A DNA stretch of 64,000 nucleotides from Dendrobates tinctorius (Eukaryota). Shown here one piece after another: positions 1 through 64,000 of the stretch (position 1 is the first letter of the stretch; each line of letters opens with the position of its first letter). The translations under genes and the position numbers were made by a program. The notes under the pieces are model-generated. The model saw only the letters and a list, made by a program, of their open reading frames with translations. It was not told the DNA's origin and did no database searches. Where the stretch lies: the NCBI RefSeq assembly GCF_039654945.1, contig NW_027361766.1, positions 28,582,001 to 28,646,000 of the forward strand, written 5' to 3'.

Positions 1-344
1 AGGGACAAGAGTACAAAGTACCCCCTAAATAAATCTCTGGGACTAAATATAGTCAAGAGGTGGAGTAATCTAAACATAATGATCCACAAAAGAGAACCAA
101 CGGAGTAACCATGAACCACCAGTAAGGTTAAAAAATAGTTTATTGAAAGAAATATATTAAATGGTTATTACCATTATATACACATGGTTCTAGGAGGGAG
201 AGCATCAAAATTCAATATAAAATTCAACACTCCACAGAAAATCACATCTTGAAATAATATATAAGCAGAAAACATAACATTATAACAGCCAAGTGGCCAT
301 GAACACTAGGTGAAAAAAGTATAGTTGTTAAAGAATGTTGCTTA

Positions 345-502
345 CTTATAGATTGTAAGCTTGCGAGCAGGGCCCTCATTCCTCTTGGCATCTGTTTTGA
401 TCTGTGAGTTTTTTATGCTGTAATGTCTTTTTTCAAGTCCCCTCTAAAATGTAAAGTGCTGCCGAATATGTCGGTGCTATAGAAAAAAACTTGTTATTAT
501 TA
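345..502 (+). mobile_element. L2 LINE 3' tail fragment
   Basis: atagattgtaagcttgcgagcagggccctcattcctcttgg...tgtaaagtgctgc...gctatagaaa, closely matching the 3' end of the L2 copy at ~18300-18475. Confidence 0.8.
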
Positions 503-540
503 CCCATAATGAGGGAGGATAGGATGAGCCCACCATGCTG

Positions 541-578
541 CCCCGACGCGCGTTTCATGGTTAAGCTTTCTCAAGGAG
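541..578 (-). ncRNA. Degenerate minimal hammerhead ribozyme motif (PLE type)
   Basis: Minus strand CUCC-UUGAGAA-AGCUUAACCAU-GAAA-C-GCGC-G-UC-GGGG: U3-A8 core variant, palindromic stem III loop, 4-bp stem I, poorly paired stem II. Confidence 0.55.
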
Positions 579-2719
579 AAGTTTCCTCTATTCCCATCTT
601 ATCCGCCATCATTCTGGGAAACAACACTCTTTTTAATAGCTATACTTTTTCACCTAGTGTTCATGGCCATTTGGCTTTTATAATAAGTTTTCTACTTATA
701 CATTGCTTCAAGAGGTGATTTTTCTGATGGTGGTTGCATTTTATATTGGATTTTTGATGCTCTTCCTTCATTGTAGATCCATGGGTGTGTTTTTAGAATT
801 ATAGTAATGTTTTTAATATAATTTTTTCAATTAACTTTTTTAACCTTATTGGTGGTTCATGGTTACTCTGTTGGTTCTCTTTTGTGGTTCATTACTCTTA
901 AGTGGTCAGAACCGCCCTCTTTAAGGGTAGTACTCAATACTTTATCCATTATGTTTTACTGTATGATCCAAAGCCTGTTTCAGAGAGTGCCCTTATTAGA
1001 AGTGTCCAGTTTCTATGGAATTATGTCGACGGTTTAGGGATAGAATATATGGTGTCTTTTTTTTTTTTTTTTTTTGTTTTTAGGGATTTTCTTTGAATAA
1101 TGGAATGATTGAAATGATACAAATATCGTCCTCAACGTTGTTGCCTCCACTGTGTGTACCTGCATGCTGTAGAACACTGTATCCTGTTATTGCTGACAAC
1201 TATTCTTGTATACATGTATGTAGGGGACAGTAAGCTACTCCTATCACTGCAATAAACATCCGCACTATACAGTTAGTTTCCATAAGATAATGCTTTACTA
1301 TCATCTGTCATATCGGTTAAACGGGTGGTCCACCACATTAATAGTGAAGTTCCAAAAAAAAATAAAAAAAATCCTCCTGAATGGGCTACACTTTCCAACT
1401 CTTGCAGTTAACACCCCTGCCAGTCTGGTGGCAGCAACATCCGGTGGAGAGCATCACTTGATGGCTGGCAGCTGTGAGCGTGGAGGAGCTGTGCCAGTCC
1501 GACAGGTGGGTACAGGCACACACATGCTTTGGGCACATGGAGCTTCACTGTTAATGTGGTTGCAAACCATTCAATAAATTCATCTTGAAAAAAATTAAAA
1601 ACTGTAGTAGGGCTTGTTCACAGTGCAGGTTTTTGTTTTGTGTTTTTTTTTGTTTTTTTTTTAATCCAAGCAAAACCAAGGTTTGCTCTAAAAAGTTGAT
1701 CAAAGCTAAAAAAAAAAAAATATAAAAAAATTTGACCAATCTGTAAGTACCCTGGGCCTTTTTCTATTCCTCTGTAATTGCTCTTCCATATTGCATTGTG
1801 GGAGCAGGAGATAAAGGAGAGGAAATGTATTTTTTATAGCTGGATACGCACAATTTATGAGCGTTTGTGGGGGTAATTCCTTTAATTAATGAGAGTATGG
1901 TTGACTTTTTTAAGCTGATGTATTGAATGCATCAAAATATGGAAAATGCCTCTTCTCAGCTTGTAGCAAGTATATGATGGCTTTTTGCCCTGTCATGTGA
2001 CACTAAACGGAACAGAAATCTGATTTTGCTATTACGGTATTTGGTTTTAAAAAGAAAAAATGTTTTCCCTTGTGAAAGAGTTTACAGATCGAGGTCTTTT
2101 TTCATCTATTCATTGCAATGTAGTTCCCTTAATAAACAGTGTGTAGCTGAAATGGTTTCAACTTCTTTTCCTATAACAATTTTATTTTTTATTTTTTTAT
2201 ATATTAAGCAGGTTAAATAAAATTAAAATCACAAATCCTGTCTTGAGACGCACTAGGAACACGCCCATACAGGTTAGATATAAGTTTTCTGTATTTCCCG
2301 CCGATCATGAGCAGAGGAGTCGTGTCTCCTCCTTTGACTGGAGCGGTAGTGTGCATGCTCGGCAAGTATTCCAATACGTGTCTGTAGGATTGATATACAC
2401 AGTCGAGTACAGCGCTTGGCTTTCTCTTTGTCCCTTAAAGCAGACTGTCAGGGCAGAATTACTGTTCAAACCAAGTGCAGGCGCTTGCTGCACCCTTCAG
2501 GTGACCAAACATTTAAATACAACTTCAAACCTGTTATGCACCTGTCCTGGATACTTGCTTTGCTTCCTTCACCCGGTCCGCTAAACTCTGTGGTGCTCTG
2601 TCAGACTTTGCAGATGGTCTGGCATACTCCCATATGAGCATCAGCCCAGGCCTATATAAGGCTCACTGAAACATACCCTAGTGTCTTGATATTGTATTAA
2701 GACACTAGGGTATCACTCT

Positions 2720-2900
2720 GCCCTCGGTTTCCTGCATTCTGCACGCCTGCGGTTTCCTCCACTCTGCCTGTCTTTCTGCGGTTTCATCTACTCTGCCCGC
2801 CTTCCTGCGGTTTCCTCCACTCTGCCCGCCTGCCTGTGGTTTCCTGCACTGTGCCCGCCTGCCTGTGGTTTCATGCACTGTGCCCGCCAGCGGTTTCCAA
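2720..2900. repeat. Short degenerate tandem repeat (~25-30 bp unit, cctgcggtttcctccactctgcc-like)
   Basis: About 6 imperfect copies visible; may lie inside an old LTR. Confidence 0.6.
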
Positions 2901-4294
2901 CATCCAGTCTGTGGTCTACTGTCCCACGTGCCCCACCTAGCTGCTGCAGCTACACTCGCAGCCCATGTGTCCACCCTGACCTTCGGCTTCGTGGATTCAC
3001 CTCGCCTAGTGAGCTTACCGCCACTTTGTTTTCCCTCTATCTCTTCATCACCTCTTCTTTGATTGCCACATCTGGATTCATAGGGCCAGAGAAGGGTGGA
3101 GGTAGATGGGAAAACAAGTAAGTGTGAAGGTTCACTTAACAGTTTGACCACACTGGGGTGCACCGAGCACTTGTACTTGACCATTTTAAACTGTAAATGG
3201 AGCAGCAGTGTACTTTTTTCGACTTTTTTTTTGTTAGGAAAATCTGTCAATACAGATACCATCTTCCAACATTATGGCAGGAGTGACTACAATTCCGTCT
3301 CACACTATTTCACAATATCAGTGCTGCATTATAGCCACAATTCACTTATTGGTTTCTTGAGGGGCAGTATAACTGTATATAACTAAAACATTTCTGACAT
3401 AATTGCAAGAAAATATATTAAATACAGCTTTGTGTAAAGTATCAAAAAGCAGAAAAAAATATTAAATGCAGCAAAAGCCAGACGCTCCTTCACTGGAGGT
3501 ATAGAGTTCAAGATACATTTATAGGAGAGGGCGGTTCAGTGCTGCCAGCCCCAACTAGAAAAGCCCTTATACTTTGGTCTTCAGTGGCAGGTGAATATTG
3601 GTGTACTTATTTTTCCAGGAGAGGATGGTGGGTAGTAGCATGCACAATTCCATATAAATTGTTACAGACCGCTTTGATTGTGCAGTTGCTCATCACTGTA
3701 TGTTCCAACACTAAACTTCCATTTTTTTTTTTTTGATCACTGTGTGTCGCTGGTGTCAGTGACAGGACATCATGTACTCCTGTGGCATTCTGTTCTGATA
3801 TTTGTTGTTTGTGCTGCCTAATTCCATTGGCGCTCTTTTCACTGCTCTTCTACACAATCGCTTAATTGGGCAGGGATACCGCTGTCAAGTAACATCGGTC
3901 CTGTTCTGTGTGCGCCTCTAACCAGTTCTACACCTGTTTGATTGCATGTGTATAATTCTACCTCTGTCCTTGGATTCCACCCACTGTCTAGTCCTTTGGA
4001 TTGTCTACCTCTAACTGTAGCTCTACCCATGACACAGGATTACAAGATACATTGAGCGCCTGTGCTTGGTTAGAACAGTCATTTTGTACTGACTGACTTT
4101 AAATCTAGAGGTGCAATTATGTAACTGCACTTTCCATATACGAATGAATACACAAATTCAGCTATTGCTATAAAAGTAAAGTACGGGGTTTTTAGCGCAC
4201 ACTTTGATCAATATTTGTCAGCCTATCTGGCAGCAACAGATGATGTAACACACAAATTTACATGTGTAGCGCTAATGGAAGTCGTGTATTCAAT

Positions 4295-5111
4295 TGTTAT
4301 GAATGAGTCACCGAAGGAGGAAAAAACAAAAATACAAGCTAAGTCCAGAAAACCGGAGAGGTTGGTAGCTATCGGATTGCAGACCCCTGATCCTATCCAC
4401 AACAACTAACAGTAGCCGTGGGGGGTTCCTACGATGCCCTAGACCCCTCGATCACAGCCGGAGAACTAAATAGGCCTAAAGAAAGAAAAAGGGGAAATCT
4501 AAACTGCCCCAGAGCCGACCCCAAAGCAATAGGCAGCCCCCAACATATAATGACGGTGAAGCAAGATGAAAACACTAACACAGATAGAAAGATATGTTGA
4601 GCATACGATGGGGCCAAAGCTAACTAAAAAGGACAGGATAGAAAAGCTGCTGTCTGCAATCTGTAAAAAACCCTACCAAAAAATGTCCCAACCGTCTGAT
4701 AGGAAAAACAGGCCCTGAAGTCGCTAGGACTTCAAAAAGACTATATCAGCACTCAGGTAAATTCTGAAGACAGAGCAAAGAGACAAACTGATCAGAGACA
4801 AAAATGGAACTCAGCACACCCCCGACCGGGGATGGCTGAACTCCAAAAAACAAGGAAAACAAAACTAAGTTCACTAGCAGAGCAAAAACTTATCTTTGGG
4901 AAGCAGGAATCAGACTGGTCTCCAAGAATCCAGCAGAGAAATCACCAGCGACTCAGAATGGCGTCGGCTGCCTTATATCCAGTCAGAATTTCCGGTTACC
5001 CAGTCATCATCTACCAGATCAGGTGTTTGGTAATCAGCCTCACTACCTTCCTTGACCAGAAGAGGGAGTTCATCAGACATTGACGGTGAAGGGGAAAATG
5101 AACTCACAACA
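4295..5111 (-). repeat. 3' LTR of Gypsy copy 1 (817 bp)
   Basis: Direct repeat of 10023-10823; immediately follows the polypurine tract. Confidence 0.95.
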
Positions 5112-8100
5112 GTACCTCCCCCTTGAGGAGGGGTCACCGAACCCTCATCCACGCCACCAGGGCGATCAGGATGGGCCAGATGAAAGGCACAAACCAATCT
5201 TTCGGCATGGATATCGGATGCAGGGACCCAAGAATTATCCTCCTGGCCATAACCCTTCCATTTAACCAAATACTGAAGTCTCCGTCTAGCCAGGCGAGAA
5301 TCCAGTATCTTCTCAACCTCATATTCCACATTGCCTCCAACCAATACCGGGTCAGGAGGTGCCACCACAGGAACTACTGGCTCAACAAACCCCTTTAACT
5401 GAGACTTATGAAACACGTTATGGATCTTAAATGTAACAGGAAGAGCCAATCGAAGAGACTGGATTAAGAATCTCCAAAATCTTGTAAGGTCCACTAAATC
5501 TAGGTTTAAACTTTGGAGAAGCCACCTTCATAGCGATATTCTTTGATGACAACCAAACCATATCACCCACCTTAAACTGGGGACCAATGGTCCTATGCCG
5601 GTTGGAAAACCGCTGGGACTTTTCCTGGGAGAGAGACAACTTATCCACCACTTGGTCCCAGATCTGGTGCATTCTCTCCACCACAGTGCCAACACCTGGG
5701 CAGGCAGAAGGCTCCACCTGCCCTGAAGAGAATCGAGGATGAAACCCAAAGTTACAAAAAAAAAAAGTGACATCAAAGTGGCAGAACTAGCTCTATTATT
5801 TAAAGCAAATTCGGCCAAGGGCAAAAATGAAACCCAATCATCCTGATCAGCAGAAATAAAACATCTCAAATACGACTCCAAAGTCTGGTTTGTTCTCTCC
5901 GTCTGCCCATTGGTCTGAGGGTGAAACGCATAGGAGAAGGACAACTGAATTCCCAGCTTGGAACAGAAAGTCCTCCAAAATCTAGACACAAACTGAACTC
6001 CTCTGTCAGATACAATGTTCTCAGGAATCCCGTGCAAGCGAACCACCTGTTGCAAAATCAAGGGCACCAACTCTGAGGAAGATGGCAACTTAGGGAGTGG
6101 TACAAGATGGACCATCTTAGAGAATCTATCACAAATCACCCAAATAACAGTCATTCTCTGAGAGACAGGCATATCAGAGATAAAATCCATTGAAATATGG
6201 GTCCATGGCCTCCTCTGCACCGGCAAAGGCATCAACAACCCACTAGAGCGAGAACAAGGTTTAGACCGAGAACAAGTCCCACAGGACTGCACAAAATTCC
6301 TGACATCACGAGACAAGGCGGGCCACCAAAAAGACCGACTCACCAAATCTCTAGCACCAAAAATACCTGGATGACCAGCCAATGAGGAGCAATGAACTTC
6401 AGACATCACTCTCTTCCTCCACTGGTCAGGAACATACAACTTTCCAATGGGACAACGCTCAGGTTTGTCCTCCTGAAACTCTTCCAGAGCACGTCTCAAA
6501 TCGGGCAAGATGGCAGAAAGAACTACCCCCTCACCTAAGATGGTAGCAGGCTTGGTCACAACAGGAGAATCAGCAAAGAAACTCCTAGAGAGGGCGTATG
6601 CCTTGACATTCTTAGTGCCAGGAAGAAAATTGACCACAAAATCAAAACGTGTGAAAAACAAGGCCCACCTAGCCTGTCTAGGATTCAAGCGTTTGGCCGA
6701 CTCCAGGTAAATCAAATTCTTGTGGTCAGTAAGGACCACGACTTGATGTTTAGCTCCCTCCAACCAATGTCTCCACTCCTCAAATGCCCATTTCATGGCT
6801 AACAGTTCCTGATTCCCCACATCATAGTTACGTTCGGATGGGGAGAACTTTCGGGAAAAGAAAGCACAGGGATTCATTTTAGATGTTACAGGATCTTTTT
6901 GGGACAAAACAGCTCCTGCACCAATCTCAGAAGCGTCCACCTCTACCTGAAACGGGAGTGAGACATCAGGTTGCCGCAAAACCGGAGCAGAAGTGAACCT
7001 TCGCTTCAGCTCCTGAAAGGAAGAAACAGCTTCCGGAGACCAATTCAGCACATCAGCACGCTTCTTAGTCAAATCAGTCAATGGTTTGGCAATACCAGAA
7101 AAATTAACTATAAATTTACGATAAAAATTAGCAAAACCCAAAAATTTCTGGAGGGCCTTCAAAGAAGTGGGCTGAACCCAATCATAAATGGCTTGTACCT
7201 TGGCCGGGTCCATTTCAATAGTTGACGGAGACAAAATAAATCCCAAAAATGAAATCCTCTGTACACCAAAAAGGCATTTCGATCCCTTGACATACAGGGA
7301 ATTCTCCCTCAAAATCCGGAACACAGTCCGAACAAGTTCCACATGAGTCCCAATCCTTGGAAAAGATCAAAATATCATCCAGATAGATGATCAAAAATGT
7401 ATCCACCAAGTCTCGGAAAATATCATTCATGAAGCACTGGAAGACAGAAGGGGCATTAGTGAGCCCAAAAGGCATCACCAGGTACTCAAAATGTCCCTCC
7501 GGAGTATTAAACGCCGTCTTCCATTCATCCCCATGCTTAATGCGAATAAGATTATACGCCCCCCTGAGGTCAAGCTTTGTAAACCAGCAAGCACCTTTAA
7601 TTCTGGAGAGTAGATCAGAAATCAGGGGTAACGGATACTGATATTTAACAGTAATTTTGTTGAGGGAACGATAGTCAATACAAGGCCTTAATAACCCATC
7701 TTTCTTAGCCACGAAAAAAACCCCAGCACCTAAGGGTGAAGAGGATGGTCTAATATGACCCTTCTCCAACGACTCCTTAATATAGGATCGCATAGCCTCG
7801 TGTTCGGGTACAGATAAATTGAAAAGTCGACCCTTGGGAAATTTACACCCAGGGCTCAGCTCATTTGCACAGTCATAACTCCTATGAGGAGGCAAAGGCG
7901 CAGACTCATTCTCACTAAATACATCATAATAATCAGCCAAATAGTCAGGAACATCATGCGACTGGGGAGAGGTGGAGAAAACAGGAGCATCACTAAGGGC
8001 ACACCGACAACCCCAACTCACCACAGACACAGATTTCCAATCCAAAACTGGATTATGGATTTGCAACCAGGGAAAACCCAGAACAATGGTATCATGCAAA

Positions 8101-8224
8101 TTATGCAACACCAAAAATCTGCAATTCTCTTGATGGTCTGGGGCGACCCGCATTACCACCTGGGTCTAAAACTGAGGTTTATTCTTCACCAAAGGAGTAG
8201 CATCAATACCCCTCAAAGGGATAG
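4973..8224 (-). pseudogene. pol: Gypsy pol (protease C-part, RT, RNase H, integrase, chromodomain), frameshifted
   Basis: RT motifs [21 protein letters not shown] and YLDD; RNase H DAS and TDHKNL; integrase HHCC and DFI...SDRG...GQTE; chromodomain YEVEKILDSR...YLVKWKGY...NSW; split over 4 ORFs. Confidence 0.95.
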
Positions 8225-8506
8225 AAAATATGGGAAGCAAGGTGTGCCACAGTCCGCGCTGCTGAGTCCACAAAATCACCTGGGATGCAAGATGTTGTAA
8301 CAAAGTACTTCTTCCTTCCTACGCGTTTCGGCGCCCTTCCTGGCACCTTCCTCAGGTGATACTGTGTTATGTCTTCAAGCCAGTTGTGGGTCACACAACT
8401 GGAATAGGTGAGTGGAACTGCATTACACCACTCACATTGTAGTGTCACTAGTGATAGGGCACTATTGCGCCTCTTGTTCCCCCACCCTTTTTGTATTGAT
8501 ATAGTA
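8225..8506. mobile_element. 282-bp non-coding insertion with 14-bp TSD, carrying a hammerhead motif (PLE-derived or retrozyme-like)
   Basis: cctcaaagggatag at 8211-8224 and 8507-8520; the insertion is absent from the collinear copy 2 at ~58305-58320. Confidence 0.9.
8318..8357 (-). ncRNA. Minimal type I hammerhead ribozyme motif
   Basis: C-CUGAGGA-A-GGUGCC-AGGAAG-GGCGCC-GAAA-CGCG-UA-GG: canonical core, 6-bp stem II, palindromic ACGCGU stem III, weak stem I. Confidence 0.7.
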
Positions 8507-9460
8507 CCTCAAAGGGATAGGCGTCCGCAGAGGTGTCATAGGAAATTCACAATGTTTAGCGAAATCCAAGTCCATCAGGTTCAGAGCTGCTCCCGAATCC
8601 ACAAAAGCCTTAGCGGAAAATGTGGACAGGGAGCAGATCAGAGTAATTGCCAGAAGAAACTTAGGTTGAACACCACCCACAGCAAATGTGTGTGCAAAAC
8701 GTTTCTCTCGTTTAGGGCAGACAGAAATAATATGCAAGGCATCACCACAGAAGAAACACAGCTTATTATGCCTTCTGAACTCCTGACGTTGCGCCCTAGA
8801 CGAAACTCTATCACATTGCATAGGTTCAGACATTTGTTCAACAGGTGGCAACACCTCTGGTGCGGTTTTGCGTTCACGCAAACGCCGATCAACCTGAATG
8901 GCTAATGACATAGAATCGTCAAGACCAGAGGGAACAGGAAATCCCACCATAGTATCTTTTACAGTTTCTGACAAACCCTTCCGAAAGAGAGCTGCCAAGG
9001 CTCCATCATTCCAGGTAGTAAGGACCGCCCACTTTTGGAATTTTTGACAGTACAACTCTGCAGAATCCCGACCCTGGCGCAATGCCAACAGGGCCTTTTC
9101 AGCCTGATCAATAGCATTAGGTTCATCATACAACAACCCCAAGGCTTGAAAAAATGCGTTCACATTAGTAAGAATAGGATCATCAGGTTTCAAAGAAAAC
9201 GCCCAATCCTGGGGATCACCGCGCAGCAAGGAGATGACAATTTTAACCTGCTGCGCGGAGCTCCCCGACGAGTTAGGCTTCAAGGCAAAAAATAATTTAC
9301 AATTATTCTTAAAATTCAAAAATTTAGACAGATCCCCAAAAAGCACATCAGGTGTAGGGATCTTTGGTTCAGCAGCCTGTGAATGAGCAAGATAGGCGGA
9401 AATTCCCCGCACTTCAGCAGTGAGCTGCTCCACACGATCAGACAATTGCTTCATCTCCAT
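8507..9460 (-). pseudogene. gag: Gypsy gag with zinc knuckle and protease N-part, interrupted by an insertion
   Basis: ORF 8462..9460 with CFFCGDALHIISVC knuckle and VDSGA protease site; collinear with copy 2. Confidence 0.93.
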
Positions 9461-9603
9461 TGAGAAAGAAAAAAAAAATTCCCCCTACGGCCTCAGAGAC
9501 ATAGAGGATAAAATATACACATAAAAAAAAAAAAAAAAATTCTGACAAACTTTTTTTTTTTTTTACAATTCTCACCTGCTATTGAGTACCCTAGGATCTG
9601 CGG

Positions 9604-10022
9604 TGTTGTGAGTTCATTTTTCCCTTCACTATTGAGGTCTGATGAACTCCCTCCTCTGGTGAAGGAAGGTAGTGAGGCTGATTATCAGACACCTGGGCAG
9701 CTAGATGATGACTGGGTGGCTGGAATTGAGGACTGGATATAAGGCTGCCAACGCCCTTCTTCCTGGCTGGTGATTTTCCTGCTGGATTCTTGGAGACCAG
9801 TCTGATTCCTGCATCTCAAAGCTAAGTTTTTCTGCTCTGCTTTGTACTCTTCTGTTTTGTTTTGCCTTGTTTTTTGGGAGTTCTTCCATCCCCGGCCGGG
9901 GGTGAGCTGAATTCCATTTTTGTCTCTGATCTGTTGATCTTTTGCTCTGTCTTCAGAATATACCTGAGTGCTGATATAGTCTTTTGAAGCCTAGCTACTT
10001 CAGGGCCTGTTTTTCCTATCCT
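9604..10022 (+). mobile_element. 5' portion of a related Gypsy LTR, in inverted orientation, replacing the PBS of copy 1
   Basis: Starts tgttgtgagttcatttt like the other LTRs but on the opposite strand to its host; sequence differs from both full copies. Confidence 0.9.
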
Positions 10023-10823
10023 ACCGAAGGAGGAAAAAACAAAAATACAAGCCAAGTCCAGAAAACCGGAGAGGTTGGTAGCTATCGGATTGCAGACCCC
10101 TGATCCTATCCACTACAACTAACAGTAGCTGTGGGGGGTTCCTACGATGCCCTAGACCCCTCGATCACAGCCGGAGAACTAAATAGGCCTAAAGAAAGAG
10201 GGGAAATCTAAACTGCCCCAGAGCAGACCCCAAAGCAATAGGCAGCCCCCAACATATAATGACGGTGAAGCAAGATGAAAACACTAACACAGATAGAAAG
10301 ATAGCTTGGGCCCCATCGTTTGCTCAACCTAACTAAAAAGGACAGGATAGAAAAGCTGCTGTCTGCAATCCATAAAAAACCCTACCAAAAAATGTCCCAA
10401 CCGTCTGATAGGAAAAAAAGGCCCTGAAGTCGCTAGGACTTCAAAAAGACTATATCAGCACTCAGGTAAATTCTGAAGACAGAGCAAAGAGACAAACTGA
10501 TCAGAGACAAAAATGGAACTCAGCACACCCCCAACCGGCGATGGCTGAACTCCAAAAAACAAGGAAAACAAAACTAATAAGTTTTTGCTCTGCTAGTGAA
10601 CTTATCTTTGGGAAGCAGGAATCAGACTGGTCTCCAAGAATCCAGCAGAGAAATCACCAGAGACTCCGAAGGCCGTCGGCTGCCTTATATCCAGTCAGAA
10701 TTTCCTGTTACCCAGTCATCATCTACCAGATCAGGTGTTTGGTAATCAGCCTCACTACCTTCCTTCACCAGAAGAGGGAGTTCATCAGACATTGACGGTG
10801 AAGGGGAAAATGAACTCACAACA
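10023..10823 (-). repeat. 5' LTR of Gypsy copy 1 (U5 tip lost, two micro-inversions)
   Basis: Direct repeat of ~4310-5111. Confidence 0.93.
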
Positions 10824-10856
10824 TTCAATGTTTGCAGCCTGCTCATTGAATATGTA

Positions 10857-12454
10857 CACTACCGTTCAAAAGTTTAGGGTCACTTAGAAATTTCCTTATG
10901 TTTGAACGGCAAGCACAGTTTTTTTTTCTAATGAAGCTAACATTAAATCATTCAGAAATACACTATACATTGTTAATGTGATAAATGACTAGCTGCAAAT
11001 GTCTGGTTTGTAACGCAGTATCTTCATATAGGTGTATAGAGGCCCATTTCCAACAACCATCACTCCAGTGTTCTTATGGTACTTTGTGTTTGCTAACTGT
11101 AAGAAGGCTAATGGATGGTTAGAGTACCCTTGAAAACCCTTGTGCAAGTTTGTTAGCACAGCTGAAAACAGTTTGGCTGATTAGAGAAGCTATAAACCTG
11201 ACCTTCCTTTGAGCTAGTTGGGAATCTGGAGCATTACATTTGTTGGCTCCATTAAACTCTCAAAATGGCCAGAAAAAAAGAACTTTCATGTGAAACTCGA
11301 CAGTCTGTTCTTGTTCTTAGAAATGAAGGTTATTCCATGCGAGAAATTGCCAAGAAAATGAAGTTTTCCTACAACAGTGTGTATTACTCACTTCAGAGGA
11401 GAGCACAAACAGGCTCTAACCAGAGTAGAAAAAGAAGTGGAAGGTCCCACTGCACAACTGAGCAACAAGACAAGCACATTAGTCTAGTTTGAGAAATCGA
11501 CGCTTCGTAGGTCCTCAACTGGCAGCTTCATTAAATAGTACACGCAAAACACTAGTGTCAACGTCTACAGTGAAGAGGTGACTCCGGGATGCTGGCCTTC
11601 AGGGCAGAGTGGCAAAGAAAAAGCCATATCTGAGACTGGATAATAAAAGGAAAAGATTAATATGGGCAAAAGAACACAAAGATTGGAAAGAGCAAGATTG
11701 GAAAAAGTGTTATGGACAGATGAATCCAAGTTTGAGGTGTTTGGATCAAACAGAAAAACGTTTGTGAGATGCAGCACAACTGAAAAGATGCTGGAAGAGT
11801 GCCTGATGCCATCTGACAAGCATAGTGGAGGTAATGTGATGGTCTGGGGTTGCTTTAGTGCTGGTAAAGTGGGAAATTGTACAAGGTAAAAGGGATTTTG
11901 AATAAGGAACGCAATCACTTCATTTTGCAACACTATGCCATACCCCGTGAACAGCGCTTGATTGGAGCTAATTTCATCCTACAACAGGACAATGACCCAA
12001 AGCACAACTCCAAATTATGCAAGAACTATTTAGGGAAGAAGCAGGCAGCTGGTATTCTATCTGTAATGGATTGGCCAGCGCAGTCACCAGATCTCAACCC
12101 CATTGAGCTGTTGTTGGTGCCGCTTGATCATATGGTACGCAAAAAGTGCCCATCAAGCCATACCAACTTGTTGGAGGAGCTTCTGGAAGTATGGGGTGAA
12201 ATTTCTCCGTACTACCTCAGCAAATTATCTGCTAGAATGCCAAAGGTCTGCAATGCTGTAATTGCTGCAATGGGAGTACTATTTAACGAAAGCAAAGCTT
12301 GAAGGAGAAAATTATTTCAAATAAAAATCTATTTTTCGAACCTTGTCAATGTCTGGACTAGATTTTAAATTAATTTGGCAACTCATTTGATTAATAAAAG
12401 TATGAGTTGGAAAACACAATTGTTTGGGTGACCCCAAACTTTTGAACGGTAGTG
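10857..12454 (+). mobile_element. Tc1/mariner DD38E (Intruder-type) transposon, decayed
   Basis: TA TSDs; TIR cactaccgttcaaaagttt / aaacttttgaacggtagtg; 38 residues between the D of QQDN and the E of NPIE. Confidence 0.92.
11265..12302 (+). pseudogene. DD38E transposase with frameshifts
   Basis: HTH N-terminus plus WTDESKFE, QQDNDPKH and SPDLNPIE spread over three ORFs. Confidence 0.92.
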
Positions 12455-13573
12455 TACATTTGTACCGAGGTCATAGCGTACTTGGAACTACTTATTAATT
12501 TAAACGGAATGTGTCATTGGAAAATGACCTATTTGTTTTCTGTTTTTGGATTACATTTTTTTTTTCTTTTTTGTAACAAACATGTTGGGGAAAGTTTTTA
12601 TATATTCCAATGTTTTCAAAATAAAATTGTAAATAATTTTTCCACTGGCCACTATGGCTGTTTTGGTCTCTTCCTGTCCTTTCAGGAATAAATTTCAAAA
12701 GGTTCATTACCATCAGCGGATGATTACAATGATGAGTAAACCAATCTATATACTGCTAACACCAGATCCATGGTTCACAATATATAGATTTTCTTTTACT
12801 GTCACCTGTAGGCTGACCCTTTTATTGCATTTAAATTGGCTCCTCCCAAGCAAACTATACCTCGCCTGCTGCAGCCCAACACACAGACAGGGATAAGATG
12901 GAAGTAACCAATGAAATATACAATACAAGTTATTCAATGAATTCTCAGGTTCACTCTAGCTATTACAGCAGCCTCGTTATATATTCTTCTAACTTTTTAC
13001 AAGGGTAATACGCCCGGTACTATGAGAGACACTGTACTGTTTTCTTCTCTAAGACAGGCCCTAGCAGGGGTCTCTGGTTCTTCTCTTCGCCACAACCGCA
13101 CCCACATGAGAGAGGGAACGTGCCCATAGGAACAGGAAACCTACATAATAAAAGGGGTGGTCCCCCTCTCCTCAGTTGGTTTCCTGTTCCTATGGAAACC
13201 TATGGAAGAAGATCGTTACCTGGGCCAATGCATGCCGCCTGTGCAGTCTCCGTGTGAACAGCAGGGGCTGGGGAGCCCCTGCTTGTCAGCGTCCTCCCTC
13301 GTCTGGTGGTGGCCATGAGGACTGGGTCGGGGAGGGCTGCCCGATCTCATGAGAGTGTGTGTGGTGGTGTCCGGAGATGGAGCAGAGTGCGAGCTGTTGC
13401 CGGCCAGTGTCTCCAGCAGGGGCACTTCTGGTTTGCGGCCGTGCATGTGCAAAGACACCAGGCCGGTGTGGCTGGAGCATTTCCGAAGGACGTTGAGGTG
13501 AGCCTAGGGGGCGGTAAATATAAAATCTGGCGGCACTTAGCTGCCGGTGTGCTAAACATGTCGTCCCCATAAG

Positions 13574-15060
13574 GTGCACCCACCCGAGGTGGAAGTGCAG
13601 GTGCACAGGGGTACTAGGAGCAGCAGTGGACGCTCCAGAAAGGAGGGCTCCACGGACAAGAGTCGACGAGGTAGAAAGTCTGATCTACCCAGAACTCATG
13701 CTTTGCCTCCAGAACCAGTACCATGTCACAAGCTTCACTGTGTGAGTGTAAATTGACTCTAACTATTAAGCTAATTCCCTTTCTTTCTGTATACCTCCCT
13801 TTTTCAGGCTAAGAGAACCCAAAAGTCTAAGCATAAGGAATGTGCCTTGTGCATGCAGCCCCTTCCTGACTCCTACCTTAAGAGGCTATGCCAGGATTGT
13901 ATTAACCAGATATTGCAGGGGGAGGCTGTGGTAGCATCCGCTGATATACGGATGATGATAAGAGAAGAGCTCCAGGCTTTAGGATAGTCTAGCGGTCCTA
14001 AGAAACGTAGTCGGAAGAGGAAGAATGTGGCCCTTGTCTCTAATTCAGAGTATGATAGTGTCCAGATCCAATCTTCAGACCCCTCCGAAGTGTCATCATC
14101 ATCATCAAGTTCATCTGATGAGGGAGAACGTTAGTGCTTTCCCATCGACAATATTGACAACTTAGTAAGGTCAGTCAGGAATAACATGGGGTGCCCGGAC
14201 ACAAAGGAAGCCAGATCTACACAGGACATCATGTTCACGGGTCTGGCACAGAAAAAGAGAAGAACCTTCCCAGTTATTGCGGCGGTAAAAAAAGGAATGG
14301 GAGAAACAGGGCCAGCGAGGGTTCCTCACATCGGCCTCCAAAAGGAGACGAAGTGATGAAGAATTATCTACCTGGTCAAAGGTCCCTAAAGTGGATGCGG
14401 CTGTGGCGTCCACATCTAAACAATCGTTCCTGCCGATGGAGGATGCGGGTGTCCCTGCCGATGGAGGATGCGGGTGTCCTATCTGACCTGTTAGATTGTA
14501 AGGGAGAGACTTTGCTTAAGAGTTTGTGGGAAGCCTGTACTGGAGCTTTTAAACCAGCTATATCCAGTACATGCACAGCAAGGTGGATGGTTGTCTGGGT
14601 TGACCAGGTGGAGCAGCAGATCAAGGAGAAAGTAACTTTTATCTGGGAACTATAGGCCATTCCATTGATCAGCGGGGCTGCAGCGTATCTGGCGGAGGAA
14701 TCAGCAGATTCCCTACGCCTGACGGCTAGGTCGGCTGGTTTGGTTAATGCTGCTCAGCGAGCGCTATGGCTAAAGACCTGGAAAGGGGATGCGCAGTCAA
14801 AAATAAAACTTTGCGCAATCCCATGCCATGGTGAGTTCCTGTTCGGTAAAGTACTTTACGACATCCTCACCAAGGCGGGAGAGAGAAAGAAGGGGTTCCC
14901 TAATCAGTCTCTTCCCTCCTACAGGAGCTAATTCAGGAAGCGCCGGTTCAGTAGGAGAAGGCCATATGAAAGCCAGAAAGACCATTGGGCAACAAAGGAA
15001 GCTAAACAGAAATGTGCTTTGTTTAGTGGATCCTCGGCTGCAAAACATAAAAGGTTCTGA
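13574..15060 (+). pseudogene. DIRS ORF1 (gag-like), with intron, stops and frameshifts
   Basis: CALC-x12-CQDC zinc finger after 13808, Ser/acidic tract, RRALWLK.W.GD-like motif (ORF 14665..14931). Confidence 0.75.
13742..13807 (+). other. Putative 66-bp spliceosomal intron in DIRS ORF1
   Basis: GTGAGT donor, ctctaac branch-like site, pyrimidine tract ending ttttcag; phase 0 at both ends; contains an in-frame TGA. Confidence 0.7.
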
Positions 15061-15069
15061 TAAGCCTAA

Positions 15070-16866
15070 CCCTCCAGTAGGAGGCTGATTGAATTTTTTT
15101 TTCCATAAATGGAAAGAGATGACAGTCGGTGGATCCTGAACCTAGTAAGGTTCGGATTAGAGCTGTAATTTTCTCAGATTCCTCAGGATTCATTTATAGT
15201 AACATCTCTTAAATCACCAGCACAGCAAGAAGCACTGGAGTTAAAAATTTATTGTCTAGAAAGGTCCTGGTATAGGTTCCTGAAGGTCAAGAAGGAAGGG
15301 GATTTTATTCCCCTTTGTTCTTGGTCTCTAAACCGGATGGCTCATTTAGAACTATTATAAATCTTAAAAGATTGAATACCTTACTTTATAATCATACATT
15401 CAAAATGGAATCAATCAGATCCACTATCAAACTTTTATTTCCCAGATGTATCATGGCCGGATTGGATCTGAAGGATGCATATTATCATCTTCCCATACAC
15501 GCCGAACATCAGCAGTATCTTAGGGTGGCAGTCATCCTGGCGGGCCAGATCCACCATTTTCAGTTCATAGTGATGCCGTTCGGTCTTTCTATGGCTCCTC
15601 GAGTGTTCACAAAGGTGATGTTAGAGGTGATGGCTTATATATGACAGCAGGATATGCTGATCATACCATATCTAGATGATTTCCAGGTGGTAGGAAAGTC
15701 TGCCTCCCAGTTTAATAGTCGCCTTTCTGACACAATTTCGTCCTTACAGGCATTAGGATGGATTATCAACTTCGAAAAATCCAGGCTGGTTCCGGAAACT
15801 CTTCAGTCTTTCCTGGGGCTACACCTGGATTCTGTAAATCAAAGATCTTCTCCCAGAGTCAAAGAAGGTGACCATAATGTCAAAGGTCAGATCAGCGACG
15901 GATAACCGCCGAATGTCATTAAGAGAGTCCATGTCCTTTACCTCATGCATCCCGGCAGTACAATGGGCCCAGTATCATACCCGGTGCTTGCAGCAAGAGA
16001 TCCTCTATGCGGAAGAATGCTTGCAAGGGCATTTAGCGGGAGTAGTACCCCTATCTGAAGATGTAATAAACTCCCTGTCCTGGTGGGTGGACAAGAATCA
16101 TCTTTCCAGGGGGGTTCCATGGATAATAAAACCATCTAGAGTAATTACCACTGATGCCAGCCCTGAGGGATGGAGCGCCCATATGGGAGATAGCCTAGCT
16201 CAGGGCCGATGGGATATAGGGGAGATGGAAGACTCCTCAAATTTGGAAGAATTGAAAGCGGTCAGTCATGCTTTGAATCACTTTCTTCCACAGCTCCAAG
16301 GGTTTCATTTAAGGATCTTGTTGGACACAACTACGGTGGTCGCGTATTTAAATCATCAAGGCGGAACGCGATCAGAAAAGCTAATGTCTACAACAGTGGA
16401 GATTTTAGAGCTGGCTGAAACCCACCTATTGTCTATCTCAGCCCTTCATATCAGGAGAGCGGAAAATATAAAAGCAGATTTTCTCAGTCGCCATATGCTA
16501 CATCAGGGAGAATGGGTTCTCAACAGCCACATATTCAAGAAGAGAGTAAACTTATGGGGGCTCCCATACATAGACCTGTTTGCTAACAGAGAGAACAGGC
16601 AGGTACAGAGATTTGCCTCCCTGAACACAGCAGATCAGCCAGAGATGGTGGACTCCCTTCAATCCCCCTGGCAGTTCAGTCTGGCGTATGCCTTTCTGCC
16701 AATGATGTTGCTTCCTCTGGTCATCAGGAAAATCAGAGAAGATAGAGCAAGGGTGATCCTCATTGCACCCTTTTGGCCCAGGAGACCCTGGTTCTCTTGG
16801 CTCTGGGCCATGTCCATATGCGATCCCTGTATCCTCCCATCAGCTCCAGACCTGCTCTCTCAAGGT
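15070..16866 (+). pseudogene. DIRS RT / RNase H / Dam-like methyltransferase domain
   Basis: DLKDAYYH, MPFGLSMAP, YLDD and TTDAS motifs; DLFA...YAF.P...APFWPRRPWF MT-like domain. Confidence 0.92.
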
Positions 16867-18475
16867 CCATCTCTATGCTGATGACACCCAATTATACACT
16901 TCTCCTGATATCACGCCTGCCTTTTTGGAAAACACCAGTGATTGTCCTACTGCTGTCTCTGACATCATGTCCTCCCTCTATCTGAAACTGAACCTGTTAA
17001 AAACTGAACTCCTCGTGTTTCCTCCCTCTACTAACCTACCTATGCCCGACATTGCCATTTCCGTGTGTGGTTCCACCATTACTCCCCAGCAACATACCCG
17101 CTGTCCTGGGGTCATACTTGATTCAGAGCTTTCTTTCACCCCCCCCCCCACATCCGATCATTGGCTCACTCTTGTTATCTGCACCTCAAAAACATTTCTA
17201 GAATTCGACCCTTTCTTACTTTCGACTCTGCAAAAACTCTTACTGTTTCTCTTATTTGTTCTCGTCTGGACTATTGTAACTCTCTACTAATTGGTCTCCC
17301 TCTTAACAAACTCTCCCCTCTCTAATCCATCCTGAATGATGCAGCTAGGATCATATTCCTCACCAATCGTTATACAGATGCCTCTACCTTGTGCCAGTCC
17401 TTACACTGGCTACCCATCCCCTCCAGAATTCAGTATAAACTTATTACCCTCACCCACAAAGCCCTCCATGGCTCAGCACCACCCTACATCTCCTCCCTTG
17501 TCTCAGACTACCACCCTACCCGTGCCCTCCATTCTGCTAATGACCTGTGGTTAACATCCTCATTAATCAGAACCTCCCACTCCCGTCTAAGACTTTTCAC
17601 GTGCCACGTCAATTCTTTGGAATGCACTACCCAAGCTAGTACGATTAATCCCCAATCCCCAGAGTTTTAAGAGTGCCTTAAAAATGCATTTGTTCAGACT
17701 GGCCTATCGCCTCAACTTATTAACCTAAATATCCCTGTGTGGCTCATTTCAAAACTTTTTACCATAACCAGGTTCTTTGCATCATGTTCTCACATGCTTT
17801 TTGCATTTAATAGCCCTCTGTACTGTTACATATTTAGACTGTTAACTGGTTCATGCAGCAACAGGAACACCCGATTCTTAGGCTAAGTGCACACGTAGCA
17901 GAAAATTTCCGCTCAAAAACCTGACTCCCTTCCCAGAAACCGCACCTTTTTTGCCTGCGCGTTTTCGTTGCGGTTTTGATGCGTTTTTTTCCGGTGCGTT
18001 TTCAAAACGCATAGAACTAGCCAGAAACGCGGAAAAATCCGCGAAATTAATGAGCATGCTGCGTTTTTTACTGCGATGCTGTTTTTTCGCGGTAAAAGAC
18101 GCATCAATATGCACAAAAAGTGCAAAATGCATAGAAATTAATGGAAAGATTATTTTTAGCGGTTTTATTGGCAAAACCGCTAAAAATACCGCTAAAAAAA
18201 CGCTGTGTGTGAACACAGCCTTACACTAGGGATGGTCCAAACAATAATAACAATAAAAGCAATTGTTACCATTCACCTTTCGTGTCTCCCCTTTTTCCTT
18301 ATAGATTGTAAGCTTGCGAGCAGGGCCCTCATTCCTCTTGGTATCTGTTTTGATCTATGTGTTTATTGCTATGCTATGCTGTGCTGTAATGTCTTTTGTC
18401 TGTAGAAGTCCTCTCTATAATGTAAAGTGCTGCGGAATATGTTGGCGCTATAGAAATAAAATTATTATTATTATT
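16867..18475 (+). mobile_element. 5'-truncated L2 LINE inserted into DIRS
   Basis: Starts at HLYADDTQLY; LKLN..KTE, RLDYCN-like and LHWLPI motifs; conserved L2 tail ending in (att)n. Confidence 0.92.
17881..18220. mobile_element. PIF/Harbinger-type MITE inside the L2 3' UTR
   Basis: TTA TSD on both sides; ggct..gtgcacac / gtgtgaacacagcc TIRs; palindromic interior. Confidence 0.8.
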
Positions 18476-19513
18476 CCTTCATCCTCAAGTGAAGGGCCTC
18501 CACTTGACGGCGTGGAACTTGAGAGGCAGTTATTAAGATCAAGGGGGTTCTCTGATTACCTTATTAACACAGTCCTGCAAAGTAGAAAAGAGTCTACAAC
18601 TAGAATACATAGTAAAGTATGGAAGAAATTCCTAGACTTTTACAGGGGGGCCTTCTCTAGGGAGATTCCGATAACAGCTATTCTAGAATTTCTGTAGAGC
18701 GGTCGGGAGCTGGGCCTTTCAGTTAATACTGAGGTCCAAGTGTCTGCCCTTGTTAGATGGATCTCTCGGTTCATTACAGCATGTGAACGCAGTAACCCGG
18801 TTCACATTCCACGCTTACCTCCCTGGGATCTGAATCTTGTCCTTGATGCCCTAACAGGTCCCCCATATGAACCATTAGAATCCATTTCTCTAAGAAACAT
18901 GTTACTGAAAGTTGCTTTATTAGTGGCATTAACATCTGCTAGAAAGGTTATTGATATCCAGGCCCTTTCCATAGATCCTTCCTTCCTGTTAGTGTTCCAG
19001 GATAGGATAGTACTGAAACCAGACCCATCATACCTTACTAAAAGAAGAAAAGGAGTTAAATACATGCAAAAAAGTACAATGAAGTACATGACAATATGAT
19101 AAAATAAAAATAATATTTATTAATTAATTACAAATAAGTGTGTACAAAAGTTTTTTTATATGTGTTAAAATTAAGTATATCATACAACCCTAATTAGTAT
19201 ATGTACCCAGTGCAAACCAATGCAGCAAGACTCTTTAATGGCACATAACAAAATTATTTCACACAAAAGTGTTATAATGACCATAAAAAGGCAGTACTAT
19301 TACATATATATAGGCAAAAAGTTTAGATGGCACTAAATGAAATCATTTTTCACCAAAAATTGTGCTAGCCATAGAAACCAATAGCGCTACATGCATAAAA
19401 AAGCCAACCCACAAAATACTGCCGATAAAAGTACAAAAGAGTCACGTAAAATCACAACTTCTTAGCGCTTACCCATATAGTATGGTGCCTGGTTGCTCTG
19501 GAGCCACGTGTCA

Positions 19514-19552
19514 CCCTTGACGTGCGTTTCGCCCTTAGCTTTATCAAAAGGG
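19514..19552 (-). ncRNA. Minimal hammerhead ribozyme in PLE pLTR (stem III loop GCAC variant)
   Basis: CCCUU-UUGAUAA-A-GC-UAAGG-GC-GAAA-C-GCAC-G-UC-AAGGG. Confidence 0.72.
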
Positions 19553-20559
19553 ATACGCTGTTTACACATTTATCCGGTCTTTTATAGTGAGCAAGATGGG
19601 GTGGAACATCCCTACTGCGCACGCGTCCTGACATCATCGCCAGAAGGACGCCCACCATCACCTGGCATTCACCAAGAGCGCACGTCATGGGGAAGTCCCC
19701 TTTTGACGTCATTGTGACATGCGCGCTAAGTATTATGAAGCCGGGGGTGGTGTTTCCCTGAAGAGCTCAGGGCGCGTGCGTCGGAGAATCACACCATCCC
19801 ACAGACAGGAGAGTATAAGTCATGCGGCGTTTCTAAACACATCACAAAGGAGATTCATGATTAAAGAAAACTCCATATAATAACCGATAAACACCACAAG
19901 ACCACATACCAAGAATAGATTTATATAAAGTGATGTATATATCAGCGGCTGATTACCTCCAATTATTTATATATCATAAAAAATTAATTATATAAAAGAA
20001 ATTATATATATTATACCGGTATCAATACAGTGTATAAGTGAAATAATGTGAAAAAAAGAAATATAATAACGTGCCATATGGCACTAAAAAAAACACAAAA
20101 AAATATACAAATAATATAGACGTGCAAAAATATACAATATGTGTCTAAAATTAATAAAGTGAAAAAATAAAATAGTGATAAAACACCACAATAATATGGT
20201 GCAATAATAATATAATATATGATACACATGAAAAACATGTGAAAAAAAGTGAAAAAATTGAAAAAATATTTCAAAACCACAGACGCTGATACAATATTAT
20301 TTCTCTTCCTTTTCCTCTTGTCTTTACTTTATAATAATTCTCCTGTCTGTATCTCCAATACAGGAAATAAAAATCTCCAACTTGTTCTCCCGCATAAACA
20401 CCAAAAGAAACCTGATGATGAATCCTAAAAAGACTAAATAAAAACCATAATTAATAAAAAATACAGAATATATAAAATATATACATAATGAAAAATAATA
20501 ATTAAAAAAATAATAATGTTTTAAAATAATAAAAATAAAAAATAAGAATATAAATACAT

Positions 20560-20601
<42 letters not shown>

Positions 20602-20660
20602 GTACTATTTTATAAAACACTAATAAGCACAAGAATTGCTACAAGATGAAACAAGGGTCC

Positions 20661-22046
20661 TCACAAAAATGGAGCGAAACTCGATTTCTCATTTAACCCA
20701 ATGGGGGTCATTGAGTCTAATTCCACGATCCATTTACATTCCGTTTGTGCTAATAAACGCTTAATGTTACCACCCCTACTACCACAATGCACCTGATCGA
20801 TGCCAATGACCTTCAATCCATTTGGATCACTATTATGCATCATACGAAAATGCCTGGAGAGAGTTTTGAGGGTACTTACATCCTCAATTTTATGGGCATT
20901 CAAAATATCCCTCACATGCTCTCTTACACGAATGCGGAGCTGACATGAAGTCAGCCCCACATATATCTTGGAACAAGGGCATGTGGCCAGATATATTACA
21001 TGTGTACTACTACAGCTAATATGATGTCGAACTGAAAATGATTTAATACCATTTGAGGAATTGAAATGGGTCCCCTTGATCAAGTTCTTGGAAGTACAAG
21101 CCAGACAACCCCCACAAGGGTAACAACCATACGTCGGTTGTGTATTGTTCGGATTCAATATATTCACAGGTTTTGCCACATAGTGGCTCTTTACTAATAG
21201 ATCTTTTAGACTCTTACCACGTCTAGCCACAAATTGTGGTTTCTTAGAAATATTACGGGCCAAAACAGAATCTGTTAAAAGTACAGACCAATGTTTATTG
21301 ATAATCTCTTGTATACGTCTCCAATGACAATTATGAGTAGAGATATATCTTACATTTGAATTCTGATCTGATATCTTCTTCTTCCCACCCTTAAATAACA
21401 ATTCTGATCATCCTATTTTTTTGGCCCTCAAGTATCCATTTTTTATACAACGATTGCTTTATCCTCGTTCTTTGAACCTGTCCTTCAGATCTGCTGACTG
21501 CACTTCAAACTTATGATCAGTGGAACAAATCCTTTTCATCCTAAGAAACTGACCAACTGGGATGGCTTTAAACGTATGTGATACATGTGAGGAAGTGGCA
21601 TGTAACAAGGAATTCACAGAAGTTTCTTTCCTGAACACATCTGTAAATATCCTTCCATCATCCCCCACTTCTAATAAAATATCTAAGAATTCAATTTTTC
21701 ATTGATGAGCCTTATATGTAAGTTTAATATTATACGGATTGCAATTGAGTTGACCCACAAATTCAGCAATATCAATTTCATTGCCCTGCCATATAAAAAA
21801 GATGTCATCAATGTATCTATGCCAACACTGCACCTGGTCAATGCGAGAGGCCCGTTCCATATGAAAAAGTGACCTCTCCCAGAGACCAAGGAACAGGTTG
21901 GCATAGGCTGAGGCACAAGAAGCCCCCATGGCGGTCCCACGTGTCTGTAAATAATATCTATCTTTAAAGACAAATGTATTGTGGGTCAACACAAATCGCA
22001 AAAGCTCAACAACAAAATCACATAATTCGCCATCCCAGTTGCTGTT
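20661..22046 (-). pseudogene. PLE RT C-terminal half, Cys-rich linker and GIY-YIG endonuclease
   Basis: GTAMGASCA, RYIDDIF, CYPCGGCLAC, VIYLATCPCSKIYVGLT and E..WI..L.S..P.GLN motifs. Confidence 0.93.
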
Positions 22047-22648
22047 AATAATTAGCCACATGGCTAGTAACAGCCGATGTCGAGTCATTATACACGTGTA
22101 TTTCCCATGAGGATGGCATTGAGGCGGTCCGTTTCTTCCTAGGAAACAGCAACTGGGATGGCGAATTATGTGATTTTGTTGTTGAGCTTTTGCGATTTGT
22201 GTTGACCCACAATACATTTGTCTTTAAAGATAGATATTCAGGATTCATCATCCGGTTTCTTTTGGTGTTTATGCGGGAGAACAAGTTGGAGATTTTTATT
22301 TCCTGTATTGGAGATACAGACAGGAGAATTATTATAAAGTAAAGACAAGAGGAAAAGGAAGATAAATAATATTGTATCAGCGTCTGTGGTTTTGAATTAT
22401 TTTTTCAATTTTTTCACTTTTTTTCACATGTTTTTCATGTGTATCATATCTTATATTATTATTGCACCATATTATTGTGGTCTTTTATCACTATTTTATT
22501 TTTTCACTTTATTAATTTTAGCCACATATTGTATATTTTTGCACGTCTATATTATTTGTTATTATATTTCTTTTTTTCCACATTATTTCACTTATACACT
22601 GCATTGATACCGGTATAATATATATATATATATATAGATATATATATA

Positions 22649-23869
22649 CACTCACTGGCCACTTTATTAGGTACACCATGCTAGTAACGGGTTGGACCCC
22701 CTTTTGCCTTCAGAACTGCCTCAATTCTTCGTGGCAGAGATTCAACAAGGTGCTGGAAGCATTCCTCAGAGATTTTGGACCATATTGACATGATGGCATC
22801 ACACAGTTGGCGCAGATTTGTCGGCTGCACATCCCTGATGCGAATCTCCCGTTCCACCACATCCCAAAGATGCTCTATTGGATTGAGATCTGGTGACTGA
22901 GGAGGCCATTTGAGTACAGTAAACTCATTGTCATGTTCAAGAAACCAATCTGAGATGATTCGAGCTTTATGACATGGCGCATTATCCTGCTGAAAGTAGC
23001 CATCAGATGTTGGGTACATTGTGGTCATAAAGGGATGGACATGGTCAGCAACAATACTCAGGTAGGCTGTGGCGTTGCAACGATGCTCAATTGGTACCAA
23101 GGGGCCCAAAGAGTGCCCAGAAAAAATTCCCCACACCATGACACCACCACCACCAGCCTGAACCGTTGATACAAGGCAGGATGGATCCATGCTTTCATGT
23201 TGTTTACGCCAAATTCTGACCCTACCATCCGAATGTCGCAGCAGAAATCGAGACTCATCAGACCAGGCAACGTTTTTCCAATCTTCTACTGTCCAATTTC
23301 GATGAGCTTGTGCAAATTGTAGCCTCAGTTTCCTGTTCTTAGCTGAGAGGAGTGGTTCCCAGTGTGGTCTTCTGCTGCTGTAGCCCATCTGCCTCAAAGT
23401 TCGACGCACTGTGCGTTCAGAGATGCTCTTCTGCCTACCTTGGTTGTAACGGGTGGCAATTTGAGTCACTGTTGCCTTTCTATCAGCTCGAACCAGTATG
23501 CCCATTCTCCTCTGACCTCTGGCATCAACAAGGCATTTCCGGCCACAGAACTGCCGCTCACTGGATTTTTTTTCTTTTTCGGACCATTCTCTGTAAACCC
23601 TAGAGATGGTTGTGCGTGAAAATCCCAGTAGATCAGCAGTTTCTGAAATACTCAGACCAGCCCTTCTGGCACCAACAATCATGCCACGTTCAAAGGCACT
23701 CAAATCACCTTTCTTCCCCATACTGATGCTCGGTTTGAACTGCAGGAGATTGTCTTGACCATGTCTACATGCCTAAATGCACTGAGTTGCCGCCATGTGA
23801 TTGGCTGATTAGAAATTAAGTCTTAACACACAGTTGGACAGGTGTACCTAATAAAGTGGCCAGTGAGTG
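22649..23869 (-). mobile_element. Intact Tc1/mariner DD36E (Incomer-type) transposon, 1221 bp
   Basis: Perfect 29-bp TIRs cactcactggccactttattaggtacacc; inserted in (TA)n. Confidence 0.96.
22681..23721 (-). CDS. DD36E transposase, 346 aa, open
   Basis: Paired-like [18 protein letters not shown] and [11 protein letters not shown] motifs; 36 residues between D and E; no stops. Confidence 0.95.
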
Positions 23870-24335
23870 TATATATATATATATAATTTCTTTTATATAA
23901 TTAATTTTTTATGATATATAAATAATTGGAGGTAATCAGCCGCTGATATATACATCACTTTATATAAATCTATTCTTGGTATGTGGTCTTGTGGTGTTTA
24001 TCGGTTATTATATGGAGTTTTCTTTAATCATGAATCTCCTTTGTGATGTGTTTAGAAACGCCGCATGACTTATACTCTCCTGTCTGTGGGATGGTGTGGT
24101 TCTCCGACGCACGCGCCCTGAGCTCTTCAGGGAAACACCACCCCCGGCTTCATAATACTTAGCGCGCATGTCACAATGACGTCAAAAGGGGATTTCCCCA
24201 TGACGTGCGCTCTTGGTGAATGCCGGGTGATGGTGGGCGTCCTTCTGGCGATGATGTCAGGACGCGTGCGCAGTAGGGATGTTCCACCCCATCTTGCTCA
24301 CTATAAAAGACCGGATAAATGTGTAAACAGCGTAT

Positions 24336-24374
24336 CCCTTTTGATAAAGCTAAGGGCGAAACGCGCGTCAAGGG
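24336..24374 (+). ncRNA. Minimal hammerhead ribozyme in the inverted PLE pLTR
   Basis: CCCUU-UUGAUAA-A-GC-UAAGG-GC-GAAA-C-GCGC-G-UC-AAGGG: 5-bp stem I, U3-A8 covariant core, palindromic loop III, GUC cleavage triplet. Confidence 0.8.
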
Positions 24375-26849
24375 TGACACGTGGCTCCAGAGCAACCAGG
24401 CACCATACTCTATGGGTAAGCGCTAAGAAGTTGTGATTTTACGTGACTCTTTTGTACTTTTATCGGCAGTATTTTGTGGGTTGGCTTTTATATGCATGTA
24501 GCGCTATTGGTTTCTATGGCTAGCACAATTTTTGGTGAAAAATGATTTCATTTAGTGCCATCTAAACTTTTTGCCTATATATATGTAATAGTACTGCCTT
24601 TTTATGGTCATTATAACACTTTTGTGTGAAATAATTTTGTTATGTGCCATTAAAGAGTCTTGCTGCATTGGTTTGCACTGGGTACATATACTAATTAGCA
24701 GGGCCGGATTAAGGTTGGTGGGGCCCCCATATCATTAACATTTTAGCCATAACAGTAGAGCGCGAACTGTAGCACTCAGATGTACAATCTAATCTTATCC
24801 TCTTGTTCTGCCACATTCAGATTTACAGTACTACAATAGAGATACAGTCCAGGATAACTCAAAGCAGTCCAATTATAGACAGAAAGAGTTACGCACATTT
24901 TTTTTATTGAACCCAATGTTAAGACAGCCAAGGAATAATAAAAATGCAGAAAGGGAAAGTTTTCACCGGCAGCAATTGTTGCTAACTACTGTATAACAAT
25001 ATGCTCTCTATTGTATTATCTCCGGAGTACAGCTCCCCCCCCACGCAAGGGTATACAGCTCTTGCCCCCTTCAAGGGTATACAGGCAGCTTTCCCCCCAT
25101 GGGAATACAACTCCCCCCCCAACGGGTATACAGCTCTTGCCCCCTACAAGGGTATACAGGCAGCTGTCCCCCCCCCCCAAGGTTATACAGTTCTCCAATG
25201 TTTCGTCTTTATACAGTTCCCTTCTCCAGGTATACAGGCCCAAATGTACAGCTCCCCTCTCGCGCATACAGCTCCCCCGATCAATATATAGCTAGCTGGA
25301 GCCTGGAGGCAAGGGGGTTAATCACCGTGGCGCTGCAGAGTTGATTGGCGGGTACACAGCAGGCGGCGGGCGCACGATGCTCGTGAACGCGGCGAGCAGG
25401 CAGAGGAGATCCACAGGACAGGAGGCGTGACAGGAGAGGAGGCGTGACAGAAAGAAAGAACAGAGAAAAAAGAAAACAGAGAAAGAAAAAACAGAGAGAG
25501 AGAAAGAAAGAATGGAAAGAAAGAACAGAGAAAGAAAGAAAAGAAAGAAGAAAGAACAGAGAGAGAGAGAAAAAAAAAGAAAGATTAGAGAGATAAAGAA
25601 ACAGAGATAGATTCTATAAAGATACTATAGCAGCCCGGCTCCCACTGTAGTGCCCACCTGAGCCTCCCGATGCAGGAAATATAACGATCCGCTCACATGG
25701 CCGACATCCCCAAGTTCAAGGCGATCCTGCTGTCCGCGCTGTTGGAGGAGGACATGGTGATGGATCTGAAGCATTCCCTAAAGTGCCTCCATGGTTCCGT
25801 CACAATCTCCTCCCGAAATTACCTAATTTCTGGTCAGCTTCTAGCACGTCACTTCCGGTGGAACGTCACATGCGAATTTTAAAGTGCTCCTCGGGGCTCC
25901 GCCGTGTACTCCTGTGTCCGCACGAAAAGTAAGCTCCCAGCCGGGGCAGTATCTCTCTCAAAATCGGGACTGTCTCGCTGGGAGGTATGAATGCTCCCCA
26001 CCATACACCTTGTACACGTATGGCACGGCATACATCATACACACACGGTTCGACTTTTTATGCCTCATACACACGGCTCCGTTCTGTACACCTTGCACAC
26101 ACACACTGCTCAACTCAGTACACACATGGCTCCACTCCGCAAACCTCGTACACATGCGGTTCCGCTCCACACACCTTGCACACACGCAGCTCCGCTCCAT
26201 ACACACACGTGGGGCTCAGCTCCGTACACGTGCGGCTCCGCTCAGTACACCTCACACACTCGCGGCTCTGCTCCGTACACCTCATACACACACACACACA
26301 CGGCTCCGCTCCGTACACCTTGTACACACACGTCTCTGCTATATCCACCCTGTAAACCCTCCCTGACCCCACACAAACTTCACCTCATCCAGGACGATGA
26401 GAACCAGCACAGACAGCAGAGTCCTGAATAAACCAAGGGCTGATACTGGGTACTGGGGGAACATTATACTGTGTATGGGGGGATGGCGGTACTGGGGGAA
26501 CATTATACTGTGTGGGGGATGGCAGTACTGTGGGAATATTATACTGTGTGAATATTATACTGTGTGGGGGTGACGGTAGTGGGGAACATTATACTGTATG
26601 TGGGGGGATGGTGATACTGTGGGAACATTAAACTGTATGTGGGGACGTGATACTGTGGGAAAATTATACTGTATGTGGGGACAGGAAAGGGACATTGCAA
26701 TATGTGTTTTGTTACTTCCTGTTTTCCATACTTGGGTCACATGTACAAGGAACAAAATGCTATGATTCTTAGAAAGTGACAACAAAAAAGCACCAAGATA
26801 GTCTCAGCTCTGAAAAGGTTACTGCCCCCTCTACCCAGTAATGGGGAAT

Positions 26850-28318
26850 CTCCAGCACCTACCGCCACATGCAGAGCCACACTCCACATAGAGAATAATG
26901 GGGCCTCCAGCACCGACCTCCACCCGCAGAGCCCCACTCCACATAGAGAATAATGGAGCCTCCAGCACCGACCTCCACCCGCAGAGCCGCACTCCACATA
27001 GAGAATAATGGAGCCTCCAGCACCGACCTCCACCCGCAGAGCCGCACTCCACATAGAGAATAATGGGGCCTCCAGCACCGACCTCCACCCGCAGAGCCGC
27101 ACTCCACATAGAGAATAATGGGGCCTCCAGCACCGACCTCCACCTGCAGAGCCGCACTCCACATAGAGAATAATGGAGCCTCCAGCACCGACCTCCACCC
27201 GCAGAGCCGCACTCCACATAGAGAATAATGGAGCCTCCAGCACCGACCTCCACCCGCGGAGCCGCACTCCACATAGAGAATAATGGAGCCTCCAGCACCG
27301 ACCTCCACCCGCGGAGCCGCACTCCACATAGAGAATAATGGAGCCTCCAGCACCGACCTCCACCCGCAGAGCCGCACTCCACATAGAGAATAATGGAGCC
27401 TCCAGCACCGACCTCCACCCGCAGAGCCGCACTCCACATAGAGAATAATGGAGCCTCCAGCACTGACCTCCACCTGCAGAGCCCCACTCCACATAGAGAA
27501 TAATGGAGCCTCCAGCACTGACCTCCACCCGCAGAGCCGCACTCCACATAGAGAATAATGGAGCCTCCAGCACCGACCTCCACCCGCAGAGCCGCACTCC
27601 ACATAGAGAATAATGGAGCCTCCAGCACCGACCTCCACCCGCAGAGCCGCACTCCACATAGAGAATAATGGAGCCTCCAGCACCGACCTCCACCCGCAGA
27701 GCCGCACTCCACATAGAGAATAATGGAGCCTCCAGCACCGACCTCCACCCGCAGAGCCGCACTCCACATAGAGAATAATGGAGCCTCCAGCACCGACCTC
27801 CACCCGCAGAGCCGCACTCCACATAGAGAATAATGGAGCCTCCAGCACCGACCTCCACCCGCAGAGCCGCACTCCACATAGAGAATAATGGAGCCTCCAG
27901 CACCGACCTCCACCCGCAGAGCCGCACTCCACATAGAGAATAATGGAGCCTCCAGCACCGACCTCCACCCGCAGAGCCGCACTCCACATAGAGAATAATG
28001 GAGCCTCCAGCACCGACCTCCACCCGCAGAGCCGCACTCCACATAGAGAATAATGGAGTCTCCAGCACCGACCTCCACCCGCAGAGCCGCACTCCACATA
28101 GAGAATAATGGAGCCTCCAGCACTGACCTCCACCCGCAGAGCCGCACTCCACATAGAGAATAATGGAGCCTCCAGCACCGACCTCCACCCGCAGAGCCGC
28201 ACTCCACATAGAGAATAATGGGGCCTCCAGCACTGACCTCCACCCGCAGAGCCGCACTCCACATAGAGAATAATGGAGCCTCCAGCACCGACCTCCACCC
28301 GCAGAGCCGCACTCCACA
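26850..28318. repeat. 55-bp minisatellite, ~26-27 near-identical copies
   Basis: Unit gagaataatggagcctccagcaccgacctccacccgcagagccgcactccacata. Confidence 0.97.
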
Positions 28319-28437
28319 TGGCTGCTCTGTCTCAGTGCTCTGTGCTGTGCGCAAAGGACCTGTGATGAGGTCACAGGAGTACAGTGTCCATTTTAGGACA
28401 TGATCATATATCAAAATCAAACATCAGAAATACTCTG

Positions 28438-28720
28438 TCTGATACCTGATTCTCATACCTGATACCTGATGTCTGATACCTGATAACTGATACCTGATGA
28501 CTGATACCTGATAACTGATACCTGATACCTAACTGATAACTGATACCTGATGTCTGATACCTGATAACTGATACCTGATAACTGATACCTGATAACTGAT
28601 ACCTGATAACTGATACCTGATGTCTGATACCTGATACCTGATAACTGATACCTGATAACTGATACCTGATGTCTGACACCTGATAACTGATACCTGATAA
28701 CTGATACCTGATACCTGATA
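28438..28720. repeat. 7-bp tandem array (ctgatac/ctgataa/ctgatgt)
   Basis: Direct reading of the sequence. Confidence 0.95.
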
Positions 28721-29808
28721 ACAGGAGGGGAGGAGACAGGGGTCACATGATCGCAGGCCCTGACACCTTACCTCCTGTGATCTCATCACAAGCCTTTGCA
28801 CGCTACCAGCAGCATCAGCGTTCACGCTACTTGTAGATGCTGCTGGTAGCAGAGCACATAATGCCGCCCCCACGGTCACTCACTTTTAGGTGGGGAGAAG
28901 ATGGAGTCCCATTGCAGCAGCCAGCAGGAATGTGGTGGGGGCCCCCTTAGAAGCTCTTGTGGTGGGGGCCCCGGGGCTGAAGCCCCGCCTGCCCTGCCTA
29001 TAATCCGGCCCTGCTAATTAGGGTTGTATGATATACTTAATTTTAACACATATAAAAAAAATTTGTACACACTTATTTGTACTTAATTAATAAATATTAT
29101 TTTTATTTTATCATATTGTCGTGTACTTCATTGTACTTTTTTGCATGTATTGCACTCCTTTTCTTCTTTTGGCACATTCTGTTTGGAGTTTACATTTACT
29201 TTATCCGTTAGGACTACTTTTGGGCACATATTATTTTTTTCACTAGATTTATTATTGATTGAAAATAGGTGTTATTTTGCCCATAGTTGTATTTGGAAAT
29301 TTGTTGAATACCTTACTAAAGTGGCAACGAGGTTTCATAGGTCGCAGGAAATTTTTCTTCACTCCTTTTTTGATAATCCTTCTTGCCCTGAGGAGAAGTT
29401 TCACACCCTAGATGTGAGAAGGGCAGTCCTGAGTTGCATAGATAAAACTAGTTCCTGGAGGCAGAGTAGGGTTCTTTTTGTGTCCTTCCAGGGTCGCAGG
29501 AAAGGGTGCGGAGTCACAAAAGGCATCTTGTCCCGATGGATCAGAGATGCTATCTGTCTTGCCTACTCAGCAAAAAGTGAAAGTCCTCCGGATGGGATAA
29601 ACGCACATTCAGCACGGGCTATGGCATCATCCTGGGCTGAGAGGGCGGACGTTTCAATTGACCTTATATGTAAGGCCGCAACTTGGTCGGCGCCATCTAC
29701 CTTCTACAACCACTATAGGCTTGATCTATCTTCATCTTCTCACTTGGTTTTTGGGAGGGTTGTCTTCAACACTGTGGTCTCACCCAAGTGATGGTTCTCT
29801 GAAAGTCT

Positions 29809-29892
29809 TTCATGTGGGTGCTGTCGTGGCGAAGAGAAAAAGCGGATTACATACCGGTAATACTCTTTTATAGCGTCCACGAAAGCACCCAC
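29809..29892 (+). repeat. DIRS internal complementary region (ICR)
   Basis: First half complements the left terminus (ttctcttcgccac...cacccacatg); second half complements the right terminus (...gcattacgggtaagtaatccgtttttt). Confidence 0.9.
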
Positions 29893-30695
29893 TCACTACC
29901 CCCCCTTAGTTAGATATAATGTGAATAGTTCACTTGCTAGTGGCTGTATATATGTATTTAAGATGTAAGGATTTATCATAAAAGTTTGGACTAATACTTT
30001 GGCGGTTCATCTGGTACTCTGTAATCCAACTGAGGAGGAGAGGGGGACCGCCTCTTTTATTCTGTAGGTTTCCTGTTCCTATGGGCGGATCCCCTCTCTC
30101 ATGTGGGTGCAATCGTGGACTCTATAAAAGAGCATTACGGGTAAGTAATCCGTTTTTTCCCACTAGGTCACAATTTTTCCTGACAAGTCGAACAAGACTC
30201 GTTGGACCTTCTTCGCTTCAACCGGCCACAGCCCTGTCTGCTGTAGTAGCACAGGACAACCTTTGTACCGTACATCAGTTCTGGAAGCAACGGCTCACTT
30301 GCGCATCCCGTTTATAACCACCGGTGTTCACCCCTGGATGGAGTTTCCTCACTTATATTTGGTGCTTGACTGATGATGTTTGTCTCTTGTACCTGGTGGG
30401 CTGAAGTCTGGGCTTCGGCTCTTGACCAGCGCAGATATGATCTTTGGTCCTTGATTTGCATAGTCTGGACTCCAGAACTTATTTTGCGGAGGTCTGGTCT
30501 TTGGGCCTTGACCGACTTAGTCTGGACTCTGGAAGTTACCTGGCGCTGCCTGGGTTCTGCTTCCAGGCCCGCCACAACCTGCTGGTTCACACTTCCTGTC
30601 ACGGCCTGGCACCCCGGTATACAGCATCATCTTTGACATACAGCCTGGCTGTCCCTTCTCTTGGCACCAAATCTGCTCTCGTTTTGGCTCACTAG

Positions 30696-31005
30696 TAGTG
30701 ATGAGCGAGTATACTCATTACTCTGGTTTCCCCGAGCATGCTTGGGTGGTCTCAAGAGTATTTTGGCGTGCTCGGAGCTTTAGTTTGTGTCGTCTGAGCT
30801 GCATAATTTGTAGCTGCTAGACAAGCTGAATACATGTGGGGGTTGCCTGAATATTAGGCAATCCTTTCATGCATTCAGGCTGTCTAGCAGCTGCAAATCA
30901 TGCCGCTTAGGCGACAAAAACTAAATCTCCGAGCACGCCAAAACACTCGGAGACCTCCCAAGCATGCTGGGGGAAACCCAAGTAACAAGTATTACTTACT
31001 CATTA
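30696..31005. mobile_element. Palindromic MITE (hAT-like tagtgatgagcg terminus; right end decayed)
   Basis: Arms ...ccgagcatgcttggg...ggcgtgctcggag / ctccgagcacgcc...cccaagcatgctgg. Confidence 0.7.
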
Positions 31006-31510
31006 ACCTTTTATAATGGAGACCTACGTCATCAAGGTCACCTGACCTGGAACTCCATCCAAACTTGTATCTCCTGAAACTCTTCCCTTTCCAGTTCGCT
31101 CTGCAGGATTCCGTTTGAACAGTAGATGGCAGTCTTCCTGCACAAATGCAGCACAGGGCTGGGGATTCTCATCCTTTATGTCACACCCTCTTACTCAATC
31201 ATCAAATGAGGGAGCTTTGACCCACCAAAACTATTATACACTAAGGGTTTAGCTTATGTATCTACCAAAAAGAGAAAAAAAACCCCTAAAAAATAACTTT
31301 TATTAGATAATATTAAAATCCCAAATAAAATATATATAGAAAAAATAATTAAAAGAATAGCACCTCTCAGACCCTCAGAATGAGGCAGATAATATACCTA
31401 TACAAATAGATGTATGCAAGGACCTCTATACAACATTTTTTTATCTTACTCAGAAAAATTCCTTTTACAGAAAAATTTAATGATAATAATTATTTCTTCA
31501 ATGGCCTTAA

Positions 31511-32356
31511 AGGGAACCTGTCACCCTCCCAGACCTTTTTAAGTAAAAGAGCCACCTTGTGCAGCACTAATGCTGCATTCTGTCAAGGTGGCTCTGTTAC
31601 TTAGCTTCCGTTCCACCGCAGAAATAATTGTTTATAAAATTGTTCAAAAATACCGGAATTTTGACAGGGGGGCAGGTCTTTCCCCCTCTGACAGACGCCT
31701 CGCATCCATCAGTCATTTCGTACTTGGCGCCGCCTCCTCAGTTTTCTTTTGAAATGCTGGCACCTGCACTGTACTATAGTTTCGTGCGCATGCGCAGTTA
31801 GCGCTGCCCGACGTGCCCGTGCTCTCAGATCCCATCCTGGCCTTCATATCGCGCGACCACAGATCTCGCCCCGCAGTCGCTTATGATTTATTCACACTGC
31901 GGGGCTGGGAATCCTGGGCATGCGCAGTAGTTCTCTGTGGCTCTCTTTCCCAAGATTTCCAGCCCCGCAGTGTGAATAAATCATAAGCGACTGCGTGGCG
32001 GGATCTGTGGCCACGCGATATGAAGGCCAGGATGTGATCTGAGAGCACGGGCACGTCAGGCAGCGCTAACTGCGCATGCCCACTAAACTATAGTACAGCG
32101 CAGGCGCCAGCATTTCAAAAGAAAACTGAGGAGGCGGCGCCAAATACGAAATGACTGATGGATGCGAGGCGTCTGTCAGAGGGGGAAAGACCTGCCCCTC
32201 TGTCAAAATACAGGTATTTTTGAACAATTTTATAAACAATTATTTCTGCGGTGGAATGGAAGCTAAGTAACAGAGCCACCTTGACAGAATGCAGCATTAA
32301 TGCTGCACAAGGTCACTCTTTTACTTAAAAACGCCTGGGGGGATGACAGGTTCCCT
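31511..32356. mobile_element. TTAA-targeting palindromic MITE (Kolobok/T2-type)
   Basis: TTAA TSD; agggaacctgtca / tgacaggttccct termini; ~400-bp inverted arms. Confidence 0.9.
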
Positions 32357-32682
32357 TTAATAAGCTGATATCCTTCCTGACAGCGGAGGTTGGCACCCTA
32401 AGATCGACATGCTGCCCCCACTCCATGTCGGCTGTCCCTTAAATCCCTGACAGCCCTTATTTCTAAGTGTGCAAGTAAAAAAATCCAACATACATACAGT
32501 ACAAACTGTCTATGGCACTGCAAGGCTAGTGTAAATTATCTCCGATGGCTAAAATGAAATTTAACTTTAATTTCGTAAACTGTGTTTGACTGCTCAGTGT
32601 GTTCCAAAATCTATATCATTTTCTTGTTTGTCTGCTGCATAAATATTTCATTTGCTTAAAAAATAATGAAAAAAATATCTAA

Positions 32683-33118
32683 GGCTAGTTTCACACTAGC
32701 ATATAGCCGAGGTGCAGAGGGCTGCGGGCTTCCTCTGTGAAGCTCCGCCCCGGCTGCGCCTCCTCCATTCTGACCCACCTCTGTCAGCATGCGGCCTGCA
32801 TACCCTATCTTTAGCATTAGGTGCGCAGGCCATGTCGATGAATACAGATGCCTCCGCATGCGCCTTTTTGACGGTGCGGCGAGTGCACCAAAATGCAACA
32901 TGCTGCGTTTGGTGCAGGTTGCCGCACCGTTAAAAAGATGCATGCGGAGGCATCTGCATTCATCGACATGGCCTGCGCACCTAATGCTAAAGATAGGGTA
33001 CGCAGGCCGCATGCCGACAGAGGCAAGGCAGAACGGAGGAAGCGCGGTCGGGGCAGAGCTTCACGGAGGAAGGCCACAGCCCTCCGCACCTCGGCCATAC
33101 GCTAGTGTGAAACTAGCC
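32683..33118. mobile_element. Palindromic Harbinger-like MITE
   Basis: ggctagtttcacactagc / gctagtgtgaaactagcc TIRs at a TAA/TTA site; the whole element is a foldback. Confidence 0.85.
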
Positions 33119-33767
33119 TTAGAGCTATATCTTTGTGCCAGTAAAAATATCTAACAGGCAGAAAAAATCAGCTTGAAAACAAGCAAAAAAGTATCCAGAT
33201 ATTAGTATCCACCAATTACAGGTACTCATTGGTATGTCTATATAGTCTATATAGTATCTCAGACACAAAGGATAGTCATTAGACCAAAACTCAGAGACTG
33301 ATGGATAGACCATTTGTTGATCTGTGTCTACAGTCACCGTCAAAAAAACCTACAAATTCTATCAGACATCTGGCATTATTAAATAGATTAGACAGAGATA
33401 TCGCATGATAAAATAATCATAAGTAATTAATGGTTCAATATATTAAATTGAATATGGCCATGGATTAAGTTCAGTACAGCTATTTACAACATAATGTTAT
33501 AAGCGTTTTGTGACCACATTTCTTGTACAAATATCGCAGACAAAGAAATATATATATATATTGATTTGGACCTAGATTCGTAAATTAAATATCATAAATT
33601 AATAATTGTGGGTCCAATATCGCCGAACTCCCATACAATACTCATAGGTCCAATTTGGCAGACTGTCAATACAGCTATCTCAGCATGAGGTCATAAACAA
33701 CTGAAGACCCATTTTCTAAAATAGACCCCAGTGGGTCACTTAGCTTTAGTCATAGTTGTCCATTCGT

Positions 33768-33810
33768 TCCTATGCGTTTCGCCCCTCCACATGTCAGGGC
33801 TCATCAAAGA
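33768..33810 (-). ncRNA. Degenerate hammerhead motif downstream of a PLE endonuclease fragment
   Basis: UCU-UUGAUGA-GCCCU...GGGGC-GAAA-CGCA-UA-GGA. Confidence 0.55.
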
Positions 33811-34254
33811 TAGGAGTGCGCCACAGTGGGTAAAGAAATGGGTCAACAGGGGTGATGTCAACCACCATCTGCGAGTCTGGTGTCAAGGAAGGAGAAGATG
33901 AAAAGACCAATTCAGGGACTGTATTGATCTGTACTAAGAGGCTAGTACCATGTTCTGTAGAGGTCTAGAATGAAAATGAGCAAATGGTACTACCGCAAAT
34001 GTCACTTTCCCAGGACCCTCATGCAAAAATGAAGGGAATAAGAACCTACAATGACCACAGACGGAAACTATACGGAACAATAGATGTACTGTATTAAAAA
34101 TGAATTTAATTGAAATGTGTAAAAAGAGACCTGACTACATGTATAACACAGACTGTGCAAAAAGTGCAAAACAAATAAAATCACAAAAGAGTCCATAAAG
34201 ATACATAGCAAAAAAAAGGATGTGACCCTATTAGATGATTCAGGTCCTACGCAT

Positions 34255-34425
34255 GTATGCATAAATTTGCAAAAATTTCTACATTTCTGTTTTTTTTCAG
34301 TCAAGATGGGGTGCAGATTGCACATTAATGAGAAAAAAATGAACTTTTTTGAATTTACCAAATGGCTGCAATTAAACAAAGAGTGAAAAATTTAACGGGG
34401 TCTAAATACTTTCCATACCCACTAT
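34255..34425 (+). mobile_element. Tc1 terminal fragment
   Basis: ...ggggtctaaatactttccatacccactata resembles a Tc1 right-hand TIR end. Confidence 0.55.
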
Positions 34426-34622
34426 ATGTGTCAAAAATAGAAAAAAAATGTTAAAAGAAGAAGAATGAGAAGGAACTTCATCTCTAAGGTGCTTGAGTGA
34501 ATGATCCAAAGGTGACAGCAGGTGGTGCTACAATATAGGAGAGTCAAGGAACCCCAGAGAATATGTGAACGCCTGTGTGAAAAACAAGAAAATCAATTCG
34601 TGACTATGACAGATAAACTTTA

Positions 34623-35300
34623 TTAGATCTGTTTATGGAAACCAGCATATAAAAGTTCCTCATTAAGCCAAAAAGGGACCAAACTATTAAAGCGATAAAT
34701 CCATTTGGACTCACAGCGGAACAATGAGTTCGTAACACCCCCTCCCCTAATGTTGGTCCTAACCACCTCAATCCCCATTACCTGTAGACTATTGCTAGAG
34801 CCTGCATGCTTAGTCAAAAAATGTGCAGCAACAAATGTGAGCTTTTTACCTTTAAGTTGGTCTATAAAGCTATGTTCGAAATATGCTGCTGCACCCTACG
34901 TCTAAGCTCCTGGGTGGTCATATATCTTCTGACATCCACAAATTAGGGCATATACAATATTCCGAGAGCGACAGTTGAAATATGCTGTTGATCGTCCCCG
35001 TAGAGGGAATTCGGAATAGGGACACTAACATTGGCAATCATGAAGGGACAAACTGTGCACTCACCACAAGGGAAAGAACCAATAATACTATTATCCGATG
35101 TTAGTCTACAGGTTGCCGGTCTGAAGTGGCTGAAGTATAATCTTTGGTTTATTTGTGATGAATGGGTGAAATTTCGGTTCACTTAGCAGGATGTCCCAAT
35201 TTTTCTCTAAAACGTTATAGATATCACTCCACTGGTTGCTGAAAGATGTGATCAGGTTGATGTTCTGGGGTCGATTTAAGTATTTCATGACAATCACTGC
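34623..35300 (-). pseudogene. Old PLE linker / GIY-YIG endonuclease fragment
   Basis: FPCGECTVC and ESKWIYRFNSLVP..LNEE motifs; several frameshifts. Confidence 0.85.
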
Positions 35301-35796
35301 AAATTATGAAAGAATTAGATTTCGATATTGGATGGTATGGATTGGGATTGTCTATCCTATCTTAAAATGGACATGGCCTATTTTGTGACTGTACATTATG
35401 CTTCTTTATTCATATTTTTCTTTTTCTGTATATGATTGTATGCAATAATCATCTGTTAATAATTTGTACTGTATATATGCATACTTGTGACAACTAATAT
35501 TTTGATATATCTGTATAGGCACAATAGTAGATAATATGTATTGTTGGGTGCTTTATTGAGCCTTTTGTTTTCTCTTTTCCACTTTTGTTATTTGAAATCA
35601 CGGCTATAAGTGAAGTCCCCTTTAAATGGCCTGGTGTGTAAATGCCCCGCTCTCTATATAAGTCTAATTATAATAATTTACTTTGCATTATACTTTTATC
35701 TTACATCTATATGGGAGCCCAAACATATAACACTGTGGCTTGGGCCATTTACATTTTTCAGTTTGTTTGTAGTGCTGTCCTCTTCAATAATGACTG

Positions 35797-36770
35797 CTGA
35801 GCCCTGCTCTCTTTTTAACAATGACTGCTGAGCCATGTGCCTGCACGGTGGACATGTCTCCCACGTTGTGAAAGGCATCCTAACGCTGCCGACATGTGAA
35901 GCGATGGCCGGGGGACCACCACAATGCAGGGAGACTACGGTACACAAGATGAGGTGCAAACAACAAAGGGTTAATTTATTTACAGGCAAGGAATGCAGTG
36001 TATAGGAAAATGCAGAAACAGGGGTATGCTATTAAAACAGACAATTTACAAGGATAATATTCTCTTCTGGGCCGTCAAACAGCACAGAGCACCAATTATA
36101 ACAGCTCAGTGTATTTATCTAACTGGCAAGACAACACAGTAAAGTAATGTATGATGGTACACGAACTATAACCTATCTGGCCTTTGCTAACCAGGCCACA
36201 CGGCTGCCGTGCTCTATCTATTGCAGCCTATCCTATATACCAGTGATGTAGTCCTCAGTTTAGGGGTAATAGATTGGGACGTATGGGTGGCTATTTAAGC
36301 CAGATAGCTGCATGTACCTGTGCCCTGTGCCCTTTTTAACAATGACTGCTGAGCAGTGCGCCTGAGTGGTGGACATGCCTGCCACGTTGTGAAAGGCATC
36401 CTAACCGTGCCGACATGCGTCGGATATCCATGGTTACCGTGTATGTTGTGACGTATTGCGACTTCCGGGATAGCCGGAAATGACGCGGCGGGAGTCAGTT
36501 CCCGACTGCGCATGCGCCGGCCAAGATGGCCGCGCACATCCAATATTCTTTTTCTTATAAATAGTCCGTCTGGCTATAGTACAGGTCACACAGCCCCCCG
36601 AGTAAGCCCTTAAAGTGAAACACATCGGGGCAAAGGCAGGACCATTCGACTGCCCACATTGGTAAGGAACTTTCCATGGCATGTATACCAGTGATGTTGT
36701 CCTCAGTTTAGGAGTAATAGATTAGGACGTATGGGTGGCTATTTAAGCCAGATAGCTGCATGTACCTTTG
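35797..36770 (+). repeat. Partial tandem duplications with a decayed hammerhead-like motif at 36593-36631 (PLE pLTR-like)
   Basis: ~35800-35900 matches ~36320-36420 and ~36236-36320 matches ~36685-36768; motif GCCCC-CCGAGUA-A-GC...GU-GAAA-CACA-UC-GGGGC. Confidence 0.55.
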
Positions 36771-37169
36771 CTGTTTTCAGTGTTCTTTCCTAATTTATTG
36801 ATTGCTGGCAAGAGGAAACATATGTTAGATGACTGGGCACTTTTACCCGTACTTTGCCTTACTAGAATCTAGGGTGAACTCTCTTATTTATGTTCCTATC
36901 CTTATACCATTTTCTATTCTGATGGTGACTTTTTTCATGTGGTATTAGCCGTTATCAACTGTGTGTCGAGTGTTCCTACCATTGGATCTACCACCTTACA
37001 TATACTCATTGTATGTGTTTTTTATGGAATCTATTTATGAATAAAAATATTTTTGCACGAAAAAATCCTTTTTGTGTGACTCATATTGGAGTAAAACCAT
37101 GATATGTCCTTTCTTGTTGGGCATTTTTGAACTCATTGTCCTTTGTAGGTTTGACAAACGTATATATAA

Positions 37170-37171
<2 letters not shown>

Positions 37172-37211
<40 letters not shown>
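37172..37211. repeat. (GA)n microsatellite
   Basis: Direct reading of the sequence. Confidence 0.95.
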
Positions 37212-37214
<3 letters not shown>

Positions 37215-40120
37215 TAATACACATGTGAGAAATAATTGATTAATCAACAAAAAACTAGCTCACCATTGAGACCAAGAGAGGACGCACATGGCTTCAGCCA
37301 TCTTGTAAGTGTTTAGGCATGCGTATGTTTAGTAAAGTTGGTCACAGTGTTTGAGACACATAAACAGCAGAGGAGAGTTCCACGGTGCATGCGCAAAAAA
37401 GCGATGGTCAACGCATGCATCATTACAACAGACAATGCCAGTGGAGTCCGTCACATAGGCTGAATGCGGGTGCGCAAGCCAAATCCCATGGCGCTTGTGC
37501 AAACAGCAATGTGCAACACGTACAAATATATACACTGAGCTAAATAAAGATAGCCACGCTGCTGTTTAAACAAGGTGCATATAAAAAGGAAATCGCGATA
37601 GCAGAGGTAAAGTGGTTTTGAATGTGCACGAAGCCATGCGCGTGTGCACATGAGTGATGCTCAGCACCCGCGTCATTGTACCACCCGCATTTTAGTATAA
37701 TTATTCCCCAAGCTAAACATGTGCATGCGCTGGAGATCATAGTTCAGACAGGGAAAGAAGCACACAAAGGATAGTCAAATAATCTTAAGTGCACAGGCTA
37801 CAATGCATTTAAGAAGATAATTGTCTGTGCTTGCGTTGTTTTGCAATATAGATGGACGTGCAAAAATAGGCTGAAAAATGGCGCATACAAGCTTGCCATT
37901 AGATAGACTCACAACACACACATCAAATTGCCAATCCTGAAAAAGATGTGTACTTTCAGGAATGTTATAGAAAAAAGCATAAGTAACTTTGAAAACCGAC
38001 TTGGGTTAGAGAAGGTAGTCAAATCAATTGTATAATGTTCTGACCATCTCAAAGTTCATAAATGAAAAATATCTTATTGGCAAGGGGGGATCTACGATGA
38101 TTAGCTATGTGGCCAAATGTGCCCAAAAAAACAGACGTACCACTAAAGAAAACCCTTATAATACAGACAGTCATCAATGACAGAAAATCACTTTATTGAT
38201 TGATTATCACGCCCATATACAAGAGGAAGGTGAGATACATATTTACCAAGGACAAAAGCACAAAATGTGTTAAAACAACAGGGATTTATGATGCTATAGC
38301 AACCCCCCCAAAAAAAAGATAGTCCATATATGCACAAAGGCATGCAGGAAGAATAGATTTTAGGGGGATAATTCTGGTAAAATATCATAGGAAAAAGGAC
38401 AGATGATGATGTGGTATAATTAAAGAGCTATAAAAGCCAATAAACTGCAGTTATCCATCCCCCCCAAAAAAGGGAAGACCATGATTCAAAATCAAAAGTC
38501 CGTGACAAATTATAATACTGAAGAAGTCTAAACAATATGTGTATAGTGGTCATACCATCTCAAAGAAGAATTTTTTCTCCCCCTAGTCTGTAGTGGCTAG
38601 CCAACTAAGAATATAGCAGTTAAACCATAATTTAGTGTGTAAGTGGATCCTGAAAGCCATAAAGAGAGCTTGAAAATTATGCCCAGAAGCGATATGCGAC
38701 ATATAAGGTATCTTTCTTGAAAACCCCCTAAGAAACCTTAAGAAACGCAATGTGCACAAAGGTGCAACAAATATGGTGCTATAAATAGCCTCGCAACACA
38801 CACCTGCAATAAATCAAAACCAGTGTCTGAGTTGTGAGGAAAGACCTAGAACAATGTGAACACACCAAAGGGCAGTTGATTTCCCAGAAAAATAGCATAT
38901 GGTGCTGCAGATAGCAAGAGTAACCATTTATAAAAGACTAAGAAGATGTAAACACATGAACAAGTCATGAAAAGTCCAAGGCATTACAACTCGAACGATT
39001 GAAAGTTAATGTCCCGCAAAGAAGTCCTCCCTTCAAGTTCAGGTTTGACGAATTGTTCAGTGTGGTTTAAACTTGCTTCCATGAAGATGGTGTCATAAAA
39101 TGTCCTTGAAAAGTACCGTAGATAGATGAAAAATCTGGAAGAATGAGAAAGAAAATTTGTCATGGTGAAGAATGCCAGATCAACCATAAAATCCAGAGAA
39201 CAAAATTTTCTCATTAAGTCCTTGCGGGGCCATACTTTTCAAGTTGTAGATCCAACGGGATTCACTACGAAGTAATTCCTTGGTAGGATTACCACCCCGA
39301 ATGCTGCCCTGGACATGGTCCACTATCAGAACCCGCATTCCATGATAACTACTCTCATGTTGTTCAAGAAAATGTGTTGCTAACGATGAAATCGGCTTAC
39401 CCTTGTCACGATCGATCCTGGCTTTACTAATGCTTTACCAATATTTGAAACATGCTGTTGCACTCTACGTCGAACCTCTTGGCTTGTTTGGCCCACATAA
39501 ATTTTTGGACATGGACAGATCAATAAATACACCACATTCCTCGTCCTGCAGTTAGAATAGTGTTTTAATTTAATCAGACTTGGAAAAATGGGAAGGGTGA
39601 CAGTGTCTGATGCAATCATGAGAGGACACACAGAACAACCTCCACATGGAAAGGAGCCTATCAGCCGATGGCTCGTGCCTGTTCTAAAAGTTGGTCTCAT
39701 AAAGTTACCAGTGGTAAGATGATCTTTCAAATTTTTTGCTTTCCTTGCAATCATTTTGGGAGTCTCAGATAAGAAAGGTTGCAATTTAGATTCACTAAGC
39801 AAAATTTCCCAGTGTCCGTTCAAAATCTCCTGTACCTCATGCCATTGGTTATTATAAAGCGTGATTAAATTGATAGTACATTTTGTGTAACGGACCCTGG
39901 GGTGCAAAAGCATTGATCTATCACTGGTTCAAGATGCCTCAAAAGCCTTGGAGATAACTCTGCGTGGGTAACCCCTTTCCACAAACCGGTTAGTCAAGTC
40001 CTTTGCCCCTTCTTTAAAGTCAAGTTCTGTGCTACAATTGCATCTTACCCTCTGGAATTGGCCCTTGGGGATGTTGTTCCAAGATGTTGAGGGTGAAAGC
40101 TTTAAAAATGAAGCAGACTG

Positions 40121-41896
40121 GAGGATTTATAGAGTCTTCATTCAGGGGAGTCGTTTGGGGAGGTGGACTCATATAAAGAATACAGGAGTGATTTCTCTGA
40201 TGATAAAGTCTCGGAGGTGACCTCATCCTCACACCCTTCTTCTGAGGGAGACACCAGACGGGAGACAACCACCTCATTGTTAGACACTATACCTGCCTCA
40301 GACAACTATCCAACAGAAAGTTTTTTAGCCAGGTTGTATGGAGCTTTTTTGGAATCATTGGCTATTCCTACTGACAATCTTATAATACAGGGAAAATCCA
40401 TCAAACAACAAACTGACTCTAAGGCACCTGAAATTTTTGTCAAAAATCTTTTTAAAGACACTTTGCTGCAATTAACGAATGACTCGTACCCAAACTCTAT
40501 TAAGGGATCTGATAATGTTATTACTAACGTAAAAACACCTGACCCTTTCAAAAATCATGAGAATCTGTATTCAGTGCATCCTCAGAAACTTCCCACACTC
40601 TCTGATTCCCTGGATAAATTACAAAACGACATTATCACCTTTAAAGATTCCCTGGCTAATTTTGAGGACTATAAGCGGAAAAACAACCTAAAGATAAGGG
40701 GAATCCCTGAGTCAGTGATGCCTTCAAAATTAAAAGAATATAGCTCCTTGATGGCTTCCCATATGATCCCAAATCTTAGGGAACCCAACTTGATTGAAAA
40801 GGCCTTCAGGATACGCAGGCCACCCTCTTTACCACAAAATGTGAGTTGAGATGTTATAGTCTCATTTTACCCCAATTTGGTAAGGAATACTCTTTTGGGG
40901 TTGTCAAGGAATCCTCTTCTCCTACAGTCCCCGTATAGCCACCTCATGTTCTTCAAGGACCTGTCTAAAACCACCTTACTAAAGCGCAAATCGTTTCATT
41001 CGATAACCCGCGAACTCTTGCACAGGGGAATTTCCTACAACTGGACTCAATTTTCCACTCTGCAAGTGAAATACGCATCTAAAATAATATCTGTTTCCTC
41101 TCCGGAAGAAGGACTTGATTTTTTGAACTCTGCCGGAATAACTTTTCCTGGGACCACTCCTGGACATCATTCGCCGCCTAAATCAGATCTCCATCCAAAC
41201 TGAGCGGCTTGGACTTTACGACAATCTTGTTCTTGGCTTCTTTTTTCCTTTTTTCTTCTTAATTCTTATTTTGGAACCATTGTGTTTGAACATCTATACT
41301 CTACTTTATGGCTTTTAATGAACTGTACTCTGCCTCCACAAGGTCTTAGGGTCACACTGTATTGCACCTGGACACGACAGGTCTGCATATATTTGTTAAG
41401 TGTTAGCTATTTTGTGTAGTTTTGTGATTTTATTCATGTACTAATACTTTTTCCCTTTTAGGTGCGGAAAATAAGTAACTTATGCATACACTGATTACTG
41501 TTTTATACCTGCTGTTACTTGACATAATAACGCCAGTAATAAGTAACTTTGTTTTTTATTATAACTTACTACCTTCTCAGACTGAAGATTAGTGACGTAT
41601 CATGTGTACTGTCATTTTTCTTTTTCATTTGCAGATACTGGCTTTAGTAATAGGCTACTTTTAATAGACCTGGGGTGTAGAAAGCTACACATGTATTCTA
41701 TGTAACTCATGGTTATGTACATGTATGTACAGTATGCCTATCTTTCCCCTATCTTTATAGCGGTATTCTTTTATTTCTTTCCCTATCCCTTCTTTCCTTT
41801 TTTTACCTCCCTATTATCCTATTTTCCTACCGTGTCCCTTATATTTTACCCACACCCTATTAAAATTTTAAAATACCAATAAAGATCATTGGAAAG
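40121..41896 (+). mobile_element. ORF1-only L1-derived insertion (HAL1-like), 17-bp TSD
   Basis: aaaaatgaagcagactg at 40104-40120 and 41897-41913; TTT/AAAA target site; AATAAA at 41878-41883; no ORF2 visible. Confidence 0.85.
40163..41203 (+). pseudogene. L1 ORF1p (coiled coil, RRM, CTD) with one in-frame stop
   Basis: FEDYKRKNNLKIRGIPE, IEKAFRI, S*DVIV and FKDLS...KRKSF motifs; the two listed ORFs are in the same frame. Confidence 0.88.
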
Positions 41897-42537
41897 AAAA
41901 ATGAAGCAGACTGTTCATAGCGGTAGCTTTGCGGTAGAGTTTAGTCTGGATCTGAGTGCCTATCTTCATGATTTTGAGATCCAGAAAATCCACTGCTTCA
42001 TATGAAAGGGAAGCTGTCAAGGAAATGTTTAATGAATTGTTATTGAGCTGGGCCACATACGCTAGGCACTCATCCTTTGTACCTTTCCAAAAAACAAGGA
42101 CGTCATCTATATACCGATACCAATGAAAGACTTTGGTACAAAAGGTAGATGATGGGCGCACCTGTGTCTCCTCCCATCACTCCAATAAAAGGGTGGCATA
42201 ACAGGGTGCACAGCATGCCCCCATGGCGGTCCCAGAGATTTGTTTGTAGAAAACACGGTCAAAAACAAAATAGCTATTAGACAATGCAAAATGTAATAAA
42301 TCTAATAGGAATAAGTGATGTCTGCGATCACCTGTTATCTGTTGGTTCAAGAAGTACGAAACTGCTTCTAATCCATGCGAATGGCCAATAGAGGTGTACA
42401 AGGATTCAACATCCATAGTTACAAGGATGGTGTCCTGTGGTAGAGATAGATCCTGCAGTAGTCGAATCAGGTGGGAGGTGTCCTGAATAAATGAATCCAA
42501 TGCAAAAACAAAAGGCTGTAAGAAATGGTCCAAATAT

Positions 42538-42768
42538 GGGCAGCACGGTGGTCAGTGGTTAGGGTTTGAATCCCACCAAGGACAACATCTGCAAGGAGTT
42601 TGTATGTTCTCCCCGTGTTTGCGTGGGTTTCCTCCCACACTCCAAAGACAATCTGATAGGGAATTTAGATTGTGAGCCCCATCGGGGACAATGATGAAAA
42701 TGTGTGCAAACTGTAAAGCGCTGTGGAATATGTTAGCGCTATATAAAGATTATTATTATTATTATTAT
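42538..42768 (+). mobile_element. tRNA-derived V-SINE-like element with L2-type tail
   Basis: A-box-like cggtggtcagtgg, B-box-like gtttgaatccc, V-domain-like gagtttgtatgttctccccgtgtttgcgtgggtttcctcc, tail tgtaaagcgctg...gcgctatata(att)n. Confidence 0.85.
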
Positions 42769-43499
42769 ATATATACAGGGACGTTCGAATAAACTACCTA
42801 TACCAGCCACAATTGGCCTATCTGGTGGCTTTTGCAGTGATTTATGAAACTTGGAACAACAGGGAATTGTGTTGTCAAAAAAGTAAATTCATTTTTGCTC
42901 AAAATATTTGTCAATTTGGCAGATATAAGCAAACGATCAAGTTTTTTCTTGAAAACCTTTGTGGGATCAGAGGGCAGCACCTGGTAACAAGAGACATTAT
43001 TTAGTTGGCGCTTTGCTTCACAAATGTACGTCGACAGGCCACAACACAATATTCCCAACTTTATCTGCCTCTTTTATAATGAAAGAAGCATTATTTTTTA
43101 GATTGGAAGAGCCTGTCTCGCAATGAATCCTACATTTTCCATTTGTTTCTTATTTTTGCTCAATTTGGCAATCGCTTTGCTGACTACGTCATAAAAAATT
43201 TCAATGGTGGGAAAGAGTGAGTATGAAGGTGTGGCCTGTGAAGGTAAATGCCAAGATTTATTAGATCTGTTACCAGAGCTCTTATTTTCTTGACCAAGAG
43301 GTCATTGAAGACTTGCTTTTCGTCCTGTGGAAGTGAGTCAACCAATAAAGGTTGGTGATATAACAGCTTGAAAGTTAGCTGCCTGCAGAATAAATACAAA
43401 TCTTTTGTTAATATGAATTTGTCAAGTGTACCCATAGGTGCAAACGAAAGGCCCTTAAATAAAAGGGACCTTTCCATATCACAATGAACAATTCGTCAA

Positions 43500-46400
43500 T
43501 AGAGTTGAGCGATACCGTCCGATACTTCAAAGTATCGTATCGGATGGTATCGGCCGATCTTTAAAAAAAGTATCGGTATCGCCGATTCCGATACCGGAAG
43601 TCCCATTCAAGTCTATGGGACTTCCGGTATCGGAATAAGAAAAACCCTTTCCTGCCCTTGTACAGCCTCTCTGGGGTCTGTACGGGCCTTTCGGGGGGCT
43701 GTGCCGGCCTGCCAGGGGGTCTGTGCAGGCTCCGGTGGTCTGTGCCGGCCTGCCGGTGGTCTGTGCAGGCTCCGGGGGGCTGTGCCGGCCTGCCGGGGGG
43801 CTGTGCAGGCTCCGGGGGGCTGTGCCGGCCTGCCGGGGGGCTGTGCCGGCCTGCCGGTGGTCTGTGCAGGCTCCGGGGGTCTGTGCAGGCATCGTCCGAT
43901 GGGACTACAAGTCCCATCGGGCGATGCCTGCTACCATGACAGTGATTGACACATTAGCCAATGATGGGACAGTAGTAGCCCCATCATCCGGCTAATGTGT
44001 TAAATGTAAAAAAAAAAAAAAAAAATTACATGCTACATACATACAACATGCATACTACATACATGCTACATTCATACTACATACTACATACATGCTACAT
44101 TCATACTACATAAATACTACATGCAACATACATACTACATATATACTACATGCATGCTACATACATACTGCATGCTACATACATACCACATATATACTAC
44201 ATACATACTACATGCATGCTACATGCATGCTACATGCTACATACATAACACATATATACTACATGCATGCTACATACATACTACATGCTACATACTACAT
44301 ATATACTACATGCATGCTACATACTACATGCTACATACATACTACATATATACTACATGCATGCTACATACATACTGCATGCTACATGCATGCTACATAC
44401 ATACTACATACATACTACATGCTACATACATACTACATATATACTACATACATACTACATACATACTACATGCATGCTACATGCATGCTACATACATACC
44501 ACATACATAACACATATATACTACATGCATGCTACATACATACTACATGCTACATGCATGCTACATACATACTACATGCATGCTACATACATACTACATG
44601 CTACATACATACTACATATATACTACATGCATGCTACATACATACTACATGCTACATACATACTACATATATACTACATGCATGCTACATACTACATGCT
44701 ACATACATACTACATACATACTACATGCATGCTACATACATACTACATGCATGCTACATACATACTACATGCTACATACATACCACATACATACTACATA
44801 TATACTACATGCATGCTACATACATACTGCATGCTACATGCATGCTACATACATACTACATACATACTACATGCTACATACATACCACATATATACTACA
44901 TACATACAATACATTCATACAATACATACATAGACATACAGTACATATAACATAGAGTAACATACCAATACTTGTCACATTGTTCCCCGAAGCCATTGTC
45001 TTTTCCGGAATAAATATTAACATAACAAACCACAAAAATACTCACCCACGATCCGAAGCAGTCCACGAGTGTGTCCCACGACGATCTTGGGTAGAGAACT
45101 GAAGCATCAGCTGTTGCTGCCGTTCTCTACGGGCTGCAGGAATCCAATGACGGAAGGTAGGTATCCTTCCGCACTGTATTCCTCCGCCACTTAAAAAAAA
45201 AAAAGTCCCTAGTCTCACTTTATGCCATTGCTGTGTGGGAAATTCCCACGCAGCAATGGCATAAAGTGAGACTAGGGACTTTTTTTTTTTAAGTGGCGGA
45301 GGAATACAGTGCGGAAGGATACCTACCTTCCGTCATTGGATTCCTGCAGCCCGTAGAGAATGGCAGCATCATCTGATGCTGCAGTTCTCTACCCAAGATT
45401 GTCGTGGGACACACTCGTGGACTGCTTCGGATCGTGGGTGAGTATTTTTGTGGTTTGTTATGTTAATATTTATTCCGGAAAAGACAATGGCTTCGGGGAA
45501 CAATGTGACAAGTATTGGTAAGTATGTTACTCTATGTTATATGTACTGTATGTCTATGTATGTATTGTATGAATGTATTGTATGTATGTAGTATATATGT
45601 GGTATGTATGTAGCATGTAGTATGTATGTAGTATGTATGTAGCATGCATGTAGCATGTAGTATGTATGTAGCATGCATGTAGTATATATGTAGTATGTAT
45701 GTAGCATGCATGTAGTATATATGTAGCATGTATGTAGTATGTATGTGGTATGTATGTAGCATGTAGTATGTATGTAGCATGCATGTAGTATATATGTAGT
45801 ATGTATGTAGCATGTAGTATGTATGTAGTATGTATGTAGTATGTATGTGGTATGTATGTAGCATGTAGTATGTATGTAGCATGCATGTAGTATATATGTA
45901 GTATGTATGTAGCATGTAGTATGTATGTAGTATGTATGTGGTATGTATGTAGCATGCAGTATGTATGTAGCATGTATGTAGTATGTATGTAGTATATATG
46001 TAGTATGTATGTAGCATGTAGTATGTATGTAGCATGCATGTAGTATATATGTAGTATGTATGTAGCATGTAGTATGTATGTAGCATGTATGTATGTAGCA
46101 TGCAGTATGTATGTAGCATGTATGTAGTATGTATGTAGTATATATGTAGTATGTATGTAGCATGTAGTATGTATGTAGCATGCATGTAGTATATATGTAG
46201 TATGTATGTAGCATGTAGTATGTATGTAGTATGTATGTAGTATGTATGTAGCATGCAGTATGTATGTAGCATGTATGTAGTATGTATGTAGTATATATGT
46301 AGTATGTATGTAGCATGCATGTAGTATGTATGTAGCATGTAGTATGTATGTAGCATGCATGTAGTATGTATGTAGCATGTATGTAGTATGTATGTAGCAT

Positions 46401-46934
46401 GTATGTAGTATGTATGTAGCATGTAGTATGTATGTAGCATGCATGTAGTATGTATGTAGTATTTTTTTTTTTTTTTTTTTAACATTTAACACATTAGCCG
46501 GATGATGGGACTACTACTGTCCCATCATTGGCTAATGTGTCAATCACTGTCATGGTAGCAGGCATCGCCCGATGGGACTTGTAGTCCCATCGGACGATGC
46601 TTGCACAGACCCCCGGACATCAGCACAGCCCCCCGGCAGGCCGGCACAGCCCCCCGGCAGGCCGGTACAGACCCCCACAGGGTGCACAGACCACCGGCAG
46701 GCCGGCACAGCCCCCCGGCAGGCCGGCAGAGACCCCCGGAAGGCCCGAAATGACGGCGCATCATGATGCGCACACACCGCGCATCATGATGACGTCAGGC
46801 CGTCAATCAACTGAACTTCCGATTCCGATGCCGAATTCCGATATTGAAAAAATATCGGAAGTCGGTATCGGAATTCCGATACAGCAAGTATCGGCCGATA
46901 CCCGATACTTGCGGTATCGGAATGCTCAACACTA
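43500..46934. mobile_element. Non-autonomous hAT-type foldback element (3.4-kb palindrome with minisatellite arms)
   Basis: TIR tagagttgagc / gctcaacacta; 8-bp TSD ttcgtcaa at 43492-43499 and 46935-46942; symmetry centre ~45241. Confidence 0.92.
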
Positions 46935-47065
46935 TTCGTCAAACCTGAACTTGAAGGGAGGACTTCTTTGCGGGACATTAACTTTCAATCGTTGTTCGAG
47001 TTGTAATGCCTTGGACTTTTTCGTGACTTGTTCATGTGTTTACAGCTTCTTACAGGAAAGATGTA

Positions 47066-48109
47066 CCATATTTTTCGGACTATAAGACGCACTGGACCAT
47101 AAGACGCACCCCTATTTTCAGAAGGAAAATAGGGAAAAAAATAATAATGTGTCAAATGGGGGTCCGTCTTACAGTCCGAATTCAGCTTACCTGGGAAGGG
47201 ATCCTGCACAGGTGGAGAAGTAGTCACAGGGGTCATTCAGTGGTCCAGGCTCGTGCGGTGGCGGCGGCTCTGTGCTGGGGCAGCTGTGCTGGGGCAGCTG
47301 CACTGGGGCTGGGGTGGGTGGGCTGTGCAGGGGCAGCTGTGCTGGGGCAGGGGCAGGTGTGGCAGGGGCAGCTGTGCTGGGGCAGGGGCAGCTGTGGTGG
47401 GGCAGGTGGGCAGGGGCAGCTGTGCTGGGGCAGGGACAGCTGTGCTGGGGCAGGGACAGCTGTGGCAGAGGCAGGTGGGCAGGGGCAGCTGTGGCAGGGA
47501 CAGGTGGGCTCTGCGGTGCGGTGGTGGCAGCGGGCTGTGCTCCGGTGCAGGGGCGGCGGCTGCGCCGGCGTTTCTTCGCAGCCCGGAGGCCCCCCGCGCA
47601 CACCTTGCTGGGCGCCGCCATGTTGCGGTGGCCTCCGGGAGCATGGACACCGGCAAGATGGCCGCCGGTCCGGGGACGGCGCATGCGCGGCTCCAGATCT
47701 CGTGCCGAGATCTCGGGGGACGAGATCTCGTTGCCGAGATTTGAATCTCGCCCCCGAGATCTCGGCACGAGATCTGAAGCCGCGCATGCGCCGTCCCCGG
47801 ACCGGTGGCCATCTTGCCGGCGTCCATGCTCCCGGAGGCCACCGCAACATGGCGGCGCCCAGCAAGGGGTGCGCGGGGGGCCTCCGGGCTGCGAAGAAAC
47901 GCCGGCGGAGCCACCGCCCCTGCACCGGAGCACAGCCCGCTGCCACCACTGCACCGCAGAGCGCCGCCCGCTGCCACCACCGCACCGCAGAGCCTCGCCC
48001 GCTGCCACCAGCGCATCAGGTACCGTGCATTGCGACCATAAGACGCACCCCCCACTTTCCCCAAAAATTTTTGGGGAAAAAAGTGCGTCTTATGGTCCAA
48101 GAAATACGG
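47066..48109. mobile_element. Non-autonomous Tc1/mariner (pogo-like) element with GC-rich internal palindrome
   Basis: TA TSD; ccatatttttcggactataagacgcac / gtgcgtcttatggtccaagaaatacgg termini; repeated taagacgcac motifs. Confidence 0.85.
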
Positions 48110-50829
48110 TATATCTTTGTACCGTGTTAGCCAGTAGATAGAAGAATATTTAGAATTGAGAGTCCTCAGTGGTTGATACCGTTTAATGGCTAGCTGAAAA
48201 GATGGTAACAAAATTTTTGGGCACATTTTGCCACATAGCTAATCATCGTAGACCCCCCTTGCCAATAAGATATTTTTCATTTATGAACTTTGAGATGGTC
48301 AGAACATTATACAATTGATTTGACTACCTTCTCTAACCCAAGTTGGTTTTCAAAGTTACTTACGCTTTTCTCTATAACATTCCTGAATGTACACATCTTT
48401 TTCAGGATTGGCAATTTGATGTGTGTGTTGTGAGTCTATCTAATGGCAAGCTTGTATGCGCCATTTTTCAGCCTATTTTTGCAAGTCCATCTATATTGCA
48501 AAACAACGCAAGCACAGACAATTATCTTCTTAAATGCATTGTAGCCTGTGCACTTAAGATTATTTGACTATCCTTTGTGTGCTTCTTTCCCTATGATCTC
48601 CAGTGCATGCGCATGTTTAACTTGGGGAATAATTATACTAGAATGCGGGTGGTACAATGACGCGGGTGCTGAGTATCACTCATGTGCGCACAAGCATGGT
48701 TTCGTGCACATTCAAAACCACTTTACCTCTGCTATCACGATGTCCTTTATATGTGGACCTTGATTAACTAAACAGCGGCGTTGCTATTTATATTTAGCTC
48801 AGTAAACATATTTGTACGTGTTTGCTGTTTGCGCATGCGCCATGGGATTTTGCACCCCCCTCCTTTCTCCCTGCAGCTTTTATTGCTATGTCTATGCCCT
48901 CTTCATACTTGCATCTTTCATGAGTGCATTAGCCTAGGAGGTTATCTTTATCATATTTGTACAGGTTTGGTCTTCTATTTTTCAGTTCCATTTTTTGGTT
49001 CCATGCCAACTTTATTTACACTCCTCCATTATATGTGGGTTTGTGTCTATCACCGACTATGGTGCTGTCAATAGCCATTTATATATTTATGTGCAGGATA
49101 TCTTTGTATATATTATGGATTTAAATGTTTTTTCCCAATTATGATATATTCATTGCATTTGGTATCCTGCTTTGAATTTGTAAGCTGCATGGGTTTTTGG
49201 TATGGGTGAGTCATTGCTTCACTACTTTATAGCATGACTTGTTTCTCCATTTTATGTTTATAAATGTTTTTATTGTGTGCTTTTTGTCTGTGCCTCTTGC
49301 TATCAATAAAATTTGCCGCCATTTGTGCCTACACCTTGTGGTGTTCCCATTCCATAGGCATGTTGCTTTCCCCCTTTTGCTCACGCTCATCACTAATGAT
49401 TACAGTAATGTCAAACATATGATCTCACTAAACCCACACTGACCCATCTGAGCTCAATTTTATAAAGTTTGTTTACTGCACACATATGCCAGGTTATTGT
49501 TTCATGACTTTCAACCAAATGCTCTATTTTACTGGATTCATGTTATGATCACAGTAGTATTATTTGATAATAAAAAACATAACCAGGATATCATATCATG
49601 ACTCATATTTAACCACTGGGTTAGGCCAAGAAACGTAGCTTTAAAAATGATCTGTTAGAAACCAAAACGACAAACCCAACAGTGTCATCAATGTGTGTCT
49701 GGCCCCAGACATTACATCTGTCGCATTCAGTTACTGTGATAAAAAGCAACTAAAGAAATGAATGAACGAAAGAAGAAAAATGGCTTAATATGGAAAGAAG
49801 TCATTCCATAATATCTGCTTTCATACTAGCTAGTAGCTAGAAGCATGGCAAAATTGTGAAAGAAAGATGTCTAGATCACATGTTTCCAATGAAGGGGGGT
49901 GGGTGCAGATCAGGTTTGCGGTGGGTCGGAACTGAGTTTTCTTTGCCCTGCAAACCCCTCTTCTAAACAAGAGTCAGGTGTAGGATGTTGTGCTGTGGAG
50001 TTTGTACTCTTACTCACTTGTTATTCAGAAGTTCTTCATACCTCCCCATCCATTGGACCAGATCCGGCTACAGTCAAGACAGGAGACCTTGTGTCCAGTA
50101 TAACAGATTCAGCTTTACTGTGCAATTTGGTTACACAGGACTGCAGTATACAGATTGAGACAGAGCCCCTTTTTGGTGATGTTCCCTTAGTCCTGTGAAC
50201 TATCAGTCATTGCCACTGTTTTGCCTGACCTGCCTCTGCCTCAACCTTATCTTTTGGCACCAGGGTATTCCTATCTGGCAGTACAGCTTTCCTGAAGCCC
50301 AGAATCCTTCCTTCTTGCTGAGACCTGGCTGACATCTTCCTCACAGGGGAAACAGAGATATGGCACTCAATACCTCTTCTGGGCCCTAGGCCCAAGACTA
50401 CCACGGTATCCTCATGAACCTTCAGATTTGTTTCCTCATAATGTATGGAGACTTGGAACGGACAGAACCTTTTCGCCTTTGCTGAATCCACCGCCTGAGA
50501 ACCTGTTAACACTGGAGTCTCTAGTCTTCCTCTGAACTCCACTTACACACCTGTCTATGAATTTGCTCAGACTTCAACCCCCTAATCCAGAAAAACTTTT
50601 TCGATAAAAATTGGTCTAATCCCTCTCAAAATGTGGGCTCATCCCAACACTATTAACTATCTAATGCCCTGTGTAGTGCAACCTATATTCCATTTCCTAT
50701 ACCTAGAATGGTTCCCTTAGTGGACATACCTCCTGCATTCCCAGGGACTGCCTTAAGGCAAAACCTAGAGAAGAATCTAACATAAAACTGTCCATAGTAA
50801 TAAAATATAACCTTTTTTTATCATACACA

Positions 50830-51598
50830 TGTAGGGAAGGTGACCTGACGGACGGACTAGTCAGATTGAAGAAGGAAAGGTTTGCACAGCGTAGGTAGGT
50901 GTCAGTTATTACAGTGGGGAAACAGCTAGGAAAGTGTAGTAGACGTGCAGTACCTTGGGTTGATCATTAGATGGCAGGGAGGAGTGTGAGCAAAGGACTT
51001 GACATCAGCTTAGGGCTTTAGAAACCGTTGGTCATGGGGGGCGGGGTTACAGTGACAGGGGACCGGGAGAGCTATAAATACTGAGGGAGGGTTCCAGAAG
51101 GTTCCAGTCCCCAGGGGGAGCTCCAGTGACAGGAGGACTGCGACAGTCTGTGTGCTGTGAGGAGAATCTAAACCAGGGGGACTGAGGAGAGAGAACGTCA
51201 GGGGGGTGGTCCTGACAGGAAGAACCGCAGAAGGGACGAGGCACTGGGTGTGAGACACTGTATTTGACACGACGACTGGTCAGTGGAAGCGCTGTTGGTT
51301 TATGGGCCCAAGGCGGCCACAGTGACGGACCTGTCAGGAGCGTCGATGAGTGAAGAGGGGATGGTGTATGCACACGCGTCCCCATGAGGTACAGAGTACG
51401 GTGTGTAAGAAGCGGCCCTGGAAACGGAGGGCCGTGAGGTAAAGAAAGTGCGGTGTGCTCTGAGGCCGTCAGACGGACGGCAAGTGAAATAAACTTGGAC
51501 CTGTTGCACCCAGAATCTGCCTCCATCTTGTCTCTGTTTTATCTCTGCGCGGTAAGAAGAGAGGGACCACCCCCCCCAGCTCGGCCACTAACCCTACA
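50830..51598 (+). mobile_element. Solo LTR (769 bp), family unassigned
   Basis: tgtaggg...ccctaca termini; 4-bp TSD caca; tataaata near 51073; aataaa near 51488. Confidence 0.85.
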
Positions 51599-52512
51599 CA
51601 CATATACTGTATATAAAACAGCAAACAACATCATGTAACTCCACTGATGCGACAACATAAAAAAATAACCCTGTCATCCCCCTACACCGAAATAGAGGCA
51701 TTTGTGAGGTTGGAACAATTGTTATGACTAAAGATGTGAGAATCGATTGGCAGGACTCCAGCCCATCGGTCATGTCAGTAACCTGAGACTGCTGGATGAG
51801 AGAGTTGCGAATCTTGTCTTACCTTCCTGAATTCCCAGCTCTTACTTTAACCTGGCTGGCGCAACATCATCTAAGCAGTGTGACACACGCACACAACAAC
51901 CCACCAATCTGGTAAGTCAAAAGAAAAGCCAGATATGTTGGAAGGTAAGAGGAGATTTGCAGAACCCAGCAAGCTCTAGTTATCCCCTATTAACCCCTTA
52001 GTGACAGAGCAAATTTTGATCTTCATGACAAAGTCCAATTTTTTTAATCTGTCCAGTGTCACTTTATGCGGTAATGACTTTGGAGTCCTTCAAGATACTC
52101 CAGTGATTTTGAGATTATTTTTCATGACCCGCTGTACTTTATGTCAGTGGTAAACGTTGGTCGATATGTTTGGCGTTTATTTGTGAGAATGTTGGAATTT
52201 AGGTGAAAAATTAGTGAGTTTCAATTTTTAGGTCTTTAGACCAGTTAGCCATAAGGTACAAAATAATTAATAAATAACATTTCCCATATGTCTACTTTAC
52301 ATCTGCATAATTATTTTATTTTTTCATTGCAATTTTTTATTTTGTTAGGATGTTTGAAGGGTTAAAAGTTTAACAGCAAATTCTCATTTTTTGAAGAAAT
52401 TTGCAAGACCTGTTTCTTTAGGGTTCTATTCAGATTTAGATGCCTTTGAGGAGGCTAAATATTGGAAACTTCCCAAATGTGATACCTTTTTAAAAACCAC
52501 ACCCTTCAAATA

Positions 52513-53765
52513 CAGTCATGGCAGACAGTGCTGGCACCCTTGAAATTGTTCCAGAAAATGAAGCATTTCTCCCAGAAAATTATTGCAGTTACCCAACTTC
52601 TGTTATATACATGTTTTATTTCCTTTGTGTGTATTTTAGCAACGCAAAAAAAAAACTGAAAAAAAAGGCAAAATAGGTCATAATTTCACACAAGACCACC
52701 AAAATGAGAAGAAATAAAAAATTGTTGGCACCATTCCAATATTGTGGGTAAGCAACTTTGTTTCAAGCATGTGATCTTCATTCAAACTCACCTGTGGCAA
52801 GTAACAGGTGTGGGCAATATGAAAATCACACTTGAAACCAGATAAAAAGGGAAGAAGTTGAATCAATCTTTGGATTGAGCGCCTGTATGTACCACACTAA
52901 TCATGGAAAACAGAAAGAGGATAAGAGAACTGTCTGAGAACTTGAGAACAAAATTGTTGAATCATATCAACAATCTCAAGGTTACAAGTCCATCTACAGA
53001 GATCTTTATGTTCCTTTGTCAACGGTGTGTAACGTAATGAAGAAGGTCAAAGCAAAAGCAATAAACTGGAATATAAGTTGCTGTGCATGCAGCTTGTAGG
53101 CAAACAAAAATCAAGACAAAAACAAAATGAGCAAATATACTGCAGTAAATAAATAGCAATTGTGCATGAAAATAATACAGGGTACTTGGTTAACCTTTTT
53201 TAGATCAAGATAAGTAAAAGCCATCCCACCATGTCATGGTGACCCTATTCGGGACTGTCCTAACTTCTAGTATTTAAAAACCTTACCATGTGTCTAATGA
53301 TGTATGTGTGAATAAGGACTGAGAAGGAGATTTCTGAGCCAAGCAATGAGTCTGGAACTAAATCCCATTGAACACCTGTGGAGAGATCTTACAATTGCTG
53401 TTGTTAGCTGATACTCTTCAAATATGAGAGACCTGGAGCAGTTTGCAAAACAAGAGCGGTCCAAAATTGCAGTTGAGAGTTGTAAGAAGCTTGTTAATGG
53501 TTATATGAAGTAATTGATTACAGTTGTTTATTCCAAAGGGTGTGAAGCCAAATATTTAGTTGAGGATGCCAATAATTTTGTTCATCCCATTTTTGGGATT
53601 TGTGTGAAATTATGTTCAATTTGATATTTGATATTTGATGCCACTTCATCAGGGCATCAAGAATAATCACAAATTTCAGATATAAATACAAACACAAATC
53701 ATTACCATACACCTTCCTTTTACATCATTTCCTGTGAAAACGCCCATAAATCATTTAAAAACATG

Positions 53766-53797
<32 letters not shown>

Positions 53798-55862
53798 ACA
53801 CTACTTAAAACATGTTGTTATGCTCTAAAATCAAATAAGCATTCACATCAAAATCATCACGATATAATATACCAAAAATTATATCAAAAATTAAAATATA
53901 TAAAATGCAGAAGCTTCTGAATTCGAACCAGCCAATTTAGACAGGCTCAAAAGTATAATTTACATGCATTAAACCACTACACCACACCAAATACAGAAAT
54001 ATTTCAGAATCAATATCCCATAAAATCCCCACTAATAAATTACTATATCCATCAAAAGACTTTTATATAAAACATCGCAAATTCTTTAATTCCCAAAATA
54101 TATCAATATATATCTAAAAAAGATCACTAACATCATTTAAACCCATCGGTTGCAGTGTGTTTAATTTATAAATCCAATATGTTTCCTTTCTTTTCAAATT
54201 ATTTATTCTATTTAGTGTGTGTTCAGATATATGATCTATGGGAAGTACCGTAAGAGATACAAAACCTTGATGGTTAACTGTGCAATGACGAGACAAACCA
54301 TGCTTCATAAACCCCCTACGAATATTAAATCTATGGGAATTAATCCTCTTGTGTAAAGGTTGAGATGTCCTACCTACGTATTGTTTCCCACATTTACATT
54401 GAATCAAATAGATGACAAAACAAGTCATCCTATATCTATCTAATCTTAAATTCCCCACTGGGATAACTGGAGGACTGAAATTTATCAGTGGAATTAATTA
54501 TAGATCTACAACAATAACAGCCTTTCCTTTTACATTGAAAGGCACCTCTTTTTTCATTTTTCATACAATGTACTACTATTACCTGGAGTATCCCTTAAGG
54601 AGATAACACTGGGAGCTAGAATATTTTTGATAGTGGGGGCCCTCCTAAAAATCACCCCCGGCTTCTGATCTACTATCTTACTTAGGACTGGATCATTTAA
54701 TATAATTTTCCAATGTTTTTCCAATATAATACGAATCTGATAATTTTCACATTGTAATCATCCACATTATTCTGTACCTTACAAGAACCAATTAAGTCAA
54801 TTTGAGTCAGATTTTTGACTGATTTATATGCTCTTTTTATCAGTCTAGATTTTGTAAAACTTTGCTCCCCTCTTCAAAGGTTGTATCCGAGGAACAATTT
54901 TTTCTAATCCTGGAGTATTGGTTCAGAGGAATGTTTCTAAGCCATGGTCTATAATGACCAATCTCATAATGAACATAGCCGTTGGCATCAACCTTCTTAA
55001 AATGATTAATGGTAAGAATACTACCAGAATCATCTAAATAAATAATTAAATCCAGAAAAATTACACTCTATCAATCTGTGGAATTAATTCTATACCCCAA
55101 CAATTACTAATCACTCCATCCAAAAACTTATAAACATCATTTCCTTCATTATTATAAATGACAATAATGTCATCTTTAAAACGTTTATACAACCCTATTT
55201 TAGCCCCAAAATCACTATGGAGGATATGCCAGGACTCGAAGACAGCCATAAACAAATTTGCATAAGTAGGTGTTGCCCTCAAGCCCATGGCAGTCCCTCA
55301 CGTCTGATGGTATATAGAATTTCCAAAACGGAAATAATTATTCTGTAATATGAAAGCCATACTCCTAACCAAAAATTTTTTTTGTGTTATAGATAAGGTT
55401 AACTCCCTATTGACATACATTTCAAAGCAAGACAGACCAATATTATGTTCAATGTTAGAATATAGCCCTGTAACATCCATAGTAATGAACACATATTCAT
55501 CTTTCCACTCAATATCTTGAAGAATTTGTATAAGATGGGTAGAATCTCCAAGATAACTCCCCAACCTTTTGACAGAGTTATTCATGAAGGAATCAACATA
55601 GGCAGCTAAATTAGAAGTTAATACATTAATCCCTGCAATAATAGGGCGCCCAGGGGGATTCAATAAATTCTTATGTAATTTTGGTAGATGGTAATATATA
55701 GCCATAGAAGGATTTAATTTGATATTTTTTCTCAGTTTTTTTTGTGTTATTCCAATACACGCAAAGGAAATAAATGTGTACAGCAAAACATGTATAATTG
55801 CAATACTTTTCTGGGAGAAATACTTCATTTTTTGGAACAATTTCAGGGTTCGTCCATGACTG
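52513..55862 (+). mobile_element. Decayed long-TIR Tc1 element interrupted by a PLE
   Basis: TA-cagtcatgg ... ccatgactg-TA; >140-bp imperfect TIRs; LNPIEHLW remnant near 53355-53380. Confidence 0.85.
53630..55715 (-). mobile_element. 5'-truncated Penelope-like element with 12-bp TSD
   Basis: TSD aatttgatattt at 53618-53629 and 55716-55727; LPKLHK...PPGRPII, MDVTGLYSNI, VIYLIQCKCGKQYVGRT and ETYWIYKLNTLQPMGLN motifs. Confidence 0.9.
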
Positions 55863-56178
55863 TACTTCAAAACTGCTGTTAGAAATTTTATTAAACCTTC
55901 AGGTTTCCTCTTTAATATTGTTTTAGCCCCACATATTTCAGTTTTACAAGGGATAGTACAAGAAAATGGACCCCACAATTTGTTGCCCAGTTAATTCTCA
56001 GCCCGGAGATACCCCAAATATGGCCAGAAATCTCTGCTTGGACAAACGGCAGTGCTTGGAAAGGGAGGAGCACCATTTGAATTTTGGAACACAAATTTGG
56101 CTGAAATCACAGGTCGCATTTGAAGGACCCCTAAAGTGCGTAAACAGCAAAAAACCCTCCACAATTAGGTAACTGTTA

Positions 56179-56469
56179 GGGTATGTTTCCACTTTCAGTA
56201 TTTCTGGTGCTTTGGACGCTGCAGAAACCCTGCTCCGCCCAAAGCGACGCCCCCCTTTCTACGCGCGGTCATACTGCTTGTGTTCATTGAACACATGCTG
56301 TATCACCGCATCGTATCCATAAACTGTGTAATTTATCTTGCGAAGACGGAGCATCTACGCAAGATAAATAGACATGCTGTGGTCTAAAAAGACGTGCCGC
56401 ATGTCCATAATTTCGGGTGTGTCACCCGCGTTCTTGCAAGCATAGTGGAGACGGGATTTCATAAATTCC
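56179..56469. mobile_element. Left part of a Harbinger-like MITE, interrupted by Gypsy copy 2
   Basis: tta-gggtatgtttccac terminus of the same type as the other Harbinger-like MITEs. Confidence 0.55.
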
Positions 56470-56600
56470 TGTTGTGAGTTCATTTTCCCCTTCACTACTG
56501 AGGCCCGAGGAACTCCCTCTTCTGGTAAAGAAAGGTAGTGAGCCTGATTATCAAACACCTGAGCCTGATGATGACTGGCTGAGTGGAGTTACTGACTGGA

Positions 56601-56639
56601 TATAAGGCTGCCGACGCCCTTCTGCCCTGCGGGTGATTT
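56601..56639 (+). promoter_or_regulatory. LTR TATA box and predicted transcript 5' end (self-primer)
   Basis: TATAA at 56601; gcgggtgatt at 56629-56638 is complementary to the PBS. Confidence 0.75.
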
Positions 56640-57263
56640 CTCTGTGGGATCCTTGGAGACCAGTCTGAATTCCTGCTCTTCTAAAGCTAAGTTTTCTGCT
56701 CGGCTTTTTGCATTTCTGCTTTGACTTTGTTTTGCTTTGTTTTTCTGGATTTCTGCCATTCCCTGCTGAGGTGAGCTGAATTCCTTTAGCTCTGTCTTCT
56801 GAAAATACCAGAGTGCTGATTTAGTTTTTGAAGCCTAGCTGCTTCAGGGTCTTTTTCCATATCAGCTTGTTGGCTTATGTCTTTGATAGGGTTTTGGCAG
56901 ATTGCAGACAGCAACCTTCCTTTCCTGTTCTGTTTAGTTAGCTTGGGCCCCATCGTTTGCTCAGCCTATCTTTCTATCTGTGTGAGTGTTTTTTCATCTT
57001 GCTTCACTGTCATTATATGTTGGGGGCTGCCTTTTACTTTGGGGTCTGCTCTGGGGCAGTTTAGATTTCCTTTTCTGTCTTTAGGCTATTTACCTCTCCG
57101 GCTGTGATCGAGGGGTCTAGGGCATCGTAGGAACCCCCCACGGCTACTGCTAGTTGTGTTGATAGGTTCAGGGGTCTGCAATCTGATAGTTGCCAACTTC
57201 TCTGGTTTTCTGGACATAGCTTCTATTTTTGTGTCTGCATCCTACGGTGACTCAATCATAACA

Positions 57264-57274
57264 GAATCACCCGC
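57264..57274 (+). promoter_or_regulatory. Self-priming primer binding site
   Basis: gaatcacccgc directly after the LTR; no TGG start as in tRNA-type PBSs; complementary to the R-region start. Confidence 0.8.
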
Positions 57275-57386
57275 CATACCGCAGATCCTAGGGTACTCAA
57301 TAGCAGGAAAGAATTGTAAAAAAAAAAAATTGTATATTTTTTCCTCTATATCTCTGAGGCCGTAGGGGGAATTTTTTTTTCTCTCA

Positions 57387-60300
57387 ATGGAGATAAAGCA
57401 ATTGTCTGATCGTGTGGAGCAGCTCGCTGCGGAAGTGCGGGGAATTTCCGCCTACCTTGCTCAATCACATGCTGCTGAACCAAAGATTCCTACACCTGAT
57501 GTATTGTAATTGTAAAAATATATTGTAAATTATTTTTTGCCTTGAGGCCTAACTCGTCAGGGAGCTCCGCGCAGCAGGTTAAAATTGTCATCTCTTTGCT
57601 GCGTGGCGATCCCCAGGATTGGGCGTTTTCTTTGAAACCAGATGATCCTATTCTGACTAATGTGAACGCATTTTTTCAGGCCTTGGGGTTGTTGTATGAC
57701 GAACCTAATGCCATTGATCAGGCTGAAAAGACCCTGCTGACATTGAACCAGGGTCGTGATTCTGCAGAATTGTACTGTCAAAAATTCCGAAAGTGGGCAG
57801 TACTTACTACCTGGAATGATAATGCCTTGGCTGCTCTCTTTCGGAAGGGGTTGTCAGAAGCCGTAAAAGATACTATGGTGGGATTTCCTGTTCCCTCTGA
57901 TCTTGACGATTCTATGTCATTAGCCATTCAGGTTGATCGGCGTTTGCGCGAACGCAAAGCTGCACGAGAGGTGTTGCCACCTGTTGAACAAATGTCTGAA
58001 CCTATGCAATGTGATAGTTTTTTCCAGAGAGCAGCGTCAGGAGTTCAGAAGGCGTAATAAGTTGTGTTTTTTCTGTGGAGATGCCTCGCATATTATTTCT
58101 GTCTTTCCTAAACGAGAGAAACGCTTTGCACACACGTTTTCTGTTGGGGGTGTTCAACCTAAGTTTCTTCTGGCGATTACTCTGATCTGCTCCCTGTCCA
58201 CATTTTCCGCCAAGGCTTTTGTGGATTCGGGAGCAGCCCTAAACCTAATGGACTTGGATTTTGCTAAACGTTGTGGATTTCCGATGACACCTCTGCAGAC
58301 GCCTATCCCTTTGAGGGGGATTGATGCTACTCCTTTGGCTAAAAATAAACCTCAGTTTTGGACCCAGGTGGTAATGCGGGTCGCCCCCGACCATCAAGAA
58401 AATTGCAGATTTTTGGTGTTGCATAATCTGCATGATACTATTGTTCTGGGGTTTCCCTGGTTACAAATTCATAATCCAGTTTTGGATTGGAAATCTGTGT
58501 CTGTGGTGAGTTGGGGTTGTCGGTGTGCCTTTAGTGAGGCTCTGGTGTTTTCCACCTCTCCTCAGTCGCATGATGTTCCTGATTATTTGGCAGACTTTTA
58601 TGATGTATTTAGTGAGAATGAGTCTGCGTCTCTGCCTCATCATAGGAGTTATGACTGTGCAATTGAACTGAGCCCGGGGTGTAAATTTCCCAAGGGTCGG
58701 CTCTTCAATTTATCTGTACCCGAGCACGAGGCTATGCGATCCTATATTAAGGAGGCGTTGGAGAAGGGTCATATTAGACCATCCTCGTCACCCTTAGGTG
58801 CCGGTTTTTTTTTTGTAGCCAAAAAGGATGGATCATTAAGACCTTGTATTGATTATCGTGCCCTCAACAAAATTACTGTTAAATATCAGTATCCGTTACC
58901 CCTGATTTCTGATCTATTCTCCAGAGTTAAAGGTGCTTGCTGGTTTACCAAGCTTGACCTCAGGGGGGCGTATAATCTTATTCGCATTAAGCATGGGGAT
59001 GAATGGAAGACGGCGTTTAATACTCCGGAGGGACATTTTGAGTACCTGGTGATGCCTTTTGGGCTCACTAATGCCCCTTCTGTCTTCCAGTGCTTCATGA
59101 ACGATATTTTCCGAGATTTTGTCGATAAATTTTTGATTATCTATCTGGATGATATTTTGATCTTCTCCAAGGATTGGGATTCTCATGTGGAACATGTTCG
59201 GACTGTGTTCCGGATCTTGAGGGAGAATTCCCTGTATGTCAAAGGATCTAAATGCCTTTTTGGAGTACAGAGGATTTCTTTTTTGGGATTTATTTTGTCC
59301 CCGTCAACTATTGAAATGGACCCGGCCAAGGTACAGGCCATTTACAATTGGGTTCAGCCCACTTCTTTGAAGGCCCTCCAGAAGTTTTTGGGTTTTGCTA
59401 ATTTTTATCGGAAATTTATAGCAAAATTTTCTAGTATTGCCAAGCCATTGACTGATTTGACTAAGAAGGGTGCTGATGTGTTAAATTGGTCTCCGGAGGC
59501 TGTTTCTTCCTTTCAGGAGCTAAAGCAAAGATTCACCTCCGCCCCGGTTTTGCGGCAACCTGATGTCTCACTTCCGTTCCAGGTAGAGGTGGATGCTTCT
59601 GAGATTGGTGCAGGAGCTGTTTTGTCCCAAAAGGATCCTGTAACATCTAAAATGAATCCCTGTGCTTTCTTTTCCCGAAAGTTCTCTCCATCTGAACGTA
59701 ACTATGATGTGGGGAATCGGGAACTGTTGGCCATGAAATGGGCATTTGAGGAGTGGAGACATTGGTTGGAGGGAGCTAAGCATCAAGTCGTGGTCCTCAC
59801 TGACCACAAGAATTTGATTTACCTAGAGTTGGCTAAGCGCTTGAACCCTAGACAGGCTAGGTGGGCCTTGTTTTTTACACGTTTTGATTTTGTGCTTTCT
59901 TTTCTTCCTGGAACTAAGAATGTCAAGGCAGATGCCCTCTCTAGGAGCTTCTTTGCTGATTCTCCTGTGGTGACCAAGCCTGCTACCATCTTAGGCGAAG
60001 GGGTAGTTCTTTCTGCCATCTCGCCCGATTTGAGACGTGCTCTGGAAGAGTTCCAGGAGGACAAACCTGAGCGTTGTCCCAGTGGAAAGTTGTATGTCCC
60101 TGACCAGTGAAAGAAGAGAGTGATGTCTGAAGTTCATTGCTCTGCTTTGGCTGGTCATCCAGGTATTTTTGGTACTAGAGATCTGGTGAGTCGGTCTTTT
60201 TGTTGGCCCTCCTTGTCTCGTGATGTCAGGAATTTTGTGCAGTCCTGTGGGACGTGCTCCCGGTCTAAATCGTGTTCTCGCTCTAGTGGGTTGTTGATGC

Positions 60301-61553
60301 CTTTGCCTGTCCCCAAGAGGCCATGGACCCATATTTCAATGGATTTCATCTCTGATATGCCTGTCTCTCAAAGGATGACTGTTATTTGGGTGATTTGTGA
60401 TAGGTTCTCTAAGATGGTTCATCTTGTACCACTCCCTAAGTTGCCATCTTCCTCTGAGTTGGTGCCCCTGTTTTTACAACAGGTGGTTCGCTTGCATGGG
60501 ATTCCTGAGAACATTTTATCTGACAGAGGAGTCCAGTTTGTGTCTAGATTTTGGAGAACTTTCTGTTGCAAGCTGGGAATTCAGTTGTCCTTCTCCTCTG
60601 CTTTTCACCCTCAGACCAATGGGCAGACAGAGAGAACAAACCATACCTTGGAGTCATATTTGAGATGTTTTATTTCTGCCGATCAGGATGATTGGGTTTC
60701 ATTTTTGCCCTTGGCCGAATTTGCTTTAAATAATAGAGCTAGTTCTGCCACTTTGATGTCACCTTTTTTTTGTAACTTTGGGTTTCATCCTCGATTTTCT
60801 TCAGGGCAGGTGGAGCCCTCTGCCTACCCAGGTGTTGACACTGTGGTGGAGAGAATGCACCAGATCTGGGACCAAGTGGTGGATAAGTTATCTCTCTCCC
60901 AGGAAAAGGCCCAGCAGTTTTCCAACCGACATAGGACCATTGGTCCCCAGTTTAAGGTTGGTGATATGGTGTGGTTATCATATAAAAATATTGCTATGAA
61001 GGTGGCTTCTCCTACGTTTAAGCCTAGATTTATTGGACCGTACAAGATTTTGGAGATTATTAATCTGGTCTCTTTTCGTTTGGCTCTTCCTGTCACATTT
61101 AAAATCCATAATGTGTTCCATAAATCTTTGTTGAAGAGGTTTGTTGAACCTGTTGTTCCGGGGGTGGCACCTCCAGACCCTGTATTGGTTGAAGGTAACA
61201 TGGAATATGAGGTAGAGAAAGTACTGGATTCCCGTCTGGCTAGACGGAGACTCCAGTATTTGGTTAAGTGGAAGGGTTATGGTCAGGAGGATAATTCCTG
61301 GGTCTCTGCCTCTGATATTCATGCCAAAAGATTGGTGCGTGCCTTTCATTGGGCTCACCCTGATCGCCCTGGTGGCGTGGTTGAGGGTTCGGTGACCCCT
61401 CCTCAAGGGGAAGGTACTGTTGTGAGTTCATTTTCCCCTTCACTACTGAGGCCCGAGGAACTCCCTCTTCTGGTAAAGAAAGGTAGTGAGCCTGATTATC
61501 AAACACCTGAGCCTGATGATGACTGGCTGAGTGGAGTTACTGACTGGATATAA
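57387..61553 (+). pseudogene. gag-pol: gag-pol polyprotein (gag, PR, RT, RH, IN, chromodomain) with few lesions
   Basis: ATG at 57387; lesion at ~57500-57530, frameshift at ~58020, TGA at 60108-60110 (Trp in copy 1); catalytic motifs present. Confidence 0.95.
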
Positions 61554-63047
61554 GGCTGCCGACGCCCTTCTGCCCTGCGGGTGATTTCTCTGTGGGATCC
61601 TTGGAGACCAGTCTGAATTCCTGCTCTTCTAAAGCTAAGTTTTCTGCTCGGCTTTTTGCATTTCTGCTTTGACTTTGTTTTGCTTTGTTTTTCTGGATTT
61701 CTGCCATTCCCTGCTGGGGTGAGCTGAATTCCTTTAGCTCTGTCTTCTGAAAATACCAGAGTGCTGATTTAGTTTTTGAAGCCTAGCTGCTTCAGGGTCT
61801 TTTTCCATATCAGCTTGTTGGCTTATGTCTTTGATAGGGTTTTGGCAGATTGCAGACAGCAACCTTCCTTTCCTGTTCTGTTTAGTTAGCTTGGGCCCCA
61901 TCATTTGCTCAGCCTATCTTTCTATCTGTGTGAGTGTTTTTTCATCTTGCTTCACCGTCATTATATGTTGGGGGCTGCCTTTTACTTTCGGTTGCTAAGG
62001 GCAACGGTTTCCAACAGCACATGTTGCAGTGCTGGCAACGCTGAGCCAGGAGGGCTGACGGTCTGGAAAGCCGTGTGGTATGCTGACTTGAGTCAGTGGA
62101 AAAGACTTATAGGACACCTCTGCGGTAGAGGGGTCCGAGAACCTGCGCGGCCAGCAGGAGACGGCCGTGAAAGCCATGTTGTACTTACTGGGGTCAGTGA
62201 AAAAGAGACTGGTTATTGCTATAGGGTGCCTCTGTGGAGAAGAGGTATCCGATGACCTGTGTGTCCGACACAGATAACGGACAGGTGTTCATGTTGTACT
62301 GACCTGGGTCAGTGGGAAAGACTGTGTATCTGGAGGGTTCAGTGAGCAAGGTCCTGGAAGGTCAGTGTTGGGAGGTTCTGGGAGAAGAATCGGATCACTG
62401 GAGCACGTGGTATGACCTTGGACCTGGAGAGGCGTGAGTGTTGGGCAGTCTCAGGCTGAGACGGATGTCCTGAAGAGCACCCGCTGAGCCCCTGGTCCTG
62501 GAGAGGCCGGAGTGTTGGGAAACCCTGGGAGGAGGGTCGCTCTCTGAATAGCACCCGGTGCGCCCTGTGTGTTGAACGGTCTCAGGCAGAGACGGAACAT
62601 CCTGAATAGCACACAGACAGGACACGTGAGTTTTATCTGGTGTGTTTTTTTTTTCTTTTCTCAACTTATCCTGCGGTGGCTCAGTGGGAGTCAAGAAGGT
62701 GACAAGCGGCTTGCTGTAACTCGGTGGGGTTACGAAGGGGACAAGCGGCTTCTGCTAACTCGGCGGGGTTACAATGGTGACACCAGCAGCTGTGTGTGAG
62801 CGGCAGCTGGAGGTGTCAGAGATCGGTGACAGCAGGAGCTATCGTGGTGCCAGCAAGGACTTGTGTGATATCGTAAAAGAGACATAAACTGTGTTGTGTC
62901 AACTGTGGTCTAAGGAGACCTGTAGAAAAGACATAGGGAAATCCCGAAAGGGGGCGGTGGCCCAAATCGAGGTGGTAGCCCAAAAGGGGGTGGAGTTCCA
63001 GAGGGGGCGTGGTGACCCAAATCGGAGTGGTAACCCAAAAAGAGGTG

Positions 63048-63903
63048 GAATCATAGAATCGTAGAGTTGGAAGGGACCTCCTGGGCCATCTGGTCCAACC
63101 CCCTGCTCAAAGCAGGATTCGCTAAATCATCCCAGTCAGATGTCTGTCCAGCCTCTGTTTGAAGACTTCCATTGAAGGAGAACTCACCACTTCTCGTGGC
63201 AGCCTGTTCCACTCATTGATCATTCTAACTGTCAAAAAAATTTTTCTAATATCTAATCTGTGTCTCCTCCCATTCAGTTTCATCCCATTGCTTCTAGTCT
63301 TTCCTTGTGCAAATGAGAATAAAGATGATCCTTCTACAATTTGACAGCCCTTTAGATATTTGTAGACAGCTATTAAGTCTCCTCTCCGTCTTCTCTTTTG
63401 CAAACTAAACATTCCCAAATCCTGCAACCTTTCCTCATAAGACAGGGTTTGCAGACATGTCACCATTCTGGTCGCTCTTTTCTGAACTTGCTCCAGTTTG
63501 TTGATGTCTTTTTTAAAATGTGGTGCCCAAAACTGGACACAATATTCCAGATGAAGTCTGACCAAAGAGGAGTAGAGGGAAATAATGACTTTACGTGATC
63601 TAGACTGTATGCTTCTGTTAATACATCCTAGAATTGCATTTGCCTTTTTTGCTGCTGCATCACACTGTTGACTCATATTCAGTCTGTGATCTATTAGTAT
63701 ACCCAAGTCTTTTTCACATGTGCTGTTGCTTAGCCCTATTCCTCCCATTCTGTATATGCTTTTTCATTTTTATTGCCCAGATGTAGTACTTAGCATTTTT
63801 CCCTGTTAAAAACCATTCTGTTAGTTGCTGCCCACTGCTCCAGTTTATTTATATCTTTTTGAATCCTCTCTCTCTCTTCTCTAGTATTAGCTATCCCTCC
63901 TAG
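63048..63903 (-). mobile_element. 5'-truncated CR1 LINE
   Basis: EKDLGILID, LYSSLVRLHLEYCVQFWAPH and RGDLIAVYKY motifs; (attctatg)-type 3' tail. Confidence 0.95.
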
Positions 63904-64000
63904 ATGGCTGAAGTATTAACACGGTTAGACGGTAACGGGATGGTTCACTCAGCTGACGGGGCTGACCCAATGGTACCCTTTGGAGTCCCAGAGGGGAGCG

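What the first reader, a model, noticed from the sequence alone, without database searches (positions are those of the whole stretch)
40104..41913. ORF1-only L1-derived retroelement (half-L1) with its own 3' UTR, poly(A) signal and 17-bp TSD
Seen: a 1776-bp insert at a TTT/AAAA site contains an L1 ORF1p frame broken only by one TGA (at an R-D-V-I-like position, consistent with CGA>TGA). About 690 bp of T-rich non-coding sequence, AATAAA and a short A-rich end follow, with no endonuclease or RT sequence. Established: ordinary L1 truncation keeps the ORF2 3' end and loses ORF1; ORF1-only HAL1 families are best known from mammals. Inference: a non-autonomous HAL1-like family in this genome, mobilised in trans by L1 ORF2p.
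Basis: partly seen in the sequence, partly recalled or inferred. Interest (0 to 1): 0.72.

Follow-up and report, generated by a model that had tools for sequence, protein, structure and literature searches.

The report
Frog ORF1-only half-L1 retroposon copy
This 1.8-kb insert is a dead, front-truncated copy of a poison-frog jumping-gene family that keeps only the RNA-binding gene of an L1 element and has no copying enzyme, so it is a frog counterpart of the mammalian "half-L1" (HAL1) and probably borrows that enzyme from complete L1 elements.

Summary
Window 40121-41896 is a 1776-bp retroposed insert with an exact 17-bp target-site duplication. It sits inside a decayed Penelope-like element.

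Its reading frame (40133-41200, one TGA) encodes the helix, RRM and C-terminal domain of an L1-type ORF1 protein. After it come 693 nt of T-rich non-coding sequence and AATAAA. There is no endonuclease or reverse-transcriptase sequence.

It is not a one-off. Two independent full-length relatives in Ranitomeya imitator (2.5-2.6 kb, intact ORFs of 625 and 673 aa, own duplications) have the same ORF1-only layout and the same 3'-terminal box. Both end there without ORF2.

The three ORFs form a 100/100 clade inside frog L1 ORF1 diversity. dN/dS between the two intact copies is 0.18 in the RRM-CTD module.

The window copy is 5'-truncated, with no start codon or 5' UTR, so it was dead on arrival. Mobilisation by L1 ORF2p is inferred only: no partner L1 was identified and no second copy of the window's own subfamily could be fetched.

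Verdict: a new member of a known kind (ORF1-present non-autonomous LINEs).

The scan noted likely relatives before on other DNA of this genome. One is s1-377147, not followed up. There are also the followed-up Tx1-like ORF1-only families.

The parts
40104..40120 (+). Left copy of the 17-bp target-site duplication (AAAAATGAAGCAGACTG), at a TTT|AAAAA site
   Evidence: exactly two matches in the window, 0 expected; the empty site restores the host Penelope-like RT frame.
40121..41896 (+). The retroposed insert (1776 bp): a 5'-truncated ORF1-only L1 derivative
   Evidence: There is no other copy in the window.
40133..40612 (+). Poorly conserved N-terminal part of the ORF (about 160 codons). It has no start codon and is preceded by an in-frame TAG at 40130-40132. 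It corresponds to the C-terminal end of the long S/T/P-rich region of the full-length ORFs.
   Evidence: it aligns only weakly to the L001/L003 ORFs.
40613..40846 (+). Short pre-RRM helix and first half of the RRM (..KRKNNLKIRGIPES..)
   Evidence: A profile built from 18 non-dendrobatid frog homologs scores it E 1e-19 at profile positions 3-80. It is 36-38% identical to the ORF1 of full-length frog L1s.
40847..40849 (+). In-frame TGA, at the position of a nearly invariant arginine (PRD[IV]I motif)
40850..41203 (+). Second half of the RRM plus the C-terminal domain, ending in stop codon TGA at 41201-41203
   Evidence: HMMER search against 1.84 billion cluster representatives: P0001 E 9e-19, 45% identity. 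Profile E 1e-28 at positions 83-198, collinear with the first piece. tblastn to the ORF1 part of an L1-carrying Pseudophryne gene model, E 5e-15.
41204..41896 (+). 693-nt T-rich 3' UTR with no endonuclease or RT similarity
41852..41896 (+). Conserved 3'-terminal box (CT-rich tract, then ..TTAAA..TTTAAAATACCAATAAA..TTGGAAAG), including AATAAA at 41878-41883. It is shared with both R. imitator elements.
   Evidence: (a 14-mer found once in the window, 0.08 expected, exactly at the terminus).
41897..41913 (+). Right copy of the target-site duplication
39380..40103 (-). Host element, 3' part: decayed Penelope-like element with a GIY-YIG endonuclease ORF (39380-39913)
   Evidence: Pfam GIY-YIG E 1.7e-4, just below the curated cut-off (22.2 vs 22.6 bits).
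41914..42533 (-). Host element, RT part (YIDD box), interrupted by the insert. The element continues upstream beyond 42533.

Best explanation
The insert is a dead-on-arrival, 5'-truncated copy of a dendrobatid-frog family of non-autonomous retroposons derived from L1.

A full-length member, as seen in R. imitator, is 2.5-2.6 kb and has four parts:
- a conserved ~145-nt 5' UTR starting G(A)GGGGCGTGGCTTGC;
- one ORF of 625-673 codons, made of a long S/T/P-rich region predicted to be disordered, a 25-residue helix, an RRM and a CTD (an L1-type ORF1p);
- a ~445-nt 3' UTR (693 nt in the window copy) ending in a conserved box with AATAAA;
- almost no A tail.
There is no ORF2.

Inferred mechanism: the element's RNA is bound by its own ORF1p and is copied into TT/AAAA-type nicks by the endonuclease/reverse transcriptase (ORF2p) of an autonomous L1. 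This gives 14-19-bp duplications and, as in this copy, 5' truncation.

Shown here: the anatomy, the exact insertion, the ORF1p identity, the absence of ORF2, the shared 3' end in three independent insertions, a monophyletic clade, and purifying selection on the ORF.

Inferred only: the 5' UTR acting as a promoter, the cis role of ORF1p, and the L1 ORF2p source.
For: Insertion: exact TSD and restored empty site.

ORF1p identity:
- A 22-row profile hits human and mouse L1 ORF1p (2ykp E 1.2e-23; 2ldy 1e-21; 2w7a RRM; 2jrb CTD).
- An independent profile without the dendrobatid rows scores the two window pieces E 1e-19 and 1e-28, collinearly.
- The AF2 model of the R. imitator homolog P0001:430-625 has pLDDT 92. 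Its 10 best Foldseek matches are all human L1 ORF1p chains (the first nine from the trimer structures 2ykp/2yko/2ykq, then 2ldy), best TM 0.68.

L1 clade:
- The same ORF1 type is followed by L1 ORF2 in Pseudophryne (E 8e-50 to human ORF2p).
- It is also followed by L1 ORF2 in Rana temporaria (intact 1256-aa ORF2) and in three Logan full-length L1 contigs.

Family:
- L001 and L003 are collinear from base 16 to 2480 at 72-80% identity.
- They have different TSDs, the same 5' start and the same 3' box as the window copy.
- No ORF2 similarity in either.

Selection and phylogeny:
- The tree puts window + L001 + L003 together at 100/100.
- Nei-Gojobori dN/dS for L001 vs L003 is 0.18 (bootstrap 0.11-0.30) in the helix-RRM-CTD module and 0.53 in the N-terminal region, with dS 0.5-0.7 and both ORFs intact.
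Against: - Only one copy of the window's own subfamily was seen. It is so far from the R. imitator copies (synonymous sites saturated, pS about 0.78) that outside the ORF core only the ~45-nt terminal box aligns.
- No autonomous L1 sharing its UTRs or 3' box was found. A sequence-only model of the box hits the 3' end of a sampled frog L1 only at E 2.4.
- Genome copy number is unknown.
- A tails of 0-5 nt are unlike classical mammalian L1/HAL1 insertions.
- RefSeq annotates the R. imitator copies as ordinary genes ('mucin-3A-like'), so a host-gene reading is not formally excluded.
Confidence: 0.78

Rival explanations
1. One-off event: a single L1 transcript was polyadenylated prematurely downstream of ORF1, for example in the long inter-ORF spacer, and then retroposed. 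There is no family.
For: Frog L1s do have long (313-448 nt), mostly T-rich inter-ORF spacers in which a cryptic poly(A) signal could lie. Only one copy of this exact subfamily was seen.
Against: Two independent R. imitator insertions, each with its own TSD, end at the homologous terminal box and also lack ORF2. The three form a 100/100 clade. The two R. imitator lineages diverged under purifying selection, which means repeated rounds of retroposition as ORF1-only units.
Confidence: 0.05
2. Processed pseudogene of a domesticated, L1-ORF1-derived host gene (L1TD1-like). The 625-673-aa R. imitator ORFs would be host genes or retrogenes, and the window insert a retrocopy of such an mRNA.
For: RefSeq and ENA model the R. 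imitator copies as genes. The ORFs are intact and under purifying selection. The protein has lost most of the coiled coil and gained a long disordered region, which could reflect a new cellular role. AATAAA plus a TSD is also what a processed pseudogene shows.
Against: Both intact copies are themselves flanked by TSDs and start within about three bases of the same conserved 5' sequence (the exact first base is blurred by overlap with the duplications). Hence each arrived by retroposition of a full-length unit that carries its own 5' end. They lie at unrelated loci on two different sequence records. No intron-bearing parent was seen. The UTR ends are conserved between subfamilies 26% apart, as expected for a self-propagating element.
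Confidence: 0.1
3. Independent, recurrent origin. The window subfamily and the R. imitator subfamily each lost ORF2 separately from related autonomous L1s that share the 3' box, as HAL1s arose several times in mammals.
For: PMC5753468 states that HAL1s originated independently several times in mammals. The 3' UTRs differ in length (693 vs ~445 nt) and are unalignable except for the terminal box. Synonymous sites are saturated between the subfamilies.
Against: They form one 100/100 clade on a long stem, away from all sampled autonomous ORF1s. They share the degenerated coiled-coil segment. No autonomous L1 with this ORF1 type or box was found among 1.84 billion cluster representatives or in the word search.
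Confidence: 0.15
4. Mobilised by a LINE that is not L1 (CR1/L2/RTE type) and that recognises the conserved 3' box rather than a poly(A) tail.
For: The 3' box is conserved across saturated divergence, and there is virtually no A tail in all three copies. That is the pattern of 'stringent' LINE/SINE pairs.
Against: TSDs of 14-19 bp start with A-runs at TT/AAAA-like sites. The ORF1 is of L1 type. Two of the three sampled autonomous frog L1s also end with AATAAA and only a very short A run (L006, L007; L005 carries a longer one). No significant 3' stem-loop was found.
Confidence: 0.05

Closest known systems
Mammalian HAL1 ('half-L1') families (Smit 1999; Bao & Jurka 2010, as cited in PMC5753468, PMC5786205 and PMC4859970)
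   Same: Non-autonomous derivative of the L1 clade that encodes only an ORF1p homolog. It has its own 5' and 3' non-coding ends, L1-type TSDs and target sites, and presumed trans-mobilisation by L1 ORF2p.
   Different: The host is a frog, not a mammal, and the origin is inferred to be independent, because the nearest sampled relatives are frog L1 ORF1s. The ORF is about twice the usual ORF1 length, with a 430-480-aa S/T/P-rich region. Most of the coiled coil is replaced by a segment predicted to be disordered. The A tail is only 0-5 nt. No autonomous counterpart sharing the ends has been identified yet.
Other ORF1-present bipartite non-autonomous LINEs: HeT-A (Jockey clade) and Ag-Sponge (CR1 clade) (PMC5786205)
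   Same: Same logic: a LINE derivative that keeps the gag-like/ORF1 gene, lacks RT, and depends on an autonomous relative.
   Different: Different LINE clade and ORF1 fold type. HeT-A is telomere-specific, whereas these frog copies are dispersed.
Tx1-like ORF1-only, satellite-targeting family reported by this scan in the same genome (s1-376937, s1-377012, s1-386044)
   Same: Same genome and the same ORF1-only concept, under selection according to those notes.
   Different: Those are described as ZCCHC3/Tx1-like and satellite-homing. The element here has an L1-type RRM-CTD ORF1p without zinc knuckles, and it inserts at TT/AAAA sites, here inside a Penelope-like element. I did not re-test those notes.
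L1TD1, the domesticated L1 ORF1-derived gene of mammals (PMC4161310)
   Same: An ORF1p-derived protein without ORF2. The profile also matches the L1TD1 structure 2lr6, weakly (E 0.009).
   Different: L1TD1 is a single-copy syntenic host gene. The frog copies are TSD-flanked, dispersed, and carry conserved transposon-like termini.

Membership tests
HAL1-type element (L1-derived, ORF1-present non-autonomous LINE) | Encodes a homolog of L1 ORF1p (helix/coiled coil + RRM + CTD) | tested here: met
   Profile vs PDB: 2ykp E 1.2e-23, 2ldy 1e-21. Independent profile vs the window pieces: E 1e-19 and 1e-28. The AF2 model of the close relative P0001 matches human ORF1p, TM 0.68. Pfam alone was blank for the broken pieces.
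HAL1-type element (L1-derived, ORF1-present non-autonomous LINE) | No ORF2 (endonuclease/RT) between ORF1 and the 3' end | tested here: met
   tblastn of four frog L1 ORF2 proteins finds nothing in the insert (best E 7.9) and nothing in the L001/L003 elements. ORF lists.
HAL1-type element (L1-derived, ORF1-present non-autonomous LINE) | A family: several independent insertions sharing the same termini | tested here: met
   Three independent insertions with different TSDs share the 3' box: the window, L001, and L003 (= L002). The two full-length ones share the 5' start. Limit: only one copy of the window's own subfamily was seen, and copy number is unknown.
HAL1-type element (L1-derived, ORF1-present non-autonomous LINE) | ORF1 descends from the L1 clade (relatives linked to L1-type ORF2) | tested here: met
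   The ORF1 clade nests among frog ORF1s. Several of those are followed by L1 ORF2.
HAL1-type element (L1-derived, ORF1-present non-autonomous LINE) | 5' and 3' ends shared with an autonomous L1 counterpart (bipartite, internal-deletion origin) | tested here: inconclusive
   No UTR similarity to four sampled frog L1s. The terminal-box model hits an L1 3' end only at E 2.4. No dendrobatid L1 was available to test.
HAL1-type element (L1-derived, ORF1-present non-autonomous LINE) | L1-type integration marks: TSD of about 7-20 bp, TT/AAAA target, 5' truncation, poly(A) tail | tested here: met
   TSDs of 17, 14 and 19 bp at TTT|AAAAA, T18|AAAGG and CCT|GAAAGG. The window copy is 5'-truncated. Exception: A tails are only 0-5 nt.
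HAL1-type element (L1-derived, ORF1-present non-autonomous LINE) | Mobilised in trans by L1 ORF2p | not testable with these tools
   Inferred from the target sites and the L1 ancestry only.
Mammalian HAL1 lineages proper (Repbase HAL1, HAL1b, ...) | Common descent with the mammalian HAL1 copies | not tested
   No HAL1 sequence was at hand. The nearest relatives found are frog L1 ORF1s (28-38% identity) against about 22% to human ORF1p, so I infer an independent origin.
Domesticated ORF1-derived host gene (L1TD1-like) | Single-copy gene at a fixed locus, not flanked by its own TSD | tested here: not met
   Each of the three copies is flanked by its own TSD. The R. imitator copies lie on two different sequence records.
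One-off 3'-truncated L1 (premature polyadenylation) | Homologous copies continue into ORF2 beyond this 3' end | tested here: not met
   Both homologous R. imitator copies stop at the same box, followed directly by their TSDs.

The most novel reading that the evidence does not exclude
Dendrobatid frogs carry an old, still coding, L1-derived ORF1-only lineage that is the first HAL1-type family described outside mammals. Its ORF1p has been remodelled: most of the trimerising coiled coil is replaced by a disordered Ser-rich linker, and there is a 430-480-aa S/T/P-rich N-terminal extension. The ORF is under purifying selection. This suggests either a new way for a non-autonomous element to compete for ORF2p, or an ORF1p-like factor on the way to domestication while it still transposes.
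Probability: 0.3. Interest if true: 0.6.

Novelty: new member of a known kind. Interest (0 to 1): 0.45.

Why it matters
- In the literature I could search, HAL1-type elements are described only from mammals. A frog family with two intact, selected ORFs would show that 'keep ORF1, drop ORF2' is a recurrent strategy of L1 parasites across tetrapods.
- It offers natural intact copies for testing whether an element's own ORF1p raises its access to ORF2p supplied in trans.
- The apparent loss of most of the coiled coil bears on whether ORF1p trimerisation is needed for this.
- Practically, three R. imitator gene models are mis-annotated transposon ORFs: 'mucin-3A-like' XP_069614618.1, an 'uncharacterized protein' (P0045), and CAJ0966905.1.
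- The window copy itself is a dead fragment with no likely function.

Tried and rejected
Blank or uninformative searches:
- Pfam on the two ORF pieces, even at E<=10: no hit.
- phmmer of the pieces against PDB: only noise.
- Word-based protein search with piece 1: none.
- Other copies in the window by blastn/tblastn: none.
- The ESM-Atlas feature search gave only leads (Tnp_22_dsRBD, Baculo_FP_2nd).
- Rfam on 40000-42000: two sub-threshold chance hits.
- The prokaryote-type promoter/terminator scan is irrelevant here.
- The search of earlier findings by sequence was blank, which means nothing.
- Bao & Jurka 2010 (PMC2923044) is not held. One literature query was uninformative and one was malformed.

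Tests that failed:
- DNA similarity between the window insert and the R. imitator elements outside the RRM core and the terminal box: none.
- A conserved 3' stem-loop around AATAAA (CCAAT...ATTGG): not supported; z-scores -0.8, +0.7 and -1.4.
- Homology of the terminal box to the 3' ends of sampled autonomous frog L1s looked suggestive by eye. A sequence-only model gave only E 2.4 at the L007 terminus, ranked 8th, so I do not claim it.
- Similarity of the 3' UTRs to L1 inter-ORF spacers: only chance-level short matches.
- Search for an R. imitator L1 ORF2 to find the partner: no dendrobatid-labelled hit among the 120 listed.

Not done: I did not try to name the window's species, because the tools hide it.


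Full report
**1. The observation**

The 17-mer AAAAATGAAGCAGACTG occurs exactly twice in the 64-kb window, at 40104-40120 and 41897-41913, with none expected by chance. The 1776 bp between the two copies (40121-41896) are therefore bounded by a perfect target-site duplication.

I joined the flanks with one copy of the duplication in a script. The minus strand then reads a Penelope-like reverse-transcriptase motif (..YRKATAMNSLLHF-SFHPQHL..) straight across the junction. A YIDD RT lies upstream and a GIY-YIG ORF downstream (Pfam E 1.7e-4, just under the curated cut-off).

So this is a clean insertion into a decayed Penelope-like element, at a GCTTT|AAAAATG site of the kind cut by L1 endonuclease.

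**2. Anatomy of the insert**

- Frame 40133-41200 is open for 356 codons, except for one TGA at 40847-40849. It ends at TGA 41201-41203.
- The internal TGA aligns with an arginine present in all but one of the aligned full-length homologs (PRD[IV]I).
- There is no start codon, and a TAG lies in the same frame 9 nt inside the insert (40130-40132).
- Against full-length relatives the frame covers only about the last 300-310 residues. The copy is therefore 5'-truncated and was non-functional on arrival.
- After the ORF come 693 nt with 42% T and no ORF over 57 aa.
- AATAAA is at 41878-41883 and the insert ends 13 nt later. The only A run is the five A's of the duplication.
- Four frog L1 ORF2 proteins find nothing in the insert (best E 7.9), and nothing better than E 1e-3 anywhere else in the window.

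**3. What the protein is**

Direct searches were blank: Pfam even at E<=10, PDB by phmmer, and a word-based search.

An exhaustive HMMER search of the second ORF piece against 1.84 billion cluster representatives gave 44 hits.
- The best is P0001, a 625-aa Ranitomeya imitator protein annotated 'mucin-3A-like' (E 9e-19, 45% identity).
- The others are 300-420-aa frog proteins. Two of the ten I scanned against Pfam hit Transposase_22 weakly.

A 22-row alignment of these hits gave clear results.
- It matches human L1 ORF1p (2ykp, E 1.2e-23), the RRM-CTD solution structure 2ldy (1e-21), the RRM alone (2w7a), the mouse CTD (2jrb), and L1TD1 weakly.
- A profile built only from the 18 non-dendrobatid rows scores the two window pieces at E 1e-19 and 1e-28, on adjacent profile positions 3-80 and 83-198.
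- AlphaFold2 on P0001:430-625 gave pLDDT 92. Its ten best Foldseek matches are all human L1 ORF1p chains, best TM 0.68.

The ORF is an L1-type ORF1p: a short helix, an RRM and a CTD.

**4. Link to true L1s**

The same ORF1 type is followed by bona fide L1 ORF2 in several frogs:
- In a chimeric Pseudophryne corroboree gene model, the residues after the CTD match human L1 ORF2p at E 8e-50.
- In Rana temporaria, the ORF1 homolog P0016 is followed by an intact 1256-aa ORF2.
- Three full-length L1 contigs from Logan assemblies show the same arrangement.

The window pieces are 28-38% identical to those ORF1s.

**5. It is a family, not a one-off**

P0001 is a single uninterrupted ORF in R. imitator (L001:10001-11878).
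- The ORF sits in a 2.47-kb unit (L001:9855-12320) flanked by a 14-bp duplication, AAAGGCATAGTCTA.
- A second R. imitator unit (L003:5859-8463) is flanked by a 19-bp duplication and carries an intact 673-aa ORF. The same locus appears as L002 in another assembly.
- The two units are collinear from base 16 to 2480 at 72-80% identity. They share the 5' start (G)GGGGCGTGGCTTGC...
- Neither has any ORF2 similarity.

All three copies end in the same way:
- a CT-rich tract;
- then ..TTAAA..TTTAAAATACCAATAAA..TTG(G)AAA..;
- then at most three extra A's;
- then the duplication.

The 14-mer AAAATACCAATAAA occurs once in the window, exactly at the terminus, with 0.08 matches expected.

**6. Phylogeny and selection**

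A maximum-likelihood tree of the helix-RRM-CTD module used 21 rows, with the window read through with X at the stop. It puts the window, L001 and L003 in one clade at 100/100 support. The clade sits on a long stem inside frog L1 ORF1 diversity.

Nei-Gojobori estimates for L001 vs L003:

| Region | Codons | dN/dS | Bootstrap range |
|---|---|---|---|
| C-terminal module (helix-RRM-CTD) | 188 | 0.18 | 0.11-0.30 |
| N-terminal region | 436 | 0.53 | 0.41-0.69 |

dS is 0.5-0.7 and both ORFs are intact. The ORF1-only lineage has therefore been evolving as a coding unit.

Between the window copy and either R. imitator copy, synonymous sites are saturated (pS about 0.78) while pN in the module is 0.34. 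The window copy thus belongs to a deeply separate subfamily.

**7. An unusual protein**

- The full-length ORFs are about twice the length of ordinary frog ORF1s (338-409 aa). They carry a 430-480-aa S/T/P-rich N-terminal region.
- Autonomous ORF1s have a conserved coiled coil (..R..H.E.KM..). In the same place all three family members have a Ser/Pro-rich, unconserved segment.
- AlphaFold2 on P0001:340-625 predicts that segment as disordered (pLDDT below 50). It leaves only a 25-residue helix before the RRM.
- This is a prediction, not a measurement.

**8. Mechanism**

Shown here: the anatomy, the exact insertion, the ORF1p identity, the absence of ORF2, the shared termini and the selection.

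Inferred:
- The conserved 5' UTR acts as a promoter.
- The RNA is polyadenylated at its own signal.
- The RNA is bound by its own ORF1p.
- It is reverse-transcribed at TT/AAAA nicks by ORF2p from an autonomous L1.
- The window copy results from incomplete reverse transcription, which gives the 5' truncation.

I could not identify the partner.
- UTRs and spacers of the sampled frog L1s show no real similarity.
- An eye-catching resemblance of the terminal box to two L1 3' ends did not survive a sequence-only model search (E 2.4).
- No significant 3' hairpin exists.
- Whether the family arose by internal deletion or by polyadenylation in the long inter-ORF spacer (313-448 nt in frog L1s) remains open.

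**9. Comparison with the known**

- HAL1 is defined as a non-autonomous L1 derivative encoding only ORF1p, with several independent origins in mammals (PMC5753468).
- HAL1 is grouped with HeT-A and Ag-Sponge as ORF1-present bipartite non-autonomous LINEs (PMC5786205).
- In the literature I could search, HAL1 is described only from mammals, and none of the 18 papers holding the term 'half-L1' concerns a non-mammalian HAL1 by title or abstract. The key paper, Bao & Jurka 2010, is not held.
- I cannot check Repbase or Dfam.
- The frog family meets the tested defining features, except that sharing of ends with an autonomous L1 was inconclusive.

I file it as a new member of a known kind.

**10. 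Earlier notes of this scan**

- They told me the genome is a poison frog.
- They report Tx1-like ORF1-only families, already followed up (s1-376937, s1-377012, s1-386044).
- An unfollowed first-reader note describes a 'complete ORF1-only L1 derivative with a greatly extended ORF1' in the same genome (s1-377147). That could be a full-length member of this very family.
- I could not read those sequences, so none of this is used as evidence.

**11. Limits and conduct**

- None of the fetched loci looked human.
- The broken ORF was searched as two pieces, or read through with X in scripts.

Noticed in passing
window 39380-40103 and 41914 to about 43500, minus strand: The host of the insert is a decayed Penelope-like element (YIDD RT plus a GIY-YIG endonuclease ORF) with several frameshifts and stops. 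The insert splits the conserved ..NSLLHF|SFHP.. RT motif.
   Followed up: partly
L001:10001-11878; L003:6001-8022; L002 (R. imitator): Three public R. imitator gene models are ORFs of this ORF1-only retroposon, not host genes: XP_069614618.1 'mucin-3A-like', P0045 'uncharacterized protein', and CAJ0966905.1. The last two models are spliced onto neighbouring sequence, which for CAJ0966905.1 is Gypsy gag/protease.
   Followed up: partly
L001:10001-11300 and L003:6001-7400: The long N-terminal region of the full-length ORFs contains two to three copies of a short motif (..E(E)TPPT(A/T)PP..R(S/G)..). It evolves faster than the RRM-CTD (dN/dS 0.53 vs 0.18). The segment that replaces the coiled coil is predicted to be disordered.
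   Followed up: partly
L004:9338-9785; L005:2207-2519; L006:1983-2307; L007:1330-1773: Frog L1s have long (313-448 nt) inter-ORF spacers, T-rich in three of the four. Two of the three Logan L1 contigs (L006, L007) end with AATAAA and only a very short A run rather than a long poly(A) tail; L005 carries a longer A run.
   Followed up: partly
L004:8858-9140: The ORF1 of the Rana temporaria L1 is interrupted by a ~280-bp insertion with long inverted repeats (MITE-like). The RefSeq model XP_040190604.1 splices it out as if it were an intron.
   Followed up: no
P0005 (Pseudophryne corroboree XP_063819111.1): This 2410-aa gene model is a chimera of KRAB/C2H2 zinc fingers with L1 ORF1, L1 ORF2 fragments and an LTR-type RT fragment.
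   Followed up: partly
L001:12497-12826, plus strand: About 170 bp downstream of the R. imitator L001 element lies a Penelope-like RT fragment (..RYVDDVFIVWKG..). The window copy also sits in a Penelope-like element. This is probably a coincidence in Penelope-rich genomes, but it could be counted in a census.
   Followed up: no
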